Below the pieces are notes generated by a model. It did no database searches. It was not told the origin of the DNA and was given only the letters and a program-made list of their open reading frames with translations. A stretch of DNA of 64,000 bases, from assembly GCA_902795355.1 (NCBI GenBank), contig CADBKZ010000003.1, positions 37,516 to 101,515 on the forward strand, written 5' to 3'. Positions within the stretch are counted from its first letter, which is position 1, and each line of letters starts with the position of its first letter. This stretch comes from an uncultured Ruminococcus sp. GTDB lineage: Bacteria; Bacillota; Clostridia; Oscillospirales; CAG-272. The translations under genes and the position numbers were made by a program. Positions 1-64,000 of this stretch are shown here, in pieces.

Positions 1-8
1 CCCTGCGC

Positions 9-38
9 CGCCGAGAAATTTTTTCTCGGCGATTTTTT
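9..38 (+). terminator. Intrinsic terminator of a gene upstream of the window
   Basis: Perfect stem CGCCGAGAAA/TTTCTCGGCG (9-18/22-31) followed by a T tract. Confidence 0.7.
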
Positions 39-57
39 AATTCCATAGAATTTCATA

Positions 58-86
58 TTGACAAACCGAAAGAGATATGGTAAAAT
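58..86 (+). promoter_or_regulatory. Sigma-A promoter
   Basis: TTGACA (58-63), 17 bp spacer, TGnTAAAAT (-10 at 81-86). Confidence 0.8.
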
Positions 87-91
87 ATACT

Positions 92-250
92 TGCCACACA
101 ATCGAATAGCCCTTGCAAAGTATGTTTATTTTACTACGGTAAAAATGCATACTCTTCTTTCGCGTACTTTGCAACGGTGAAAGATTGTGTGGCAGCAATT
201 GGAGTCATGCGTTTTTCGTGTGTGGCTCCGTGCCACACACTTTTTATTTT
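92..250 (+). ncRNA. Structured 5' leader / putative transcription attenuator
   Basis: Nested perfect stems 92-103/183-194 and 113-122/165-174, a cUACGg tetraloop (134-139), terminator 218-226/232-240 plus U tract, and competing antiterminator pairings. Confidence 0.65.
145..180 (+). CDS. Possible leader peptide MHTLLSRTLQR
   Basis: 11-codon ORF inside the structured leader, stopping just before the switch strand 183-194; weak RBS. Confidence 0.3.
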   Translation: MHTLLSRTLQR

Positions 251-265
251 GCGGAGGAATTTACA

Positions 266-538
266 ATGGATCTTTTTGAAGAATTGAAGCGCGCGGTTGG
301 GTGTGATTACATCAGCGATCTGGCATGCGGCGCGCCTTATAACGAAACGGCAAAAAAGACGCTTGTTGCCGCGATGGCGCTGTCGGATTCCCTGTTTGAT
401 CAATATCCGACGGCGGAATGGATCGGCCTGTATTGGTATCTGACAGGAAATGAACCCGTTTCCCGCGACCGACAGGACGTTAAAAACGCATTGCGGCGGT
501 TGACCGGAGAAAAAATCAATCAACAAGACAACAGATAA
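266..538 (+). CDS. Hypothetical protein, 90 aa (MDLFEELK...CDYISDL...)
   Basis: ATG preceded by GGAGG RBS, directly after the leader terminator. Confidence 0.7.
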   Translation: MDLFEELKRAVGCDYISDLACGAPYNETAKKTLVAAMALSDSLFDQYPTAEWIGLYWYLTGNEPVSRDRQDVKNALRRLTGEKINQQDNR

Positions 539-622
539 ATTTGAGAAATATTCTCAAATTCTATTGACAAACCGCTCGAAATGTGGTACAATAGGGATTG
601 CAAAATTGAGAAGCATTCTCAA
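538..622 (+). promoter_or_regulatory. Sigma-A promoter flanked by two Fur-family operator palindromes
   Basis: TTGACA 564-569 / 17 bp / TACAAT 587-592; TTGAGAA-N3-TTCTCAA at 541-557 and 606-622. Confidence 0.8.
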
Positions 623-651
623 ATGATACCGATTCAGGAGCGTAACAACGG

Positions 652-1062
652 ATGAAACCATACAAAACCGCGGGGCGGGAACGGCTGCTGGAGTTCCTCT
701 CGCGAAACCCCGACCGGCATTTTACCGCCGAGGAAATCTGCCGCGAGGTCCACGGCGGCGAGGCGGGACAAAGCAGCGTTTATCGCCATCTTTCCGAACT
801 TTGCGCGAAAGACGTCGTTCATAAATTCCGCGACGAGGAAACCGCCCGCACCTGTTACCAATATGTGGGGGAACATTGCGATTGCCGCAACCATTTCCAC
901 GCGAAGTGTCTCCGCTGCGGCCGGTTGGAACACATTGATTGCGGCGATTCGGTCGGGTTTGCCGACCATCTGCTTGCCGAACACGGTTTTTCCGTGGATT
1001 GCGGGCAATCCATTCTCTACGGCGTTTGCGCGCGCTGCCGCGCGGCGGGGGGACAGGCATGA
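652..1062 (+). CDS. Fur-family metalloregulator (Fur/Zur/Mur-like)
   Basis: HFTAEEI, SSVYRHL, HFHAKCLRCG and C-terminal CARC motifs. Confidence 0.92.
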   Translation: MKPYKTAGRERLLEFLSRNPDRHFTAEEICREVHGGEAGQSSVYRHLSELCAKDVVHKFRDEETARTCYQYVGEHCDCRNHFHAKCLRCGRLEHIDCGDSVGFADHLLAEHGFSVDCGQSILYGVCARCRAAGGQA

Positions 1063-1919
1063 CCGACGTGATCCTTGATACCCTGTTGGACACGGCCAAA
1101 CTCCTGCCGTTTCTCTTCCTCGCCTATTTGCTGATGGAGTTTCTGGAACACCGCGCGGGCGGCAAAACCGAACGGTTGCTGACGCGCTCGGGAAAGGTCG
1201 GTCCCCTGCTCGGCGGCCTGTTCGGCGTGGTTCCGCAATGCGGTTTTTCGGCGGCGGCGTCCGAGCTTTACGCGAGCCGCCTGATTACCGCGGGCGCTCT
1301 GCTTGCCGTCTATCTTTCCACCTCGGATGAAATGCTCCCCATCATGATCTCGCACGGGATCTTTCCCTATAAACTCCTGCTTGCCAAGCTGGCCGTTGGC
1401 GTTCTGGCGGGGTTTGCGGTGGATCTGATTGCAAAATTGTTCTCCAAAAAACGCCCCGCCGCCGAAACGGCGAACGTTGGCGACATTTGCGAGCGCGAAC
1501 ACTGCCAATGCGGCGACCACATTGCCCTCTCCGCGCTCAAACACACCCTTCGCATCGCGTTTTTCCTTCTGCTGATCACCTTTTTGCTCAACACGGGCAT
1601 TTACCTGCTCGGCGAGGATCGGCTTGCGGCCGCGGTGGGCGACCGTCCCGTTCTTGCAAACCTGTTGGCGGCGGTCGTGGGGCTGATTCCGAACTGCGCT
1701 TCGAGCGTGGTTCTGACCGAATTGTATCTTTCCGGCATCGTCAGCGTTGGCGCGTTGCTCTCCGGCCTGCTCGTCAACGCGGGCGTGGGGCTTCTGGTGC
1801 TTTTCCGCAACAACCGCCCCGTCCGCGATTCGTTCCGCGTTCTGGCAATCCTGTTTGCGGTCGGCTTCCTCGCCGGATTGCTGATCGACCTGACACCGCT
1901 CGCGGCATTGCTTTCCTGA
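1059..1919 (+). CDS. Putative metal (Mn/Zn) permease, ArsP_2-like
   Basis: Multi-TM protein with PQCGFS, STSDE and IPNCASS motifs and a His/Cys loop; ATGA-coupled to the fur gene. Confidence 0.8.
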   Translation: MTDVILDTLLDTAKLLPFLFLAYLLMEFLEHRAGGKTERLLTRSGKVGPLLGGLFGVVPQCGFSAAASELYASRLITAGALLAVYLSTSDEMLPIMISHGIFPYKLLLAKLAVGVLAGFAVDLIAKLFSKKRPAAETANVGDICEREHCQCGDHIALSALKHTLRIAFFLLLITFLLNTGIYLLGEDRLAAAVGDRPVLANLLAAVVGLIPNCASSVVLTELYLSGIVSVGALLSGLLVNAGVGLLVLFRNNRPVRDSFRVLAILFAVGFLAGLLIDLTPLAALLS

Positions 1920-1924
1920 AACCC

Positions 1925-1960
1925 AAAAAGGCCGCCATCCCGAAAGATGGCGGCCTTTTT
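1925..1960. terminator. Bidirectional intrinsic terminator
   Basis: AAAAAGGCCGCCATC...GATGGCGGCCTTTTT between convergent genes. Confidence 0.9.
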
Positions 1961-1973
1961 GACGTTTTCGCCC

Positions 1974-4502
1974 TTATTTCAGGGTGTAGCCCGCGTCGGC
2001 AACGGCTTTTTCAAAGACCTCGCGGGCGGTGTGCGCGCTCAACGTTACGATCGCGGTCCCTTTTTCGTGGCTGACTTCGGCGTTCTCCACGGTCGGGATT
2101 GCTTCCAAGGCCTTTTTGACGTGCGCTTCGCAGTGCGTGCACATCATTCCTTCAATGTTCAGCGTTTCTTTCATGGTTTTCTCTCCCTGTTTGATGGAAT
2201 CGGAATGGATTTCCGTTTTTTCGGGTTCGGTTGCCGCGCGTTTTGCGGGCTTTCGGATTTTTGCAAGGTTGAGCCGCAGCGCGTTTGTTACCACGCAGAA
2301 GCTCGAAAGGCTCATGGCCGCCGCGCCGAACATGGGATTGAGCAGCCAACCTTTGAGCGGATACCAGACGCCGGCCGCCAGCGGAATGCCGATTACGTTA
2401 TAGAAAAACGCCCAAAACAGGTTTTCATGGATATTCCGCAGAGTGTATTTCCCAATGCGGATCGCCGCGGGAACATCGGAAAGGCGGCTTTTGACCAGCA
2501 CCACATCCGCCGCGTCAACGGCAACGTCGGTTCCCGCGCCGATGGCAATGCCAACGTCCGCGCGGGTGAGCGCGGGGGCGTCGTTGATTCCGTCGCCGAC
2601 CATGGCGACCTTTTCCCCGCTCTCCTGCAACCGCCGGATGGCGGCTTCTTTTCCCTCGGGCAGAACGCCGGCAATCACCTCGTCCACGCCCGCGAGCCGC
2701 CCGATGGCGTTGGCGGTTCGCTCGTTGTCGCCCGTCAGCAAAACCACGCGCAGGCCCATTCCGCGCAGCTCCGCAATCGCCTCGGCGCTATCCTCTTTAA
2801 GAACGTCGGCCACGGCGATAACCCCGACCGGAACACGGTCTTCGATGAAAAAGAGCGCGGTTTTTCCCTCGTTTGCCCATGCGTCGGCCTGCTCCAACAG
2901 CTCGGGGGAAACCTCGGCTTGCTCCAACGCGGTCTTGCGGTTCACGCCCCAAAGCGTTTTTCCCGCGAGTTTTCCGGTTACGCCGCTCCCCGCAAGCGCG
3001 CGGAAGTCGGTAATTTCCAATTTGGCAACGTCGCGCGCGTCGGCTTCCCGCAGAACGGCTTCCGCCAGCGGATGCTCGCTTCCCCGCTCCAACGCGGCGG
3101 CAAGCATGAGCAAATCGGTTTCGGTATACCCCTTGGCGGGAAGAAGATTCGTTACCGTGGGATGGCCTGTGGTAACGGTTCCGGTTTTATCGAGGACAAC
3201 GGTCCCGATTCTGCCCGTTTGTTCCAGCGACGCGGCGGTTTTGAACAGAATGCCGTTCCGCGCGCCGACGCCGCTGCCCACCATGATTGCCACGGGCGTT
3301 GCAAGCCCGAGCGCGCAGGGACAGCTGATTACCAGCACCGAAATGGCGCGCGCCAGCGCGAAGCCGACGGCTTTTCCCGCGATCAGCCAGACGACGAGCG
3401 TAACCGCCGCCACGCCGAGCACCGCGGGCACGAATATGCCCGAAACGCGATCCGCCACCTTGGCAATGGGGGCTTTGGTGGCCGACGCGTCGCTGACCAT
3501 TCGGATGATCTGCGAGAGCGTGGTGTCCTCGCCAACGCGGGTCGCCTCGCATTTGAGATAGCCCGAGCGGTTGGACGTTGCCGCCGAAACGCGGTCGCCC
3601 GCCGCTTTATCCACAGGCAGGCTCTCCCCCGTCAGCGCGGCTTCGTTCACGGCTCCGCTCCCCTCGAGAACCACGCCGTCCACGGGTATATTCTCGCCCG
3701 GGCGAACCACAAAAACGTCGCCCACGCGAACTTCCGCAACGGGAACAACGGTCTCTTTGCCCTCGCGCAGGATCGTGGCCGTTTGCGGCGCGAGCTTCAT
3801 CAACGAGCGCAGAGCGTCGGTCGTTCGGCCTTTGGCCTTGGCTTCCAGAAGTTTTCCGAGCGTGATCAACGTTAAGATCATGCCCGCGGACTCGAAATAA
3901 AATTCGTCCATATAGCGCATTACGCCGTCCATATCGCCGACCGACATTGCATGGGACATGGCAAACAGCGCGTAAACGCTGTACCCGAACGCCGCCGCGG
4001 CCCCGAGAGAAACCAGCGTATCCATATTCGGCGCGCGGTGGATCAACCCGCGGAAACCGCTGATGAAGAATTTTTGGTTGATCACCATAATGATCGCCGC
4101 AAGCAGAAGCTGGATCAATCCCATGGTGACATGATCGCCCTCGATGGCGGGCGGGAGCTTCCAGCCCCACATCATATGCCCCATGGAAAGATACAATAAA
4201 AGCAGCAGAAACGCCAACGAGGCGATCAGGCGTTTGAGCAGGATCGGGCTTTCGCGGTCTTTGAGTTCGTCGGCCGGAACGTCGTTTTTTGCCGCGGATC
4301 CGGAGCGTTTGAGCGACGCGCCGTACCCCGCCGCCACAACCGCGCCGATAACGGCCTCGGGGCTTGCGCTCCCCTGCACGCCCATGGAGTTTGTGAGCAG
4401 GCTGACCGAGCAGGATTCCACCCCCTCGACCGCTCCCACGGCTTTCTCCACGCGCGCCGCGCAGGCGGCGCAGGACATTCCCGTTATCCGGTATTGTTCC
4501 AT
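1974..4502 (-). CDS. copA: Copper-translocating P1B-type ATPase
   Basis: N-terminal GMSCAAC, YFES, TGES, CPC, DKTGT, GDGINDAP, YN and MxxSS motifs; C-terminal HMA domain (GMMCTHC). Confidence 0.95.
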   Translation of the reverse strand: MEQYRITGMSCAACAARVEKAVGAVEGVESCSVSLLTNSMGVQGSASPEAVIGAVVAAGYGASLKRSGSAAKNDVPADELKDRESPILLKRLIASLAFLLLLLYLSMGHMMWGWKLPPAIEGDHVTMGLIQLLLAAIIMVINQKFFISGFRGLIHRAPNMDTLVSLGAAAAFGYSVYALFAMSHAMSVGDMDGVMRYMDEFYFESAGMILTLITLGKLLEAKAKGRTTDALRSLMKLAPQTATILREGKETVVPVAEVRVGDVFVVRPGENIPVDGVVLEGSGAVNEAALTGESLPVDKAAGDRVSAATSNRSGYLKCEATRVGEDTTLSQIIRMVSDASATKAPIAKVADRVSGIFVPAVLGVAAVTLVVWLIAGKAVGFALARAISVLVISCPCALGLATPVAIMVGSGVGARNGILFKTAASLEQTGRIGTVVLDKTGTVTTGHPTVTNLLPAKGYTETDLLMLAAALERGSEHPLAEAVLREADARDVAKLEITDFRALAGSGVTGKLAGKTLWGVNRKTALEQAEVSPELLEQADAWANEGKTALFFIEDRVPVGVIAVADVLKEDSAEAIAELRGMGLRVVLLTGDNERTANAIGRLAGVDEVIAGVLPEGKEAAIRRLQESGEKVAMVGDGINDAPALTRADVGIAIGAGTDVAVDAADVVLVKSRLSDVPAAIRIGKYTLRNIHENLFWAFFYNVIGIPLAAGVWYPLKGWLLNPMFGAAAMSLSSFCVVTNALRLNLAKIRKPAKRAATEPEKTEIHSDSIKQGEKTMKETLNIEGMMCTHCEAHVKKALEAIPTVENAEVSHEKGTAIVTLSAHTAREVFEKAVADAGYTLK

Positions 4503-4560
4503 AAACGTAAATCACCCTCTCTTTCCGGAAGTTAGCTTTTGCTAATTTGTTAGGAAAGCA

Positions 4561-4593
4561 ACAGCCATGAATCGCTCGCGGTTCATGGCTGTA
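4561..4593 (-). terminator. Hairpin/terminator after the tyrosine kinase gene
   Basis: ACAGCCATGAA...TTCATGGCTGT stem. Confidence 0.55.
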
Positions 4594-4602
4594 TCTTTGG
4601 AA

Positions 4603-6168
4603 TCAACCGTCGGTCCGGTCGGATTCCGCTGGTTCCGCAGCGGTCTTTTCCGCCTCGGCATAGAAATTGGAATAGGCCTGATATTTGCCGTATCTCGCGT
4701 ATTTATGATAGTAGCCGTACTTGGAATACTTGGAATACCCCTCGGTATGCTCCAAACGCACATCGGTGAGCACATAGCCGTAGATCTTGGCGTTCTTGCT
4801 CTCCACCACCTCGGCGGTATCGCGCAACAGGCGGCTATCCATATAGCCGGAGCGGATCACAATGATATAACCGGAAATCAGGCCGGAAATGGCGAGCGCG
4901 TCCGAAACCTCGCCGATCGGCGGGAGATCGATCAACACATAGTCGTAATTCCGCTTCCATTCTTCCGTCAGCTCTTTCGTGCGCGGGCCGGAAAGCAGAT
5001 CGATGGGGTTGGGCGGGAGCGTTCCCGAGGTGATTACATCGAGGCTTCCGAACGAATGTTTGATGGCCGCGGCGTCCTCGACTTGGTTGGCGATGAGGTT
5101 GCTCAACCCTTTTTTGTTGGGCAGCGAGAAAATTTTATGGATCATCGGGCAACGCATGTCGCCGTCGATCAACAGCACCTTTTTATCGTAGAGCTTGGAA
5201 AGCGAAACCGCAAGATTGGACATTACAAAGCTCTTGCCGCTCCCCGCAACCGACGAAATAACCCCGATGGTGCACCCCGTTTCCCCTGCCGCGCAGAACG
5301 TGATGTTCGTGCGGAGTTCGTGGAACGCTTCGGTAATGCGGAACGGAACATGATCGCGCAAGAGGAGCTTCTGATCCACATTGAGGCGGAACACGTCGGC
5401 GTCGCGCCGCTTGTTCGGGCGGCGGAGCTTCTTTTCCCCTTCCAGCGGCCAATGGGCAATGGCCCCCACCACCGAATACTGCGGAGCCTTGGTTTTCAGG
5501 TCTTCCACCGAATAAATGGTGGTGTTTGTAATGGCGATCAGGAAGAACACCGCATAAACCGCCACCGCCGCGAGCAAAGCCGCGAGAACGGGATAGCGAT
5601 AGAGATTGGAGCGGTTGTCCGCAAGTTGGTCAAGAACGCTTGTGCGGATTACTTTGAGCGTTTTGGATTCGTGCGAAGCGTTCAGCGCGTCCACTTGGTT
5701 GTTGTAATAATCGCAGTACGCGGGCAGGTACTTCTCGAGCGATTGGGAAACGCGATAGTTGAGCGACGCGTTGGTTCCCGAAACGGTGACATAAAGGATT
5801 GCGCCGTCGCTCTTGGCGGAAATCAGTTTGCGGAGTTGATCGCGGGAATATGCGTTCAGCCCCGTATCTTCCCGAACTTCGTCAATCAGTTTGTCGGCCT
5901 TAACAAGGTTTACAAACGTTTTTGCCATGGCTTCCGCGCCCTGCGTTTGGCTGCTGGAATACAAACTTGTGGTTTCGGCAATGTTCGAGACATAAAACTC
6001 GGACGTGGAAGAATAAGCGGGCGTATAAACCAGCTTGTACAGGCCGAAAATAACGACCCCCACAACAACCGCCCCGAGGAGCATCCAATACCAACATCTT
6101 CGCAGAACGCTCCAAAGCGTACCGAGGGAAACCGTTGCGTAGCTGTTTTCGTTCTCGTTATGATCCAT
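4603..6168 (-). CDS. Wzc-like fused polysaccharide co-polymerase / BY-kinase (CpsC-CpsD)
   Basis: Two TM helices, EAFHELRTN, Walker A GSGKS, LIDGDMR, LIDLPP, C-terminal Tyr cluster YSKYSKYGYYHKY. Confidence 0.9.
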   Translation of the reverse strand: MDHNENENSYATVSLGTLWSVLRRCWYWMLLGAVVVGVVIFGLYKLVYTPAYSSTSEFYVSNIAETTSLYSSSQTQGAEAMAKTFVNLVKADKLIDEVREDTGLNAYSRDQLRKLISAKSDGAILYVTVSGTNASLNYRVSQSLEKYLPAYCDYYNNQVDALNASHESKTLKVIRTSVLDQLADNRSNLYRYPVLAALLAAVAVYAVFFLIAITNTTIYSVEDLKTKAPQYSVVGAIAHWPLEGEKKLRRPNKRRDADVFRLNVDQKLLLRDHVPFRITEAFHELRTNITFCAAGETGCTIGVISSVAGSGKSFVMSNLAVSLSKLYDKKVLLIDGDMRCPMIHKIFSLPNKKGLSNLIANQVEDAAAIKHSFGSLDVITSGTLPPNPIDLLSGPRTKELTEEWKRNYDYVLIDLPPIGEVSDALAISGLISGYIIVIRSGYMDSRLLRDTAEVVESKNAKIYGYVLTDVRLEHTEGYSKYSKYGYYHKYARYGKYQAYSNFYAEAEKTAAEPAESDRTDG

Positions 6169-6242
6169 GGAAAAATTCCTTTCTGCCGGCTGATCGGGAA
6201 GAATTGACACGTTTCGGAGCGATTGCCCCCACATTCCTTATT

Positions 6243-6271
6243 ATTCTACCATATTTGCCGTATTTTGTCAA
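6243..6271 (-). promoter_or_regulatory. Sigma-A promoter for the kinase gene
   Basis: TTGACA-17-TAGAAT on the minus strand. Confidence 0.65.
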
Positions 6272-6303
6272 TATATTTTATCCAAAAAGCGTTTTCCGCG
6301 CGA

Positions 6304-7053
6304 TTACGGCGCGCGGAACTCCACAATGGCCTTGAACATTTCGCGAAAATCCGCATAGGTGTTTTCGTTGTGCGTTTTCCCGTAAATATAGGGTTGCGTC
6401 AGCAAAATCAACGTATCCTCGGGCAGAACCCGCACCACCGAATAATAGCGGTAAAACGCGGTATCCCCCAACCGGACGGTAAATTCATCGGCGGCGGATT
6501 CCGGTTGGCTCCCGAACACATCGGCAAGCGGCGCGGCGAGCAGCGAGAGATTATAGGTTTCATAAACATACGGGCTGACGAACCAAACGGCGCACTCCCC
6601 TGTTTTTACGTAGGTGGAAAAAGAGGTCCCCTCGTCAACGCTCTGCTTTCTGGCGTTGCCATACGCGAACTGATCCACCACCCGCACCCCTTCGGAATTG
6701 ACCGAAGAATACAGTTGCAGAAGCTCTTCCTCGGTGAAAATGCCGTAGGTGACGAGCTGAACGGCTTTGGCACCGTTTCCGTCAAAATCCGCGGGCATAA
6801 CGGCTTCCAGCGCGGAGCAAAGCCCCTCCTGCTCGGTGTTGTTGAGGATCTTCGCTCCGGCGAACGTGATGTTGACATCGTACTTCTGCCGCGAGGAACA
6901 CTGCGCCAAGCAGACCGCCAACGCAAAAACGGCGAACGCCCCGATGATGATGGGCCATTTATAATGGTACCAAAGGTTATCGAGCCAGCGCAGAAAGCGG
7001 GATTGACCCGCAATTTCCGGCGCTTCCGGCTTTTGGTCGTTCCGGTTGTTCAT
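6304..7053 (-). CDS. Conserved hypothetical membrane-anchored protein (WLDNLWYHYKW type)
   Basis: 249-aa ORF with an N-terminal TM helix, 3 bp after the greA stop. Confidence 0.75.
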   Translation of the reverse strand: MNNRNDQKPEAPEIAGQSRFLRWLDNLWYHYKWPIIIGAFAVFALAVCLAQCSSRQKYDVNITFAGAKILNNTEQEGLCSALEAVMPADFDGNGAKAVQLVTYGIFTEEELLQLYSSVNSEGVRVVDQFAYGNARKQSVDEGTSFSTYVKTGECAVWFVSPYVYETYNLSLLAAPLADVFGSQPESAADEFTVRLGDTAFYRYYSVVRVLPEDTLILLTQPYIYGKTHNENTYADFREMFKAIVEFRAP

Positions 7054-7056
7054 GGC

Positions 7057-7545
7057 TCAACCTTGCGTTCTGGTAACTTCCAACACCTTGATCCGCAAAC
7101 TGCCGTTCGGCGTTTCGATCTCCTTTTCGTCTCCCTCGCGCATGTCAATCAAGCCCGCCCCAATCGGGGAAAGGTCCGAAATTTTCCCTTCGAGCGGGTT
7201 CGCCTCGTTGGAACCGACCAGCGAATAGGTCACTTCCTCGCCGAGGCTGTAATCGTAAATTTTCACCGTGGATCCCAAGCTGACAAGGCTGGTATCGATG
7301 GCGGATTCATCGATGATGGTGGCGTTTTCCACCAGCTCTTCCAATTCTTTAATGCGCGCCTCGTTCTTGGCTTGCTCGTTTCTCGCCTCGTCGTATTCGG
7401 AGTTCTCGGAAAGGTCGCCGAAAGACCGCGCAACGGCAATGTCGTTCTTGATCTGTTCCCGTTTTTCCCCTTTGAGGTAGTTCAGCTCGTTAATGAGTTC
7501 CTGATACCCTTGTTGGGTATAAAGCATCTTTTTTCCTTTGGCCAT
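7057..7545 (-). CDS. greA: Transcription elongation factor GreA
   Basis: ARSFGDLSENSEYDEA and ISDLSPIG motifs. Confidence 0.96.
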   Translation of the reverse strand: MAKGKKMLYTQQGYQELINELNYLKGEKREQIKNDIAVARSFGDLSENSEYDEARNEQAKNEARIKELEELVENATIIDESAIDTSLVSLGSTVKIYDYSLGEEVTYSLVGSNEANPLEGKISDLSPIGAGLIDMREGDEKEIETPNGSLRIKVLEVTRTQG

Positions 7546-7594
7546 GGTCGGTTTTCTCCTTGTTTTCGGTAAAATTTTCAATGAAAATTCAATT

Positions 7595-9124
7595 TTATTC
7601 TCCAATCGCCGTCAGTTTGGAAACGGCGGTTTGCAGCTGAATGTCGTCTTCCCACGGCAGCGCGGACGCCGCAACCGATTCGGTTCCGGCCAAACGGTCC
7701 ACTTCCGCGTCGGGCAGAATGCCAACGCCGTGGTAGGATTCCCCGTCGGGGTACCCGCTTTTCGTGACGTACTCGTAGGTGGTCAATTTGATATAACCTT
7801 TGATTCCGCGCAGCGGAATCTCGAAAATGGATTGCATAATGCCCTTTCCGAAGGTCTTTTTTCCAACGGTTGCCTTGGAAAGGCCGTAATCGCGCAGCGT
7901 CGCGGTAAAAATTTCGGCCGCGCTCGCGGTTTTTTCATTGCAGAGCACCACAAAATCGAGGTCTTTGTATTGCCCGATCTGTGCGGCGGTAACGCTGCAA
8001 TCCGCGCCGTCCCCTTCGTAGGAGACGACCGCGCACCGCGTTTCGGTCTGCTCGCTCATTTTGCCGTCCTTATCGCGCGCGGCAAGAATCAGGTCGCCCT
8101 CTTCCAGAAAGTTTGAAAGAACGGCGCGGATCGAGCGCAGGTCACCCCCTGGGTTATCCCGCACGTCGAACACGAATCGGGTGGCTCCCGCCGAGAGGCA
8201 CGCTTCCACCTCGCCGCGGAACTGCGCCGGCGTGTTCAGCCGGAACTCCGAAATGCGGACGACCGCAACCGTTGGGTCCGCGGCGAGGATCTCGCTCGTG
8301 ACCGACTTGTTGTCCAGCCGTTTCCGCAAGCAGGAAACCGTATGCGTTTCGCCGTCCCGCAGGATCTGCAGCCAAACGGAAGTTTCCTCTTCGCCGCGAA
8401 TTCCGGCAACGGCTCCGGCATACTCCAACTGCGTTACCGTTTGCCACGCCCCGTTCACCTGAACGGAAACAATGTCGTCCCCCGCGCGGATGTCGGCTTC
8501 GGCGGCCGGAGATCCTGCCTCGACGGACTCGACGCGCAGAAAGATTTCTTCCCGCCCGTCCACCGTGCGCGTTTCCTGCCTGACCGTTACCCCGATGCCG
8601 ACATACTGCCCGCTCGACTCTATGTTCATGGCCAAGTACTCTTCCTCGGTATAATACGCGGCATAGCGGTCGCCGCTCGCCGCCACATAGGCTTTGAACG
8701 CGGCTTGCAGCATGGCTTCGGCGTCAAGCGAATCGGCATAGAACGAGTTTTCCGACAGTACGTTTTCGAGAATGCGGAAATTGACGGAATCCCGCGCGGC
8801 GGTACTCTGCCCCGAGGAGTCGCCCATCAGCTCTTCCAACGCTTGGAGATAGAATTTCCGGTCGGTCGTGCTGGTGAGATGAAAGGTGAGCAGAACCGCA
8901 ACGGAGAGAAGAAGCGCCGTAATCGAAACCCACAGGGCATAGAAGATCGGCGGCGCGTCCATGCGTACCACAACGCGCTCCCCGCTCTCCGGCTTTTGCT
9001 TTTTGGCGGTTTCCGGCGGGTTTTCCGCGCCGCCGATTTCGGGCGGCGCAGCGGTTTCCGGCGTCGGCTCCGCTCCGGTTTCCTCGGGCAGAATCGGTTC
9101 CATTCGGTTTTCATTCGGTTCCAT
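7595..9124 (-). CDS. ctpA: S41 carboxy-terminal processing protease with PDZ domain
   Basis: YVGIGV PDZ loop, DVRDNPGG, TASAAE, TFGKGIMQ. Confidence 0.9.
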   Translation of the reverse strand: MEPNENRMEPILPEETGAEPTPETAAPPEIGGAENPPETAKKQKPESGERVVVRMDAPPIFYALWVSITALLLSVAVLLTFHLTSTTDRKFYLQALEELMGDSSGQSTAARDSVNFRILENVLSENSFYADSLDAEAMLQAAFKAYVAASGDRYAAYYTEEEYLAMNIESSGQYVGIGVTVRQETRTVDGREEIFLRVESVEAGSPAAEADIRAGDDIVSVQVNGAWQTVTQLEYAGAVAGIRGEEETSVWLQILRDGETHTVSCLRKRLDNKSVTSEILAADPTVAVVRISEFRLNTPAQFRGEVEACLSAGATRFVFDVRDNPGGDLRSIRAVLSNFLEEGDLILAARDKDGKMSEQTETRCAVVSYEGDGADCSVTAAQIGQYKDLDFVVLCNEKTASAAEIFTATLRDYGLSKATVGKKTFGKGIMQSIFEIPLRGIKGYIKLTTYEYVTKSGYPDGESYHGVGILPDAEVDRLAGTESVAASALPWEDDIQLQTAVSKLTAIGE

Positions 9125-9153
9125 GGCGTTCCCCCCTCGGCGGTAATACAGTA

Positions 9154-9200
9154 CACAAGCGAAATGTGCGTCGCATAAAGTCGGGCGTACATTTCGCTTG
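9154..9200. terminator. Long hairpin between the regulator gene and ctpA
   Basis: ACAAGCGAAATGT...ACATTTCGCTTGT inverted repeat; weak U tract. Confidence 0.45.
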
Positions 9201-9220
9201 TCGGATACGGAAAATCGGAA

Positions 9221-10306
9221 TCAGAACTTCATGGGCTTGGAGTTCAGATACTTCTTGACCATGAGCGCCACCTTGAAGGTGATGGCATGTTCGAACTCGC
9301 GCAGGTCAAGGCCCGTGAGTTTGCGGATCTTTTCGAGGCGGTAAACCAGCGTGTTGCGATGCACAAACAGTTTGCGCGAGGTTTCCGAAACGTTCAGGTT
9401 GTTCTCGAAGAAGCATTGAATGGTGAGCAGCGTTTCGCGGTCGAGCGATTCGAGGCTCCCGCGCTTGAACACCTCTTGCAGGAACATTTCGCACAGCGTG
9501 GTGGGCAACTGATAAATCAAGCGGCCGATGCCGAGGTTTTCATAGCTCAAAATGCTCTTGTCGCTCTCAAACACCTTTCCCACGTCCAGCGCGATCTGCG
9601 CTTCCTTATAAGCGCGCGCCAGATCCTTGATGTTATCCACCACCGTGGAAATACCGATGGAAACCTTGGTATAGAACTCGGTGGAGAGCGTATCGGCGAT
9701 GTTGGTGGCAATCTTTTCCGCGTCGCGGCTGTCGGTTCCCTGCTTGATGTACTTGACCAGAACAATGTCGTGTTCGCCGACGCTGATCACATAGTCCTTG
9801 GTCTTGTCCGGAAACATGTTCTGCAGCATTTCAAACGGCATCATGTCGGTTTTGCCGTAGAACTTGATGAGAAATACGATGCGCGACTCCTCGGTGTTGA
9901 AATGCAGCTCCTTGGATTTGATATAAATATCGCTCGGCAGGATGTTATCGAGGATGATGTTTTTGATGAACGAGCCTTTGTCGTATTTTTCATCGTAAAG
10001 GTTCTTGATATTCCCGAGCGAGATCGCCAGCAACTTGGACATCTTCTCGGCCATCTTGTCCTCGCCCTCGACAAAAACAATGTAGTCGGCTTTCGGCCCC
10101 GACGAGAGCGACCGGTAAGTATAGCCGTCCACGGCGATGACCTCGCCCGCGTACCCGAGCTCCTCGCGGACGCCCTGACGAACCTCGCCGATCTTGACCA
10201 GCTCGGAACAGGAGATGATAACGCCGTTTTCATCGAGCACGCCGATAACGCGGTCAATAGCGTCCTTCATTTGGTGGATAACGCCTTGGAACAATTTGTT
10301 GGACAT
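9221..10306 (-). CDS. CdaR/PucR-family transcriptional regulator
   Basis: C-terminal HTH NLNVSETSRKLFVHRNTLVYRLEKI. Confidence 0.9.
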   Translation of the reverse strand: MSNKLFQGVIHQMKDAIDRVIGVLDENGVIISCSELVKIGEVRQGVREELGYAGEVIAVDGYTYRSLSSGPKADYIVFVEGEDKMAEKMSKLLAISLGNIKNLYDEKYDKGSFIKNIILDNILPSDIYIKSKELHFNTEESRIVFLIKFYGKTDMMPFEMLQNMFPDKTKDYVISVGEHDIVLVKYIKQGTDSRDAEKIATNIADTLSTEFYTKVSIGISTVVDNIKDLARAYKEAQIALDVGKVFESDKSILSYENLGIGRLIYQLPTTLCEMFLQEVFKRGSLESLDRETLLTIQCFFENNLNVSETSRKLFVHRNTLVYRLEKIRKLTGLDLREFEHAITFKVALMVKKYLNSKPMKF

Positions 10307-10485
10307 TTTAGTTCTCTCCTCTACGTTAAAATGGGAATGTGAAAAACCAACTATATTTTACACCATATTTTGTGATTTTTCAATAGGTTTTTCAATATTT
10401 TTCCTAATTTTTCGAAAAAATTTTCATGCAATGTGTAGAAAAGCCGTTGGGCAAACCGCACAAAGAGAAAATGATTCTCCGTTCT

Positions 10486-11232
10486 TCAAAGCTCCCATGC
10501 GAAGGAAAGCCCCGCCAGCGCGAAAACCGGCGCGGTTTCGGTTCGCAGAATGCGCTTTCCAAGCCCCACGGGAATCCAGCCGGCCGCCTTTGCCGCCTCG
10601 GCTTCCCCAAGCGAAAAGCCGCCCTCGCTCCCAACCATGAGCGCAACCGCGGGCCGCTCCGGCATCCGGCTCTTCGCCGCCGCCAGAACGCTCGGCAAAG
10701 GGGTTGTCCCCTCTCCCTCGTAGCAGATCAGCGCAAGGTCGAAACGCGCCGCCTCGGCCACGGCCTCGCGGAAAGGCTTTGCGGGGTCCACCGCGGGCAA
10801 AATGCCCCTGCCGCATTGCTTTGCGGCCTCGGCGGCAATGCGGTTCCGGCGCGCGTTTTTCTTTTCGCCGTCGCCGTCCCCGATCCGCGCCACGCACCGT
10901 TCGCTTTCAAACGGGACGATCCTTGAAACGCCGCACTCCACCGCTTTTTGAATTACGTTTTCCAATTTATCCGCTTTCGGGAGTCCTTGGTACAAAACCG
11001 CGATATACGGCGGCTCCCGATCGGTGGGGCGGCTCCGCTCCACGCGGGCGAGTACGCGGTCGGGGAGAAAGTCGGTCAGAACGCATTCATAGTCGGTGCC
11101 TTCCGCGTCGCATACGGTCACGCGCTCCCCCGCCGCCATTCGCAACGCGCGGGAGATGTGGTGCGCGTCCTCGCCCGAAACGGTCACTATCCCGTTCCGG
11201 ATGTCCTCTTTTGCAACAAAAAAACGAGGCAT
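10486..11232 (-). CDS. rsmE: 16S rRNA m3U1498 methyltransferase
   Basis: MPRFF, HHISRALRM, EAAKQCGR, GSEGGFS, LGKRILRTETA. Confidence 0.95.
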   Translation of the reverse strand: MPRFFVAKEDIRNGIVTVSGEDAHHISRALRMAAGERVTVCDAEGTDYECVLTDFLPDRVLARVERSRPTDREPPYIAVLYQGLPKADKLENVIQKAVECGVSRIVPFESERCVARIGDGDGEKKNARRNRIAAEAAKQCGRGILPAVDPAKPFREAVAEAARFDLALICYEGEGTTPLPSVLAAAKSRMPERPAVALMVGSEGGFSLGEAEAAKAAGWIPVGLGKRILRTETAPVFALAGLSFAWEL

Positions 11233-11399
11233 TGCGCAATCTCCTTCGCGTTTTTTATGGAAATTGATTTGATTATACATCATTTTCACCAATTTGTCAA
11301 GACCTATTTTGTGATAAATGCCGATTTTTTTCGATTTTTTTAGAAAAAGCCTTTTTCAACGCCCAAAAATGCGTTTTCGGCGTTGCGGAGAACCGGAAA

Positions 11400-11432
11400 A
11401 TCCGCGCGGCAACAAAACGTTGCCGCGCGGAT
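11400..11432 (-). terminator. Intrinsic terminator
   Basis: ATCCGCGCGGCAAC...GTTGCCGCGCGGAT stem with a T tract on the minus strand. Confidence 0.7.
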
Positions 11433-11453
11433 GCGATACCCGCCCGTTCGGGG

Positions 11454-11987
11454 TCAGTTGCGCAGAAAGATCCGGAACGCAAGCACAACCAGAGAAACCA
11501 GCCAGATATCATGCAGAATGAAAATGATGCCCGCCAACCGGCTGACGCGGAAAAAGCAGACGGTTGTTAAAACGGCGAGCGCGGCCGCGATTACGGCTTC
11601 CAACAGCGCGAGCAGAACCAACCCGCCCGCAAAAAGCGACGGATACCAAAAAAGCTCGGTTGCCGCCATTAAAACATAAATCATGCACCCTTTGTACTTT
11701 TCCGCGGCGCATCCGAGCGAACGGAACCCGAGAACGAACCCCGCGGCGCAGCCCGCCGTAAACAGCGCGAGCGCGGAAAGCAGAGAAAACAGCCAAACAG
11801 GCGGTATCAGATCCGAAATGCCGAGTTCGAGCATGATGCGGTATGGGTTGCCGCAGAACGCGCGCACGGCCAGATAGCAGAGCGCGGAAAGGATCCCCAC
11901 CGCGAGCGTGGAAAACAGACTTGTTTGCGCGGCTTCCCGCGAAATCCAAGCTCCGGCCGTTGTTTTTCCGCATCTTTTCCCGAACAT
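11454..11987 (-). CDS. TspO/MBR-like membrane protein
   Basis: About 5 TM helices, PPVWLF and LFWYPSLF motifs. Confidence 0.65.
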   Translation of the reverse strand: MFGKRCGKTTAGAWISREAAQTSLFSTLAVGILSALCYLAVRAFCGNPYRIMLELGISDLIPPVWLFSLLSALALFTAGCAAGFVLGFRSLGCAAEKYKGCMIYVLMAATELFWYPSLFAGGLVLLALLEAVIAAALAVLTTVCFFRVSRLAGIIFILHDIWLVSLVVLAFRIFLRN

Positions 11988-12055
11988 CGTTTCCTCCCGC
12001 GGGCCGCCCGACGTTCGCGCCCCGACATTCGATATTTATGCGCGGAGCGAACGGT

Positions 12056-14545
12056 TTATGCCTCGTCGGTCTCCTTTTTCGGCGGCAACGCCGCGTTCTC
12101 CCATGGGAGCGGCAGGCGGGCGGCGGGTTCTTCCCACGGGGCCGGAGCGGCGGGAGCGGGTTCATCGGTCGTCTCTTCGGCGGTTCCGGTGTGAACGGCG
12201 CAGGAGCGGTTAAACGGGAGCTTGGTTGCGCTCCGGCCGCAGTAATCGCCCAAGCCCGCCTCGAAATACGCCTCGGAGGAATGGGCGTTCGGCGCATAGG
12301 AATACGGGACGCCGCGAAAGACATACTGCGCGTCCGAAACCGTGACCTGCATGGGGAAATGGCGGGTGACGCGCAGGAGCGAAACGGTTTTTCGCTCGCC
12401 GACCGGACATTTACCATGGCAGACCCCGCCGCCCTGATCGACCTCGACGGGGATATGGCGATCACATGAAGCGGACGGCTCGGTTCCCTTGACGAACCAC
12501 CCCGCTTCCCCGCGATTCCCGCGCGGGTCGAGCGCGCAGGACGCGGCGGGCAATTTCCCCGAATCCTTGCAATAGGCGCATCGGATCACGTTGTTGGGAA
12601 CCGCGAAAGCGGTCCGGCCGCCCCGCAACTCCACCACGCGGTGCATAACCCGATTCCAGATCGCCGTACAGGGATTGTTGCCCTTGACGGGCTCCGGATA
12701 TTCAAAGCCGCACCAAACGCCGCAGATTACGTCGGGAGTATACCCGATGAACCAACGGTCGCGATCGTCCTGCGAGGTGCCGGTTTTCCCCGCGCATTCG
12801 CAGATTTTATCGAGCGTGACCGAAGAGGACGTCCCATGCTGAACCACGCCCTGCAACAGCTTGGTCATAACGGCGGCGTTCCCCTCGGACAATACCGCTT
12901 CGGCGCGGTCGGGGCATGAAAGAAGCGTTTTCCCGTTCGCGTCGGTCACGCGGAAATAGGAGCGGTAGGGGTGGTACACGCCCCCGTCCGCAAAAACGGT
13001 ATAAGCGGCCGTCAATTCGCGCAGGGTGGTTCCGTATTGCATTTGCCCCAGAGCCAGCGCGGCGGCGTTGCAATCGGTCGCTTCCCCGTTTTCCAACAAA
13101 CTCTCCAAATGGAATTTTTCTCTGGCGAAGCGGAACGATTCCCGCAATCCCACGTCCTGCAAAACGCGGACGGCAACCGTATTGACCGACTGCGCCACCG
13201 CGAACGAAATATTGGTCAGCCCGCGGTAATACCCCGAACCGTTGCGCGGCCAAGGGCGGTTTCCGTTCTCCCCGAACTCCACGGGAACGTCGTCGTATAC
13301 GCTCGACCATGTGATCTTTCCGAGTTCGAGCGCGGGACCGTAAACCGTGATCGGTTTGATGGCCGACCCCGGGGGCCGCTTGGTTTGCGTTGCGAAATTT
13401 TGCAGGCGGTTGGCGGTTTTCTCACCGACCGCGCCCGCAACGCCGAGAATGTCGCCCGTTTTTGCGTCGATCACGATCAACGCTGATTGCGCGGATTCCC
13501 CTTTGGCGTTTTTCGGCGTTTCCACGGCGGCGCGATAGTAATTTTCCACGTATTTCTGAATTTCTTCATCCATGGCGACGTCGATCCGCAAACCGCCCGA
13601 AAGTGCCTTTCGGGAAGCCGCCTCGCGGGTCATGCCATAGGTTGCGGAAAGGTCGGCGATCACATCGTCGATCACCATGTCGAGATACCACGAGCGAATC
13701 GGTTCCCCTTCGGTTTTGCCGCTCTCCGCGCGCAGTTCCAGCGGGGCGTTTTTGGCGGCCTCGCAGGCATCCGCTTCCAAATACCCCTGCCGTTCCATTT
13801 CGGTCAGGATCAGATTGCGGCGGGCGATGGCATGGTCTGGGTGGCGGAACGGGTTATAATAGCTCGGTTGGTTGGTAATGGCCGCTATGGTGGCGCATTC
13901 GGGCAAAGTAAGCTCGGAAACCGACTTTCCGAAATAGCGCAAAGCTCCCTCGGAAATTCCGCGGCACCCGTCCGAGAGCGGGAGAATATTCAGGTAGCGT
14001 TCCAGAATTTCGGTTTTATCGAGACTGCGTTCGAGATCGCGCGCGAAAAAGACTTCCTGCACTTTGCGCCGCACCGAAACCTCGTTTTCCCCCGTTACGT
14101 TCTTGACCAACTGCTGCGTGATGGTGGACGCGCCGAAGCGGTCCGAAAACCCCAGCACGTAGTTCAGCCCCGCCGCCGCGGTGCGATACCAATCCACCCC
14201 GCGGTGCTCGAAAAAGCGTTTATCCTCGATTGCGACAATGGCGTGGATCATATCCTCGGGAATTTCGCGGTAGGGCGCGTAGGGCGCGGTTTTCGCAACG
14301 GAAACGCCCTCGGTGATCTGCTCCTCTTCCCCAACGCGGTTGGCGCGGTCGGTAAACCGGTAGCGGTAAAATACCGGCGGGGCGTTCGCGGCTTCCGTCG
14401 CCGCGAAACGTTCAAGGTCCACATCGGCGGCGAACGCCTTTTCCATCCAGAGTCCCGCGGCCGTGATCGCGACCGCCAAGCCGAGCAAGACCACGCAGAT
14501 TGCCGCCATAAAGATCCGCCAAACCGTCCGCAATTTTCGTTTCAT
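12056..14545 (-). CDS. Class A penicillin-binding protein (transglycosylase/transpeptidase)
   Basis: EDKRFFEH, GASTITQQLVKN, SAIK, SVN and KTGT motifs. Confidence 0.93.
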   Translation of the reverse strand: MKRKLRTVWRIFMAAICVVLLGLAVAITAAGLWMEKAFAADVDLERFAATEAANAPPVFYRYRFTDRANRVGEEEQITEGVSVAKTAPYAPYREIPEDMIHAIVAIEDKRFFEHRGVDWYRTAAAGLNYVLGFSDRFGASTITQQLVKNVTGENEVSVRRKVQEVFFARDLERSLDKTEILERYLNILPLSDGCRGISEGALRYFGKSVSELTLPECATIAAITNQPSYYNPFRHPDHAIARRNLILTEMERQGYLEADACEAAKNAPLELRAESGKTEGEPIRSWYLDMVIDDVIADLSATYGMTREAASRKALSGGLRIDVAMDEEIQKYVENYYRAAVETPKNAKGESAQSALIVIDAKTGDILGVAGAVGEKTANRLQNFATQTKRPPGSAIKPITVYGPALELGKITWSSVYDDVPVEFGENGNRPWPRNGSGYYRGLTNISFAVAQSVNTVAVRVLQDVGLRESFRFAREKFHLESLLENGEATDCNAAALALGQMQYGTTLRELTAAYTVFADGGVYHPYRSYFRVTDANGKTLLSCPDRAEAVLSEGNAAVMTKLLQGVVQHGTSSSVTLDKICECAGKTGTSQDDRDRWFIGYTPDVICGVWCGFEYPEPVKGNNPCTAIWNRVMHRVVELRGGRTAFAVPNNVIRCAYCKDSGKLPAASCALDPRGNRGEAGWFVKGTEPSASCDRHIPVEVDQGGGVCHGKCPVGERKTVSLLRVTRHFPMQVTVSDAQYVFRGVPYSYAPNAHSSEAYFEAGLGDYCGRSATKLPFNRSCAVHTGTAEETTDEPAPAAPAPWEEPAARLPLPWENAALPPKKETDEA

Positions 14546-14667
14546 TGTGTTTTTCTCCGTTCTTCCGATCGTTGATTCATAGTGTTTCCGAAAAAATGCG
14601 AATATCGTCACCGCGGGCGGGAAAAACTATGATTACCCGAATTTCTAAAAATTGAAAGGAAAGGCAA

Positions 14668-15120
14668 ATGAACATCGGAAGAATTTTTGCCGCGCTTTGC
14701 GGAATGCTTTTAGCGGTCGTTCTGATCTTTTCCGTCAGTACGCTGGCGGTTCTGCGCGGCACGGTTGCGGAAGCAAACGACGTTCGCGCCCGCGCCGAAA
14801 CGGTATTGGAAGAACTCCGCGCGGAAATGGACAAGGCCGAGGCAATTGCCGTTAACGCCAAGCCCTCCGCCCCGCCGCCCGCGGAAAACGGCGACCAACG
14901 CGACCCCGCCGCAGCCGAAACCGCGGGAACGGCGCATGTGTTCGTTCTGCGCGCTTACGACGGGAAAATCGGCGTTTTTACGGAAGAGGGCTACCTGATC
15001 CGCACGGTGGACGCCGACCTTCGCCTGCTCCCCGCCGCCGACCGCGCGGCTTTGGAAGAAGGGATCCGCACCACATCATGGAAAGAGTTATTGGCGCGGA
15101 TCGAGGATTACGAACCATAA
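14668..15120 (+). CDS. BofC C-terminal-domain-like protein
   Basis: N-terminal TM, then YDGKIGVF...LPAADRAALEEGI...LLARIEDY. Confidence 0.7.
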   Translation: MNIGRIFAALCGMLLAVVLIFSVSTLAVLRGTVAEANDVRARAETVLEELRAEMDKAEAIAVNAKPSAPPPAENGDQRDPAAAETAGTAHVFVLRAYDGKIGVFTEEGYLIRTVDADLRLLPAADRAALEEGIRTTSWKELLARIEDYEP

Positions 15121-15161
15121 AAAAGGACGGGGACGCAATGCGTGCGTCTCCGTCCTTTTTT
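15119..15161. terminator. Bidirectional terminator
   Basis: AAAAGGACGGGGACGCA...TGCGTCTCCGTCCTTTT between convergent genes. Confidence 0.88.
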
Positions 15162-15172
15162 CGGTTTTGCGC

Positions 15173-16666
15173 TTACTCCGCCCAGCGAAGCGAACGCTCC
15201 ACGGCGCGGTGCCAACCGCGCAGCAGGGCTTCCCTGCGGGCGGGTTCCATTGCCGGCGTGAACCGACGCTCGGGCTTCCAATCGGAGCGGATGGATCCGG
15301 TATCGGAATAATACCCCACGCCAAGCCCCGCCAGAAACGCCGCGCCGAGCGCCGTGGTCTCCACGCACATCGGCCGCATGATCTCCAAGCCGAGAATGTC
15401 GGCCTGAAACTCCAAGAGGAAATTGTTTGCCGATGCACCGCCGTCCACGCGCACGGAACGAATCGGAAACGGCGCGTCCTTCTGCATGGCGTCCAGCACG
15501 TCGGCCGTTTGATAAGCCATGGCTTCGAGCGCGGCGCGGACGATATGCTCCGACTTGACGGCGCGCGTCAACCCCTGAATGCTTCCGCGCGCGTAGGCGT
15601 CCCAATACGGCGCGCCGAGGCCGACGAATGCCGGAACAAGATACACCCCCGCGCTATCCGCAACCGAGCGCGCCATCGCCTCGGTGTCCCGCGCGTGGCG
15701 GAAGAGCTTCATGCCGTCGCGCAGCCATTGCACGATTGCACCACACATGAACACCGAGCCTTCCAGCACATATCGCGTTTCGCCGCCGATCTTCCAGCCC
15801 ACGGTGGTCAGAAGCCCCTGCGAGGAGTTGATGGGGCGGTCGCCCGTGTTCATCAGCAGGAACCCGCCGGTTCCATACGTGTTTTTAACGTCTCCGGCAT
15901 CGAAACAGCATTGTCCGAACAACGCCGATTGCTGGTCCCCCGCCACGCCCGCAATCGGAATTTCCTTTCCGAACAGGTTCGGGTCGCTCACGCCGAACAT
16001 GCCCGACGACGGACGGACTTCCGGCAGCATGCAGGCGGGGATCCGGAACAGGCGCAGCAGCTCTTCGTCCCATTGCATGGTGTGAATGTTGAACAGCAGG
16101 GTTCTCGCGGCGTTGGAAGGGTCGGTTCCGTGAACTTTTCCCGCCGTCAGATGCCAGATCAGCCATGTGTCGATTGTCCCGAACAGAAGCTCTCCCCGCT
16201 CGGCACGCGCCCGCGCGCCGTCCACATGGTCGAGAATCCACGCGAGTTTGGTGGCGGAAAAATAGGGATCGGCCAAAAGGCCGGTTCTGGCATGGATCTC
16301 CGGCTCGACGCCCCGCCGCTTCATCTCGGCGCACTCCTCGGCCGTCCGCCGGCATTGCCAGACGATGGCGGGATGGATCGGCTTTCCCGTTTCCCGCTCC
16401 CAAACGATCACCGTTTCCCGCTGGTTGGTAATGCCGATGGCGGCAACATCCGCGGGTCCGATGCCCAATTTCAGCATGGCTTCCACGGCAACGCCCATTT
16501 GGGACGCCCATATTTCGGTGGGGTCCTGCTCTACCCAGCCGTCGTTGGGATAATATTGCTTAAATTCGCGGTTGACCTGCGAACAGATCGTTCCCTGCCG
16601 GTCAAAAAGAATACAGCGCGAACTTGTGGTGCCTTGGTCCAATGCCATCAGATAAGATTGCTTCAT
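15173..16666 (-). CDS. glpK: Glycerol kinase
   Basis: [34 protein letters not shown]. Confidence 0.97.
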
Positions 16667-16684
16667 GGTTCCGTTGCTCCTTTT

Positions 16685-17398
16685 TTACGGAATTGAATGG
16701 AATTTGCGGCATTGCGCGGAAAAGGTTTCCGCGGCGTGCCGCGCTTCGCCGCAGAGTTTCGCAATTGCGCCGAAGCGCATTTGCCGCCCGTTGCGGTCCA
16801 GATCCGCCGCTTCGGCCGCTCCTGTGAAAAACGCCCCGATTACGGCCTCGGAAAATTCCGCCACGCGGGCGGAAAGCGTTTCCGCGCGGGCAAAAAACGC
16901 CGCCTGCCGGTTTTGCGCGGCGGCAACTTCGCCCATTAAGGCTTCGTCGCCGAGAACGGCGGCAACCGTTTCCACGCGGTGCGTTTGGAAACGCTCCTCT
17001 TCCCAGAACGTGGAAATTGCAAGCAGCACGTTGCCGAGCGCGGTTTTCCGCTCGTTGAGCCACTCGAACAGCATTCCGAGCGGAAGGATGAACGCGCCGC
17101 CGTCCCCGCTCCCGAACAGGCTTTGCGGAAGCGTTTGCGCGAAAGTCTCCATCCGTTTCCCCACCCCGTCGGCGATCTCGGCGCAGGTTGCGGCGTAAAC
17201 CCGCAAGCGCGCCTCGCGGCCGGCAATTGCCTCGTTCTGCTCCGCAAGGAGTTTCCCCGCGGCCGCCCGAAACCCTTCGGGGTTCGCGGCAATGTTCCTG
17301 CGGAGCCGTTCTTCCTCGGGAAAGAAAACGAAAGAGGACTGCTGCAAAGGGGAATTTGCCACAGTCCTGCTCTCGCGCGGGTCAGCGGATCTCGACAT
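16685..17398 (-). CDS. Hypothetical alpha-helical protein
   Basis: 237-aa ORF filling the gap between khpA and glpK; no motif recognised. Confidence 0.5.
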   Translation of the reverse strand: MSRSADPRESRTVANSPLQQSSFVFFPEEERLRRNIAANPEGFRAAAGKLLAEQNEAIAGREARLRVYAATCAEIADGVGKRMETFAQTLPQSLFGSGDGGAFILPLGMLFEWLNERKTALGNVLLAISTFWEEERFQTHRVETVAAVLGDEALMGEVAAAQNRQAAFFARAETLSARVAEFSEAVIGAFFTGAAEAADLDRNGRQMRFGAIAKLCGEARHAAETFSAQCRKFHSIP

Positions 17399-17618
17399 TG
17401 ATTTTTTTGCCGGTTCCCGCCGCCGCGGATTTGATCACCGTGCGGATCGCTTTCGCGATTCTGCCGTGTCTGCCGATCACCATGCCCATATCGTCCGGAG
17501 CGACGGTGAGCGTGAGCGTAACGGTGCGGTCGTCCTCTTCTTTGGTTACGCGCACTTCATCGGGAGAATCAACGATCGCCTTTGCGATGTCCGCCAAGGT
17601 TTGTTCCAATCCAGCCAT
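17382..17618 (-). CDS. khpA: KH-domain RNA-binding protein KhpA/YlqC
   Basis: DMGMVIGRHGRIAKAIRT; follows rpsP. Confidence 0.92.
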   Translation of the reverse strand: MAGLEQTLADIAKAIVDSPDEVRVTKEEDDRTVTLTLTVAPDDMGMVIGRHGRIAKAIRTVIKSAAAGTGKKINVEIR

Positions 17619-17638
17619 ACCGATACCCCTTTCGGAGA

Positions 17639-17884
17639 TCAATCCACAATGCCGCTCTTTTTCAGCAGCGCTTTGACGGTTTCGGTGGGCTGGGCGCCGT
17701 TGGAGATCCACTTCTTCGCCTTCTCGGCGTCGATCTTGATCTCAACGGGAGAGGTAAGCGGGTTGTAATAGCCAATTTCCTCGATAAAACGTCCGTCTCT
17801 CGGGGAGCGGCTGTCCGCTACGATTACGCGATAGAACGGCGCCTTTTTCGCACCGATTCTTCTGAGTCTCATTTTTACTGCCAT
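17639..17884 (-). CDS. rpsP: 30S ribosomal protein S16
   Basis: [19 protein letters not shown]...[10 protein letters not shown]. Confidence 0.98.
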
Positions 17885-17931
17885 GGTTTTCTTCCTCCAA
17901 AAAAGATATAAAAATTTTATAAATGAACGGT

Positions 17932-19275
17932 TCAGAATGGCATTTTCATTCTGCCGAGCATTCTCTTTCCCTGTTTGCCCTTCCCCATATCGGAGAACTG
18001 CTTCATCATTTTGAGCATCTGGTCAAACTGTTTGAGCAGTTTGTTCACATCCTCGACCGTGGTCCCCGACCCCTGCGCAATGCGTTTTTTCCGCGAGGCG
18101 TTGATTACGGACGGATAGGTGCGCTCCCGCGACGTCATGGACTTGATGATGGCCTCGTTGCGGGCAAACGTTTTTTCGTCCACTTTCACGTCTTTGAGCG
18201 CGTTGCGGTTCACCCCCGGCATCATACCGAGGAGCTGTTCGAGATTCCCCATTTTCCGCAGCTGCGCCATTTGCGCAAGATAATCGTCCAGCGTAAAGGT
18301 CTGCTTGCGGATCTTCTCTTCCAACGCCGCCGCCTGCTTTTCGTCGTAGGCCGCCTGCGCTTTGTCAATCAGCGTCAGCACGTCGCCCATTCCGAGGATC
18401 CGCGACGCCATGCGGTCGGGATAGAACGGTTCAATGGTATCGAGCTTTTCGCCCGTACCCACAAATTTGATGGGTTTTCCCGTTACATACCGAATGGAAA
18501 GCGCCGCGCCGCCGCGGGTGTCGCCGTCGAGTTTCGTCAGGATAACGCCGGTAATATCGAGCAGGTTATTGAACGTTTCCGCAACGTTGACCGATTCCTG
18601 ACCGATCATGGCGTCCACGGTGAGCAGAATTTCGGCGGGGTTGACCGCCTTTTTGATGTTCTGCAATTCTTCCATGAGCGCTTCGTCGATCTGGAGACGG
18701 CCGGCCGTGTCGATAAACACCATGTCGAAGCCTTTTTGCTCGGCGTACTTGACGCCCTGCTTCGCGATTTCCACGGGGGAGACCCGATCGCCGAGGCTGA
18801 ACACGGGAATTTCGAGCTTTTCGCCCACCACCTCGAGCTGTTTGATCGCGGCGGGGCGGTAAACGTCGCCCGCCACCAGCAACGGGTGTTTGCCCTGCTT
18901 TTTATAAAGCCCCGCGAGCTTGCCCGCATGGGTGGTTTTGCCCGCGCCCTGCAAACCGACCATCATAACCACGGTGGGGGGCTTGGGGGCAATGGTGAGC
19001 TTGGACTGCGTTCCGCCCATCAGCCGCGTCAACTCCTCGTTGACGATTTTGACGACCTGCTGCGCCGGAAGCAGGGATTCGAGCACCTCTGCCCCCACAG
19101 CCCGTTCGGACACGATCTTGATGAAATCGCGCACGACCTTGAAGTTGACGTCCGCTTCCAGCAGGGCGAGCTTGATCTCGCGCATGCCCGCTTTTACGTC
19201 GGCTTCGGTGAGTTTTCCTTTATTCCGAAAACGCTTGAACGCGTTGCTTAACTTCTCTCCGAGACTTTCAAACAA
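17932..19275 (-). CDS. ffh: Signal recognition particle protein
   Basis: [21 protein letters not shown] domain; TTG start. Confidence 0.98.
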
Positions 19276-19302
19276 GGGCTTCCCTCCTTTCGGTGCGCGG
19301 CG

Positions 19303-19635
19303 TTACCGAACCGCTTTTGCAAGATCTTCCGCCGCTTTCCGGACCTCGCTGCCGACCGCTTCCGCATCCAACAGCGAAAGCAACCGCTCGGCGCACTTCT
19401 GCGTTTGCTCGAAGCGCGCGGCAAGGCCCAGCTTTTCTTCGAGGAACCGAAGCTCCTCCCCCGCTTTTCCGATCAGCTCCCGAACCGCCTGACGGCTGAC
19501 CCCGAGCTCTTCCGCGATCTCCGCGAGGGAGAGATCGTCGTTATAATAATAATCCAAAACGGTGCGTTTGCGTTCGGAGAGCACGTCTCCGTAAAAATCG
19601 AGCAAAAAGCCGATTTTCAAATCCTTTTCAAACAT
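19303..19635 (-). CDS. ylxM: YlxM-family DNA-binding protein
   Basis: LLDFYG...YYNDDLSLAEIAE...SRQAV; upstream of ffh. Confidence 0.93.
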   Translation of the reverse strand: MFEKDLKIGFLLDFYGDVLSERKRTVLDYYYNDDLSLAEIAEELGVSRQAVRELIGKAGEELRFLEEKLGLAARFEQTQKCAERLLSLLDAEAVGSEVRKAAEDLAKAVR

Positions 19636-19652
19636 TTCGCGCACCTCGCAGC

Positions 19653-19705
19653 TGTAAAGCAAAACGCTTTACACATATTGTATCACGTTTCATCCGGTTT
19701 GTCAA
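19653..19705 (-). promoter_or_regulatory. ylxM-ffh promoter with downstream palindrome
   Basis: TTGACA (19700-19705), 17 bp, TACAAT (19677-19682); TGTAAAGC-N5-GCTTTACA at 19653-19673. Confidence 0.75.
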
Positions 19706-20285
19706 GTGTTTTTTGATTTTTCTTCCCGTTTTTTTCGTTTGGCAGGAATTTTTCCCGCAAACGGCAGAGCAGGCCCGAGAGCGGGCGGAACAGGAGCGGA
19801 AACACAACCGCGTTGCATGCGATTTGAACCACATAGAACCATGTTCCCCGCAGATAATAAATGCGGAACCGCCGCCAGAAATCGGTCAGAAAGCCCGTAA
19901 ACAACCCAACATCCACCAAAGAGGTCAGAACGCCGAACCAAACGGTGAGCGCAACGGCAACCGCCGTTAAAACAACGCGATTGCGCACATTCCGCTTTCC
20001 CAACAGCATGAAAACAAAAGCCACAAACGGCCAATACAAATAATAGGACAGCACCCATGTATTGTACCCGTAAATCAATGGCTCTATGGTAACGAATATA
20101 ACGGCCGACAGCACGCCCGACCAGCCGAAGCAATAGCCGAACAGGGCTGTCAGAAGCGTAACGCCCTCAACATTCGGCAGGAACGCAAGGGCGAGTTTAA
20201 CGGCTTCGATCAGCGCGGCGCAGATCCCCGTCAGGGCAATCCGGAAGATTACGCCGCGCGTTGCGGATCGTTTGGAAATCATCAA
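19683..20285 (-). CDS. ECF transporter S component (CbrT-like, probably cobalamin)
   Basis: Hydrophobic ~200 aa with LPNVEGVT motif; downstream of a B12 riboswitch. Confidence 0.75.
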   Translation of the reverse strand: MMISKRSATRGVIFRIALTGICAALIEAVKLALAFLPNVEGVTLLTALFGYCFGWSGVLSAVIFVTIEPLIYGYNTWVLSYYLYWPFVAFVFMLLGKRNVRNRVVLTAVAVALTVWFGVLTSLVDVGLFTGFLTDFWRRFRIYYLRGTWFYVVQIACNAVVFPLLFRPLSGLLCRLREKFLPNEKNGKKNQKTLDKPDET

Positions 20286-20752
20286 TAGGAAGAGAGGGCG
20301 ATGTAGTACACCGCGCCGTTCTCAACGGTCATGGAAGAGGCGCCGAGGCCGGACGTTACCACCTTGGTTCCCTTGTATTCCTTTTCGGTTTTGTATTCCG
20401 AAACGTCAAAGTCCTTCTCCACGGAGGTCATCAGCAGGATAAAGCCGTTGCTCACCGCGGTGGCATCCAGCGAGAGAACTTTGGTCAGGTAAGCTCCGTA
20501 GGTACTGTCTACCATTTCGTAGGTAAAGTCTTTTTCATTCTCTTTCAGGTATTCAAGAATGGAAACCAAGCCTTGATCGACCGTTACTTTATCCAGATCG
20601 ACCTTATACTCGGTTGCGGGATCGGTTGCTACAACCACGGTGCAGTAGCCGTTGACGTTCTGCGTTTTCTTGCAGGACGCGAACGGGATTACCACCATGC
20701 AGAGAACGAGGATCAGGGTGAGCAGTCTTGCAGTGTTTTTCGTGCGTTTCAT
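20282..20752 (-). CDS. Lipoprotein, DUF4430/transcobalamin-like
   Basis: Lipobox FASC, STYGAYLTKV, GASSMTV; first gene after the riboswitch. Confidence 0.65.
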   Translation of the reverse strand: MKRTKNTARLLTLILVLCMVVIPFASCKKTQNVNGYCTVVVATDPATEYKVDLDKVTVDQGLVSILEYLKENEKDFTYEMVDSTYGAYLTKVLSLDATAVSNGFILLMTSVEKDFDVSEYKTEKEYKGTKVVTSGLGASSMTVENGAVYYIALSSY

Positions 20753-20802
20753 GTTGTTTCTCCTTGCTTTTTCGGGAAATTTATCGTAACTCCGAACACA
20801 AG

Positions 20803-20839
20803 GAAAAAACCTCTTTCAAAACGCCGTTTCGAAAGAGGG
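20803..20839 (-). terminator. Riboswitch expression-platform terminator
   Basis: CCTCTTTC...GAAAGAGG stem followed by TTTTTT on the minus strand. Confidence 0.65.
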
Positions 20840-20930
20840 GGACGCCGAAAAAGCAGACCCCTGCCCTGCGGGTTCCGCGATTCGCACGACCTGTATCCCC
20901 CTATTGTCCGGAAATACCGATCCAACCAAA

Positions 20931-21081
20931 CAACACGGCAGGTCTTCCGACTTGCGGCGCGCCCGCGCGCCTGATCCGCCCCCTTTGCGGGTCGGATTTT
21001 CTTACGGTAATGACTGTTGCCTCGGCTTTGCACCGAAATTTCCCTGTTGATCAGCCGGCGATCTTTGCTGAACCCGTGTTG
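20931..21081 (-). promoter_or_regulatory. Cobalamin riboswitch
   Basis: Minus strand AACAGGGAA..CGGTGCAAAGCCG..ACCGTAA..AAGTCGGAAGACCTGCC (B12 box); P1 CAACACGG/CCGTGTTG. Confidence 0.9.
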
Positions 21082-21158
21082 CCTATGAAATTGTTACTTC
21101 TATCTTACCACATTTTCCCCGAAATAGCAAGAGTTTCGGGGAAAATATTCGAAAAAAA

Positions 21159-21551
21159 TCAGAAAAGGACGGTTTTCGGCGCGGCCGTGAAGGACGCAAC
21201 GGTCACTTTTCCGCTTTCCAGCGCGAAAATTTCGGTGTTGCCGTCGCCCGCCCGATACATGGCTTTCAGCTCGGGGTAGGCATTCAGCATATGCTCCTGC
21301 GCCGCAACGCGGGGATCCTCTTTGGCAACGGCTTCCACGCGGATCCACTCCGCGCCGTTGAACGCGCAGATCTCAATTTTTGGGTTGGCATGGATCTGAC
21401 GGGAGACCTCTTTTGATTTGCCCGTTTGAATCGTCAATTTGCCGTCGAACAGGTCGATGGTTCCGAACGGGCGGACGCGCGGTTGGTCTCCGTCCGCCGT
21501 TGCAAGGTAGTACGCCCCGCATTTTTTGAGAAATTCATAGATTTCGTTCAT
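21159..21551 (-). CDS. Pyridoxamine 5'-phosphate oxidase-like / NimC-NimA family protein
   Basis: YYLATADGDQPRVRPFG...NPKIEIC...WIR. Confidence 0.85.
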   Translation of the reverse strand: MNEIYEFLKKCGAYYLATADGDQPRVRPFGTIDLFDGKLTIQTGKSKEVSRQIHANPKIEICAFNGAEWIRVEAVAKEDPRVAAQEHMLNAYPELKAMYRAGDGNTEIFALESGKVTVASFTAAPKTVLF

Positions 21552-21565
21552 ATCCGTCTCTCCTT

Positions 21566-22573
21566 TTATGAATATTTTTCGGGAAATACCGCGCGAGCCG
21601 CGGCAACGCCTGAATCGGTCGGGTGAAATTCGGCCGCGCGGGCAGCGTCCGCGGCAATTTGCTCACGCAGCGCGCTCTCCGATGGGAACGACCGCTCGGG
21701 CCGCAGAAAGTTCAGGAACGCCACGCGCACGGTTTTGCCGTACAGGTCGCCCCCGTACCCCAAAAGATAGGTTTCGCAGTTTGCGGGGGTTTCGGGAGAA
21801 TCCACGGTTGGGTGAACGCCAACGTTCGTTACGCCGCGGTAAACGCTGCCGTCCACGGTGCAATCGGTGATGTAAACGCCGAAACGGGGGATCACCGCGC
21901 GCGGGGGAAAATTCAGATTGGCGGTCGGAAACCCGAGCTTGCGGCCAAGCTCCTTTCCGTGCCGTACCTCTCCCGAGACGGCATACGGCCGGCCGAGCAG
22001 GCGCGCGGCGTCCCGCGGTCGTCCTTCCGCCAAAGCCGCGCGGACGCGCGTGGAGCTGACGGGCTCTTCCCCGTCCATTACGGCGGGGCAAACGGTTACG
22101 GGCGCGCCGAGAAGCTCCCGAAGCGTTTCCGCCGTTCCGGCGGCCCCGTTTCCAAACCGATAGTTAAACCCGCAAACCGCGCCCACGCACCCGCACGCGC
22201 CCCGCAGCACGCGGCGGACGAAATCCTCGGGCGACCACGAACGGATCGAGGCAAAATCGGCAAGCAACACGACTTCCGCCCCCGCCTCGGCAAACAACTC
22301 CATCCGCTCCTCGGGGGTGGTCAGGTGGGCGGGCGGGTCCGGAAGCAGAACATCGGCGGAAAGCTCGCGGAAGCAGAACACGCCGCAGACCGCGGTTGGG
22401 AAACAACGGTTGCGCAGGGCGGCCGCCTCGGCGATCAACGCCCGATGCCCGCGGTGAACGCCGTCGAAATTCCCGAGGCACAGAACCGTTTCCCGCGGAA
22501 CGGGAACGGTTTGCCCCGTTGCAAGCGAAACGCAGGATAATATCGGCGTTTGCAGGGTCGGTTCATTCCGCAT
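21566..22573 (-). CDS. ribF: Bifunctional riboflavin kinase / FAD synthetase
   Basis: LGNFDGVHRGH, GFNYRFG, VSSTRVR, GFPTAN, LRPE. Confidence 0.95.
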   Translation of the reverse strand: MRNEPTLQTPILSCVSLATGQTVPVPRETVLCLGNFDGVHRGHRALIAEAAALRNRCFPTAVCGVFCFRELSADVLLPDPPAHLTTPEERMELFAEAGAEVVLLADFASIRSWSPEDFVRRVLRGACGCVGAVCGFNYRFGNGAAGTAETLRELLGAPVTVCPAVMDGEEPVSSTRVRAALAEGRPRDAARLLGRPYAVSGEVRHGKELGRKLGFPTANLNFPPRAVIPRFGVYITDCTVDGSVYRGVTNVGVHPTVDSPETPANCETYLLGYGGDLYGKTVRVAFLNFLRPERSFPSESALREQIAADAARAAEFHPTDSGVAAARAVFPEKYS

Positions 22574-22601
22574 TGCAAATGCTCCTTTCAGCAGAAAAAA
22601 A

Positions 22602-23285
22602 TCAGGAATCGCGCGCGATTCGGAGAAGTTCATCCTTTTGCTCTTGGGAAATACGAAAGCTCTCGCGGGCTTTTCGGATTGCCATGGCTTTGACGACGGG
22701 ATCAAGGCGGTTTTCGCGCAAGTACGGCAGAATCGCTTGATACCGTTTTGCCAACGCCGTTGCGAAATACCACGCGACCATCATGCGGATGTAGTACTCC
22801 TCGGTTTGAATCGCCGCCAATCGGGCGAGATCGTCGGGCGAAAATTCATCGTCCAGAAACTCGTTCATCAGCATTCGGATGGCAAACCGGACGGCGTAAA
22901 CGTGGGGCGAGGCAAGCCAGCGGTCAATCTCCCGCCGCAATTCGGAACGGTGGCGGCGGAAACACTTGGGCGACATGGAATCGCAGGTCCCCCAATTATC
23001 CACATACGGCAGAAATCGGTCCAATTCCGCAACCGTGGCGTTATAATCCCCGATCCGCTCGATCAGAAATGCATGCAGGTTGTTTTCCTCGTAGTATCGG
23101 TGCGGCAGTTCGGCAAGAAAAACCGCGGCCTGCGGGCTTCCGGCAATTTCTTTCGCGATGGCGCGCAACCTCGGTGTGCGAACGCCGATAACCGTTTCGG
23201 GGTTCACGGTTGGCAACAGGCGACTGTTGAACGCGCGGTAGGAAAGATCCTGTTCGGCGAACAGACGCGTTTGCAGGTCGGTCAT
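22602..23285 (-). CDS. DNA alkylation repair protein (AlkD-like)
   Basis: IGVRTP, VDNWGTCD, YYIRMMVAWY. Confidence 0.88.
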   Translation of the reverse strand: MTDLQTRLFAEQDLSYRAFNSRLLPTVNPETVIGVRTPRLRAIAKEIAGSPQAAVFLAELPHRYYEENNLHAFLIERIGDYNATVAELDRFLPYVDNWGTCDSMSPKCFRRHRSELRREIDRWLASPHVYAVRFAIRMLMNEFLDDEFSPDDLARLAAIQTEEYYIRMMVAWYFATALAKRYQAILPYLRENRLDPVVKAMAIRKARESFRISQEQKDELLRIARDS

Positions 23286-23686
23286 AAAGGCAATCCCTCC
23301 GTTCGGATGCGTTCCAGAACGTTCTCATCCGCGGGGCAAAACGCAAACCCGGAAATATCGGTTGGCGTGACCCATTGCAGATCGTTGTGTTCAAGCAATT
23401 GCGGGACCCCTTCTTGGATCTCGGCACGGTAAATCGAAAGACGGACGGTCAGATCGGGATATGAATGAACCACTTCCATATACTGTTCCCCGACAGCAAC
23501 GATGACGCCCAGCTCTTCCCGACACTCGCGCACAAGCGCTTCCTGCGGTGTTTCGCCCGTTTCCACCTTGCCGCCCACAAACTCCCAAAGCAGTCCGCGC
23601 GCTTTTTTTGCCGGACGTTGACAAATCAGCATTTCGGTTTTTTCGGCATTCCGCCGCAGGATCAACGCCGCAACAACGTTTATCAT
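23282..23686 (-). CDS. MutT/NUDIX hydrolase
   Basis: Nudix box GGKVETGETPQEALVRECREELG. Confidence 0.92.
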   Translation of the reverse strand: MINVVAALILRRNAEKTEMLICQRPAKKARGLLWEFVGGKVETGETPQEALVRECREELGVIVAVGEQYMEVVHSYPDLTVRLSIYRAEIQEGVPQLLEHNDLQWVTPTDISGFAFCPADENVLERIRTEGLPL

Positions 23687-23865
23687 TCGATCGGATCCGT
23701 TCCTTCCGTTAAAATTACAGTTTATTTTACCATAATTCATTCCAAAAAGCAAGTCTTTCCGAAAAAATGGTAAAAAAGCTTGACAAAATCGATAAAAAAT
23801 AATATAATAAAATATACGTTGATCGAAACGTATGATAATTTAATTCCCCAAAAGGAGAATGAAAC

Positions 23866-24219
23866 ATGAAAACTCTTGGCAACATCATTTGGTTTATTTT
23901 GGTTGGTTTGGCTTCGGGAATCGGTTGGTTTTTGCTCGGCGTGCTATGGTGTATCACCATTATCGGGATTCCGTTTGGAAAACAATGCTTTAAAATTGCC
24001 AAGTTGACCTTTCTTCCGTTTGGAAAAGTTGTTAAATCCGATTTTGGAAAGCACCCCATTGCCAACATCATTTGGATCCTTTTCGGTGGATTGGAATTGG
24101 CCGTTGGCTATTTGCTCGCTGCTCTTCTCTTCTGCATTACAATTATCGGAATCCCGTTTGGAAAGCAATGCTTCAAATTTGCAACGCTTGCAATTGCTCC
24201 TTTCGGCGCAAAAGTCTGA
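23866..24219 (+). CDS. YccF-domain inner membrane protein
   Basis: Duplicated NIIW...CITIIGIPFGKQCFK...PFG. Confidence 0.92.
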   Translation: MKTLGNIIWFILVGLASGIGWFLLGVLWCITIIGIPFGKQCFKIAKLTFLPFGKVVKSDFGKHPIANIIWILFGGLELAVGYLLAALLFCITIIGIPFGKQCFKFATLAIAPFGAKV

Positions 24220-24233
24220 TTTTTAAAAAACGC

Positions 24234-24267
24234 AAAAAATACCAACCGTTTTCGGTTGGTATTTTTT
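24234..24267. terminator. Bidirectional terminator
   Basis: AAAAAATACCAACCG-TTTT-CGGTTGGTATTTTTT. Confidence 0.9.
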
Positions 24268-24310
24268 CTTGCAATCGGTATTTCTCAACGGGAGATTTTG
24301 CGTACTGTTA

Positions 24311-25333
24311 TTACCGCATGACCAAGTCCCCATCGTCGGGCAACGCGAACGGCAGGGATTTCGGCTCGGCTTGATACCAATATGCAACGGTGGTGTAATC
24401 ATCGTATCGCGGCCCCGTCCATCCAAGATTATCCATTACCATTCTGAACGACCGATGAAAATATATGGGGTCTTTTTCATGCCACCGATACAGCAAAAAA
24501 CGCTTTTGACTGTTATACTGTTCTTCCAGATTACCGTATATTGTATACATTCCGACATACAATCCGGAAAAGGTTTGATATTTTTTTCGGTAAACATCAT
24601 TCCCGAACGCATAGGAGCCGCAAAAATAGTCCTCTGTTCCCGTGTAGTTCAAGGTTGGATAAACATCGCCGTCCAGATAGATTTTGGCCTCGCCCTCTAC
24701 CCAGCAGGTATTGTTTCCGTTCACACCGACAGCCATGGTGAGACCGACAAAACGGCCCGTGCCATCCACACCGTCCAATACAACATACGAGCGCCCTTTG
24801 CAAACGGGATGCTCCTGCCGATAAACCGCATGGAAATAACCGCTGTTTTGCGGAATTTCCCCATGCCACCCCGATATCATATAAAACAGCGAATTTGTTT
24901 TTTCACTTCGGTTCTCCACCGTGATCCGACAATGCTTTTGGAAAGGCATTTCAAAATAGCTGTTATAGCCGCGCCCAGGAGCAACCAGGATCCGCGAAGA
25001 ATTCAATGTCGGATAATTGCCGTCCTCATCCACAAAATTTTCATCATACGCGCATCCGAAAAACGCGGACAGCGGTGCCTCCACGGACGGTTCCGCACTA
25101 TTATCCCAATAGATCCGAAGAATAAAGGAATGCCCGATATATCCCGTAAACCACATGTGCGTGATCATTCCGGGGCCATCGATGTTGCAAAGCTCTGCTG
25201 TTGCATACGGCTCAATGCGGATCCGCGGATTTAATTTTTCGCAATCTTTTCCCTTTGAACCACCGTTTGGCATCCCTGTCGGATTCTCCGCGGAAAACGC
25301 AAAAGACGTTCGATCTGACCGAATCAAATACAT
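24311..25333 (-). CDS. DUF2961 / GH172-family glycoside hydrolase
   Basis: SAENPTG, GPGMITHMW, WVEGE, TGTEDYF, YRWHEKDPI, AYWYQ. Confidence 0.85.
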   Translation of the reverse strand: MYLIRSDRTSFAFSAENPTGMPNGGSKGKDCEKLNPRIRIEPYATAELCNIDGPGMITHMWFTGYIGHSFILRIYWDNSAEPSVEAPLSAFFGCAYDENFVDEDGNYPTLNSSRILVAPGRGYNSYFEMPFQKHCRITVENRSEKTNSLFYMISGWHGEIPQNSGYFHAVYRQEHPVCKGRSYVVLDGVDGTGRFVGLTMAVGVNGNNTCWVEGEAKIYLDGDVYPTLNYTGTEDYFCGSYAFGNDVYRKKYQTFSGLYVGMYTIYGNLEEQYNSQKRFLLYRWHEKDPIYFHRSFRMVMDNLGWTGPRYDDYTTVAYWYQAEPKSLPFALPDDGDLVMR

Positions 25334-25375
25334 TTTCGACACCTCTCAATTCCATGGTTAACATACTTGAACACA

Positions 25376-25407
25376 AAGAACCGCTGAAACAAATGAATCA
25401 GCGGTTC
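25376..25407 (-). terminator. Terminator of the ribosomal/alpha operon
   Basis: GAACCGCTGA/TCAGCGGTTC stem with a T tract on the minus strand. Confidence 0.6.
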
Positions 25408-25456
25408 CTTGGCATCGAACGCGAGAATCCACTGTTCGATCGTCATGCTTGGAAAA

Positions 25457-26050
25457 TCAATCCTGTTTTTCCTCAGCGGGAGCTTCCTCTGCTTTGGGCG
25501 CTTCCTCTGCTTTGGGCGCGGCCTTGCGCGTGGTGGTTCTCTTTTTGGGAGCCGCCTTTTCCTCGGTCGCTTCTTCGGCTTTCGGAGCCGCTTTCTTTGC
25601 GGCCGGCTTCTTCTCCCCTGCGGGAGCCGACGCTTTCTTTGCCGCGGGCTTCTTGGCGGCGGGTTTCTCCTCCGCTTTCGGAGCCTCTTTCACGGCTGCG
25701 GCGTCCTTCTCGATCAAACGGACGATGGCCATTTCGGCGGCGTCGCCGCGGCGTGCGCCGATCTTGAAGATCTGCGTATATCCGCCGTTGCGGTTTGCAT
25801 ACCCCGGGGCGATCTCGTTGAACAGTTTGCTAACGACATCCTCTTTGGTGATATATGCAAGCGCCGCGCGGCGGCTGGCAAGCGTATTCTTCTTGCCGAG
25901 CGTGATCATTTTTTCCGCCATAGAACGGACCTCTTTCGCTCTGGTGAGCGTGGTTTCGATCTGTCCGTTTTCCAGCAGCAGCGTTACCATGCCGCGCAGC
26001 ATCGCAACGCGGTGCGCGGTCGGTCTGCCGAGTTTTCTTCTTCCGGGCAT
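25457..26050 (-). CDS. rplQ: 50S ribosomal protein L17 with an Ala/Lys/Glu-rich tail
   Basis: RKLGR...TTLTRAKE...RNGGYT...RRGDAA. Confidence 0.97.
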
Positions 26051-26111
26051 TTTGAATCCCTCCTTCTGCTATTTACGAATAAGTTAAAATGCGATTTGGA
26101 TGTTGGGAGAA

Positions 26112-27092
26112 TTACTCCTCTTCTCTCTTGAGGTCGAGCCCCAACGAATGGAGCTTTGCGATAACCTCTTCCAGAGACTTTTTGCCGAGGTTGCGCACTT
26201 TGATCATGTCTTCCTCGGTACGGTTGATCAGGTCTTCCACCGTGTCAATGCCCGCGCGCTTCAAGCAATTGAAAGAACGCACCGACATGTCAAGTTCCTC
26301 AATGGTCATCTCAAGGACCCGTTCTCTCTGGGTCTCCTGTCTTTCAACCATAACTCTCTGCCCCTTCGTCTCCTCGGAAAGGTTGATGAAGAGGTTGAGA
26401 TGCTCGTTGAGAATCTTGGCCCCAAGCGAAACCGCGTCCCTTGCGGAAATGGTTCCGTTGGTGAGCACTTCAAGCGTCAGTTTATCGTAGTCCGTAATGT
26501 TACCGACGCGGGTGTTATCCACCGAATACTTCACGTTATAAACCGGCGTGAAGATGGAATCGGTATAAATGGTTCCGATGGGTGCGGAAGTTCCGCCGCC
26601 CAACGCCGCGCTATGCAACAGCTTGTTTCTCTCCTGCGAAACATATCCGCGACCGGAAGAGAAGGTCAGTTCCATATAAAAGCGGTCGTTCTCCCCAACC
26701 GTTGCAATGTGATGCTCGGGGTTGAGAATTTCAATGTCGGAATCCGTTTTGATGTCTCCCGCAGTGACGTCGCGTTCGCCCGTAACGTCGATTACAACCG
26801 TTTTGGGGCCTTGCACGAAAAGTTTCGCCGTAATGCCCTTCACGTTCAGAACGATTTCGGTAACGTCCTCTTTGACCCCGGGAATGGTGGAAAATTCATG
26901 CAGAACACCGTCGATCTTGATGCTGGTAACGGCAACGCCGGGAAGCGAGCTTAAAAGCACGCGGCGCAGGGAGTTGCCAATGGTGGTGCCGTATCCGCGT
27001 TCCAGCGGTTCCAGCACGAAAATACCGTGCGTTTGGTTATCATCCAAATCCTGTGCGGTGATTATCGGCTTTTCAATTTCTATCTCGTTCAT
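26112..27092 (-). CDS. rpoA: RNA polymerase alpha subunit
   Basis: [31 protein letters not shown]. Confidence 0.99.
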
Positions 27093-27186
27093 TCCAAATA
27101 TAACCTCCTTAAATTGATTTTTGGATCAGGCTGCGTTGTTCGATGCGGTCGGTTTCCAAGTACCTGCCGTATCGGGGGCGCGGGGA

Positions 27187-27813
27187 TTACTTGGAATAAA
27201 GTTCGACGATCAGCTGTTCGTTGAAATCAAAGTCCACATCTTCTCTTGCGGGCAGGCTTACAACCTTTGCGCAGAACGCGTCGGCCTTTACATCGAGCCA
27301 CTTCGGAGCGGTATGGGTTGCGGCAGCTTCCGCCAGATCCTTGAATTTCGCGGACGAACGGCTGGATTCCTTAACGGCGATCTCATCTCCCGCTTTGACG
27401 ATGAACGAGGGAATATTGACCTTTTTGCCGTTGACGGTGAAATGTCCGTGCAAAACGAGCTGACGCGCTTCCTTATGCGAAGAAGCAAAGCCCATTCTGT
27501 AAACCACGTTGTCGAGACGTCTCTCCAACAGGCAGATCAAGTTTTCGCCGGTCATGCCCTCTTTGCGGTCGGCTTCCTCGAAATAGTTAACGAACTGTCT
27601 CTCCAACACGCCGTAGTAGCGTCTGGTTTTTTGCTTCTCGCGAAGCTGCATGCCGTACTCTCTTACCTTTTTGTTCGCAGCTCCATGCTGACCGGGAGCG
27701 GCGCTTCTGCGATCAAGCGCGCATTTGCCGCTTGTGCAGCGGTCGCCTTTCAGGAACAGCTTTGTGCCCTCTCTGCGGCACAATCTGCAAACGGGACCTG
27801 TATATCTTGCCAT
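27187..27813 (-). CDS. rpsD: 30S ribosomal protein S4
   Basis: [16 protein letters not shown]...LIVELYSK. Confidence 0.98.
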
Positions 27814-27836
27814 GTTTCTTTTACCTCCACCAAATA

Positions 27837-28238
27837 TTAAACACGTCTGCGCTTCGGCGGTCTGCAACCGTTGTGCGGGATGGGCGTTACGTCCTTGATG
27901 AGCGTGATCTGAAGTCCGACGGTTTCCAGCGCGCGGATCGCGGATTCGCGGCCTGCCCCGGGACCTTTGACATACACTTCAACGGTTTTGAGCCCATGCT
28001 CCATCGCCGCCTTCGCGGCCGTTTCGGAAGCGGATTGCGCCGCATACGGGGTGGACTTTCTGGAACCCTTGAAGCCAAGCTCTCCGGCAGACGCCCAAGA
28101 AATTGCGTTGCCCTCGACATCGGAAATGGTGACGATCGTGTTATTGAAGGTTGATTGAATATGAACCGCGCCTTTTTCGATGTTCTTTCTCTCGCGGCGC
28201 TTCTTAACGACCTTCTTGGTTGTTGCTGCTTTTGCCAT
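27837..28238 (-). CDS. rpsK: 30S ribosomal protein S11
   Basis: STFNNT...[13 protein letters not shown]. Confidence 0.99.
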
Positions 28239-28255
28239 GTTCGTTTACCACTCCT

Positions 28256-28624
28256 TTACTTCTTCTTGTTTGCAATGGTCTTTGCGGGACCTTTGCGGGT
28301 TCTTGCATTCGTTTTGGTTCTCTGCCCTCTCACGGGAAGTCCCTTTCTGTGGCGGATGCCGCGATAGCAGTTGATCTCCACCATTCTCTTGATGTTCATT
28401 GCAACATCGCGGCGAAGGTCGCCCTCAACGGTGTAAGAATTTTCGATCTCGTCACGAAGTTTCGCAACCTCGTCCTCGGTCAGATCCTTTGCGCGGGTAT
28501 CGGGATTGATACCGGTTTTCGCAAGGATGTCGTTCGCGCTCTTCCGCCCGATGCCGTAAATATAGGTAAGGGCGATCTCAACGCGCTTGTTGTTGGGAAT
28601 ATCAACACCAGCAATACGAGCCAT
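28256..28624 (-). CDS. rpsM: 30S ribosomal protein S13
   Basis: MARIAGVD...[18 protein letters not shown]. Confidence 0.99.
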
Positions 28625-28671
28625 TCTTTTTATTCACCTCTCTGTTGAATTTTCGCTCTGCAACGGTTTGC

Positions 28672-28785
28672 TCAACCCTGTCTCTGCTTATGCTTGGGGT
28701 TTTCGCAGATGACCATTACTTTGCCTTTTCTTTTGATGATCTTGCATTTCTCGCAGATCTTCTTTACGGATGGTTTCACTTTCAT
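28672..28785 (-). CDS. rpmJ: 50S ribosomal protein L36
   Basis: Hand translation [37 protein letters not shown] (below the ORF-track cutoff). Confidence 0.97.
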
Positions 28786-28811
28786 TGTGTCGTTACCATT
28801 CCTTTCATGCG

Positions 28812-29033
28812 TTATTTTGCCCGCCACGTGATGCGCCCTTTGGTCAGGTCGTAAACCGAAACCTCAACCGTTACGCGATCCCCGGGCAGGATTCTGATAT
28901 AGTTCATTCGGAGCTTTCCCGAAATGTGGGCGTTTACCATATGCCCGTTCGGGAGCTTGACTTTGAAGTTGGCGTTGGGGAGCGCCTCAACCACCGTTCC
29001 TTCAAACTCGATTACATCATCTTTTTGAGCCAG
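28812..29033 (-). CDS. infA: Translation initiation factor IF-1 (probable CTG start)
   Basis: [18 protein letters not shown]; GGAGGG 7 nt upstream of CTG. Confidence 0.95.
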
Positions 29034-29055
29034 AATAATCCCCTCCAATCTCCAT

Positions 29056-29817
29056 TCAGAAGTCTTTTTCCACTTGCGTCAGGATCAGAACCCCGTTGCT
29101 GGTAAGAGCAATCGTGTTCTCGTAGTGCGCCGAAAGGCTTCCGTCCGCGGTTTTCACCGTCCAGCCGTCCGCCATCTCCCGCACATCCTCTCTGCCGGCA
29201 TTCACCATTGGTTCAATGGCAATGGTCATTCCCGCGCAGAGCCGCGTTCCTCTTCCCGCCGTTCCGTAGTTCGGAACATCGGGCGATTCGTGCATCACCT
29301 CTCCGACCCCGTGGCCGACATACCGTTTCACCGTGGTGAACCCGTTTGCAACCACCAGACCGTTTATCGCGGCGCCGATGTCGCCGATGCGGTTTCCGAC
29401 CTTGACCTGCTCCACGCCTTTGAAGAAGCTTTCGCGGGTCACGTCAATCAGTTTTTGCGCCTCGCTGCTGATCTTCCCGACGGGAATGGTCCTCGCCGAG
29501 TCGCCCACATACCCATGGTAGGTGGCGCCGGTGTCGATTTTTACGATGTCGCCCTCTTTCAACACCCGCTTTTTGGACGGAATCCCGTGGATCACTTCAT
29601 CGTTGACGCTGATACATGCGCTTGCGGGAAAGCCGCCGTACCCGAGAAATGTGGGTTTTGCCCCGCATTTCTCGATATACCGGCGAATAGCCTCGTCGAT
29701 CTCAAAGGTCGTGACCCCCGCGCGCACCATATCGCGGGCAAGCAGGAGCGCTTCTCCCGTGATACGGCCGGCGTCCTTCATTGCCGTGATCTGCGCGGAA
29801 TTTTTCAAGTGGATCAT
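29056..29817 (-). CDS. map: Methionine aminopeptidase
   Basis: [30 protein letters not shown]. Confidence 0.97.
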
Positions 29818-30458
29818 TGGTTCGCCTCATAAGGACGAAGCGCCTCAAACACGAGACGGGTCGTGTCTGCAACTTCTTCCTGTCCCTGCACCGTTACCAA
29901 GTTGCCTTTTTGAGCGTAATACTCTTTCAAAGGTTCGGTTTGCGCATGGAAGGTTTCCAGCCTTTTCTGAACGGTCTCCGCGGCATCGTCCGCACGCACG
30001 TAAAGCGTTTGGCCGCATTTGTCGCACACGCCCTCAACCTTGGGGGTTTTGTAGACCACATGGTAGGATGCGCCGCAGGAGCAAACTCTGCGCCCGCTCA
30101 TGCGTTCGACGATCTTTTCATCCGGAACCTCAATGGAAAGCACAACGTCGATCTTCACTCCCATTGCGTCCAACGCTTCCGCTTGCGGAATGGAGCGCGG
30201 GAACCCGTCGAGAATGAAACCGTTGCGGCACGCGTCGGATTTCAGATATTCCTTGATGATCCCGATAACAACCTCGTCCGGAACAAGCTTGCCCGCGTCG
30301 ATATACGACTTGGCGGCCTTGCCCAACTCGGTTCCGTTCTTCATTGCCCCGCGGAGAATATCTCCCGTTGCAATTGCCGGAATGTTGTATTTCTCGGAAA
30401 TGTTCGCGGATTGGGTACCTTTCCCCGCTCCAGGGGCTCCCAGCAAAATAAGATTCAT
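29814..30458 (-). CDS. adk: Adenylate kinase
   Basis: [15 protein letters not shown], Cys-containing lid. Confidence 0.98.
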
Positions 30459-30478
30459 AATCGGTATCCTTTCTGCGA

Positions 30479-31831
30479 TCAATCAAGGAAGCCCTTGTAG
30501 TTCCGCATCGACATTTGCGCTTCAATATCCTGTGCGGTTTCCAGCGCAACGCCAACCACGATCAGAAGCGAGGAACCGCCGAACGTTGCCAGTCTTGCAA
30601 AATCGGGGATCGTTGCGCCGATGATCATCGGAACGCCCGCAACCAACACAAGGAAAATGGCTCCGAGCGTAGTAATGCGGTTCAGGATCTTCTTAATATA
30701 ATCCGAAGTGGGCTTTCCGGGGCGAATCCCGGGGATGGAACCGCCCTGACTTCTGATGTTGTTCGCCACTTCCACGGGGTTGAACGAAATCATGATATAG
30801 AAATAGGAGAACAGGAAGATCAGAATGATATAGGCGATGATATACGCGGGCGTGCCCGAATCCAACCACGTATTAACGAATTTTTTGAACCCGCCGCCCG
30901 TGAAGTTCGCGATGGTGGGCAGGATCGAAACGATGGAGCTGGCAAAGATGATCGGCATAACGCCGGCCATGTTGAGTTTCAGCGGCAGGTTGCTGTTCTG
31001 TCCGCCGTACATCTTGCGCCCGACCACTCTCTTTGCGTATTGGATCGGGATCCGACGCTCGGAGTTCGTGAACCAGACGATGATGCCGACCAGCAGGATG
31101 AACGCCGCCAAATAGGCAACCACTTCCACAATGCCGATAACAAGCTCTTTTCCGGTTGCCCACGCGGCTCCGCCGCTGATGGTGTACTCGGTGCTGCTTT
31201 TAAGCAGGTTGATCAGCTCCGTTACCATGGTTGCTCCGCGCGAAATGATGTTCGCGAAGAGGATAATGGAAATGCCGTTGCCGATTCCCCGCTCGGTAAT
31301 GCGCTCCGCCAGCCACATGATGAGCGCCGCGCCCGCGCAGAAGCTCGCAACCATCACCACCATACCGAAATAGTAAGCGGCGTTTTTGTTGGAACTGCTG
31401 ATGAGCAACAGGTCGTAGCTATCAAGGAGCTTCACATATCCGTATGCCGTGACCAACGCGAGGATGACCGTTACAATACGGGTATATTGGGTAATTTTCT
31501 TTTTGCCTTCTTCGCCCTGCTTGGAAAGCCGTTCCAACGCGGGAATGGCGATCGTGAGCAGTTGCATCACGATGGATGCGGTGATATACGGCGAAACCGA
31601 GAGCGCAAACAGCGTTGCCTGCTCGAACGCGCCGCCCGAGAAAAGCGAGAGCATACCGAAGATACCCGAGGTCATATTCGAGTACGCGACATTGGATTGG
31701 ATGGCTGTGACGTCAACGAACGGAACATAGAGGTTCGCACCGATACGGTACAGAAGAACGATGATAAGGGTGAAAAGCATTTTTTTCCGGAGGTCGGGAA
31801 TTTTCCACGCGTTCTTAAACGTCTGAAACAT
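30479..31831 (-). CDS. secY: Preprotein translocase SecY
   Basis: [32 protein letters not shown]. Confidence 0.98.
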
Positions 31832-31833
31832 CC

Positions 31834-32274
31834 TTATACCTCCTCTGCCTTACCGCCTGCCGCCTCGATCTTCTCCTTTGCGGCCGCGGAAAACGCCGCC
31901 GCTTTGACAGTCAGTTTCTTGGTAAGAGCGCCGTTGCCGAGGACTTTCACGCCGTCCATCGGCTTGCGGATGATTCTTGCCGCGAGAAGGACTTCGGTAT
32001 CCACTACCGTTTCATCCACGAATCTTTCAAGGTCGCTCACATTCACGGTTGCGTAGTTGACCGCAAACCGGTTGTGGAAACCTCTCTTCGGGTGCGTTCT
32101 GTAAATCGGGAACTGTCCGCCCTCAAACCCGGGTCTCACACCGCCGCCGGAGCGCGCGTTCTGTCCCTTATGACCCTTGCCGGCGGTTTTTCCGTTTCCG
32201 GAACCCGCGCCTCTTCCCTTGCGCCAAGCGGCTTTCGCCGAACCCTCGGCAGGAGAAAGTTCATGAAGTTTCAT
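31834..32274 (-). CDS. rplO: 50S ribosomal protein L15
   Basis: [19 protein letters not shown]...GFEGGQ. Confidence 0.98.
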
Positions 32275-32289
32275 TCTGCATACCCTCCT

Positions 32290-32475
32290 TTAAGCGTTCT
32301 CTTCCACGGTTTCCACCGCGACGAGATGTGCGAGAACACGAATTTTTCCGGCAAGCGCGGCATCGTCCTTCTGAACGGTGCTGTCGCCGATTTTTTTCAG
32401 CCCGAGGGTCTGCGCGGTGGCCTTTTGTTTCGGCAGCGCGCCGATCAGGCTCTTTTTCAAAGTTACCTTTTTCAT
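32290..32475 (-). CDS. rpmD: 50S ribosomal protein L30
   Basis: VTLKKSLIG...LGLKKI...HLV; canonical position. Confidence 0.93.
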   Translation of the reverse strand: MKKVTLKKSLIGALPKQKATAQTLGLKKIGDSTVQKDDAALAGKIRVLAHLVAVETVEENA

Positions 32476-32488
32476 GTTCCGCACCTCC

Positions 32489-32995
32489 TCAAGCCTTTTT
32501 GACCTGCTCCACCGGAATGTCGCGGATTTTCGCAACTTCCTCGGCGGTGCGCAGCTCCTTCAAGCCTTCCATCGTCGCTTTTACAACGTTGGTGGGGTTG
32601 TTGGAGCGCAGGCACTTCGCGCGAATGTTCTTGATGCCGGCGGCTTCGAGGACCATACGAACCTTGCCGCCCGCAATGATACCGGTACCGGGGGCGGCGG
32701 GTTTCAGGAGAACCTTGCCCGCTCCGAACACGCCGATCACCTCGTGGGGGATCGAAGTTCCTTTCAGCGAAACCGTTACCATATTCTTCTTTGCGTCCTC
32801 AATTCCCTTGCGGATCGCCTCGGGAACTTCGGCCGCCTTACCGAGACCGACGCCTACGTGACCTGCGCCGTCGCCGACGACCATCAGCGCGGCGAAACGA
32901 GCGATACGACCGCCTTTGACCGTTTTGGAAACACGGTTCAGAGAGATCAGTTGCTCTTTCAAGTCATGCTCGGCCGGATTGAATTTTTCTGCCAT
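32489..32995 (-). CDS. rpsE: 30S ribosomal protein S5
   Basis: [11 protein letters not shown]...[12 protein letters not shown]. Confidence 0.98.
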
Positions 32996-33050
32996 TGTTT
33001 TTCCTCCAATTTGTTCAATAAAATGATTGAACAGTGTATAAACCGGAAAA

Positions 33051-33410
33051 TCAGAACTTCAGGCCGCCCTCGCGAGCGCCTTCCGCCAGTTCCGATACAC
33101 GTCCGTGATACAGATAGCCTCCGCGGTCGAACACGACCTCGGTAATGCCTGCTGCGATCGCTTTTTCCGCAATCTGTTTGCCGATCTCTCTTGCCGCGGC
33201 CTTGTTGCCGCCGTTTTCCGTAAAGCCGTTTCCGAAAGTGGAAGCGCTGACCAACGTTACGCCCTTCACATCATCAATGATCTGCGCGCTGATGTTCGCG
33301 TTGGAACGGTAGACGGCCAAGCGCGGACGCTCCGCGGTTCCGGAGATTTTTGCTCTGACTCTCTTGTGTCTTTTCAGACGAGCCTTGTTCGCGTCTTTTC
33401 TGGATACCAT
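33051..33410 (-). CDS. rplR: 50S ribosomal protein L18
   Basis: RPRLAVYRS...[12 protein letters not shown]. Confidence 0.98.
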
Positions 33411-33429
33411 GTCACTTCACTCCTTTCGA

Positions 33430-33999
33430 TTATTTGCCCTTGCCGGCCTTACCAGCCTTGCGGCGGATATGCTCTTCGGCGTATTTCACACCCTTGCCGT
33501 GGTACGGCTCGGGCGGTCTCTTCCCGCGGATCACCGCCGCGGTCTGCCCAACCAGCTGCTTATCGATTCCCTTTACGATAATCGTGTTGGAATCCGGTAC
33601 GTCAAAGGTGATTCCGTTCTCCTCGGTCAGGCAGAATTTTGCCTGCGGGAGACCCGTGGACACCAGCGAGTGGCCGAGATAGAGCTGAATGGTTTTGCCC
33701 TGTTTCACAACCTTATAGCCGACGCCGACAATTTCGAGCTTCTTCGAGAATCCTTCGGTTACGCCAACCACCATGTTGTGGAGCAGCGCGCGGGTGAGCC
33801 CATGAAGGCTCTTGTCTTCCTTTTCATCCGTGGGGCGGGTGATAACGATCTCCGCTCCCTCAACCCGAATGGTCATGCGGGGGCTGAACGTTTCGGTAAG
33901 CGTTCCGAGCTTGCCTTTTACCGTTACAACATTGTTCTCGGCAACGTCAACGGTAACTCCCGCGGGGATCGCAATGGGCATTCTTCCGATTCTTGACAT
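33430..33999 (-). CDS. rplF: 50S ribosomal protein L6
   Basis: MSRIGR...PEPYHGKG. Confidence 0.98.
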   Translation of the reverse strand: MSRIGRMPIAIPAGVTVDVAENNVVTVKGKLGTLTETFSPRMTIRVEGAEIVITRPTDEKEDKSLHGLTRALLHNMVVGVTEGFSKKLEIVGVGYKVVKQGKTIQLYLGHSLVSTGLPQAKFCLTEENGITFDVPDSNTIIVKGIDKQLVGQTAAVIRGKRPPEPYHGKGVKYAEEHIRRKAGKAGKGK

Positions 34000-34020
34000 T
34001 TCAGTTACCTCCCATTCCGA

Positions 34021-34419
34021 TTACCAGACGAACGCAAGAACTTCGCCGCCAACGTTGAGTTCGCGCGCTTTCTTGCCCGTCATGATACCCTTGGATGTGG
34101 AAACGATCGCAATGCCGAGGCCGTTCATCACGTTGGGCATATCCTCGCAGCCCGCGTAAATACGCAAGCCGGGCTTGGATACGCGGCGGATGCCGCGAAG
34201 AACCTTCTGCTTGCCGGGGAGATATTTCAGGGTAACGCGAATGGTTCCCTGCTTATCGTCCTCGATCACCTGATAGGACTTCACATAGCCCTCCTCAACG
34301 AGGATCTGGGCAATTGCTTTTTTCATGTTGGATGCCGGAATGTCCACTGTCTGGTGCTTCGCGTCGTTCGCGTTGCGAATGCGGGTGAGCATATCGGCGA
34401 TTACGTCTGACATTTGCAT
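34021..34419 (-). CDS. rpsH: 30S ribosomal protein S8
   Basis: [11 protein letters not shown]...SKPGLRIY...GGEVL. Confidence 0.98.
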
Positions 34420-34541
34420 TTTTCTTTCCTCCTGATGCAAGTTATGTTTTCTTGCTGCCCTTTCGGGGCGGCATATCGGCGGTTAAACCGGATCGGCGTT
34501 CGCCGGTTTCCGATTTCCTGCCGATAGGTGGGGGTTGCGGT

Positions 34542-34727
34542 TTACCAAGAAGCCTTCTTTACGCCGGGAATCTCACCCTTATAGGCGAGGTTGCGGAAGC
34601 AAATGCGGCAAATGCCGAACTTGCGAAGGTAGGCATGCGGGCGCCCGCAAATTTTGCAGCGGTTGTATTTTCTCGAAGAAAACTTCGGGTCTTTCTGCTG
34701 CTTGAGAATCATGGATCTCTTTGCCAT
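34542..34727 (-). CDS. rpsZ: 30S ribosomal protein S14, zinc-binding (type Z)
   Basis: 61 aa, CKICGR...CRICFR. Confidence 0.97.
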
Positions 34728-34745
34728 CGTTATTTACCTCCCTGA

Positions 34746-35285
34746 TTATTTCGCGAACGGAGCGCCGAACAGCGTCAGCAGCTCGCGTGCTTCTTCATCG
34801 GTGTTTGCCGTTGTAACGAAGCAAATATCCATGCCGCGGATCTTATCCACCTTATCGTATTCGATTTCGGGGAAGATCAACTGCTCTTTCAACCCGAGCG
34901 CGTAGTTTCCGCGTCCGTCGAACGCGTTGGGGTTAATCCCCTTGAAGTCGCGCACTTTCGGGAGCGCAAAGTTGAAAAGTCTGTCCATAAACTCGTACAT
35001 TCTGTCGCCGCGAAGCGTCACTTTCGCTCCGATCTTCATGCCCTGACGGATCTTGAAGTTCGCAACCGATTTCTTCGCAGTGGTTGCGATCGCTTTCTGA
35101 CCGGTGATAATCGCCAGATCGTTCAGAACCGCATCCAGAGCCTTGGAGTTGTCTTTCGCTTCGCCGACGCCGACGTTGACAACGATCTTGTCGAGCTTCG
35201 GAATCTGCATCACGCTCTTGTAGTTGAATTTCTTCATGAGGGCGGGGGCAATGTCGGCCTTATAAAGTTCTTTCAGTCTTGCCAT
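34746..35285 (-). CDS. rplE: 50S ribosomal protein L5
   Basis: ITGQK...FDGRGNY...IFPEI. Confidence 0.98.
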
Positions 35286-35299
35286 TGTTCATTCCCTCC

Positions 35300-35617
35300 T
35301 CAATCGAATTTGTGTCCGCATTTTGCGCACACACGGATTTTTTTGTCGCCGCTCACATCGTTTTTGGTGCGAACGCCTTTCTTGCAATCGGGGCAATAGA
35401 GCGCAACCTTGCTTGCGTAAATCGCGCCCTCGGCGTCAATAATGCCGCCGCTCTCGCCCTGCTTGCGGGGCTTGACATGCTTATGAATGATGTTTGCTCC
35501 CTTCACAAGCACTTTGCCCTCTGCGGGAGAGGTTGCGATAACCTCGCCCGTTACGCCCTTGTCGTCGCCCGAGAGGACCACAACGGTATCGCCTTTTTTG
35601 ATATGCAGATTTGCCAT
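35300..35617 (-). CDS. rplX: 50S ribosomal protein L24
   Basis: IKKGDTVVVLSGDDKG KOW motif. Confidence 0.97.
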   Translation of the reverse strand: MANLHIKKGDTVVVLSGDDKGVTGEVIATSPAEGKVLVKGANIIHKHVKPRKQGESGGIIDAEGAIYASKVALYCPDCKKGVRTKNDVSGDKKIRVCAKCGHKFD

Positions 35618-35631
35618 TGTTCGTTACCTCC

Positions 35632-36000
35632 TCAAAGCACTTCGGGCGCGAGAGAAAGAATTTTCAGATATTCCTTCTCGCGGAGCTCTCTTGCAACCGG
35701 CCCGAAAATACGGGTTCCGCGCGGGGTTTTATCCTCGCGGATGATCACGGCCGCGTTTTCATCGAATTTGATATAAGAGCCGTCCGCTCTCTTCATGCCG
35801 TGCACGGTTCTGACAACCACCGCCTTTACGACCTCGCCTTTTTTGACGACGCCGCCGGGAGCCGCTTTCTTGACCGCGCAGACAACAACATCGCCGATAT
35901 TGGCATATCTTCTGCCCGTTCCGCCGAGGACTCTGATGCACATCAATTCCTTGGCGCCCGTGTTATCGGCAACTTTCATTAAACTTTGTTGCTGAATCAC
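35632..36000 (-). CDS. rplN: 50S ribosomal protein L14
   Basis: VADNTGAK...GTRIFGPV...SLAPEVL; GTG start. Confidence 0.98.
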
Positions 36001-36086
36001 TTTTCTTTCCTCCTACTGATTCAATACGCTACGACGTATCTACTATTCGTGAATAAGTGAACTTTTTTCATCATCGTCCGGCGGAA

Positions 36087-36347
36087 TTACTTCGCCTTTT
36101 CGATGATTTCGACCACGCGCCATCTTTTGGTTTTGGAAAGCGGTCTTGTTTCCATGAGGCGAACTCTGTCACCAACCCCGCAGGCGTTTTCGTCGTCCTG
36201 CGCATGCAGTTTCAGGGTTCTCTTCACGATCTTGCCGTAAAGAGGATGCTTCACGTTATCCTGTACGGCAACCACAACGGTTTTGTCCATTTTATCGCTG
36301 ACGACAATTCCGACTCTGGTTTTTCTCAATGCTCTTTCTTCTGCCAT
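36087..36347 (-). CDS. rpsQ: 30S ribosomal protein S17
   Basis: VVSDKMDKT...[11 protein letters not shown]. Confidence 0.98.
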
Positions 36348-36353
36348 AACCGG

Positions 36354-36551
36354 TTAAGCCTCCTCTTTCTTCATCTCTTGAAGAACTGTCATGACACGCG
36401 CGATGTCATGCTTTACTTCGGTCATCTTATGAGGGTTATCCAACTGATTGATCGCATGTTGGAAGCGAAGGTTGAACAGCTCGGTTTTGAGCTCTTTCAG
36501 CTTTTCTTCCAGCGCCTCGACAGACATTTTTCTGAGTTCCGCTGCTTTCAT
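36354..36551 (-). CDS. rpmC: 50S ribosomal protein L29
   Basis: ELFNLRFQ...DIARVMT. Confidence 0.97.
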   Translation of the reverse strand: MKAAELRKMSVEALEEKLKELKTELFNLRFQHAINQLDNPHKMTEVKHDIARVMTVLQEMKKEEA

Positions 36552-36555
36552 CGTT

Positions 36556-36981
36556 TCAGCCCTCCTTCTCTTCGGATGCCTTGGTGACAAACTTTGTCTT
36601 GATGGGCAGTTTGTGCCCCGCAAGACGCATTGCTTCCTTTGCAACATCCTCGGCTACGCCGTCCATCTCGAACAGGACGCGCCCCGGCTTGACCACGGCC
36701 ACCCAATACTCGGGCGAACCTTTACCGGAACCCATTCGGGTTTCGGCCGGTTTTTCCGTAATCGGCTTATCGGGGAAGATTTTGATCCAGACCTGACCGC
36801 CGCGGCGGATATAACGCGTCATAGCGATACGCGCCGCTTCAATCTGGTTGCTGGTGATCCATGCGGGCTCCAACGCCACGAGACCGTAGGAACCGTTGCT
36901 GATGGTGGTTCCACGGGAAGCCTTGCCCTTCATTCTGCCGCGCTGAACGCGACGGAATTTGACTCTTTTCGGCATTAACAT
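36556..36981 (-). CDS. rplP: 50S ribosomal protein L16
   Basis: MLMPKRVK...RMGSGKG. Confidence 0.98.
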
Positions 36982-36984
36982 AAC

Positions 36985-37803
36985 TTACTTCGCGCCTCCT
37001 TCTTTCGGCGTTCTCTCGCGGCGTTCTCCGCCGTTGCCGCGCGGCGCGCCGGTTCTTTGACCGTCGCGGCGTCCGCCTTCACGGCGATCGCCTCTCGGGC
37101 CGCGATTGTCGCGTCTGTCGCCGCGGCGATCGTCTCTGCGGTCGCGTCTTTGGTTGCTTCCGGGGCGGTTGACCTCGTTGAGGATCTCGCCCTTGTAGAT
37201 CCAAACCTTAACGCCGATCTTGCCATACGTGGTGTTTGCTTCCGCAAAGCCGTATTCAATGTCCGCGCGCAGGGTTTGAAGCGGAATGGTTCCCTCGTGG
37301 TAATGCTCGCTGCGCGCGATGTCCGCGCCGGCGAGACGCCCGCCGCAGTTGACCTTGATTCCGCGCGCGCCGAGGCGCATGGTGTTCCGGATGGCCATTT
37401 TCATGGCGCGGCGGAACGCAACGCGGTTCTCGATTTGCTTTGCGATGTTCTCGGCAACCAGCTGCGCGTCGAGGTCGGGCTGGCGGATCTCAACCACGTT
37501 GAGCGCCACAGGCATTCCAACCATTTTTTCGAGCTGCTGACGGTACTTCTCAATCTCGGAGCCGCCGCGCCCGATCACCATGCCCGGTTTCGCGCAATTG
37601 ATGAACACACGGACTCTATGCCCGTCGCGCTCGATTTCGATTTTGGAAATTCCCGCATCGTACAGGGTCTTTTTGAGATACCTGCGGACGTTATAGTCGG
37701 AAACAAGGGTATCGCCGAACGTTTCGTCCTTGGCGAACCATCTCGAATCCCAGTTTTTAATCACACCCACTCTGAGACCGTGGGGGTTTACTTTCTGTCC
37801 CAT
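36985..37803 (-). CDS. rpsC: 30S ribosomal protein S3
   Basis: [11 protein letters not shown]...PLQTLRADI; Arg/Asp/Gly-rich tail. Confidence 0.98.
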
Positions 37804-37820
37804 TCTGTTGTTTCCTCCTT

Positions 37821-38156
37821 TCAGTCTCTTTCTTTCACAACCATGGTAACATGGCTGGTTCTCTTCAAGATGCGGTCTGCGCTGCCCTTCGCGCGGGGCA
37901 TAATCCGTTTCAGGGTCGGGCCCGCGGTTACGAAGCATTCGGAAACATACAGTTTGGATGCATCCATGTGGAAATTGTTTTCCGCGTTTGCAATCGCGCT
38001 GCGGAGCAGCTTGATCAGTAATTCCGAGGCGGCTCTCGGTTTGTTTTGAAGAATCCCCATTGCGGCTGCCGCGTCCTTACCACGGATCAGGTCGAGCACG
38101 ACCTTTACCTTGCGCGGGGAAATTCTTGCGTATTTCAAATATGCTTTTGCTTCCAT
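37821..38156 (-). CDS. rplV: 50S ribosomal protein L22
   Basis: RISPRK...SAIANAENN...KRTSH. Confidence 0.98.
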
Positions 38157-38180
38157 GTTGAAATGAACCTCCCTTTACAA

Positions 38181-38462
38181 TTACTTACCGTTGTTGGACG
38201 TTTTGGAGCCGGCGTGTCCCTTAAAGGTGCGCGTGGGCGCAAACTCGCCGAGCTTGTGGCCGACCATATCCTCGGTGATATACACGGGGATGTGTTTTCT
38301 GCCGTCGTGAACGGCAATGGTGTGTCCCACAAATTCGGGGAAAATGGTGGACGCGCGGGACCAGGTTTTGAGAACCTTTTTCTCGCCGTTGGCGTTCATA
38401 GCGCTGATGCGATTGAAGAGCTTTTCTTCAACATAAGGTGCTTTTTTCAGGCTTCTGCTCAT
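38181..38462 (-). CDS. rpsS: 30S ribosomal protein S19
   Basis: KTWSRAS...[11 protein letters not shown]. Confidence 0.98.
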
Positions 38463-38476
38463 TTTACATTCCCTCC

Positions 38477-39310
38477 TTATTTCGCGTTTCTGCGCTTAAC
38501 GATGAACTTATTGGTGCGCGCCTTCTTGTTGCGGGTCTTATAACCCAAAGCAGGCTTGCCCCACGGCGTTACGGGGCCGGGGTGGCCGATGGGCGATTTG
38601 CCCTCGCCGCCGCCGTGCGGGTGGTCGCAGGGGTTCATAACCGAGCCGCGGACCGTCGGGCGGATGCCCTTGTGTCTCGTTTTACCCGCTTTGCCGACCT
38701 TTACCGTATCATGCTCGACGTTGCCGATCTGGCCGATGGTCGCCTTGCAATCCAACCGGATGAAGCGGACTTCTCCCGAAGGAAGCCGTATCTGCGCCAT
38801 GCCGTTGTCCTCTTTGGAGATCAACTGCGCCATGGCGCCCGCAGAGCGAACCAGCTGCGCGCCTTTCCCGGGGTAGATCTCAATATTGTTGATCACGGTA
38901 CCGACGGGGATATTGGCGATGGGAAGCGTGTTTCCGGGTTTAATGTCGGCTTCGGGGCCGGAGTACACCACATCGCCGGTTTTGAGTCCCTCGGGGGCGA
39001 TCACATAGCTCTTCTTCCCCTCGGTGTCCTCCAACAGGGCGATATACGCCGTTCTGTTGGGGTCGTACTCAATGCCGAGAACCTTGTTTGCATTGGGGTT
39101 CTGGCGTTTGAAATCGATGATGCGGTACTTGATCTTGTTGCCGCCGCCTCTATGGCGGACGGTGATGCGCCCGTAGCTGTTACGGCCGGAGTGTTTCTTC
39201 TTCGTAACAATCAGGCTTTTCTCCGGAGAGAACTTGGTAATTTCCTCGAAAGAAGGAACGGACATGTTTCTTCTCGCCGGTGTTGTGGGTTTATACTTTA
39301 CCGTTGGCAT
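38477..39310 (-). CDS. rplB: 50S ribosomal protein L2
   Basis: EYDPNR...[13 protein letters not shown]. Confidence 0.99.
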
Positions 39311-39328
39311 TTCGTTTCCCTCCTTCTG

Positions 39329-39634
39329 TTAGTTCAAGCCCTCGAAGAACTCGATCTCGCCGGAATCGGGAGTCAGCGTTACGATCGCTTTCTTCCATTC
39401 GGACGTATATCCGGAATGGACGCCGAGTCTCTTGGGTTTCTTCTTCATGTTGATGGTGCGAACGCTCGCAACCTTGATTTTGCTCGAGGCAAACACTTCC
39501 TCAACCGCTTTTGCGATCTCCGGTTTGGTTGCATCCTTTGCAACTTCAAACACGTAGGTTTTGCGGGGGAGCAGATCCATTGCCGCTTCCGTGATGATCG
39601 GCCGGATGATAATATCTTGAGCGAATTTCATCAC
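39329..39634 (-). CDS. rplW: 50S ribosomal protein L23
   Basis: PIITE...WKKAIVTL. Confidence 0.97.
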   Translation of the reverse strand: MMKFAQDIIIRPIITEAAMDLLPRKTYVFEVAKDATKPEIAKAVEEVFASSKIKVASVRTINMKKKPKRLGVHSGYTSEWKKAIVTLTPDSGEIEFFEGLN

Positions 39635-40344
39635 GCGTACACCTCCTCGAGTTTCTTAACAGCCTCAACGGTCAGAACCACCTTTTCGGCTTTGAGCACC
39701 TCGTAAACGTTGAGAACGCCTGCCTGCGTGGTTTCCACCTGCGGGATGTTGTTGCAGCTTCTGATCACGTTCTTATCGTTGCTATCCAGCACAACCAGCG
39801 CGCTTTGCGCCTTGACGGCCTCGCGGGTCTCGGTGCCGTGCTCCACCTGACCGTCCTTCACCGCAATGGTTTTGTAGGTCTTGGTGTAGGTCTTTTCAAA
39901 GCCGAGCGCCTTGAACATGGCAACCATGGCTTTGGTGGAAGGTTTCTCTTCCACTTTAATGCTGTCGATTACAACGAGATCGCCGTTCGCGACCTTATCG
40001 GAGAGTGCGCTGAACAGCGCCGCTCTGCGAACCTTCTTATTCAGCGCGAGGCGATAATCTCTCGGTTTCGGGCCGAGCGCCACGCCGCCGTGCGTCCACT
40101 GGGGAGAGCGGGTGGAACCCTGACGGGCTCTGCCGGTTCCCTTTTGTCTCCAAGGCTTTCTGCCGCCGCCGGAAACTTCCGTGCGGGTCAGCGTGGACTG
40201 CGTGCCTTGTCTTTGATTCATCAGATACGTTCTGACCGCGGCATGGAGAACAGCGCCGTTGACATCCGCACCGAAGATTTTATCATTCAGTGTCAGCTCG
40301 CCGACTTCTGCGCCGGACATATTGACGATTTTTACGACTGGCAT
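39631..40344 (-). CDS. rplD: 50S ribosomal protein L4
   Basis: RQGT...KPWRQKGTGRAR; internal insertion. Confidence 0.98.
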   Translation of the reverse strand: MPVVKIVNMSGAEVGELTLNDKIFGADVNGAVLHAAVRTYLMNQRQGTQSTLTRTEVSGGGRKPWRQKGTGRARQGSTRSPQWTHGGVALGPKPRDYRLALNKKVRRAALFSALSDKVANGDLVVIDSIKVEEKPSTKAMVAMFKALGFEKTYTKTYKTIAVKDGQVEHGTETREAVKAQSALVVLDSNDKNVIRSCNNIPQVETTQAGVLNVYEVLKAEKVVLTVEAVKKLEEVYA

Positions 40345-40364
40345 TGTTGTTTTCCTCCTTCCGC

Positions 40365-40994
40365 TTATGCTTTCACCGAATCGCGGATGAACACGATCCC
40401 GTCTTTTGCACCGGGAACCGCGCCCTTGATCGCGATCAGGTTCTTTTCCGTATCGATCTTCACCACTTTCAGGTTCAGAATCGTTACCTGCTCGTTACCG
40501 TATTGGCCAGCCATCTTCTTGTTCTTATAAACGCGGGACGGCGTGGAGTTTGCGCCCATGGAACCAACCTCGCGGTGGATCGGGCCAACGCCGTGGGTGG
40601 AGCACAGGGTGTGGTGGTTCCAACGCTTGACGGCGCCCGTGTATCCGCGGCCTTTCGTCATACCGGTTACATCGACCTTATCGCCTGCGGCGAAGGTATC
40701 GACGGTGACGAGATCGCCGACGTTTGCGGAGCAATCCTCCAAACGGAACTCCTTCAAGTGCTTCTTTGTGGGAACGTTCGCCGCGGCGAAATGTCCCTTT
40801 TCGGCCTTGGTCAGGTGCTTTTCCTTAACCTCTTCGAAACCGAGCTGCAATGCGTTGTAACCGTCGTTCTCAACGGTCTTTTTCTGTGCGACCACGCACG
40901 GGCCGGCCTCGATAACCGTAACCGGAATAACGTTGCCGATTTCATCAAAAATCTGCGTCATACCGATTTTCTTACCGATAATACCCTTTTTCAT
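40365..40994 (-). CDS. rplC: 50S ribosomal protein L3
   Basis: [10 protein letters not shown]...KGAVPG. Confidence 0.98.
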
Positions 40995-41143
40995 TTTGTT
41001 TTTCCTCCTGTAAATGATTGGTTGACGTGCAAAACGCCAACATGATTTACAAAGTTGCCGAACGCTTCGTCGGGTTAAGCCGAAGCTCGACTGTTGTCTT
41101 TGTGCCGCTCTGGCTGCGATGGAAGCGCTTGATACCAAGCCTG

Positions 41144-41455
41144 TTACAGCTTGACTTCGATCTCAACGCCGGCGGGAAGTTCTACGTTCATCAGGGCATC
41201 AACAACCTTTTGCGAGGGCTTGATGATGTCGATCAGTCTCTTGTGCGTGCGGTACTCGAACTGCTCGCGGCTATCCTTGTTCACGTGGACCGAACGAAGG
41301 ATCGTAATGATCTCGCGCTCGGTGGGAAGCGGGATCGGCCCCGAAACCTCGGCTCCGTTTCTGGTTGCAACCTCAACAATTTTCTTTGCCGCGGTGTCAA
41401 TCAGAACGTGATCGTAGCTTTTGAGTCTGACTCTGATCTTCTCTTTGATCGCCAT
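41144..41455 (-). CDS. rpsJ: 30S ribosomal protein S10
   Basis: GPIPLPT...DSREQFE. Confidence 0.98.
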
Positions 41456-41639
41456 TTTTGTTGCCTCCTTATCAGATTTCGCTTGCCACGGACGACCCTT
41501 ATATAAAAGGAAGTGATTCGCCGTGAACCGCGTATTCGGCAAGGTTGGCATTTCCTTCAACACTGTTCCGTGCGTTTCTTTTATCCCCTGAAAAATACGG
41601 AGTTTGCCTTGCGCATCAGCATCTGCCAAGGCAAATTCC

Positions 41640-41797
41640 GGGGAATTCAAAGAAACAAGCATGGAGCTTCGCCGCACGTTTGCGCCGTTTTGGAGTGTTT
41701 CAGTGCATACCTTTTCGCCCGGTTGACGGACATACTCCGCGAAAATTCCCTTTCGGGGCGTCCCCCAAAAGCAACCTTTCGCTTCATCGCATATCAA
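41640..41797 (-). ncRNA. S10-operon leader RNA (resembles the clostridial S10 leader motif)
   Basis: ~340-nt 5' UTR starting GCGATGAAGCGAAAGGTTGC...ATGTCCG..AACCGGGCGA with several hairpins; boundaries approximate. Confidence 0.6.
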
Positions 41798-41805
41798 GCT
41801 TTTCT

Positions 41806-41834
41806 ATTATATCAAAACTTTCCTTTTTTGTCAA
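41806..41834 (-). promoter_or_regulatory. S10 operon sigma-A promoter
   Basis: Perfect TTGACA-17-TATAAT with extended TG. Confidence 0.9.
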
Positions 41835-42210
41835 CACTTTTTCGGAACTTATTTGTAGAAATTTCAAAAGTTTTTCAGGATAATATTGTTTATAACAAAC
41901 AAAAATCGGGGCTTTTTCAGTCTTTTTGCACCTTCGATGCGTCTTTTTCGGTTTGTATCAAGCCGAAAATTTCGTTCAAAAGAGAGATTATTTCAATTTT
42001 TCTACAACACGCGTCCGTGCGTTTTCTTCGCTCGGCAAGATACAGAATACCACATTTTCGCGAATTTGTCAATTGTTTTTGATTCTTTTTTTCATTCATA
42101 GGCAAATTGTCACATTTTATTCACATTTGTGCGTTATAATAGATAGGATAGATCGGTTCCGGCGCCGCCTTGCGGCAACGGGACCGCAAAACCGAACAGA
42201 GGAACTGCCT

Positions 42211-43032
42211 ATGAAGTTATCACGTCTGTTGCTTATCGCCGTTTTGCCGCTTGCGGTCGTTTCGGCGGTTTTCATGATCCTCGCGTTTTCCGCATACGAT
42301 CCGGCTGTTTCCAATTATTTCCCGAACGGCTCCCCGCTCCCGATCCTATCGGTTGTGTCCGCCTTCCTCGCTTTTGCGGCGGGTGCGGTCTCGGCGGTCC
42401 TCTCCCGCAAAAAGTCGGAGCCGTTCGCCGTTCCGTCGGTCCCGTCCTTCGCGCTTCTCCCCGCCGCCATCGGAAATCTTGCCGGCGGAGTATTGCTTTT
42501 GACGACCGGAAAGACGCTTTCCGGCGTGCTGTTCCTGTTTGGGGTGGCGTTCTTCGCTTTGCTTGCCTGCCCTTTTGCCAAAGCCCGCGCGCCGTATATC
42601 ACATGGCTCGGCTTCGCCGCGATCGCCGCGCACATTTCGTTGGTTGCCACTTACTATTTTGACATGACCGTTGAAATGAACGCGCCGATAAAAGTGCTGC
42701 TGCAAATGGGGTTGCTTGCCGCCATGCTGGATTGCACGGTGGAGATCCGCCTGCTGATGGATCGGTCCCATGCCGTTATAACTCCGATAATAATCGCCTT
42801 TGCAATCGTTTTTTGCGGGCTATCTTCCATTTCGCTTTCCGTCGCGTTTCTCGGCGGAAAAATTCCGGAAAAGGACTATGCGGCGGCGCTTCCCGTGCTG
42901 CTCGGCTTTACCGCAACCGCCGTTTGCCGCCTTGCCTCGCTCCTGCAAACGCCAAAAGAAAACCTTCCCGCAATCCACAGCGCATCCGAACGCTCCGAAA
43001 ACGACCATCCGAATGGGGGAAAAGACGAATGA
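42211..43032 (+). CDS. Hypothetical multi-pass membrane protein
   Basis: About 8 hydrophobic segments; GAGG RBS; ATGA overlap with the next gene. Confidence 0.75.
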   Translation: MKLSRLLLIAVLPLAVVSAVFMILAFSAYDPAVSNYFPNGSPLPILSVVSAFLAFAAGAVSAVLSRKKSEPFAVPSVPSFALLPAAIGNLAGGVLLLTTGKTLSGVLFLFGVAFFALLACPFAKARAPYITWLGFAAIAAHISLVATYYFDMTVEMNAPIKVLLQMGLLAAMLDCTVEIRLLMDRSHAVITPIIIAFAIVFCGLSSISLSVAFLGGKIPEKDYAAALPVLLGFTATAVCRLASLLQTPKENLPAIHSASERSENDHPNGGKDE

Positions 43033-43574
43033 ACGCCAATACACGCATTCAATGGCTGCACAAAAAGCTGGTGAGCAAAAGCTACCCGAACTCGCATCGC
43101 ATCGCCGAACGGTTCCGCATTTCCCCGAGGCAGGCGCAGAGAGACCTTGATTTTTTGCGCAAGAACCTCGGCGCGCCCATCGCCTACGACACCGCGCGCC
43201 GTGGATTCTATTACACGGAGCCTTTTCAATTGCCCCTGCTTCTGACGTCCGACAACGACGACCTGTACATTCCCGAGGTTTCCGCGGTGCAGAACAACGA
43301 GGAGCTGGCGGCGGCCGAATCCATTATTCAAATGCAGATCCCCTACACCGCAACTCTGGAAATTGCCGACAAGCTCGCGGTTATGGAGATTACCCCCTAC
43401 ATTACGGAGCGGCATGGAAAAGGCCGTTTTACATGCGAATTTCACAGCATTGAAAAGTTTTTGGGTGCGTTGATCGCCATGGAAGCCGAATTTCGCATTA
43501 TCGAGCCGGAATGGCTTCGAGAGCGGCTGATCGGCTCTGCAGAACGCATTTTGAAAAGCCATAAAATAAATTAA
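43029..43574 (+). CDS. YafY-like HTH regulator (HTH plus WCX-like end, short)
   Basis: IAERFRISPRQAQRDLDFLR...PIAYD...GFYY; C-terminal IIEPEWLRERL. Confidence 0.75.
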   Translation: MNANTRIQWLHKKLVSKSYPNSHRIAERFRISPRQAQRDLDFLRKNLGAPIAYDTARRGFYYTEPFQLPLLLTSDNDDLYIPEVSAVQNNEELAAAESIIQMQIPYTATLEIADKLAVMEITPYITERHGKGRFTCEFHSIEKFLGALIAMEAEFRIIEPEWLRERLIGSAERILKSHKIN

Positions 43575-43797
43575 AACTTGGTTTTATTCTAAAATCCAAC
43601 CATTTTCCGCATTTTCCGACGCTCCGTTTCAACCGTTGGTAAACCGACAAAAAAACAGGAAAGTTTCCCCGCCGTTTTTTTGCGGGGACTTTCTTTTTTT
43701 GTCTCGCATGTTATGCCGCGAACGCAGGTTTGCTGGATTCCCCGCGCCGTTCCCGTTTCCGCTGCGAAAAAATAAAAATGTTTTTTTGAAAAAACGC

Positions 43798-43826
43798 TTG
43801 ACAAAGAGGGCGGATTGTGATATAAT
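43798..43826 (+). promoter_or_regulatory. rplJL sigma-A promoter
   Basis: TTGACA-17-TATAAT with extended TG. Confidence 0.9.
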
Positions 43827-43832
43827 ACCACT

Positions 43833-43950
43833 GTTATCCAAAGACAGCAGGTTTCGGTAAAAGCATGGCTTTCCTGCCGAGGAAACGATTTGAATCCTTT
43901 CTTTATATATTGAGAGGGAGGGTGTTCGGGTCTTTCTTTGCGGCGCCATG
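43833..43950 (+). promoter_or_regulatory. L10 leader (ribosomal protein autoregulatory RNA)
   Basis: AAGACAGCAGG...TAA...CCTGCCGAGG core upstream of rplJ. Confidence 0.8.
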
Positions 43951-44006
43951 TTTGCCGAAAGAAAGATCTTTTATTTTTCTCAACTTCACATTGGGAGGTG
44001 AAACAA

Positions 44007-44549
44007 ATGCCCAGCAATTCCATTCTTGCGCAAAAGCAGCAGATCGTTGCAGAGCTTGCGGAGCAGATCAAGAATTCCGCCGCGGGCGTCGTGGTCAACT
44101 ACCAAGGCATTACGGTGGATAAAGATACCGCGATGCGCAAGGCGCTCCGTCAGGCAGGTGTGAAATACGTGGTTATGAAGAACACCATGACCGGCAGAGC
44201 TTGCGACGAGGTCGGCTACGGCGAACTGAAACAGTATCTGACCGGCATGACCGCGATTGCGATCAGCGAAAGCGACCCTGTTGCGGCCGCCAAGGTGCTG
44301 AAAGAATACGCCGAGAAAGTGGAATCTTTCCAGATCCTTGCGGGCTATGTGGACGGCAACGTTATTGACGCCGCGTCCGTAAACGCTCTTGCAGAGATTC
44401 CCTCGAAAGAAACGCTTATTGCGAAACTCCTCGGCTCCATCCGTTCTCCCCTTTACAGCTTTGCATACGCTTTGCAGGCTGTTGTGGATAAGAACGGCGA
44501 AGCCGCTCCCGCGGAAGAAGCCCCTGCCGAGGCTCCCGCAGAAGCGTAA
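44007..44549 (+). CDS. rplJ: 50S ribosomal protein L10
   Basis: YQGITV...VMKNT...IPSKETL. Confidence 0.97.
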   Translation: MPSNSILAQKQQIVAELAEQIKNSAAGVVVNYQGITVDKDTAMRKALRQAGVKYVVMKNTMTGRACDEVGYGELKQYLTGMTAIAISESDPVAAAKVLKEYAEKVESFQILAGYVDGNVIDAASVNALAEIPSKETLIAKLLGSIRSPLYSFAYALQAVVDKNGEAAPAEEAPAEAPAEA

Positions 44550-44648
44550 ACCGCAAATCCGGCAAACGCGCGGGACGTTCTCCCGCCGGTTCCCGATCCC
44601 GTTTGATCGGTACATTGAAAATCAAAATTGATTTTGGAGGTAATTAAA

Positions 44649-45029
44649 ATGGCATCCGAAAAGATTACAAACATTCTCGAGGAGATCAAATCCCTCACCA
44701 TTCTGGAGCTCTCCGACCTTGTTAAGGCCGTTGAGGAAGAATTCGGCGTTTCCGCCGCCGCTCCCGTTGGCGTGGTTGCCGCCGCAGGCGCCGCTCCTGC
44801 CGCCGCTGCCGAAGAAAAGACCGAGTTCGACGTAATTCTCGCCAACTTCGGCGCAAACAAGCTGAACGTGATCAAAGCTGTTCGCGAGATCACCGGTCTT
44901 GGCCTGAAAGACGCGAAAGACCTTGTTGAGGCCGCTCCGAAGCCCGTGAAAGAGGGCGTTTCCAAGGACGAGGCCGAGAAGGTCAAAGCCGCTCTCACCG
45001 AGGCAGGCGCAACCGTCGAGATCAAATAA
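44649..45029 (+). CDS. rplL: 50S ribosomal protein L7/L12
   Basis: EEKTEFDV...[12 protein letters not shown]. Confidence 0.98.
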
Positions 45030-45063
45030 TCTCGCCCCCATATTTCATCTGTCTGCGATAACG

Positions 45064-45099
45064 GAAAAACGGCCGCCGATGCTTCGGCGGCCGTTTTTC
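45064..45099. terminator. Bidirectional terminator
   Basis: GAAAAACGGCCGCCGA/TCGGCGGCCGTTTTTC. Confidence 0.9.
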
Positions 45100-45185
45100 T
45101 TGTTTCCATTTTTCGGAATAAATATTGTTCTTTTTCTTCTTTTTTCGACAATATCCACCTAAAAACAGATGAAAAGTCGGTGTTT

Positions 45186-46170
45186 TTAAAGATTCATCAG
45201 CAGTGTTTTCATTGCTCGCGCCATTGCGGTTGCGTAATGCTCCAGATCCAGAACGGAGAAAAGGTAGCGATCCGACGCGGGATCCGCCTGCCAAGTTACA
45301 TGGCCGTCGAGCGAGCATTCGATCCGCACGGGCGAAAAACCGAATACCGCGTTCGGGTCGCCCGCTTCTGTCAGGTTTCCGTTCCGATCCACGCTTTTTT
45401 CCGACGCCGGAAAGAATCCCCGCCGTTGACCACATATTGCGCGGCATTGCGCAAAAATGCTCCAACAGCGCGGGGTCAACCGGCCGGTCCAGAACATCGA
45501 GCCAATTGGAAGCGGTCTCCCGATTCAGCATGGAAAGAAAGAAATTTTGCATGGCGGGCGAAAGGTCCCGCAGGATCTCTCCCATTGTAAAGCTGTAAAA
45601 GGTCCCGTATTGCGAAACGATCCATTGCCCGCCGTGGCGTTCGTTGGCGCGCTCGAAGCACGGACACCAATATACCGGACACGGCGCAGAGAAAATATCA
45701 TGGTAGGAGCGGGGATCGAGGCAAACGTTCCATTCCAAAAAGCCGTTTTCAATGCCGGACCCCGCGTTGAGGTAAATTCCCGCGCATTTTTCGCGGAACA
45801 AATCGGGATCCTGCCGCAAAGCAACGGCAATATCGCGGCTGGAACCGACGATGTGAACGTTGACTTTTTCTCGGCTTGCGAGCAGCGTTTCCCGCAACAA
45901 AGCCGAGCCGCCGGACAACGCCTCGGGATGGGAATCGGGCGCGCCGATTCCAACGGGAACGCAACCGCCCGTCAGCAGGTTCAACTGCGCAACCGAGGAA
46001 AGGTCGGGGTTGCGGCCTTTCCCGCGCTGTGCCGCCGGCGGCATATCGATCATGATGCCAGCGAGTTTGTGTAACCCCATTTTCTGCAAAGCAAACTGAC
46101 AGGCGAGGTCAAAATGGTCGTCGGGGTCGTTATGCGGCCGAAAAAGATCGGTTTCATGAATGGTCAGCAC
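45186..46170 (-). pseudogene. Nucleoside hydrolase-like protein with an apparent single-base frameshift
   Basis: ETD...DPDDHFDL, GSSRDIA, EWNV motifs; the plausible C-terminus continues in the +1 frame from ~45395-45423 to the stop at 45186. Confidence 0.65.
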
Positions 46171-46185
46171 GGTGAATCTCCTCTT

Positions 46186-48135
46186 TCAAAAGCTGATTTC
46201 AATTGCTTCATGGATGGCGACGCGGTCAACGGTCAGCTTCAAAAGTCCGTTTTCATAGGTAAACGGCAGCTGCTCGTTTTTCGGGAGCAACCGCGCCGAA
46301 ACGGGCTTGCGGCCAAGGCGGTATTCCACCGCAATCGGCCCGACCGGCGGAATTTCATCAAACGTTTTGGTTTTTCCCTCGGCGCGCTTGGCGTTTTTCT
46401 CCGCGCGGTGTTCGCCCGCGGTGTTCAGCAAATGAAGATAGGTTTTTCCGTCCTTCTCCATCAGGGCGACGTCCACATAGCGGGTGCCGTGAACCGAGAG
46501 TTTCCGGTTTGCCCGCGCCAATGCTTCGCCAACAAACGAGCGCAGCTGCGCGGTGCGGTCTCCCTCGTATTCCTTGCCGATGTCGAACGGCGCGGCAACG
46601 ATCCTTCCTTTTCCGTAGGATACCTCGATCAGGCTCGGCACATCCGGCTCCGTCACCTTTTGCGGCGGCGGGTTGGCAACGCTCGGGTCACCCACGCTCC
46701 GAATCGGATTCATAACATTCAGAACGGTTGCGGACGTGGTCAGTTTGCAGAACGGCTGCATCATCAGCGCGCGCAGTCCGCCGCCACGGATTACGGCGAA
46801 ATCGTCGGTTTCCATTGCCGAAATTCCGAGTTCCTCGCGGAAAGCGGAAACCGTTTTCATGCCCGAAAGGAACAAAGTTCCCCCGTTTTGGGCATACGCA
46901 AGCAGCTGCGCGCGAACATCCGGCTCCAATTCCGCGCATTCGGAAAGCGCGAGCATGGAAAACGAATCGAGATCGTTCAGGCGGGACGGCATCAGCACTT
47001 CCACAGACGCCTGATTATCGAGCAAAGCGCAGGTCAGGCCGCGCAAACTCGTCAGATAGTCGCAATGCGGGCCGAAAACAGGCTCGCGCCCATGGTAATA
47101 CGACGCTTTGGAATACACCACGCCGACCTCGTGGATCGGGCTTGCCCGATGGCAGAACGACCGCCGCTCGCGGCAAAACTCCGCAACTTCGCGCAGCACG
47201 GGAACCACCCAATCGTTTTGGAGCGTTTTTTTCGCTTCCTGCATGTGGTAAACCTGAAAACCGCCGCCCAGCATGATAACGGCCGCCGCTTCCTGTTTGA
47301 GCTGTTCGGCGGGCTTGACATAATGCACGGGATAGCTGAACCCCCAAGCCATCAGATCCCACGGGCGGCCGAAGGAAGCCACCGCGCGGGCGTCAACGCG
47401 CGCGTGGTCCACCGCGTCGTTCGGGGAAAGATCGCCCGAAATAAAGTCGGTAATGGCAACATCTTCCGGCATTTGAAGCGTGTTGCACCAATTGGACGTA
47501 ATCTCAAAATTCGGCGCGACCTCTTTCACCGCCCGAATATACCGGCCGACGTAGCGCGCAAACTCTTCCCGCAGAAACTGCCGGAAAGCGGGAAAATCGG
47601 GGTCGTTCGGCTGGGGAATCTCTTTTCCGTAGGCTTTTTTCGCCCCCTCGGAATAATCGGGGTTCACGCACCAGCAATCGCCGTCGATCCACGCGCCGTC
47701 CAACCCGTAATCCGCGGCGATCTCGCGCAGCTGCGGAATCAGGAGTTTTTCCTCGTAGTCCCCGAAGAAGGACATAAACCGCGGGTCCGGCGCGCCGTTC
47801 TTTTGCACAATTGCCCATTCGGGGTGCTTTGCGGCCTGATAGCTGTCCCAAACGCCGCTGTAATGCGCGAAAAGCGGAATTTGATACTCTTTTGTAATCT
47901 TTCGCCAAGCCGCCAGAATATCGCTTGCAATCTCCGGCGCGGGTTGGCCGATTTTGGTGGGATAACTGCTGTACCCGGGGTGCCCCTTGCTATCCACCTG
48001 AATAAAATCGGGCTTCACTTCCCGACAAATTTCATGAACCAACGACGCGTCAAACGCTTCCCCGATGCCCGTGGTTCGCTCGTTGGCGTGCATATCGAAA
48101 TGCAGGCCGAAAAAACAATCCTTGCGCGATTTCAT
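46186..48135 (-). CDS. Putative glycoside hydrolase (alpha-L-fucosidase/GHL6-like barrel plus trimerisation-type domain)
   Basis: GLHFDMH, QVDSKGHPGYSSYPT, DGAWIDGDCW. Confidence 0.7.
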   Translation of the reverse strand: MKSRKDCFFGLHFDMHANERTTGIGEAFDASLVHEICREVKPDFIQVDSKGHPGYSSYPTKIGQPAPEIASDILAAWRKITKEYQIPLFAHYSGVWDSYQAAKHPEWAIVQKNGAPDPRFMSFFGDYEEKLLIPQLREIAADYGLDGAWIDGDCWCVNPDYSEGAKKAYGKEIPQPNDPDFPAFRQFLREEFARYVGRYIRAVKEVAPNFEITSNWCNTLQMPEDVAITDFISGDLSPNDAVDHARVDARAVASFGRPWDLMAWGFSYPVHYVKPAEQLKQEAAAVIMLGGGFQVYHMQEAKKTLQNDWVVPVLREVAEFCRERRSFCHRASPIHEVGVVYSKASYYHGREPVFGPHCDYLTSLRGLTCALLDNQASVEVLMPSRLNDLDSFSMLALSECAELEPDVRAQLLAYAQNGGTLFLSGMKTVSAFREELGISAMETDDFAVIRGGGLRALMMQPFCKLTTSATVLNVMNPIRSVGDPSVANPPPQKVTEPDVPSLIEVSYGKGRIVAAPFDIGKEYEGDRTAQLRSFVGEALARANRKLSVHGTRYVDVALMEKDGKTYLHLLNTAGEHRAEKNAKRAEGKTKTFDEIPPVGPIAVEYRLGRKPVSARLLPKNEQLPFTYENGLLKLTVDRVAIHEAIEISF

Positions 48136-48294
48136 ATCACTTTCCCCCATACGGAATCCCCTCCGGAAACCGACTCCCGACGGCTTTTGAATCGGACATT
48201 TCAATTATAAAAGAAATCTTGTTTTTTGTCAAGCGGAAAATGAAAAAAAGGAACTTTTTGCTAACCGAAATTCCTTTTTTGTGAAAAGGGGTCA

Positions 48295-48334
48295 AAAAAA
48301 ACGGTCGCCCCGCCGGATTTTCCGGCGGGGCGAC
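48295..48334 (-). terminator. Original ppdK terminator, displaced by the element
   Basis: GC-rich stem 48304-48317/48321-48334 with a T7 tract, 25 bp after the displaced ppdK stop. Confidence 0.8.
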
Positions 48335-48358
48335 TACTTTTTGCTTTTATCGGTTCAA

Positions 48359-48379
48359 TCAGCCTTTCAGGGCTGCCTG
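48359..48379 (-). other. Displaced native ppdK 3' end / attachment site
   Basis: CAG GCA GCC CTG AAA GGC TGA (QAALKG*) shares the CAGGC core with ppdK at 55780-55784. Confidence 0.8.
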
Positions 48380-49492
48380 TGAAGTACTCCCCGTTGAAAT
48401 GCGTTTTTACCAACTTCTTCAACTTCCGTGAAGTACTGATTATGAAAAAAAGTAGGTAACACCTCATTATCCTGAATGCTTTTTACATCCAACGATAATG
48501 TATTTTTCCTTCCGACTATCGAACAAAAAGTTTGGTGATAATTCTCGTCGTCAAGTGTAAGATACCAACTGAAGCGCCTTCCGTCTTCCTCGGCAACGAT
48601 TGCCGCGACAAGCTCTTCGATAATCTCTTTTGGAACTTTTCCTTCTTTAAACGTGGTCAGCTGATTCAGCCTTGACTCTATTCTATTTAGATCGATAATT
48701 GTTCTTGTTTCAATTTTATCATTATCTGCGACAGAAGTTAAGTCTTTTTGAATTGAAGCTATCTCTTTCTCACATTTCTCTTTTAAAACCAAATATTCGT
48801 CTTTCCCTATCTCTCCATCTGCTCTCATACAGATAAGATTATTCAGTCTGCCCTTTGCTCTTTCAAGTTTTCCTTCTAACCCTGCAATCTCTTCTTTGGA
48901 AACAGCAGTGTCTGAAACATAATTCCTGTTAACCATATCGTATGCTTGTAAAACGGCATCTTTCTTGTCAGTCCATATCCTACTAAAAATCGATGAAGCC
49001 ATAACATCAAACTTCCAATCGCAAACCATGTGACCATCACAGTATCCTTCCGGATCAAGACCGTTTTCTATACGCTTCGTTCGTGTGCCGTTATTGACCG
49101 CATTATAGCATCTATATCCATAAGACCAAGTTCCATCTTTCCGTTGATGCCATCTGTTCTTACGGAATTTTGAGCCGCAGACACATCTTAATTTGTGCAA
49201 AAAAGGATCGTCAGTTTGTTTTTTACCAATATTACGTGTTCTGCCATTCAGGTTTGTATATTTCAGCGATTTACTTCTTCTGAGTTCGTTACAATAATTC
49301 CAAAGCTCCTCAGACACGATTGGCTCAAAATCTCCTTTGATATAGAGATATGAGTTCTCATCGAGGTTTTTGATCCTCTTTTGATCAAGGTAATTATTGC
49401 AGAATGATTTCAAATAGCATTTATATCCTTTATAAGTTGCATTTCTTAAAATCCGACTGACTTTAGAGCAAGACCAATTCACATTTCCTATC
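48367..49492 (-). pseudogene. Large serine recombinase, 5'-truncated (catalytic domain missing)
   Basis: WSCSKVSRILRNATYKG, EPIVSEELW, zinc ribbon CVCG...YRC...C and coiled coil; no N-terminal resolvase domain or RBS. Confidence 0.85.
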
Positions 49493-50068
49493 CCGCTTGA
49501 TCGCCTGAATGCTTTCGTTCTCCAAGCTGTCTTTGACCGCGTTCAATTTTTCAAACAGGTCGCCCGAAAACTTGTCGAGCGTTACGGGACGGTCGATTTT
49601 CACAATCTCCGCGGACTGCGTTCCGTCCAAGAGCTTCAAAGCGTTTGCGAGGTATTCGATGTCGATGTTCTGTTGTATCACGTCCTCGATGCCGAAATTC
49701 TTTTGCCCGATCTTGATCACTCTTCCGTGGAAGCCGTTGTTGTAGTCGATCAGACCGTTATCCTTGACGTCTTTCAGCCCGAAAAGGCTTTCGACTCGTT
49801 CTTTTTCTTTGCTTGCCGTTTTTGTGTATTGCTTTTTAGCGAAAATAAATCGCACGTTTTCAAACAGGATCGAATATAAAATCCCGTCCTGCGTGGGCAT
49901 GAACATCACGACTGCGGCAAGCCCCATTATGACTGCTATCGCCCACTTCCCTGCGGTAATGCTGACAAAGATAATTGCAAACACGATCAGCGCGACGATG
50001 ATGTCCTTCATCGAATAGCATTTCCACACGGTGTTTTTGACTTTGATTTTTTTCGGAATGATCCTCAT
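49463..50068 (-). pseudogene. N-terminal fragment of a PrgI/VirB4-type conjugation ATPase
   Basis: MRIIPKK, two TM helices, IVKIDRP; cut at ~49490 before any Walker motif; follows a VirB6-like gene. Confidence 0.6.
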
Positions 50069-50092
50069 TTTATTCCTCTTTTTTAAAAATAT

Positions 50093-50133
50093 TGTACGAA
50101 ACCGTTGACAAATTCGTACATAAATGATATAAT
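50093..50133 (+). promoter_or_regulatory. TA operon promoter with operator inverted repeat
   Basis: TTGACA (50105) -17- TATAAT (50128); TGTACGAA/TTCGTACA flank the -35. Confidence 0.8.
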
Positions 50134-50168
50134 AATAGTGCATAATAAGGCAAAGGAGGTGCCATGCC

Positions 50169-50384
50169 ATGTCCATTACTGCAACTGAGCTGAAAGAAAA
50201 TTTGAGTAAATACCTTCTTCTTTCAGTTACACAGGACATTTTCATCACAAAAAACGGAAAGGTGATTTCCAAGCTCACTAACCCTTTTCAGAACAGAGTC
50301 GATATTGCAAAATCCTTATTTGGCTCAGTTCCGGATACCGTCTCTTTAGAAGAAACGAAACGTGAGAGGATTGAAAATCTATGA
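50169..50384 (+). CDS. Phd/YefM-family antitoxin
   Basis: ITATELKENLSKYL...IFITKNGK. Confidence 0.9.
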   Translation: MSITATELKENLSKYLLLSVTQDIFITKNGKVISKLTNPFQNRVDIAKSLFGSVPDTVSLEETKRERIENL

Positions 50385-50803
50385 GAGCTTTGATTGACAC
50401 CTGCGTAATCATTGACGCGCTTCAGGACAGAAAGCCATTCTCTGATGACAGCAAGCAGATTTTCCTTCATGCAGCAAACAACATTTTTGGCGGCTTTATC
50501 ACAGCAAAATCCGTAACCGACATTTATTATCTAATCCACAAAACAACTCATGACAATGTAAAAACGAGAGAAATTATCAATAAGTTGTTTTCCTTGTTTG
50601 ACATTCTGGATACCACAGGAATGGATTGTAAAAAAGCAATCCTTTCGGATACTCCTGATTATGAAGACGCGGTGATGATTGAATCTGCTTTGCGCGATGA
50701 ACTTGACTGTATCGTCACCAGAAATGAACGTGATTATGGAAAATCCCCTGTAAAAATCTATTCCCCGAAGCAATTTATTGAACTGCTTTCCCAAGATCTG
50801 TGA
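50381..50803 (+). CDS. PIN-domain (VapC-like) toxin
   Basis: LIDTCVIID...DYEDAV...IVTRNERDY; ATGA-coupled to the antitoxin. Confidence 0.9.
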   Translation: MRALIDTCVIIDALQDRKPFSDDSKQIFLHAANNIFGGFITAKSVTDIYYLIHKTTHDNVKTREIINKLFSLFDILDTTGMDCKKAILSDTPDYEDAVMIESALRDELDCIVTRNERDYGKSPVKIYSPKQFIELLSQDL

Positions 50804-50834
50804 TCTTTGCCCCTCGATTTCGAGGGGCTTTCTT

Positions 50835-52016
50835 TTATACAGTCAGACCTTCTTTATCCGTGCTTTCGCTTTTCTCCTCAACGTATTTTTCATTACTGTC
50901 ATTTTTGCTCCCGCCATCGCCCTTTCCTTTATGATGATGTGCCGCGTGAGACGCGCCACGGATCAGTTTGGTCGCCGCACCGATTGTCATCGCGCTGGCA
51001 ATTCTTCCGCCGTAGAACGCGCTCCGTAAAAAGCCTCCGCCTGCGTGCATATCGTCTGCCTGACCGAACAGTCTCGCAAACAGATGTTGCCCCGCCGGGA
51101 TCATCATTGCGCCGCCGATAATCATAAAGATTAAAAACAGCCCATTCCCGAACCCGGATATACCGTCAATCTTCATCTTCGTTATGATCGGCAGCAAAAG
51201 AATAAAGACGTTGACTGAGAACACTGCGCCGTAAGCAAGCACGATCTTCGTGATGAACGATTCTCTCCATACCTTAAACCGTGCGCCGTCGTCAAGCGGC
51301 AACGTTGACATTGAAACGGGCATGACGATATACAAGAAAATGATCTCGTACACGCGCTTTGCCAGATTCAAGACCGCCACAAGAAGCGAAATCATCACGC
51401 CGACAGACGCAACAAGCGACGGAACGTATAAAAATTTGTCGGGGTTAATCATGCCGGTATTCTGCCAATCAACAGGCCAGATACCGAACGCCGCCGTGCT
51501 GTAATCGCCCATAATTTCTCTGACGGTCAAGGTTGATACGTCCGCTTCCGCGATGGAATAGCCGTTGATCCAACCGTCGCCAACGCAAGCATTGAAAAGC
51601 GCGTTCGAGAGTTTCGTTGTGTTTTCGATCTGGAAGATCCTCGACACCAGAACGAGAACCGAGTTGGAAATCAGAATTCCCAAGACGACCACCGCGAGCA
51701 TTGCCATCGTACCGAGAAGCGCCAAAAAGAACTTCCCGACGATCGTGGAAAGATTGCGGTTGTTCGCGATCATATTCTTGATGATCGCCGCTATCGTGAA
51801 AATAGCCGTCAGCCCTACCGCCAAGATAAACACGCACCAGAAGATAGTCCCGACCGACGTTTGCGCCGCCAAGTGTTCGATGATGTTGACTTTCTGACCG
51901 TGGTACGTCACGTCCGTTACGCCTGCGACTGCCGAGAAGATCTCCATCAAGCCGTCACACAATCGCAAGAGCCATAGAAACAGCTGCAATACGATTTCCT
52001 GTAAAAAAATAATCAT
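50835..52016 (-). CDS. ICE transmembrane protein (VirB6-like)
   Basis: Multi-TM, KRVYEIIFLY...PLDDGARFKVWRE; lies between pilin-like and VirB4-like genes. Confidence 0.7.
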   Translation of the reverse strand: MIIFLQEIVLQLFLWLLRLCDGLMEIFSAVAGVTDVTYHGQKVNIIEHLAAQTSVGTIFWCVFILAVGLTAIFTIAAIIKNMIANNRNLSTIVGKFFLALLGTMAMLAVVVLGILISNSVLVLVSRIFQIENTTKLSNALFNACVGDGWINGYSIAEADVSTLTVREIMGDYSTAAFGIWPVDWQNTGMINPDKFLYVPSLVASVGVMISLLVAVLNLAKRVYEIIFLYIVMPVSMSTLPLDDGARFKVWRESFITKIVLAYGAVFSVNVFILLLPIITKMKIDGISGFGNGLFLIFMIIGGAMMIPAGQHLFARLFGQADDMHAGGGFLRSAFYGGRIASAMTIGAATKLIRGASHAAHHHKGKGDGGSKNDSNEKYVEEKSESTDKEGLTV

Positions 52017-52032
52017 TTTCCTGTTCTCTCCT

Positions 52033-52875
52033 CTATACCGCCCAAACGCTCAATCCTTTTATGAGAAGCGGTAAACCGACCGCAAAAACGAACATGACAA
52101 GAATGCCGATGACAAGGTGTTTCACCATTTCCTTTGCGTTGATTTTCTCTTCGTTCTTTTTCGCGATTGCAACGCGGATGCCGATATATGCGCCCCAGAC
52201 GATCACGACCGACGCCATACCGATAACGAGATAGATCCAGACGGAATCCACCAGTTCGGAAAGCTTTTCCGTGATTTGCCCGAAGTTGTCCCGCATTCCT
52301 TTCTGTTGCCGCATAAGACCGACGATTTCTTCGTCCGTCATCTCCGACGCGTTCAACGTGTTATAGCAAGCAAACTGCGGCGGCAGGTATGCCGTATTTC
52401 CGTCCGGATCGGTTACGTAAAAAACAAACGTGAAATCGAGACTTGTGTTCTTTTCTAAAATGCCCACGATAGCCGTTCGGAAGATCCTTCCTTCCGGCGC
52501 TTCCCGCGAAGTGCTGCCGACAACGTTCAGGATCGCGACGTTCTGCTCCGCAAACGCGTTCATATAATCGCCGTGAACGTTGAATTTTTCCATGTATTTC
52601 TTCGGAAAGATTGCCGTTCCGTAAGTACATCCGCTGTCATAAACGGTATTCGGAACAAAAAACATTGCCACGATATACCGACCTCTTGTTTCGTTTTCCC
52701 CTTTTCGGTACCCGAAGAAAAACGACTGTTCTATGATTTGTTCGGCTTGCGTTTGATTTTCTTCCGCTTCCGCCGCATAAGCCGTAGTCGGAACTCCAAA
52801 CGCAAACCCGAAGAATAGCGTCAGCGCCATTATGACGCCGAAAAGCGAATACTTTCTGTTTTGTGTTTGTTCCAT
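52033..52875 (-). CDS. Secreted domain fused to a C-terminal pilin-like (VirB2-type) domain
   Basis: Signal peptide AYAA; C-terminus clearly paralogous to 52948-53250. Confidence 0.7.
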   Translation of the reverse strand: MEQTQNRKYSLFGVIMALTLFFGFAFGVPTTAYAAEAEENQTQAEQIIEQSFFFGYRKGENETRGRYIVAMFFVPNTVYDSGCTYGTAIFPKKYMEKFNVHGDYMNAFAEQNVAILNVVGSTSREAPEGRIFRTAIVGILEKNTSLDFTFVFYVTDPDGNTAYLPPQFACYNTLNASEMTDEEIVGLMRQQKGMRDNFGQITEKLSELVDSVWIYLVIGMASVVIVWGAYIGIRVAIAKKNEEKINAKEMVKHLVIGILVMFVFAVGLPLLIKGLSVWAV

Positions 52876-52947
52876 TTTTACCTCTTTTCTAAAAGCCATA
52901 AGGCGGCAGGTTTCCCCACCGCCTTACCCTTTTTTGACGCTTCTTGA

Positions 52948-53250
52948 TTAAGCGCCGATACCCACCCAAGCGGAAAGACCGTTGATGAGAAGCGGTGCGC
53001 CCATTGCGACGACGAAGATGATCACGATACCGATGATGAGGTTCTTCACCATATCACGGGCGTTGATCTTCTCTTCGTTGCGGTGCGCGATGGCGATTTT
53101 AATACCGACATACGCGCCCCAGATCACGACGACTGCCGCAAGCGCCATAACGATGTAAATCCAAAAACTGTCCATCAGGGATTTCAGGCTCGTTACGATC
53201 TGTTCAAGACTTCCGTTGAGAGTGGTTTCTGCCAAAAGATTACTGTTCAT
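52948..53250 (-). CDS. Pilin-like conjugal transfer protein (VirB2-type)
   Basis: 100 aa, two TM helices around NEEKINARDMVKNLIIG; GGAGG RBS. Confidence 0.7.
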   Translation of the reverse strand: MNSNLLAETTLNGSLEQIVTSLKSLMDSFWIYIVMALAAVVVIWGAYVGIKIAIAHRNEEKINARDMVKNLIIGIVIIFVVAMGAPLLINGLSAWVGIGA

Positions 53251-53276
53251 TCTGTTTCACCTCCTTCCTTTTCCGA

Positions 53277-54140
53277 TTAAGCACCTGCTCCACCCCAAGC
53301 GGAAAGACCGTTGATGAAGAGCGGCGCACCCATAGCAACGACAAAGATAATCACAATGCCGATGATGAGGTTCTTGACCATATCTATCACATATTTCACT
53401 TGTTCATCCGTCAAACAAGTATGTAATGGCAAAGTTATCTCGTTAGCAAAATGTGCATAAGCATTGGGATAAGCATTGATGTCGAAGCCAAGCTTCTTAT
53501 ATGCTGTATGCATAGGCAATGGCTTATAATGAACATTACAAGCTATTCCCCTCTCTGCCATTTTTACGATTATCTCTCCACGTTGGTCATAAGAAATATC
53601 AGGAATTCTCGTTATATATAAATGCCCGGACGACTGATGATTTTCGTTATAATGCGGTATTGTTTCAACACCCAGTGGTTTAAACGCATCATCGTATCTT
53701 TCTATTATTTCTTTTCTACGTTTAAGCATTTCGGGGTACCGGACAAACTGTCCAAGACCGATAGCAGCCATAATGTCTGTCATATCCGAATTGTTTACGA
53801 ACCACTCGTTTCTTTTCGTTATTGCCGCCTTATAATGGACGTTGTATAATTCTTGCGGATACCACACCTCATCGTAATATTTTTCCATATCGTCCATATC
53901 GGCAATCGGGTATGGCAGTACGAGAATCAGAGAGTTGTTTGAAGTGCCATAATCTCGTTGCGCCATTTTAATTACCGACGCTACCATAATATCGAACTCG
54001 CCGTTCCTGCCAACGTAGAACTCAACGTACTCTTTTGTCTGGATCAATTCTTTTACAATATCTTCTACCTGCTCTTCGATAAAGCGAAAGTTTTCTACTT
54101 CCCGGTGACCGATAAAAGAAACTCTGTATGTATCAAGCAA
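53277..54140 (-). pseudogene. Tripartite in-frame chimera: SLOG-like N-terminus, DegT/DnrJ aminotransferase C-terminus, pilin C-terminus
   Basis: SFIGHR...KRNEWFVNNSD | MTDIMAAIGLGQ...ITLPLH | MVKNLIIGIVIIF. Confidence 0.8.
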
Positions 54141-54172
54141 TTTATGACCTCCATAGGTGATAAAAACAAAAA

Positions 54173-54211
54173 GGATTTGTTCATCTATTGGTGTAATAGA
54201 TGAACAAATCC
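54173..54211. terminator. 17-bp perfect hairpin (terminator and candidate recombination site)
   Basis: GGATTTGTTCATCTATT-GGTGT-AATAGATGAACAAATCC with T tracts on both strands. Confidence 0.8.
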
Positions 54212-54336
54212 CGTTTTTTAACCATCAAAAAATAAAGATAATGAAAATTTCTCCTTCACTTTCCTTCTTGAACATTGATTTTTCGGTTTCAATATGATAT
54301 AATCTTGGTAGTGATAATCCCCTATTACACCAATAG
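54185..54336. repeat. 15-bp inverted repeat pair flanking a promoter
   Basis: CTATTGGTGTAATAG (54185-54199) and CTATTACACCAATAG (54322-54336). Confidence 0.85.
54275..54303 (+). promoter_or_regulatory. Sigma-A promoter within the candidate invertible segment
   Basis: TTGATT-17-TATAAT with extended TG. Confidence 0.7.
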
Positions 54337-54345
54337 GTGGTAATA

Positions 54346-55275
54346 TTAAAGCAGCTTTCCAAGCCGATTCATCATCTCTTTTTTGTGTTCCATTAAAGAG
54401 TGAACGTAACGATTCAACGTTACTGTCGGAGACTTGTGTCCAAGAATATCGGATAACGTTTTAACATCCATACCGCACTCCAACGCGCTTGTTGCGAAAG
54501 TGTGCCGAAGTGAGTGAAATCCCCTGTGGGGGATTTTTAGTTTTCTCTGCAACAAATCGAAACTGCGTTGATACGATCTGACAGACAGCGGGTTTGCATT
54601 TTTTGAAACGACAAACTCCGACCTGCTTTTCTTTCTCGCTTCCTTGATAAACGGTAATAATTGCCGTGGCAAAGGGATCACTCTCCGCGACGAGGAGGTT
54701 TTCGGCGTATCCTCAAACCTTACGTAATGACCGAACCGATCTTTCCCATCGTGACAGGATTTTGAAACAGTCAGAATCCCTTTCTGCAAGTCAATATCTT
54801 CCCACTTCAAAGCAAGCAGTTCGCCAACACGAAGTCCGGTATAAAGGCAGAGCAATATTCCGAACATCTTGTCTTTTTTACTGTTCAATACCGCTTGCTC
54901 GATCTGCTTTTGTTCCTGTGTCGTAAAGCAATTTACGGCTTTTTCTTGTGCTTTCGGGCGCTTGATTCTGTCTGCCGTAAACTCTTTCACGTAGCCAAGA
55001 TTAAACGCTGTTCTGAGCGAATTCTGAACGACGTTTATAATGCCGCCGACTGAATTAGCCGACAACCCTTTCCCCGTTTTCAAATTCCCGGACTGCAATA
55101 GTTCGGTTATGTAATGTTGCAGAACACCCGGCGTTATCTCGTCTAACTCGTAATCGCCAAGTCTGGGTATAATATGTTGCTTAATGATCTCCGAATACCT
55201 GCTGAACGTTCTTGTTTTCGCCGTCGGCTCGATATAATTCTCAAGCCATTCTTTTAACCATTCGTGATACTTCAT
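54346..55275 (-). CDS. Tyrosine recombinase/integrase
   Basis: SAM-like N-terminus; catalytic set GLRVGE, TPKT, HSLRH, LGH, RYVH intact. Confidence 0.93.
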   Translation of the reverse strand: MKYHEWLKEWLENYIEPTAKTRTFSRYSEIIKQHIIPRLGDYELDEITPGVLQHYITELLQSGNLKTGKGLSANSVGGIINVVQNSLRTAFNLGYVKEFTADRIKRPKAQEKAVNCFTTQEQKQIEQAVLNSKKDKMFGILLCLYTGLRVGELLALKWEDIDLQKGILTVSKSCHDGKDRFGHYVRFEDTPKTSSSRRVIPLPRQLLPFIKEARKKSRSEFVVSKNANPLSVRSYQRSFDLLQRKLKIPHRGFHSLRHTFATSALECGMDVKTLSDILGHKSPTVTLNRYVHSLMEHKKEMMNRLGKLL

Positions 55276-55379
55276 TTTTGTTCTCCTATTCCCTTTCTTT
55301 TTTTATAAAAAAATGCTGTACGAAAAAACTTCATACAGCATTAATAAAAAATATATGTAATTGTAAATATCCGAACGCC

Positions 55380-55535
55380 TTATTTGCCGTCCGTTTTCAT
55401 TTTTGATTTTAAGATTTTGACATCAAACTCATATTGCTCTTTTGTTAAAAGTTTTTTCTCAAAAAAGATCCTTAACGTTTCTAACTGTTTTTCAAGCAAA
55501 TATTGATTGTTTATAATCTTATCTTCGCTTTTCAT
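55380..55535 (-). CDS. Small SHOCT-like protein (51 aa)
   Basis: Hand translation MKSEDK...QLETLRIFFEKKLLTKEQYEFDV...; GAGG RBS and own TATAAT. Confidence 0.6.
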   Translation of the reverse strand: MKSEDKIINNQYLLEKQLETLRIFFEKKLLTKEQYEFDVKILKSKMKTDGK

Positions 55536-55590
55536 AGTATTCCTCACTTAAATATTATATCATATAGAAACATAAAAGTAAAGTAAAGGA

Positions 55591-55621
55591 AAGCCGCCAT
55601 ATCAATCCGATATGGCGGCTT
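55591..55621 (-). terminator. Element-borne terminator now serving ppdK
   Basis: AAGCCGCCATATC/GATATGGCGGCTT stem with a T-rich tail on the minus strand. Confidence 0.8.
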
Positions 55622-55627
55622 AGTGTT

Positions 55628-55780
55628 TCATAGATATACATCAACAAATATTTCTTCCCATTGAGATTCTCGCGTTAGGACATTCAAATATTTGCGACGA
55701 TACTGTTTGGCTTCTTCAAAGGAAATCGAGAACGACCAAAACGGTTTATTATTTGTTCTCCTCGCTTTGTTTAATAGCAG
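55628..55780 (-). other. Detached 50-codon C-terminal segment of the serine recombinase
   Basis: Open frame LLLNKARR...FEEAKQYRRK...QWEEIFVDVYL* in frame with the recombinase across the CAGGC core. Confidence 0.7.
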
Positions 55781-58397
55781 CCTGCGCCGCGGCCAATCTT
55801 GCAATCGGAACGCGGTAGGGCGAGCAGGAAACGTAATCCAAACCGATTTCATGGCAGAACTCAACCGAGGTCGGGTCGCCGCCGTGCTCACCGCAGATAC
55901 CGCAGGAGAGTCCGGGACGGGCTTCACGGCCGAGCGTAACCGCCATCTTCATCAGCTTGCCGACGCCGATCTGGTCGAGCTTGGCAAACGGATCGTTTTC
56001 GTAGATCTTCGCGTCGTAGTACGCGCCGAGGAACTTGCCCGCGTCGTCGCGGCTGAAACCGAACGTCATCTGGGTCAGGTCGTTGGTGCCGAAGCAGAAG
56101 AACTCCGCCTCTTTCGCGATCTCATCCGCGGTCAGAGCGGCGCGCGGAATCTCGATCATGGTGCCAACCTGATATTTCAGGTTGCTCTTGGCGGCGGCGA
56201 TTTCCTCGTCGGCCACCTTTACCACAACGTTCTTGACGTATTTCAGTTCCTTGACCTCGCCAACCAGCGGAATCATGATCTCCGGCTCCACATTCCAATC
56301 GGGATGCGCCTTCTTGGTGTTGATGGCCGCGCGAATAACCGCTCTGGTTTGCATAGCGGCGATTTCAGGATAGGTGACGGCCAGACGGCAGCCGCGATGG
56401 CCCATCATCGGGTTGAATTCATGGAGACCCGCGATGATCGCCTTGATCTTTTCAACCGGCTTGTTCTGCGCCTTGGCCAGAAGCTCGATGTCCTCTTCGG
56501 TGGTGGGAACAAATTCATGGAGCGGCGGATCGAGAAAACGGATTACCACGGGATAGCCTTCGAGCGCTTCATAGAGCTTCTCGAAGTCGCCCTGCTGCAT
56601 GGGCAGGATCTTGGCCAGAGCCGCTTCTCTCTCCTCAACGGTGTCGGAGCAGATCATCTCGCGGAACGCGGCGATGCGGTCCGGCTCGAAGAACATATGC
56701 TCGGTGCGGCAAAGGCCGATTCCCTCGGCGCCCAGCTCGCGGGCTTTCTTCGCGTCGCGGGGCGTGTCGGCGTTGGTGCGCACTTTGAGCTTGCGGTATT
56801 TATCCGCCCAGCCCATGATGCGGCCGAAGTTGCCGCCGATGGTGGCGTCAACGGTTGCGATGGCCTCGCCGTAAATGTTACCGGTGGAGCCGTCGATGGA
56901 GATCACGTCGCCCTCGTGGAAGGTCTTGCCCGCCAGCGTGAACTTCTTGTTCTCTTCATCCATTACAATGTCGCCGCATCCCGAAACGCAGCAGGTACCC
57001 ATACCGCGGGCAACCACGGCCGCGTGCGAGGTCATACCGCCGCGAACGGTCAGAATGCCCTGCGCCGCTTTCATGCCGGTAATGTCCTCGGGCGAGGTTT
57101 CGAGACGGACGAGGATCACCTTCTTGCCGGCTTTCTTCCAAGCCTCGGCATCGTCGGCGGTGAACACGATCTGCCCGCAGGCAGCCCCGGGAGAAGCTCC
57201 GAGACCGCGGCCGAGCGGCTTCGCGGCTTTGAGAGCCTTTGCGTCGAACTGCGGGTGCAGGAGCGTATCAAGGTTGCGGGGATCAATCATCAGAACCGCT
57301 TCCTTCTCGGTCCGCATGCCCTCGTCAACAAGGTCGCAGGCAATCTGGAGCGCGGCCTGCGCGGTTCTCTTGCCGTTGCGGCATTGGAGCATGTAGAGCT
57401 TGCCGTTCTCAACGGTGAACTCCATATCCTGCATGTCGCGGTAGCGGTTTTCGAGAATGCCGCAAACTTCCACGAACTGTTTGTAAGCGTCGGGGAACTG
57501 CTTCTCCATCTGCGCGATGGGCATCGGGGTGCGAACGCCTGCAACAACGTCCTCGCCCTGCGCGTTGACCAAGAACTCGCCCATCAGCTTCTTTTCGCCG
57601 GTGGCGGGGTCACGGGTGAACGCAACGCCGGTGCCGGAATTGTTATTCAGGTTGCCGAACACCATGGGCATAACGTTAACGGCGGTGCCCCAAGAGTACG
57701 GAATGTCGTTATCGCGGCGGTATACGTTGGCGCGGGGGTTGTCCCAAGAGCGGAACACCGCGCGGATCGCTTCGTAGAGCTGTTCTTTCGGATCGCTCGG
57801 GAAATCCTTGCCGAGCTGTTTCTTATATTCGGCCTTGAACTCGATGGCAAGCTCTTTGAGGTCGGCGGCGGTGAGTTCCACGTCGAACTTCACGCCCTTC
57901 TTCTCTTTCATCGCGTCAATCAGCTGCTCGAAATACTTCTTGCCCACTTCCATAACCACATCCGAGAACATCTGGATGAAGCGGCGGTAGGAGTCGTAAA
58001 CGAAACGCTCGAACGCGGGATCGGGGTTGCCCTTGATCATTGCGGCAACAACCTCGTCGTTCAAACCGAGGTTCAGAATGGTGTCCATCATTCCGGGCAT
58101 GGAAGCGCGCGCGCCGGAACGAACCGAAACGAGCAGCGGGTTTTTCAGGTCGCCGAACTTCTTGCCGTTGATCTCCTCCATTTTCTCAACGTTCTTCATG
58201 ATCTCCGCCATGATTTCATCGTTGATCTTTCTGCCGTCCTCGTAATACTGCGTGCAGGCCTCGGTGGAAATCGTAAAGCCCTGCGGAACGGGCAGACCGA
58301 TCTTGGTCATTTCCGCGAGGTTTGCGCCCTTGCCGCCGAGCAGTTCGCGCATGTTGGCGTCGCCTTCGGTAAAGAGATAGCAATACTTCTTTGCCAT
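55749..58397 (-). CDS. ppdK: Pyruvate, phosphate dikinase
   Basis: LLGGKGANLAEM, GGMTSHAAVVARG, GTNDLTQ, CGEHGG. Confidence 0.98.
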   Translation of the reverse strand: MAKKYCYLFTEGDANMRELLGGKGANLAEMTKIGLPVPQGFTISTEACTQYYEDGRKINDEIMAEIMKNVEKMEEINGKKFGDLKNPLLVSVRSGARASMPGMMDTILNLGLNDEVVAAMIKGNPDPAFERFVYDSYRRFIQMFSDVVMEVGKKYFEQLIDAMKEKKGVKFDVELTAADLKELAIEFKAEYKKQLGKDFPSDPKEQLYEAIRAVFRSWDNPRANVYRRDNDIPYSWGTAVNVMPMVFGNLNNNSGTGVAFTRDPATGEKKLMGEFLVNAQGEDVVAGVRTPMPIAQMEKQFPDAYKQFVEVCGILENRYRDMQDMEFTVENGKLYMLQCRNGKRTAQAALQIACDLVDEGMRTEKEAVLMIDPRNLDTLLHPQFDAKALKAAKPLGRGLGASPGAACGQIVFTADDAEAWKKAGKKVILVRLETSPEDITGMKAAQGILTVRGGMTSHAAVVARGMGTCCVSGCGDIVMDEENKKFTLAGKTFHEGDVISIDGSTGNIYGEAIATVDATIGGNFGRIMGWADKYRKLKVRTNADTPRDAKKARELGAEGIGLCRTEHMFFEPDRIAAFREMICSDTVEEREAALAKILPMQQGDFEKLYEALEGYPVVIRFLDPPLHEFVPTTEEDIELLAKAQNKPVEKIKAIIAGLHEFNPMMGHRGCRLAVTYPEIAAMQTRAVIRAAINTKKAHPDWNVEPEIMIPLVGEVKELKYVKNVVVKVADEEIAAAKSNLKYQVGTMIEIPRAALTADEIAKEAEFFCFGTNDLTQMTFGFSRDDAGKFLGAYYDAKIYENDPFAKLDQIGVGKLMKMAVTLGREARPGLSCGICGEHGGDPTSVEFCHEIGLDYVSCSPYRVPIARLAAAQAAIKQSEENK

Positions 58398-58756
58398 GTT
58401 TGGTAATCCTCCAAAATTTGTTTTTTCTTTGACATGATACTCCAAAGGCACACCGAAAAGACGTTCCATCGTTGTTCCATGTCACATACGTTTGATATTA
58501 TACCATATTTTTTGTTTTTTTTCCATACTTTTACAGGCAGAAACCGCCCTCAAAAATGTAAACATTCTGTGAACGGCAAAAAAACCCCCGTTTCCGTTTG
58601 ACAAAACGGCATTTTTATAGTATAATAATGGAGCAATGTCGGATACCGTCCGTGCGGCGGATCTCGTCGGCTCCCCGTTTCCGAACGGGGGGGCGCGGCG
58701 CGGTCGGGCGCCTTTTCGCGTATCCCCCGCTTTTCGGAAGGAGTTTTTCCCTTTTT

Positions 58757-59413
58757 ATGGCTGATATTTTTGATTTGTTCCGCAAAATCGCAAAAAAAGA
58801 ACCCGCAAACCGAGAACCCGTTTCATGGCTGATCGTGGGGCTTGGGAACACGGGCAAGCAGTATGAAAACACCCGCCACAACGCGGGCTTTCTCGCGTTG
58901 GACCGATTTGCCGCCGCCGTTGGGGCGAAGATTGACCGCGCCAAATTCCATTCTCTGGCGGGCGAGGCGGAAGTTGACGGGCGGCGCGTTTTGCTGATCA
59001 AACCGCAAACGCTTATGAACGCCTCGGGACTTGCGGTGCAGGAAGCGGCCGATTTTTACCGGATTCCCCCCGAAAATGTTCTGGTACTCTCGGACGATAT
59101 TTCCCTGCCCGCGGGTCATCTGCGCGTTCGCAGAAAAGGGAGCGCGGGCGGGCATAACGGCCTGAAAGACATTATCGCCTGCCTCGGTTCCGAGGATTTC
59201 CCGCGCATCCGCATTGGCATCGGTGCGAAGCCGAACCCCGAATACGACCTTGCCGCGTGGGTGCTTTCCCCGTTTTCCGAAACCGACCGTAAGCGTTTGG
59301 AAGTCGCTTTTCCGGCGGTTGAGCGGGGCGTCCGCATGATTCTGGACGGGGACATTGACGGCGCGATGCAGGTCTGCAACTCCGTAAAACCCGAGGAGAG
59401 CGAAAACGCATGA
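58757..59413 (+). CDS. pth: Peptidyl-tRNA hydrolase
   Basis: IVGLGN...TRHNAGF, KPQTLMNASG, GGHNGLK. Confidence 0.96.
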   Translation: MADIFDLFRKIAKKEPANREPVSWLIVGLGNTGKQYENTRHNAGFLALDRFAAAVGAKIDRAKFHSLAGEAEVDGRRVLLIKPQTLMNASGLAVQEAADFYRIPPENVLVLSDDISLPAGHLRVRRKGSAGGHNGLKDIIACLGSEDFPRIRIGIGAKPNPEYDLAAWVLSPFSETDRKRLEVAFPAVERGVRMILDGDIDGAMQVCNSVKPEESENA

Positions 59414-62400
59414 GCATTCTGACCGCTTCTATCCGCTCCGACCCCGAATACGCGCAATTGCTCCAAACCGTGGAGCGCGATTTTCGGGTGGAGCCGCTTC
59501 CCGTGGCCGTCTCCGGAATCTGCGACGGGGCGTCCGACGCGCTTCTGGTCTCGCTCGTTGAGGACACCGCAAAAGTGCGCAAAGGAGAACCCGCTCTGCT
59601 GATCTGCCCCGAAGAAAAGGAATGCGTGCGTCTGCTTTCCCTGCTTGAACGCTTCGGCCTGCACGCGGGGTTCTTTATGGGGCGCGACCTCACCTTTTAT
59701 TATATGACCGCCTCGCATGAATACGAGCATGAGCGGCTGAAAACGCTCTCAGGGCTTTTGGGCGGTGACTATGATGTGATCCTGACCACCCCCGACGCCG
59801 CGGTTGGCTACACCGTTCCGCCGGAGAAGCTGATTGCTTCGACCCTGACGGTCTCCGCCGTCGACCGGATTGACACGGCCTCGCTCGTCCGCCGGTTGTT
59901 GGACGCGGGTTTTGTCCGCGTGGAACTTGTGGATAGCCCCGGGCAGTTCGCCCTGCGCGGCGGGATCATCGACATCTACCCGCCATACGGCGTGTTCGCC
60001 GATCCGGACGGCGGGGAGCTTCGCGGCCCGTATGCCCTGCGCTTGGAACTCTTCGGCGACGAAATTGACCGCATGGGGCTGTTCGAGCCGGATACGCAAA
60101 GAATGATCCAATCGGTCTGCCGCGCCGAGTTTCAGCCCGCCCGCGAGCTGCTCTGCGAAAAGGAATCGCTCGAACGGATCGGAAAAGCCGTTGCGGCGCA
60201 AATCAAGGCCGCCGCGGGAGAACCCGCCGCGGAAGAGCTTGCGCGGGAAGCCGCCTCGGTGGAAAACGCCCTGCACGGCAACGGGGATATTCCCTTTCTT
60301 GATAAATATATCAATCTGGTATATCCGGAAAAAACCTGTCTGCTCGATTATTTCACGGGCAGGCGGTTGGTAATCATCCGCGGGACCAACGCCGTTCGCG
60401 AACGCGCAAAAGCCTCGGAATGGCATTTGCACCAAACCGTTACCGAATTGCTCGAAGCGGGAACGCTTGCGGGGCGGTATGCCGAGTACGCCAAGCCCGC
60501 CTCGTCGCTCTCCCTGTTCTGCGACGCCAACGTGACCGTTCATCTCGATTCCATTGCCTATCAGCTTTCGGAACGCCGCTTGGCCGGTCTCTTCGGGTTC
60601 CGCACGCGGCACACCGCGAGCTATGCCGCCAACGAGGAGATCTTTTTGGAAGACCTGCAAAATTATCTGCGCGGCGGCTACCGCTGCGCGGTGCTGGCCG
60701 AAAACGAACCGGCCGCAAAACAGCTCCGCGAAAAGCTGATCGGCGCGGGCTGCGTGGTGGTGGAAGAACCGGCTTCCCCCGCGGAGTTTCCCGCCGGAAC
60801 GGTTACGGTGATCCACAAGGATGTTTTCACCGGCTATGAACTACCCGTTCCGCGATTCGCAATCCTCTCCACCAATCCCGAAATCCGTTCCGCGGCGCTC
60901 GGCATCGGCGGCAAGTCCACGCTGAAAAAGAAGCGACGGAAGGATACCAAAAGCATTCTTTCCTATGCCGAGCTGGAAGCGGGCGACTATGTGGTTCACG
61001 AGCATTACGGCATCGGGCAATATACGGGAATCGAGACCCTGACCGTGGACGGCGTGACCCGCGATTATATCGGCATCCGGTATGCGGGGAGCGACCGCCT
61101 GTTTCTCCCCGTGGAACAGCTGGATAAGGTTTCCAAATATATCGGCGCACACGCGGACGACGGCCTGCTCAAACTCTCCAAAATGGGCGGGGAAAGCTGG
61201 CAGAAATCCAAATCCCGCGCAAAAAAGGCCGTTCGCGAAATGGCGAAAGACCTGATCCGGCTCTACGCCGAGCGCATGCGGCTCCCGGGGCATGCCTTCC
61301 CCGCCGACGACCGCTACCAAAAAGCCTTTGAAGAGGCGTTTGAATACACCGAAACCGAAAGCCAGATCGCGGCGGCGGACGAAATTAAGGCCGACATGAT
61401 GCGCGCCGTTCCGATGGATCGCCTGCTCTGCGGCGACGTTGGCTACGGCAAAACCGAGGTCGCCCTGCGCGCCGCCTACAAAGCGGTGCTCGGCGGCAAG
61501 CAGGTGGCCGTTCTCGTTCCAACCACTTTGCTCGCGCTGCAACATTACCAAACCATGGTCAGCCGCATGCGGAGCTTTGCCGTAAACGTGGAAATGATCT
61601 CCCGTTTCCGTACCGGCAAGCAGCAATCGCAAACGCTTCGCCGCCTCGCGCGCGGAGAGATTGACATTCTGGTGGGCACCCACCGGTTGCTCTCGTCGGA
61701 CGTGAAATTCCACGACCTCGGTTTGGTGATCATCGACGAGGAACAGCGGTTCGGCGTGGCGCAAAAGGAGAAGCTGAAACAGATCGCCTCGGGCGTGGAC
61801 GTTCTTTCCCTTTCGGCAACGCCCATTCCCCGAACGCTCAACATGGCCATGGGCGGCATCCGCGATATTTCCATTCTCGACGAGGCCCCCGTGGACCGTT
61901 TGCCCGTGCAGACCTACGTTCTGGAAGAGGACCCGCTGATCATTGAGGAAGCCATCCGGCGCGAGCTGCGCCGCGGCGGGCAGGTGTTCTACCTGCACAA
62001 CGATGTGGAAACCATCTATTCGGTCGCCGCGCGGGTCAAGGAAGCCGTTCCCGAGGCGCGGGTCACGGTCGGGCACGGAAAAATGGACAAGGACGAGCTG
62101 GAAAGCATTTGGGAAAAGATGCTTGCGGGCGAAATCGATATTCTGGTTTGCACCACCATCATCGAAACGGGCGTGGACGTTCCGAACGCCAACACGCTGA
62201 TCGTTTCCAACGCGCACCGCCTCGGGCTTTCCCAGCTGCACCAGATCCGCGGTCGCGTGGGGCGTTCCTCGCGCCGCGCCTATGCATATTTCACTTTCCC
62301 GCCCATGCGCGCCCTCTCCGATATTGCCCGCAAGCGGCTCGAAGCCGTTCGCGAATACGCGGAGTTCGGCGCGGGCTTCAAAATTGCCCTGCGCGATATG

Positions 62401-63000
62401 GAGATCCGCGGCGCGGGAAATCTGCTCGGAGCCGAACAGCACGGGCATCTTGACGCGGTGGGTTACGACCTCTATATCAAGTTGCTCAATCAGGCCGTTC
62501 TCGAAGAGCGCGGCGAGAATCGCGAACCCGAGGTGGAATGCGCCGTCAGCCTTGACTTTGACGCGTTCCTGCCCGAAAAATACGTTCCCTATCCCGCCCA
62601 GCGCATGGCTTTGTACAAAAAAATCGCTTTGATTGCAAACGAGGACGACCTGCGCGACGTAACCGACGAGCTGGTAGACCGCTACGGCGACCCGCCGCCG
62701 CCCACGCAGAACCTGCTCCGCATCGCCCTGATTCACAACATTGCCGTTTCGGCGCGGATCACCGCGATCCGCCAATTCGGCAACGAGATCCACATTTATC
62801 CGCAAAAAACCGATATTGACCGTTGGTCCGAGGTTGCGGACGGATTTGACGGAAAATTGCGCATGCTGATGTCCGGCGAGCCGCACCTTTGCCTGCGCGT
62901 CCAACAGAAATCAACCGCGTTGAGCCGTTTGCGGGAATGCCTGCTCCGCTATCTCGCAACCGCGCCGCAATCCCCTGCCGAAGAAAGGAAACTGCCATGA
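59410..63000 (+). CDS. mfd: Transcription-repair coupling factor
   Basis: CGDVGYGKTEVA, DEEQRFG, SATPIPR, QIRGRVGR, TRCF C-terminus. Confidence 0.98.
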   Translation: MSILTASIRSDPEYAQLLQTVERDFRVEPLPVAVSGICDGASDALLVSLVEDTAKVRKGEPALLICPEEKECVRLLSLLERFGLHAGFFMGRDLTFYYMTASHEYEHERLKTLSGLLGGDYDVILTTPDAAVGYTVPPEKLIASTLTVSAVDRIDTASLVRRLLDAGFVRVELVDSPGQFALRGGIIDIYPPYGVFADPDGGELRGPYALRLELFGDEIDRMGLFEPDTQRMIQSVCRAEFQPARELLCEKESLERIGKAVAAQIKAAAGEPAAEELAREAASVENALHGNGDIPFLDKYINLVYPEKTCLLDYFTGRRLVIIRGTNAVRERAKASEWHLHQTVTELLEAGTLAGRYAEYAKPASSLSLFCDANVTVHLDSIAYQLSERRLAGLFGFRTRHTASYAANEEIFLEDLQNYLRGGYRCAVLAENEPAAKQLREKLIGAGCVVVEEPASPAEFPAGTVTVIHKDVFTGYELPVPRFAILSTNPEIRSAALGIGGKSTLKKKRRKDTKSILSYAELEAGDYVVHEHYGIGQYTGIETLTVDGVTRDYIGIRYAGSDRLFLPVEQLDKVSKYIGAHADDGLLKLSKMGGESWQKSKSRAKKAVREMAKDLIRLYAERMRLPGHAFPADDRYQKAFEEAFEYTETESQIAAADEIKADMMRAVPMDRLLCGDVGYGKTEVALRAAYKAVLGGKQVAVLVPTTLLALQHYQTMVSRMRSFAVNVEMISRFRTGKQQSQTLRRLARGEIDILVGTHRLLSSDVKFHDLGLVIIDEEQRFGVAQKEKLKQIASGVDVLSLSATPIPRTLNMAMGGIRDISILDEAPVDRLPVQTYVLEEDPLIIEEAIRRELRRGGQVFYLHNDVETIYSVAARVKEAVPEARVTVGHGKMDKDELESIWEKMLAGEIDILVCTTIIETGVDVPNANTLIVSNAHRLGLSQLHQIRGRVGRSSRRAYAYFTFPPMRALSDIARKRLEAVREYAEFGAGFKIALRDMEIRGAGNLLGAEQHGHLDAVGYDLYIKLLNQAVLEERGENREPEVECAVSLDFDAFLPEKYVPYPAQRMALYKKIALIANEDDLRDVTDELVDRYGDPPPPTQNLLRIALIHNIAVSARITAIRQFGNEIHIYPQKTDIDRWSEVADGFDGKLRMLMSGEPHLCLRVQQKSTALSRLRECLLRYLATAPQSPAEERKLP

Positions 63001-64000
63001 AACATGTTTTTCGCCCGCTTGCCTCTCTGCTTGCGCTTTTGCTGCTGATCCTTCCGCTCGCCGCCTGCGGGAACCGGAATAGGAAAACCCTGCTGACGCT
63101 CGACCGCGACGGGACCAAGGTTTCCCTTTCGGTCAACTTCTACCGTTTTCAGCTCTCCCGCCTGAAAGGCTCCTTTGTGGGCTATGGCTACACCAACGCA
63201 GGCGGCGACGCTTCCGACGACGCGTTCTGGTCGCTCCAAGACAAATTCGACGGGGGCGACAAACTGCAAACTTGGGACGAATATTACCGCGCGCAGGTGT
63301 TGGAGACCTGCAAAATCTATTTGGTGGGGCTTTGGGTCTTTGAAAAAAACGACCTGAAACTTTCGGAAACCGCCAAGCAAAATATTCAGGCGGAATTGGA
63401 CGACCTTGTAAACGACTACGGCAACGGCTCCAAAACCAAGCTCAACGCGGTTCTCGCGGCCTACGGCGTGAATTACAGAATGCTGAAAGACGTTTACGAA
63501 ACCGAGGCAAAGCTCGAAACGGCGCAGGATTTCCTTTACGGCGCAAACGCCTCGGGCCTCGGTTCCACGGTCAAGGAAGAATACCTTAACGCGCATTACC
63601 TGCGCTTTAAGCAGATCTTCTTCGCAAAATACGACTACGAGTATATCACGGACGGAAACGGCGACGTTGTGTATTACGACGCCGACGGCAATATCCTTTA
63701 TAACACAAAAACGGGCTACCCGAAAACCGTGAACGGAAAAACGGTCTACTATCTCTCCGCCGATTCCGCTCGGATCGCCTATGATTACGAAAACGGCTCC
63801 CCGAAATACAAAACCGACGCGAAAGGGGATGTGATCCGTCGGGAGCTGACCGCGGACGAGGCCGCAAACGTGCTTGCCGAATCGCAGGCCGCATACGAAC
63901 AGGTTCGGGATGGAGCCGAATCGGTTTTTGAAACCGTTCTCGCGAACGAAAACGGGACAAGCGAATTTTCCGACGGCTATTACCTGCTCCGCGGGACCGA
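62997..64000 (+). CDS. Lipoprotein, probable PrsA/SurA-like foldase (partial, runs off the window)
   Basis: MKHVF...LAAC lipobox, YLRFKQIFF; ATGA-coupled to mfd. Confidence 0.65.
   Translation, partial: MKHVFRPLASLLALLLLILPLAACGNRNRKTLLTLDRDGTKVSLSVNFYRFQLSRLKGSFVGYGYTNAGGDASDDAFWSLQDKFDGGDKLQTWDEYYRAQVLETCKIYLVGLWVFEKNDLKLSETAKQNIQAELDDLVNDYGNGSKTKLNAVLAAYGVNYRMLKDVYETEAKLETAQDFLYGANASGLGSTVKEEYLNAHYLRFKQIFFAKYDYEYITDGNGDVVYYDADGNILYNTKTGYPKTVNGKTVYYLSADSARIAYDYENGSPKYKTDAKGDVIRRELTADEAANVLAESQAAYEQVRDGAESVFETVLANENGTSEFSDGYYLLRGT

Follow-up and report, generated by a model that had tools for sequence, protein, structure and literature searches.

The window, a 64,000-nucleotide stretch of DNA, contains what is probably a decayed member of a family of integrative elements in gut Clostridia that are driven by a large serine recombinase (LSR) and carry their recombination core within the recombinase open reading frame (ORF), such that insertion strips the enzyme of 45-50 C-terminal residues, which are restored only by rejoining of the element ends. 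An earlier note on this DNA had placed the attachment core inside the recombinase ORF and proposed that integration separates a 50-aa C-terminal module from the enzyme. CAGGC is found at both borders, and the same pattern, with the same split of the module, occurs in relatives and not in the window copy alone.

The element is low in GC, 7.4 kb (7405 bp) in length and inserted in the last codons of the host gene ppdK (pyruvate phosphate dikinase, 55749..58469; PF02896, PF01326, PF00391). The recombinase, the module, ppdK and both borders all read on the minus strand, as do all features given below unless marked otherwise. The host gene had not been identified in the earlier note. At one border lies an LSR remnant, a 371-aa ORF (48367..49482; PF07508, E = 3.7e-9) that ends with CTT CAC AGG CAG CCC TGA, that is, ...GVLHR followed by QP and the stop codon at 48367-48369 (LHRQP, stop). 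At the other border, a frame of 50 codons plus stop (55628..55780; LLLNKARRTNNKPFWSFSISFEEAKQYRRKYLNVLTRESQWEEIFVDVYL), assigned as the orphan recombinase C-terminal module by profile match and identity to the protein P0307, reads cgc AGG CTG CTA TTA AAC..., is open over 55780-55631 and stops at 55630-55628; 7 nt past this stop codon begins a terminator-like hairpin of 14 pairs (55591..55621). Border sequence and frame comparison place the left CAGGC copy, on the recombinase side of the junction, at 48379-48375 and the right copy, on the ppdK side, at 55784-55780. The AGG (Arg) codon at the core has the identical phase in the recombinase and module frames, and joining at the core is therefore in frame, as the earlier note had read it. 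P0307, a public protein, represents this joined form, with both pieces connected in frame through the shared Arg codon: its residues 10-37 are identical to the recombinase end at 23/28 positions (82%), and its residues 37-87 to the module frame at 48/51 (94%).

Insertion has also altered the end of ppdK. The original last codons, CAG GCA GCC CTG AAA GGC TGA (QAALKG, stop), are now at the left border, where together with the left core they form the host (B') arm (48359..48379, frame 2 reading); ppdK C-termini in same-genus relatives read ...AAAQAALK and stop, with CAGGCAGCTCTGAAG. The original ppdK terminator, a hairpin and T-run read directly from the sequence at approximately 48300..48340 (GTCGCCCCGCCGG...CCGGCGGGGCGAC, then T8), now lies downstream of the element at the same border. 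In place of these codons, the element supplies AIKQSEENK followed by two stops (55749..55777, frame 2 reading). Because this replacement end is read in frame -1 with respect to the module, the stretch is dual-coding, and it doubles as the P' arm. Translation of borders indicates that the elements at loci L092 and L113 supply comparable ppdK ends, and at the loci of 16 relatives ppdK has an uninterrupted 3' end followed by non-element sequence. The ppdK 3' end is a recurrent insertion target.

The remnant keeps the Recombinase domain, the Cys-rich/coiled-coil region and the C-terminal domain, and aligns only to residues 227-605 of the 610-aa relative P0001 (74% identity); a Pfam search did not find the Resolvase catalytic domain (PF00239) in it. 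The window copy lost recombinase residues 1-226 by internal deletion, which is marked by a 202-aa membrane-protein ORF (49463..50071, from the ORF list; no Pfam family matched) whose 3' end adjoins the remnant; at locus L085, homologous internal genes lie several kb upstream of an intact recombinase. The claim that this copy is a relic of a split-recombinase system is thereby confirmed, and it is immobile on its own.

The remnant has 627 homologues, and among the best 120 the complete module is contiguous with the recombinase in three (P0011, P0029 and P0050) and partial in one (P0045), while the remainder diverge directly after ...LHR or ...LIAAC. By our own count over 80 related genome loci, 49 complete short forms are of the LHR type (with two more running off a contig end), 14 are short forms of the LIAAC type, four are long forms that continue into the module, four belong to an unsplit sister type and seven are not assessable. 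The 63 complete short-form genes have intact catalytic, DNA-binding and coiled-coil parts and stop 0-70 codons past the common junction, their ends being unrelated, host-derived sequence. Both element ends are on one contig and in frame in the window, at L092 (6229 bp) and at L113 (6960 bp), and the roughly 10.1-kb element at L062, likewise contained in one contig, has an in-frame copy of LIAACAER at each end. An empty site is also seen for L062, where positions 1592 and 14089 are joined at the cores in a contig of run X9 with 0 mismatches and 2 shared letters. P0001, P0364 and P0366, which fall in one 90% cluster, have different ends after VLH, which at the sequence level points to recent mobility. 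Family members include Tn4451-like units of 6-10 kb and, at the other end of the range, conjugative elements.

Assemblies seldom contain joined forms (4/80 genome loci, and 0/10 window-type loci in metagenome_contigs), and these do not all correspond to circles. The long form at L070 lies between two conjugative-element halves on a 276-kb contig and has a foreign tail that differs from the tail of P0029, a relative with 95% identity; it is the junction of two element halves and not a circle, and long forms therefore also arise without excision.

The module itself is widespread. A profile search matched 514 protein clusters at E <= 0.001, and a word-indexed search gave 105 matches. In a profile search of genomes of the order, 21 of 401 contain a match, with E = 5.2e-24 in the window's own genome. 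In the best 150 of the 514 clusters, the module mostly terminates short orphan ORFs whose upstream sequences are unrelated, the proteins being shorter than 300 aa in 146 and the module lying <=7 residues from the C-terminus in 141. Over its 40 core codons, which lie past the roughly 25-bp site arm, dN/dS is 0.18 between the window and L092, 0.046 between L032 and L062, 0.14 between L031 and L029, and 0.19-0.29 within the L040-L043 group. These values (0.05-0.29) indicate purifying selection on the orphan module, as estimated from sequence comparison; both the homologues and the dN/dS below 1 agree with what the earlier note's reading entails.

In the AF2 model of the long form P0029, linker residues 564-609 have pLDDT below 50, and the module comprises a strand (608-614), a helix (617-626) and a strand (640-646) at pLDDT of about 57-68. 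Both AF2 models are of moderate confidence (mean pLDDT 73 and 59.5), and the core is predicted to sit between the enzyme body (...VLHR) and the 45-50-residue module, in a linker of low confidence. The best solved-structure match was 3g13, the catalytic domain of a "putative conjugative transposon recombinase" (E = 9e-34), and the C-terminal 170 residues of the recombinases matched no Pfam family, DUF4368 included.

Our data give the following scheme. With the recombination core (...CAC AGG C...) inside the recombinase ORF, insertion leaves the enzyme body at one end, reading 0-70 codons into host DNA, and the module and its terminator at the opposite end, where the start of the module, in a different frame, gives ppdK its new end. 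From this topology, an integrated copy should encode only the short enzyme and the circle, at its attP junction, only the long one. Chromosomal excision would then fall to the short form, alone or assisted by a helper such as TnpV, and integration into a new host to the long form made from a circle or newly arrived copy. That the module has its role at the circular or integration stage, with the state of the element setting the form of the enzyme, is a tentative proposal that we would put below even odds; any functional step is speculative, and candidate roles include attP/attB binding, synapsis or restraint of re-excision. The earlier note went further in suggesting that the split could act as a built-in state sensor or directionality switch, which stays a candidate role, and that it could replace a separate RDF. 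The replacement is not supported, as the intact relative L113 carries a TnpV gene directly after the module, and the unsplit sister recombinases L101, L126 and L128, which also use the ppdK site, keep the module while integrated. The module is thus not in itself incompatible with the integrated state.

Alternatively, the att site may simply overlap the 3' part of the recombinase gene, linking gene and site, with both forms acting alike and the module having a general role or none. The tolerance of host-coded ends of any sequence and of any length from 0 to 70 residues after ...LHR, by which the module could be dispensable, fits this reading, as do the predicted disorder of the linker around the core, the presence of the module in both states of the unsplit relatives, the exchange of tails between elements (L070 versus P0029), and the description, in the available text of a review, of an att site within the gene as a compact, exchangeable module in archaeal integrases (PMC8371274). 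We nevertheless consider it unlikely, since an end piece of no consequence to the enzyme would be expected to decay where it is absent throughout the integrated phase, whereas selection acts on codons beyond the site arm and the module is conserved across several recombinase subfamilies.

It is more doubtful still that integration is suicidal, as for archaeal SSV-type elements, with an inactive short form, integrated copies as dead ends, and spread through circles or plasmids that replicate and retain the long gene. Besides the archaeal precedent, as far as the available part of the review describes it (PMC8371274), this reading draws on the RepA_N, ParA and ParB genes of L070-type elements and on relics, namely the window copy, the L092 recombinase without residues 1-51 and the inner recombinase remnant at L062. 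It also draws on the many orphan modules with no recombinase nearby: among 10 checked orphan-module genomes, all draft assemblies 82-100% complete, no LSR-family gene was found at E <= 1e-30 in five, and a close family recombinase (>=50% identical) is present in two (G387 and G354). Relics are therefore numerous among the copies, which is what frequent dead-end integration would predict. However, of about 650 residues integration takes away no more than the final 50 or so, the functional parts stay intact in the 63 short forms, near-identical recombinases have different host-coded ends, and one identical module is placed after at least 10 unrelated upstream sequences. The last observation points to frequent moves, for which the simplest account is that integrated copies are able to excise.

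We regard as very improbable a third possibility, that the orphan module is a separate small protein, made from a host transcript or as a host fusion and acting in trans, perhaps in the manner of an RDF or by modifying a host protein. Called ORFs do contain the module after host-gene sequence (PF00106, PF09588, PF00270, PF04143, PF00817), and a highly expressed gene such as ppdK would supply transcription to a module lying promoter-distal to it, but the window module is in the +1 frame of ppdK with the ppdK stop inside it, the upstream sequences are heterogeneous, the ppdK cases are alternative-frame read-through with no conserved start, and the module start is always the recombinase junction residue. 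Finally, a chance open frame joined in frame by coincidence is rejected: in shuffles of the element, a given position starts an open run of 50 codons with a probability of about 5%, making the ORF alone weak evidence, but the matter is settled by P0307 as the joined protein, by dN/dS values under 0.3 and by homologues with E as low as 1e-24.

The split-recombinase family bears its closest likeness to TnpX (Tn4451), TndX (Tn5397) and the multi-targeting clade, with which it shares Resolvase and Recombinase domains, a Cys-rich zinc-ribbon region, a long coiled coil, an extra C-terminal domain, Clostridia hosts, many targets in some subfamilies, and both small elements with TnpV and ParB (L113) and larger ones with conjugation genes. 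It differs in having the core inside the recombinase ORF, so that the enzyme C-terminus depends on the state of the element; in Tn4451, the state-dependent feature is a promoter for tnpX formed at the joint. Engineered integrase-RDF fusions demonstrate that a polypeptide on an LSR C-terminus changes which site pair is recombined, and SprA-YotN fusions have entries in the PDB (e.g., 9dxd). These fusions are artificial and favor excision, whereas the module is natural and confined to the form that cannot carry out excision.

The parallel drawn earlier with integration-dependent immunity, a system of temperate actinophages in which attP lies in the repressor gene, is a fair analogy but not a case of membership. 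In both, integration truncates a C-terminus, and truncated and full repressors behave differently, but the truncated gene there is the repressor, the integrase being a tyrosine enzyme, and the removed part is short, whereas here the recombinase itself loses a conserved, folded-looking module. In the mycobacteriophage repressors, the removed C-terminal part acts as a degradation tag. According to the available text of a preprint, the CyranoPS repressor loses 15 residues and becomes more protective (10.64898/2026.10.29.762952).

SSV-type archaeal integrases likewise have the att site in the gene, which integration partitions and only the circle restores, and the available part of the review describes this suicidal type as exclusive to Archaea (PMC8371274). 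They are tyrosine recombinases whose split parts the N-terminal from the catalytic portion and inactivates the enzyme; in the serine recombinases described here, the last 45-50 residues are lost and the known functional domains stay together. In Riemerella RAP44-like phages, attP is at the 3' end of a tyrosine integrase gene, so that a bacterial integrase gene is again cut near its 3' end, leaving at the other prophage end a 43 bp residue rather than a conserved domain; in the text available, the authors view this as aberrant fragmentation in one phage group (PMC12169736). Our literature search found no report of an att core inside the ORF of a serine recombinase, including in the accessible part of PMC10083194.

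The window element contains further genes between its borders. A Phd/YefM-like antitoxin (PF02604, E = 3.9e-4, below cut-off) and a PIN-domain (VapC-like) toxin (PF13470, E = 4.3e-23) form a pair on the plus strand (50169..50803). Three membrane-protein genes (50835..53250) are what is left of a conjugation module; two of them weakly match type IV secretion pilins (PF18895, E about 3e-5, narrowly missing the cut-off), and segments of this region are shared with L085. Next to them, a chimeric ORF (53277..54140) fuses an aminotransferase (DegT) C-terminal fragment (PF01041, E = 1.6e-25, residues 111-255) to a second copy of a pilin-like C-terminus, its last 34 aa duplicating those of ORF 52948..53250. 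A tyrosine integrase gene (54346..55275; PF00589, E = 4.8e-29, and PF14659) is internal to the element, away from both borders.

In the window, the minus-strand recombinase ORF (48367..49482) terminates at one border in CTT CAC AGG CAG CCC TGA, encoding LHRQP and a stop, and the other border reads cgc AGG CTG CTA TTA AAC..., which begins 50 open codons on the minus strand (55780-55631; stop, 55630-55628) with a 14-pair terminator-like hairpin 3' of them (55621-55591). Both borders and the 50-codon frame read as the earlier note had described them. CAGGC is the only sequence common to the two borders, and its AGG is read as a codon in both frames, in the same phase. The borders are 7405 bp apart, and the DNA between them has a G+C content of 42.8%, compared with 55.9% in the flanks. 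The host gene is ppdK (55749..58469, minus strand; PF02896, PF01326 and PF00391), whose native end (QAALKG and a stop, 48379-48359) and terminator now lie at the left border, while the element supplies a new end, AIKQSEENK and two stop codons, from another frame of the DNA that opens the 50-codon frame. We place the insertion point in the last codons of ppdK because the ppdK loci of 16 relatives finish ...AAAQ(A/S)(A/N)(L/I).. and a stop within a few codons and then continue into non-element sequence. Approximately 30 bp (55749-55780) are read in two frames, as the replacement end of ppdK and as recombinase linker, and double as an arm of the recombination site.

The earlier note had also called this copy a relic, and its domain content bears this out. 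The Recombinase domain PF07508 is present (E = 3.7e-9, profile positions 39-100), the Resolvase catalytic domain PF00239 expected of a large serine recombinase (LSR) is absent, and the protein aligns with residues 227-605 only of the 610-aa homologue P0001 (74% identity); on these two grounds, the missing PF00239 and the partial match, we regard the gene as an LSR remnant. As to the zinc ribbon with an inserted coiled coil, another part expected of an LSR, PF13408 was below the cut-off in the window gene (E = 0.009), the family alignments show no variation at four Cys (C327, C329, C352 and C375 in the numbering of the homologue P0029), and long helices occupy residues 382-486 of an AF2 model of P0029. 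A Resolvase domain was found in the relatives L113, P0029 and P0138 (E about 1e-30); elements of the P0029 type occur in Lachnospiraceae isolates from mouse gut. An unrelated membrane-protein ORF adjoins the remnant upstream. At another locus, L085, homologues of the internal genes of the window element lie several kb upstream of an intact recombinase, a layout that leads us to regard the window copy as a deletion derivative of a larger element.

A 50-codon open frame has a chance of about 5% in shuffled element sequence, so homology was needed to decide whether the frame is meaningful. Nearly all of the best 120 of 627 recombinase homologues are ~610 aa long and align through to the end of the window ORF. 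Their similarity stops abruptly after a conserved ...VLH(R/K), or after ...LIAAC in one subfamily, and what follows is short and unrelated; P0011, P0029 and P0050, and P0045 in part, instead run on into sequence alignable with the window's 50 residues. Even within a single 90% cluster (P0001, P0364 and P0366), the ends past VLH differ. A profile of the homologue tails matched 105 proteins, of which, by our reading, about two dozen are recombinases with this C-terminal module contiguous, at least 11 are contig-edge fragments of such long forms, and about 70 carry a near-identical module after unrelated sequence, parts of host genes included. PF02896, PF00106, PF09588, PF00270, PF04143, PF03601 and PF00817 occur upstream of orphan modules, and at least 10 unrelated upstream sequences precede one module type. 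A wider, index-free search with a profile built from 24 tails taken from the loci returned 514 clusters at E <= 0.001 (235 at E <= 1e-10), and the homologues of the 50-aa peptide that the earlier note proposed to look for are thus numerous. Among the best 150 of these 514 clusters, 146 were shorter than 300 aa, a ratio that is biased because long and short recombinases co-cluster at 50% identity and long forms are under-represented as representatives; in 141 the module lay no more than 7 residues from the C-terminus.

The in-frame joined protein that had been predicted from the borders exists as P0307, which is 87 aa long and lies at one edge of its 14.7-kb contig. Its residues 10-37 match residues 342-369 of the window recombinase (23/28 identical), its residues 37-87 match the window orphan frame (48/51 identical), and the two matches meet at one common Arg. 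When metagenome contigs were queried with P0307, none of 10 loci held a window-type joined form; eight were orphan tails, one was a recombinase end and one was a weak match. No terminal overlap, the sign of a circular contig, was found in 11 short contigs, including those with the long forms at L074, L076 and L125. A separate protein, P0206 (103 aa), consists of ...VQHR, the first 40 residues of a window-type module and, from the window's 393-aa membrane protein (ORF 50835..52016), the C-terminal 60 residues; it is a deletion variant of a related element at an attP-like junction.

The split recurs across genomes, in which 373 hits were obtained. By our own count of 80 recombinase loci in species-representative genomes, 49 hold complete short forms of the LHR type (named for the residues before the junction) with 0-70 host-coded residues past HR, two hold LHR-type genes that leave the contig just past the junction, 14 hold LIAAC-type short forms, four hold long forms (L070, L076, L125 and L074, the last of which leaves its contig), four hold an unsplit type (L101, L126, L127 and L128), and seven were not assessable (L054, L072, L079, L080, L082, L084 and L122). 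In draft genomes the tail and the recombinase are mostly on different contigs, so pairing of ends mostly failed; four elements nevertheless have both ends on a single contig, in frame with each other and on one strand: those of the window (7405 bp), L092 (6229 bp, with a 5'-truncated recombinase) and L113 (6960 bp), and that of L062, which spans about 10.1 kb and has LIAACAER at each end. Together, the tally and these paired loci answer in the affirmative whether relatives' genes are split across element ends in frame. A module match was present in 21/401 genomes of the window's order, and at least 6 of 18 loci inspected had the orphan module in the +1 frame of the ppdK 3' end. The unsplit type also occurs at the 3' end of ppdK, to which it is convergent, ~110 nt past the ppdK stop. 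In alignment, the split clade has 70-90 residues more than the unsplit type between its C-terminal domain and its module, and it is this insert that holds the junction.

The LIAAC ends (LIAAC followed at the junction by AAARRAIGTRKGEQET and a stop) are an antisense reading of ppdK ...SCSPFRVPIARLAAAQAA. This subfamily was seen at L062:1593-14088 and also at L059-L073 and L088; at ppdK its gene reads antisense into ppdK, ending ...AAARRAIGTRKGEQET and a stop. The L062 core, CTGCACAGGCTGC, encodes LHRL on one strand and AACA on the opposite strand, and the two recombinase subfamilies therefore hold one core within the gene in opposite orientations. L062 is a composite: the core at the recombinase end of an older LHR-type remnant has served as the insertion site of a LIAAC-type element. 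Positions 1592 and 14089 of L062 are joined at the outer cores, with 0 mismatches and 2 shared letters, in a contig of a coded gut run, which on sequence grounds is an empty ppdK site; the coded runs consist of assembled contigs only, in which rare circles are invisible, and parts of L062 left uncovered in some runs are uninformative. The few bases shared at the crossover (CAGGC in the window, 2 letters in this contig) are in keeping with the short att sites of LSRs. At L022 (G009:C9), the last ~24 bp of ppdK (CTCAGGCTGCTCTTAAGAACTAAT) are repeated ~100 bp downstream of ppdK, which could be the footprint of a past insertion at this site. The ppdK end of genome G016 (AAINESRGK and a stop) was considered as a second insertion and rejected, as neither a recombinase nor a module match was found there; it is a native end.

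One long form, at L070, is located within a 276-kb contig, flanked on one side by the right end of a conjugative element (lysozyme/CHAP, PemK) and on the other by a left end (DUF6075, ParA, ParB, RepA_N, DUF3801). The body of the L070 recombinase shares 95% identity with P0029 and the tails differ; the simplest reading is that it inserted beside the orphan tail of another element, recreating a long gene with a foreign module. The region L070:1-21947 looks as if two elements have accreted there. We rejected a simple tandem of recombinases for this locus, since the second large ORF is a group II intron reverse transcriptase (19575-21521).

For the 40 codons that form the core of the module and lie outside the site arm, dN/dS was 0.18 for the window and L092 (dS 0.77), 0.046 for L032 and L062, 0.14 for L031 and L029, and 0.19-0.29 in the L040-L043 group, and several near-identical pairs differ by synonymous changes only; the orphan segment thus has the ratio below 1 that the earlier note had set as a check. 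The AF2 model of the long form P0029 (70-row alignment, mean pLDDT 73) shows the parts usual for an LSR, together with a small sheet domain at 521-561, followed by a low-confidence linker (564-609) that bears the junction and by the module, folded as strand, helix, strand (pLDDT about 57-68). A 110-aa fragment of the unsplit type is likewise strand-helix-strand (mean pLDDT 59.5). Foldseek of this small C-terminal model against the PDB gave no match at E <= 0.001, a PDB sequence search with the module profile gave none, Pfam placed no family past ~residue 480 of the long forms and none over the module, and the ESM Atlas returned, for P0029 residues 490-648, unnamed clusters only, besides one DUF4368 lead (19% of members). 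Complex prediction of the module (P0029 599-648) with residues 320-598 gave 'no answer' (score 0.00), which bears neither way.

Since integrated copies encode the short enzyme only, the topology requires that chromosomal excision use the short form, and since a circle or newly arrived copy encodes the long enzyme, it is with the long form that the element integrates in a new host. The module would then serve the circular or integration stage, which we regard as possible rather than probable. Our tentative proposal goes further: the module may be a built-in directionality element, with the circle-made long form competent for, or confined to, attP x attB integration, the short form of the integrated copy performing attL x attR excision, and direction set by topology instead of or besides a separate factor, in an arrangement that would have arisen twice, once on each strand of the same core (LHR and LIAAC). 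The split itself, the fact that relatives share it, the matching frame, the joined form and selection on the module are demonstrated, and to this extent the earlier note's interpretation stands. Its simple switch between isoforms fares less well, as unsplit relatives retain the module when integrated, L113 encodes TnpV, and short forms tolerate any end. The last of these observations also favors a neutral overlap of the attachment site with the end of the recombinase gene, an explanation that we consider unlikely but worth weighing. It is improbable that integration is suicidal, with the short form inactive and integrated copies dead ends. As in suicidal SSV-type integration, the attachment site here lies within the recombinase ORF; those enzymes, however, are tyrosine recombinases whose catalytic part is separated and inactivated, whereas here a serine recombinase loses its last ~50 residues and, in relatives, the catalytic domain stays with the body. 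That the orphan module is a trans-acting peptide is very doubtful, and a chance origin of the 50-codon frame and its in-frame join can be dismissed.

Among known elements, the Tn4451/Tn4453-like class carries a TnpX-type recombinase, TnpV and a mobilization gene in a roughly 6-kb unit. L113 (6960 bp) has TnpV (PF14198, E = 5.5e-31), together with ParB; TnpV was not found in the window or L092 elements, and TnpX (2mhc) matches the family in the catalytic domain only (E = 2e-4). In integration-dependent immunity, attP lies in the repressor gene and loss of a C-terminal tag stabilizes the repressor, whereas here it is the recombinase gene that integration cuts. To the extent of the text available for each source, the closest precedents include this repressor truncation (CyranoPS preprint), the archaeal tyrosine integrases of the suicidal SSV type (PMC8371274), the tyrosine integrase of a Riemerella phage, which is cut 43 bp before its end (PMC12169736), and phiRSS0 ORF13 (PMC3816273). 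Our literature search found no description of an LSR gene cut by its own site; the available text of PMC10083194 mentions filters on LSR-to-site distance and not CDS overlap, and its Supplementary Table 1 (LSR-to-site distances) could hold cases. A known enzyme family and a known idea, an att site within a gene, are thus combined in a way that we did not find in print and that is widespread in gut Clostridia.

LSRs, whose direction normally depends on a separate factor, are the main tools for insertion of large DNA. A natural LSR family with a state-dependent C-terminus is a directly testable model of factor-free or factor-assisted control of direction. For the split clade, LSR catalogs drawn from integrated copies record the short enzyme with a meaningless host-coded end and miss the native module, and hundreds of small 'hypothetical' ORFs beside ppdK and other genes are the missing recombinase ends. 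A single stretch of ~35 bp acts as recombination-site arm and recombinase linker and also gives an essential host gene its new end, which shows how the final codons of a conserved gene can be a target for elements without harm to that gene.

The window's own genome contains four further serine-recombinase-like genes (L002-L005, on contigs C4, C7, C9 and C2), which are 26-33% identical to P0001; none of them belongs to the split-recombinase family. Within the window element are genes for a Phd/YefM-like antitoxin and a PIN-domain toxin (50169-50803, plus strand) and pilin-like genes. A chimeric ORF (53277-54140) joins a C-terminal fragment of a DegT-type aminotransferase to a repeat of the 34 residues that end its pilin-like neighbor (52948-53250), which suggests insertion into a second copy of the pilin gene. 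A complete-looking tyrosine integrase gene (54346-55275) lies close to the orphan module, at neither border, and may be part of a nested or captured element.

Follow-up and report, generated by a model that had tools for sequence, protein, structure and literature searches.

The question raised by this locus is whether the short interval between a tyrosine recombinase gene (int) and the gene that follows it on the same strand is a genetic switch and, if so, what it switches. In gut bacteria, phase variation is known to arise chiefly through promoter invertons, and to our knowledge mechanistic work on them comes almost entirely from Bacteroides, E. coli and C. difficile. The observations described below make it very probable that the locus is a promoter inverton, in which the adjacent tyrosine recombinase flips a segment and so switches the promoter carried by it. 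The features of the locus are collected in Table 1; the window is the whole stretch of 64,000 nucleotides that was analysed.

Table 1. Features of the putative switch and its surroundings (positions in the window).
Feature	Position	Strand	Basis or remark
Tyrosine recombinase Int, 309 aa, intact, presumed invertase	54346..55275	-	PF00589, PF14659
Int-proximal recombination site CTATT-ACACC-AATAG (+ strand reading)	54322..54336	n/a	counterpart conserved in relatives
Invertible segment, 122 bp between both sites	54200..54321	n/a	inverted-repeat analysis
Cargo-side (distal) recombination site CTATT-GGTGT-AATAG	54185..54199	n/a	exact sequence match
Predicted switch promoter TTGATT-17-TATAAT, extended -10 TG	54275..54303	+	consensus match
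Second copy of the switch promoter, 26/32 identical	55551..55582	-	upstream of a 55-aa ORF and int
OFF-state hairpin, 17-bp perfect stem	54173..54211	-	distal-site arms; loop is the 5-nt core
U tract TTTTTGTTTTT (- strand) after the hairpin	54162..54172	-	terminator-like with the hairpin
GGAGG ribosome-binding site (54148-54152) and TTG start 54140	54138..54152	-	7 nt spacing
YpsA/SLOG-like gene, truncated after codon 120	53781..54140	-	alignment; relatives about 155 aa
DegT/PseC-type aminotransferase 3' fragment, in-frame fusion	53376..53780	-	PF01041, TIGR03588
Second copy of the 3' end of the adjacent pilin-like gene, end of chimeric ORF	53277..53375	-	84% identity
Co-oriented conjugative-element remnants	50835..53250	-	profile matches
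Two pilin-like genes	52948..53250 and 52033..52899	-	conjugative-element remnants
MMCAP2_0566-family transfer protein	50835..52016	-	conjugative-element remnant

The sequence CTATTGGTGTAATAG is present in two mutually inverted copies, identical at 15/15 positions and 137 bp apart from start to start, both of them 3' of int. Each copy is a dyad, CTATT-N5-AATAG, built around an asymmetric core of 5 nt, and the two cores are reverse complements of one another. The original prediction had described precisely this arrangement, with opposed asymmetric cores around a segment of about 120 bp and a right-hand site ending 9 bp before the recombinase stop, and it is confirmed in every detail, the gap being that between 54336 and the stop codon at 54346-54348. 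No further exact copy is found in the window, where shuffling (100 shuffles) predicts 0.02 matches at up to 2 mismatches, and a search of the whole 2.16-Mb genome at up to 1 mismatch returns these two sites only. The stretch 54185-54336 is a non-coding segment with flanking inverted repeats, as expected of a promoter inverton.

The recombinase beside the sites had been described as intact, and it contains both domains and all motifs of its family. The Phage_integrase domain (PF00589) covers residues 120-297 with 101.8 bits against a cutoff of 27.1, and the N-terminal SAM-like core-binding domain (PF14659) covers residues 4-59 with 58.7 bits against a cutoff of 22.6. The candidate catalytic residues, assigned by the general pattern of the family, are R149, K192, H254, R257, H280 and Y290; they stand in the contexts TGLR149, PK192T, H254-SL-R257, LGH280 and NRY290. 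In an alignment with the solved integrase 6en0, the R, H-x-x-R, H and Y motifs fall on identical residues, and this entry together with 6emy and 6emz gives the best solved-structure matches (E 6e-15, residues 139-305). Those integrases ('Int protein') are distant relatives, matched in the catalytic domain only, and are silent on the reaction that takes place here. Int scores 27.2 bits with the NCBIfam models of tyrosine-type DNA invertases (NF007370 and NF007371, cutoffs 221-222), 107.6 bits with the XerA equivalog (cutoff 220) and 79.6 bits with the XerC equivalog (cutoff 335), and it reaches none of the curated cutoffs of the XerC, XerD and XerA equivalogs. Int stands next to the sites, is conserved together with them and is most likely the invertase of this switch.

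A near-consensus promoter sequence is found inside the segment at the place and in the direction that had been predicted. In the assembled orientation, called OFF here, it points antisense into the 3' end of int. Judged by its sequence, the segment thus carries a putative outward-facing promoter, as promoter invertons do. When the segment is inverted in silico (the ON form), 18 nt separate the end of the -10 box from the cargo-side site and 77 nt separate it from the TTG codon at 54140, a geometry that supports the proposal that inversion would aim the promoter at this start. The start itself was identified correctly; it aligns with Met-1 of the full-length homologues. The second copy of the promoter, upstream of int, is probably int's own promoter. 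Such a resemblance between the two promoters is seen in the window only, and in 0/19 other loci did it exceed shuffled controls. A search of metagenome contigs for exact matches to 35 nt of the switch promoter found nothing.

The cargo-side site forms the center of a longer palindrome, and the perfect 17-bp hairpin with its T tract was located as the original prediction had it. T runs are present next to the palindrome on both strands, and the hairpin and the U tract are positioned between the end of int and the start of the cargo. Inversion in silico leaves 5 perfect pairs of the stem, as had been anticipated, and changes the local fold from -28.6 kcal/mol (OFF) to -15.2 kcal/mol (ON). The pairing is conserved: in 20 OFF loci 88.5% of the cells of the distal site are paired over 16 bp, a value reached by 0/500 shuffles, and 11 pairs of the stem are altered on both sides in a compensatory manner. 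The median fold of the 51 nt round the distal site is -17.7 kcal/mol in the native form versus -8.6 kcal/mol after flipping in silico, and the native form is stabler by more than 2 kcal/mol in 29/39 OFF loci. The int-proximal site, taken as an extended palindrome, is 67.8% paired and indistinguishable from shuffles (51/500), and the flipping of 4 ON loci in silico produced no strong hairpin. A stem of at least 10 bp followed by at least 4 T in the next 8 nt occurs in only 13/39 OFF loci, so that a classical intrinsic terminator is not a universal part of the switch family. The role of the palindrome could lie in the binding of a protein or in the structure of the DNA instead of in RNA. An Rfam scan of 53000-56000 found no family near its gathering score.

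Homologous recombinases had been suggested as the place to look for further site pairs, and 43 distinct switches (counted after the removal of 5 identical duplicates) were found 3' of Int homologues. Every one of them carries a pair of CTATT-N5-AATAG sites in inverted orientation, separated by 111-176 bp, and a promoter of the TTGnnn-17-(TGn)TATAAT type about 20-30 nt from one site. The cores are of 28 kinds, and partner cores are identical in 43/43 loci, a match that is partly built in, as the pairs of this census were chosen at up to 3 mismatches in 15. In a core-blind control, in which the sites were defined by their arms alone, at least 2 sites were found in 22/39 loci; the cores were exact reverse complements in 20/22 of these, the chance of a match being 1/1024 each, and were related in direct orientation only in none. 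L037 is a natural example of a locus whose partner cores do not match.

The site pair accompanies many of the homologues. Of 41 loci of the genome collection (Int at least 49% identical) together with the window, 28 have an inverted CTATT-N5-AATAG-like pair in the roughly 300 bp 3' of int, 2/41 having no downstream DNA. The pair is present in 8/14 testable loci of same-genus genomes and in 12/18 loci on metagenome contigs, where 3 of the 6 lacking it had 139 bp or less of downstream sequence. No pair was found, despite sufficient downstream DNA, beside L025, whose Int is 74% identical, or at L027, L028, L038, L043, L054, L057, L059, L060, L113, L119, L120 and six same-genus loci. When 12 homologue loci without a clear pair were searched on either side of int for other inverted repeats of at least 12 nt, with gaps of up to 1200 allowed, nothing convincing was found. 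The cargo next to the homologues varies strongly from locus to locus, and the int-proximal site is often the point at which homology breaks off. The cargo includes BspA-type LRR, Listeria-Bacteroides repeat, cohesin/dockerin and MucBP proteins, camelysin-like proteins, type IV pilins, helicases and BrxA, the kinds of genes that such switches usually control.

The following observations show that such segments occur in both orientations. The promoter points toward int in 39 of the 43 switches and away from it in four (L024, L064, L065 and L106), and in these ON loci the inner arms are swapped, as inversion predicts. Two of the four are clear flips of close relatives: the segment of L024 is 82% identical to that of L029 when flipped and 67% unflipped, and the segment of L065 is 81-85% identical to those of L034, L035 and L036 when flipped and 54-58% unflipped. 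For L064 compared with L030 and L066 the values are 0.61-0.63 flipped versus 0.65 unflipped, and its ON call comes only from the promoter strand and the arms. In a contig from an independent sample, the metagenome runs X2/X3, position 54199 is joined to 54321 of the opposite strand, as predicted for the ON junction of this locus, with 15 shared letters at the joint and 0 mismatches over 54008-54199 and 54211-54321. It is a single short contig of low depth (331 nt, depth 5), X2 and X3 apparently being one data set filed twice. The allele that it represents is near-identical to that of the window and distinct from it, diverging to the left of 53781 and in a 28-nt loose end at 54200-54210. The contigs of X2/X3 do not cover 54322-54397, where the int-side junction would be, and those of X5 do not cover 54272-54623; no weight is given to these gaps. 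In X1, the probable source run, one contig was found, in the assembled OFF orientation only. Contigs drop rare variants, and this single contig therefore neither shows nor excludes flipping in the strain. Both orientations, as expected of an inverton, thus occur in natural populations, in the X2/X3 contig and in the flipped relatives. Together with the partner-matched cores, these lines support the central claim of the original prediction, that the segment is invertible.

By combining these observations, it is possible to describe how the switch would work. Int would bind the two lox-like sites, each consisting of inverted arms (CTATT and flanking bases) round an asymmetric core shared by both partners, and strand exchange within the core would flip the 122-bp segment. 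The overlap of the exchange is perhaps 7 nt (T-N5-A). In the OFF state, the promoter would fire antisense into the 3' end of int, and the 17-bp palindrome on the cargo side with its U tract would end int transcripts and insulate the cargo. In the ON state, the promoter would read through the cargo-side site to the GGAGG/TTG start, and antisense transcription into int would stop. The inner arm of the palindrome would at the same time move to the int side, and the hairpin would fall to the 5-bp arms of the site because the palindrome is split.

The four half-sites belong to two classes, one with the long arm TGTWCRC-CTATT, the other with a short, A-rich arm that has CAY-CTATT at its end. In the OFF orientation both long arms stand at the cargo-side site, where they form the palindrome of 12-17 bp with its compensatory changes; in the ON orientation each site combines a long with a short arm, and no palindrome is left. 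This suggests, as a tentative idea on which we remain slightly doubtful, that the sites encode a second half of the switch, so that one exchange would move the promoter, dismantle the insulator hairpin and end the antisense transcription of int. Any bias of the switch would presumably be directed toward OFF, and the uneven layout of the arms, together with antisense control, could explain the predominance of OFF among the assembled copies. Across gut Clostridia, the unit of int and switch would be a portable cassette placed before very different cargo (surface proteins, pilins, helicases, BREX).

In this genome the cargo itself is damaged. The assignment of the first cargo gene to YpsA comes from a language-model look-alike score of 0.97, with PF06908 present in 14% of that cluster; neither Pfam nor NCBIfam has a family for the 155-aa protein. 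The gene is fused in frame to the DegT fragment, which covers only profile positions 213-359 of 360 of PF01041 and scores 108 bits with TIGR03588 (cutoff 423). The end of the reading frame repeats the neighbouring pilin-like gene, 53275-53384 being 84% identical to 52946-53055. The resulting chimeric ORF (53277..54140) is open over 287 codons and has a good ribosome-binding site. The X2/X3 contigs diverge from the window at 53781, and their allele, as judged by translation of the loose end, continues in frame like the intact relatives. No convincing terminator on the - strand was found between the conjugative remnants at 50835..53250, and ON transcription could read on into them. The conjugative element is decayed: its VirB4 is an N-terminal fragment only, and the serine recombinase is truncated. 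Int is at the edge of a low-GC island of about 48.2-55.7 kb that holds these remnants. The suggestion that the switch controls surface glycan or working conjugation genes by phase variation is not supported, as DegT is present only as a fused 3' fragment and the downstream type IV secretion (T4SS) genes are part of the decayed element. The switch is intact in appearance and its output is probably vestigial here. With a truncated fusion as cargo and conjugative remnants behind it, the switch would be of limited biological consequence in this genome.

The state of the cargo gives weight to a different view of the locus, in which the switch family is invertible and the copy in this genome is a functional fossil, whose promoter would now act mainly on int by antisense or convergent transcription; with the cargo broken, flipping would have no useful effect. 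The truncation of the first cargo gene after codon 120 and its fusion to the DegT fragment and the pilin-gene tail, the fragmentary VirB4 and serine recombinase, the in-frame X2/X3 allele, the OFF-only contig of the source and the excess of OFF assemblies in the family are all consistent with it. Long disuse, however, would not be expected to preserve two perfect 15-bp sites and a perfect 17-bp palindrome; Int is full length with every motif present, and the chimeric frame is still open behind its ribosome-binding site. We consider this explanation rather unlikely, though it deserves to be taken seriously.

Two further explanations deny inversion altogether. The sites might be attachment sites, or relics of them, belonging to the adjacent mobile element, with the recombinase as its integrase and not an invertase. 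Int does lie at the edge of an island with conjugation-gene remnants, its closest solved structures are integrases, and the variable cargo with frequent breaks of homology at the int-proximal site would fit such a role. But the sites of an integrative element are direct repeats at the element ends with int inside, and those found here are inverted, close together on the same side of int, without a further copy in the genome and enclosing the promoter alone. The same compact layout recurs where the neighbours include no scanned conjugation-gene family, the segment is found flipped and not excised, and neither tRNA genes (47000-59000) nor another classical target is nearby, which makes integration a very improbable origin of the sites. 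Even less credible is the proposal that they are static palindromic operators or terminators that bind a dimeric regulator without recombination, the contig joint being an artefact. Each site is indeed a dyad, as is typical of operators, and a lone joint of low depth could stem from template switching at a 15-bp inverted repeat. An operator, however, has no need of asymmetric, locus-specific cores that match in inverted orientation, as they do in the core-blind scan; it explains neither the better match of flipped segments between relatives nor the exchange of inner arms in the ON loci. The repeat, moreover, is by estimate shorter than the typical word length of an assembler, so that the joint should have required spanning reads.

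The promoter inverton remains the preferred reading, and the locus is a new member of this known class. In fimS of E. coli, a short invertible segment carrying the promoter of the downstream genes is flipped by the tyrosine recombinases FimB and FimE. As in fimS, the recombinase gene here is directly upstream and co-oriented with the cargo, its 3' end abuts the switch, and the OFF promoter faces it. In contrast, fimS has 9-bp inverted repeats, needs accessory proteins and has two recombinases of unlike directionality, whereas the present locus has one recombinase, lox-like dyad sites with locus-specific cores, and a cargo-side site that is a long palindrome in one orientation only. The sites of Cre/loxP and Flp/FRT consist of two inverted binding arms with a short asymmetric spacer between them; only matching spacers recombine, and whether inversion or excision follows depends on how they are oriented to one another. 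The sites described here are similarly simple, armed and asymmetric, with partner-matched cores. They differ in having arms of only about 8-12 conserved bases, a variable core of 5 nt and two arm classes, placed so that one of the sites becomes a perfect palindrome in just one of the orientations.

The closest parallel to the hairpin is cwpV of C. difficile, the switch associated with RecV, a tyrosine-type recombinase. There, in a genome of the class Clostridia, a site-specific recombinase drives the inversion, and in the model given an intrinsic terminator is part of the OFF transcript and absent from the ON transcript (PMC2784873). The present locus shares with it the host class, the recombinase-driven inversion and a terminator-like hairpin that exists in one orientation only in silico, with termination predicted. 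In cwpV the invertible region is 195 bp long, the promoter stands upstream of it and not within it, and the recombinase gene is located elsewhere (PMC2784873). The present locus carries the promoter within the segment and the recombinase gene next to it, and its hairpin is formed by the arms of a recombination site itself; it is partly cwpV-like and not of that type.

Inverton group 139, with invertase group 35, consists mostly of members of the class Clostridia, flips in culture, and nearly always has a neighbouring tyrosine-type recombinase or integrase (PMC11892184). The likeness to it lies in these traits, and the two examples named in the text have about 206 and 228 bp between repeats (PMC11892184), compared with 111-176 bp here. 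In Bacteroides, a promoter within inverted repeats likewise controls surface structures, and the invertase next door, of the tyrosine type, is not itself regulatable by the promoter (PMC11892184; see also PMC4747536). The differences lie in the phylum, the repeat motifs and the promoter type, and the NCBIfam invertase models give about 27 bits here against cutoffs of 221-222. Full-text searches of the literature gave no description of the site motif or of a Christensenellaceae inverton; group 139 (PMC11892184) may be the same family.

The switch family that these results define is compact and easy to recognise, and it belongs to gut and rumen Clostridia that have been little studied; it has one recombinase, two lox-like sites of simple consensus, a core of its own for each locus and a conserved near-consensus promoter. 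A sequence rule is thereby gained for locating such switches and their cargo in metagenomes, and the small set of orthogonal site/core pairs provides candidates for recombination tools. In the orientation-dependent palindrome, which is made of the arms of the site, the principles of fimS and cwpV are joined in a design feature open to testing. The closest records of the switch family are titled Christensenellaceae.

The locus is best read as a combined promoter and insulator inverton, and the finding is a real one. In the assembled state of the window (OFF), the switch promoter points into int, the gene of a tyrosine recombinase (Int); with the segment inverted (ON), it points toward the cargo, the minus-strand genes beyond the distal site. 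The two inverted sites of the original prediction are present, with 122 bp between them. They are the only two exact copies in the window (0.02 matches being expected at ≤2 mismatches), and a scan of the 2.16-Mb genome allowing ≤1 mismatch returns the same two. The promoter was correctly placed inside the segment, and 9 bp separate the end of the int-proximal site from the int stop codon (54346-54348, minus strand). The perfect stem described at the distal site has that site at its center and T runs on both strands.

Features of the switch locus and the surrounding island (window coordinates)
Feature	Position	Strand	Description
Distal recombination site	54185-54199		CTATTGGTGTAATAG; exact sequence match
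Int-proximal recombination site	54322-54336		reverse complement of distal site
Switch promoter	54275-54303	+	TTGATT-17-TATAAT, extended -10 TG
OFF hairpin	54173-54211		17-bp perfect stem around distal site
Chimeric ORF, three parts	53277-54140	-	YpsA-like + DegT/PseC-type 3' fragment + pilin-gene tail
Large serine recombinase without catalytic N-domain	48367..49482
VirB4 N-terminal fragment	49463..50278		profile positions 2-203 of 894
Strong bidirectional terminator	48303-48335		left part of island (48300-50830)

The recombinase is intact, as had been claimed. The 309-aa minus-strand ORF scores 101.8 bits against PF00589 and 58.7 bits against a SAM-like N-domain and carries all the motifs (R149, K192, H254-x-x-R257, H280 and Y290), with the R, HxxR, H and Y motifs aligned to identical residues in the solved integrase 6en0. 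Int is the presumed invertase. It scores far under the cutoffs of the NCBIfam invertase and Xer models. Its clade has a single member in the window's genome; of the 77 other genomes in the genus, 17 carry it (E ≤ 1e-40). The switch promoter has a 26/32-identical counterpart on the minus strand (55551-55582), 307 nt ahead of int and preceding a 55-aa ORF (55380..55547); among 19 related loci, none has such a counterpart upstream of int above shuffled controls.

Int homologues and their flanks were drawn from three sources: 1) a genome collection, with 53 loci, of which 41 at ≥49% identity were kept and 12 at ≤37% left out; 2) genomes of the same genus; 3) metagenome contigs, with 18 loci kept at ≥56% identity and 15 weaker ones left out. 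An inverted CTATT-N5-AATAG-like pair lies within about 300 bp 3' of int at 28 of the 42 loci of the collection and window, two of which are without downstream DNA. The same-genus genomes, some of which overlap the collection, have the pair at 8/14 testable loci, and the metagenome contigs at 12/18, 3 of the 6 pairless loci having ≤139 bp of downstream DNA. The site pairs sought beside homologous recombinases exist in 43 distinct switches, after removal of five identical duplicates, with inter-site distances of 111-176 bp.

Inversion by a tyrosine recombinase acting on Cre/lox-type sites requires matching asymmetric spacers in inverted orientation. The 5-nt cores are of 28 kinds across the loci and are identical between partners in 43/43 switches, a match partly built in, as the pairs were picked at ≤3 mismatches in 15. 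For this reason the search was repeated blind to the core, with sites defined from their arms alone, at 39 loci with ≥250 bp downstream. Two or more sites are found at 22 of these loci; the cores are exactly reverse-complementary in 20, direct-only in none, and of neither pattern in two (L037 and L038).

At L037 (int-proximal site at +16 and distal site at +165, counted from where int ends), one partner has the core AGTGC and the other AGCAC, with two mismatched positions; each allele is found in a matched pair elsewhere (L110, L109). Such a mismatch would be expected to block strand exchange, and L037 may be a naturally locked switch. L064 has a third, orphan site with a GTTAT core at +18, between int and its AGTGC pair, and the proximal site of L039 has a second copy at +44; these orphan sites hint at past shuffling of switch modules. 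The contigs of L026, L046, L083, L103, L017, L105, L116 and L117 stop 0-139 bp past int, that of L017 four bases after a site-like sequence with two mismatches to the window 15-mer. These stops would fit breaks caused by mixed orientations, and fragmentary assemblies could produce the same.

Both orientations occur in nature, among the relatives and at the window's own locus. A near-consensus promoter is located 20-30 nt from one site in 43/43 switches and points into int in 39 and toward the cargo in four (L024, L064, L065 and L106). Flipped, the L024 segment matches that of its close relative L029 at 82% identity, against 67% unflipped; for L065 compared with L034, L035 and L036, the values are 81-85% flipped and 54-58% unflipped. 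The alignment of L064 gives 0.61-0.63 flipped vs 0.65 unflipped, and its ON call comes from the promoter strand and the arm positions. The 39:4 census fits a switch biased toward OFF, although an assembly shows the majority state and related genomes do not count as independent cases.

At the window's own locus (53700-55000), four public runs supplied contigs for comparison. The probable source run (X1) has one contig, in the assembled orientation. Two runs of another study (X2 and X3) contain identical pieces at identical depths and are counted as one data set. In their 331-nt contig, 54199 is connected to 54321 across opposite strands, 15 letters being common to both parts, and there are 0 mismatches over 54008-54199 and 54211-54321. 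Its order of promoter, proximal inner arm, core, cargo-side outer arm and cargo leader is precisely the one predicted for the ON junction. This evidence is one contig of low depth (5) that covers the cargo-side junction and belongs to a near-identical allele that differs from the window left of 53781. In the same contig, 28 letters with no site among them stand in place of 54200-54210; the segment may be longer at that end in the X2/X3 allele, or this may be a chimeric contig end.

When all four half-sites are written reading toward the core, the cargo-side outer arm has the consensus TGTWCRC-CTATT. The inner arm on that side shares this consensus in OFF loci, which makes their distal site an extended palindrome. 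At the int side, the two arms have in common only roughly CAY-CTATT, preceded by an A-rich stretch. The long inner arm is at the int side in ON loci, as inversion predicts, and in 32/39 OFF loci the long consensus is fitted better by the cargo-side than by the int-side inner arm. Across 20 OFF loci, 88.5% of cells of the distal palindrome are paired over 16 bp, with both-side changes at 11 pairs; 0/500 shuffles reach these values, and slid controls have 31-47% of cells paired. The int-proximal site, treated likewise, is 67.8% paired and indistinguishable from shuffles (51/500).

The fold of 51 nt around the distal site has a median of -17.7 kcal/mol in the native form and -8.6 after an in-silico flip, the native form being more stable by >2 kcal/mol in 29/39 OFF loci and less stable in 4. 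Stems of ≥10 bp are found in 33/39 native and 9/39 flipped forms; only 13/39 OFF loci, the window included, also have ≥4 T within the next 8 nt. The four ON loci gain no strong hairpin when flipped in silico. The window behaves as foreseen: its stem shrinks from 17 to 5 perfect pairs and its local fold goes from -28.6 kcal/mol (OFF) to -15.2 (ON). In the in-silico ON form the promoter is also aimed at the TTG of the first cargo gene (54140), its -10 box ending 18 nt short of the distal site and 77 nt short of that codon.

The switch can thus be pictured as follows. In the OFF state, its promoter would fire antisense into int, and the int transcripts, which probably begin at the promoter 55582..55554, would run into the palindrome and its U tract ahead of the cargo. 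In the ON state, transcription from the promoter would pass a 5-bp dyad and enter the cargo, with the hairpin lost and antisense transcription ended. The antisense strand of int carries a 9-bp GC-rich hairpin and a T run (54516-54537, plus strand), ~210 nt past the expected start of the switch promoter; judged from sequence, it could terminate an antisense RNA.

Invertible promoter switches are a well known kind of system. In fimS, the promoter lies inside the invertible segment and the recombinase gene abuts the switch, as in the window. The locus resembles the C. difficile cwpV switch, in whose published description a terminator forms only in the OFF transcript (PMC2784873), in its predicted use of an OFF-specific terminator-like hairpin; its promoter, however, lies inside the segment, which places it outside the cwpV type. 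A 2025 survey describes a group of 33 invertons, 32 from Clostridia, nearly all adjoining a tyrosine-type recombinase/integrase (PMC11892184); the present switches may belong to that group. A full-text literature search returned no account of the CTATT-N5-AATAG motif, a site-embedded palindrome or Christensenellaceae invertons. The site-encoded, orientation-dependent palindrome may be the one new feature.

The relatives' cargo is diverse, as is typical of phase-variable loci: surface and pilin proteins (BspA-type LRR, Listeria-Bacteroides repeat, cohesin/dockerin, MucBP, camelysin-like and prepilin-type), HA-domain and SNF2 helicases, BrxA, a radical SAM enzyme and an MFS transporter. At ≥9 loci, the first cargo gene encodes a conserved ~155-aa protein with no match in Pfam or NCBIfam; the Atlas cluster closest to it (score 0.97) has PF06908 (YpsA) in 14% of its members. 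The window's first cargo gene tracks this family over 120 codons, runs on in frame into a DegT/PseC-type aminotransferase, of which the final 40% is present (profile positions 213-359 of 360), and ends in the duplicated tail of the neighboring pilin-like gene 52948..53250. A contig of X2/X3 agrees with the window down to 53781 and diverges beyond; by our own reading, the in-frame minus-strand translation of its loose letters past this point resembles the intact relatives. The fusion in the window is therefore a derived state, and the X2/X3 allele seen in ON has probably kept an intact YpsA-like gene.

The original prediction is largely right about the switch, which is intact in the window, and is not supported as to the output, which has decayed. 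Phase variation of surface glycan lacks support, the DegT piece being a 3' fragment, and so do working conjugation genes, as the apparatus cannot be complete with a truncated VirB4. No convincing minus-strand terminator was found between 54140 and 50835, and ON transcription could, from the sequence, reach the pilin-like and transfer-protein genes. Around the locus, over ~7.5 kb (roughly 48.2-55.7 kb), the GC content is 40-51%, vs ~58% on either side. This low-GC island adjoins a gene of pyruvate phosphate dikinase size and holds a decayed conjugative element. The VirB4 fragment overlaps a PIN/Phd toxin-antitoxin pair with a perfect TTGACA-17-TATAAT promoter (50105-50133). The island also encodes two pilin-like genes, both weak matches, and an MMCAP2_0566-family transfer protein (177.9 bits vs a cutoff of 90).
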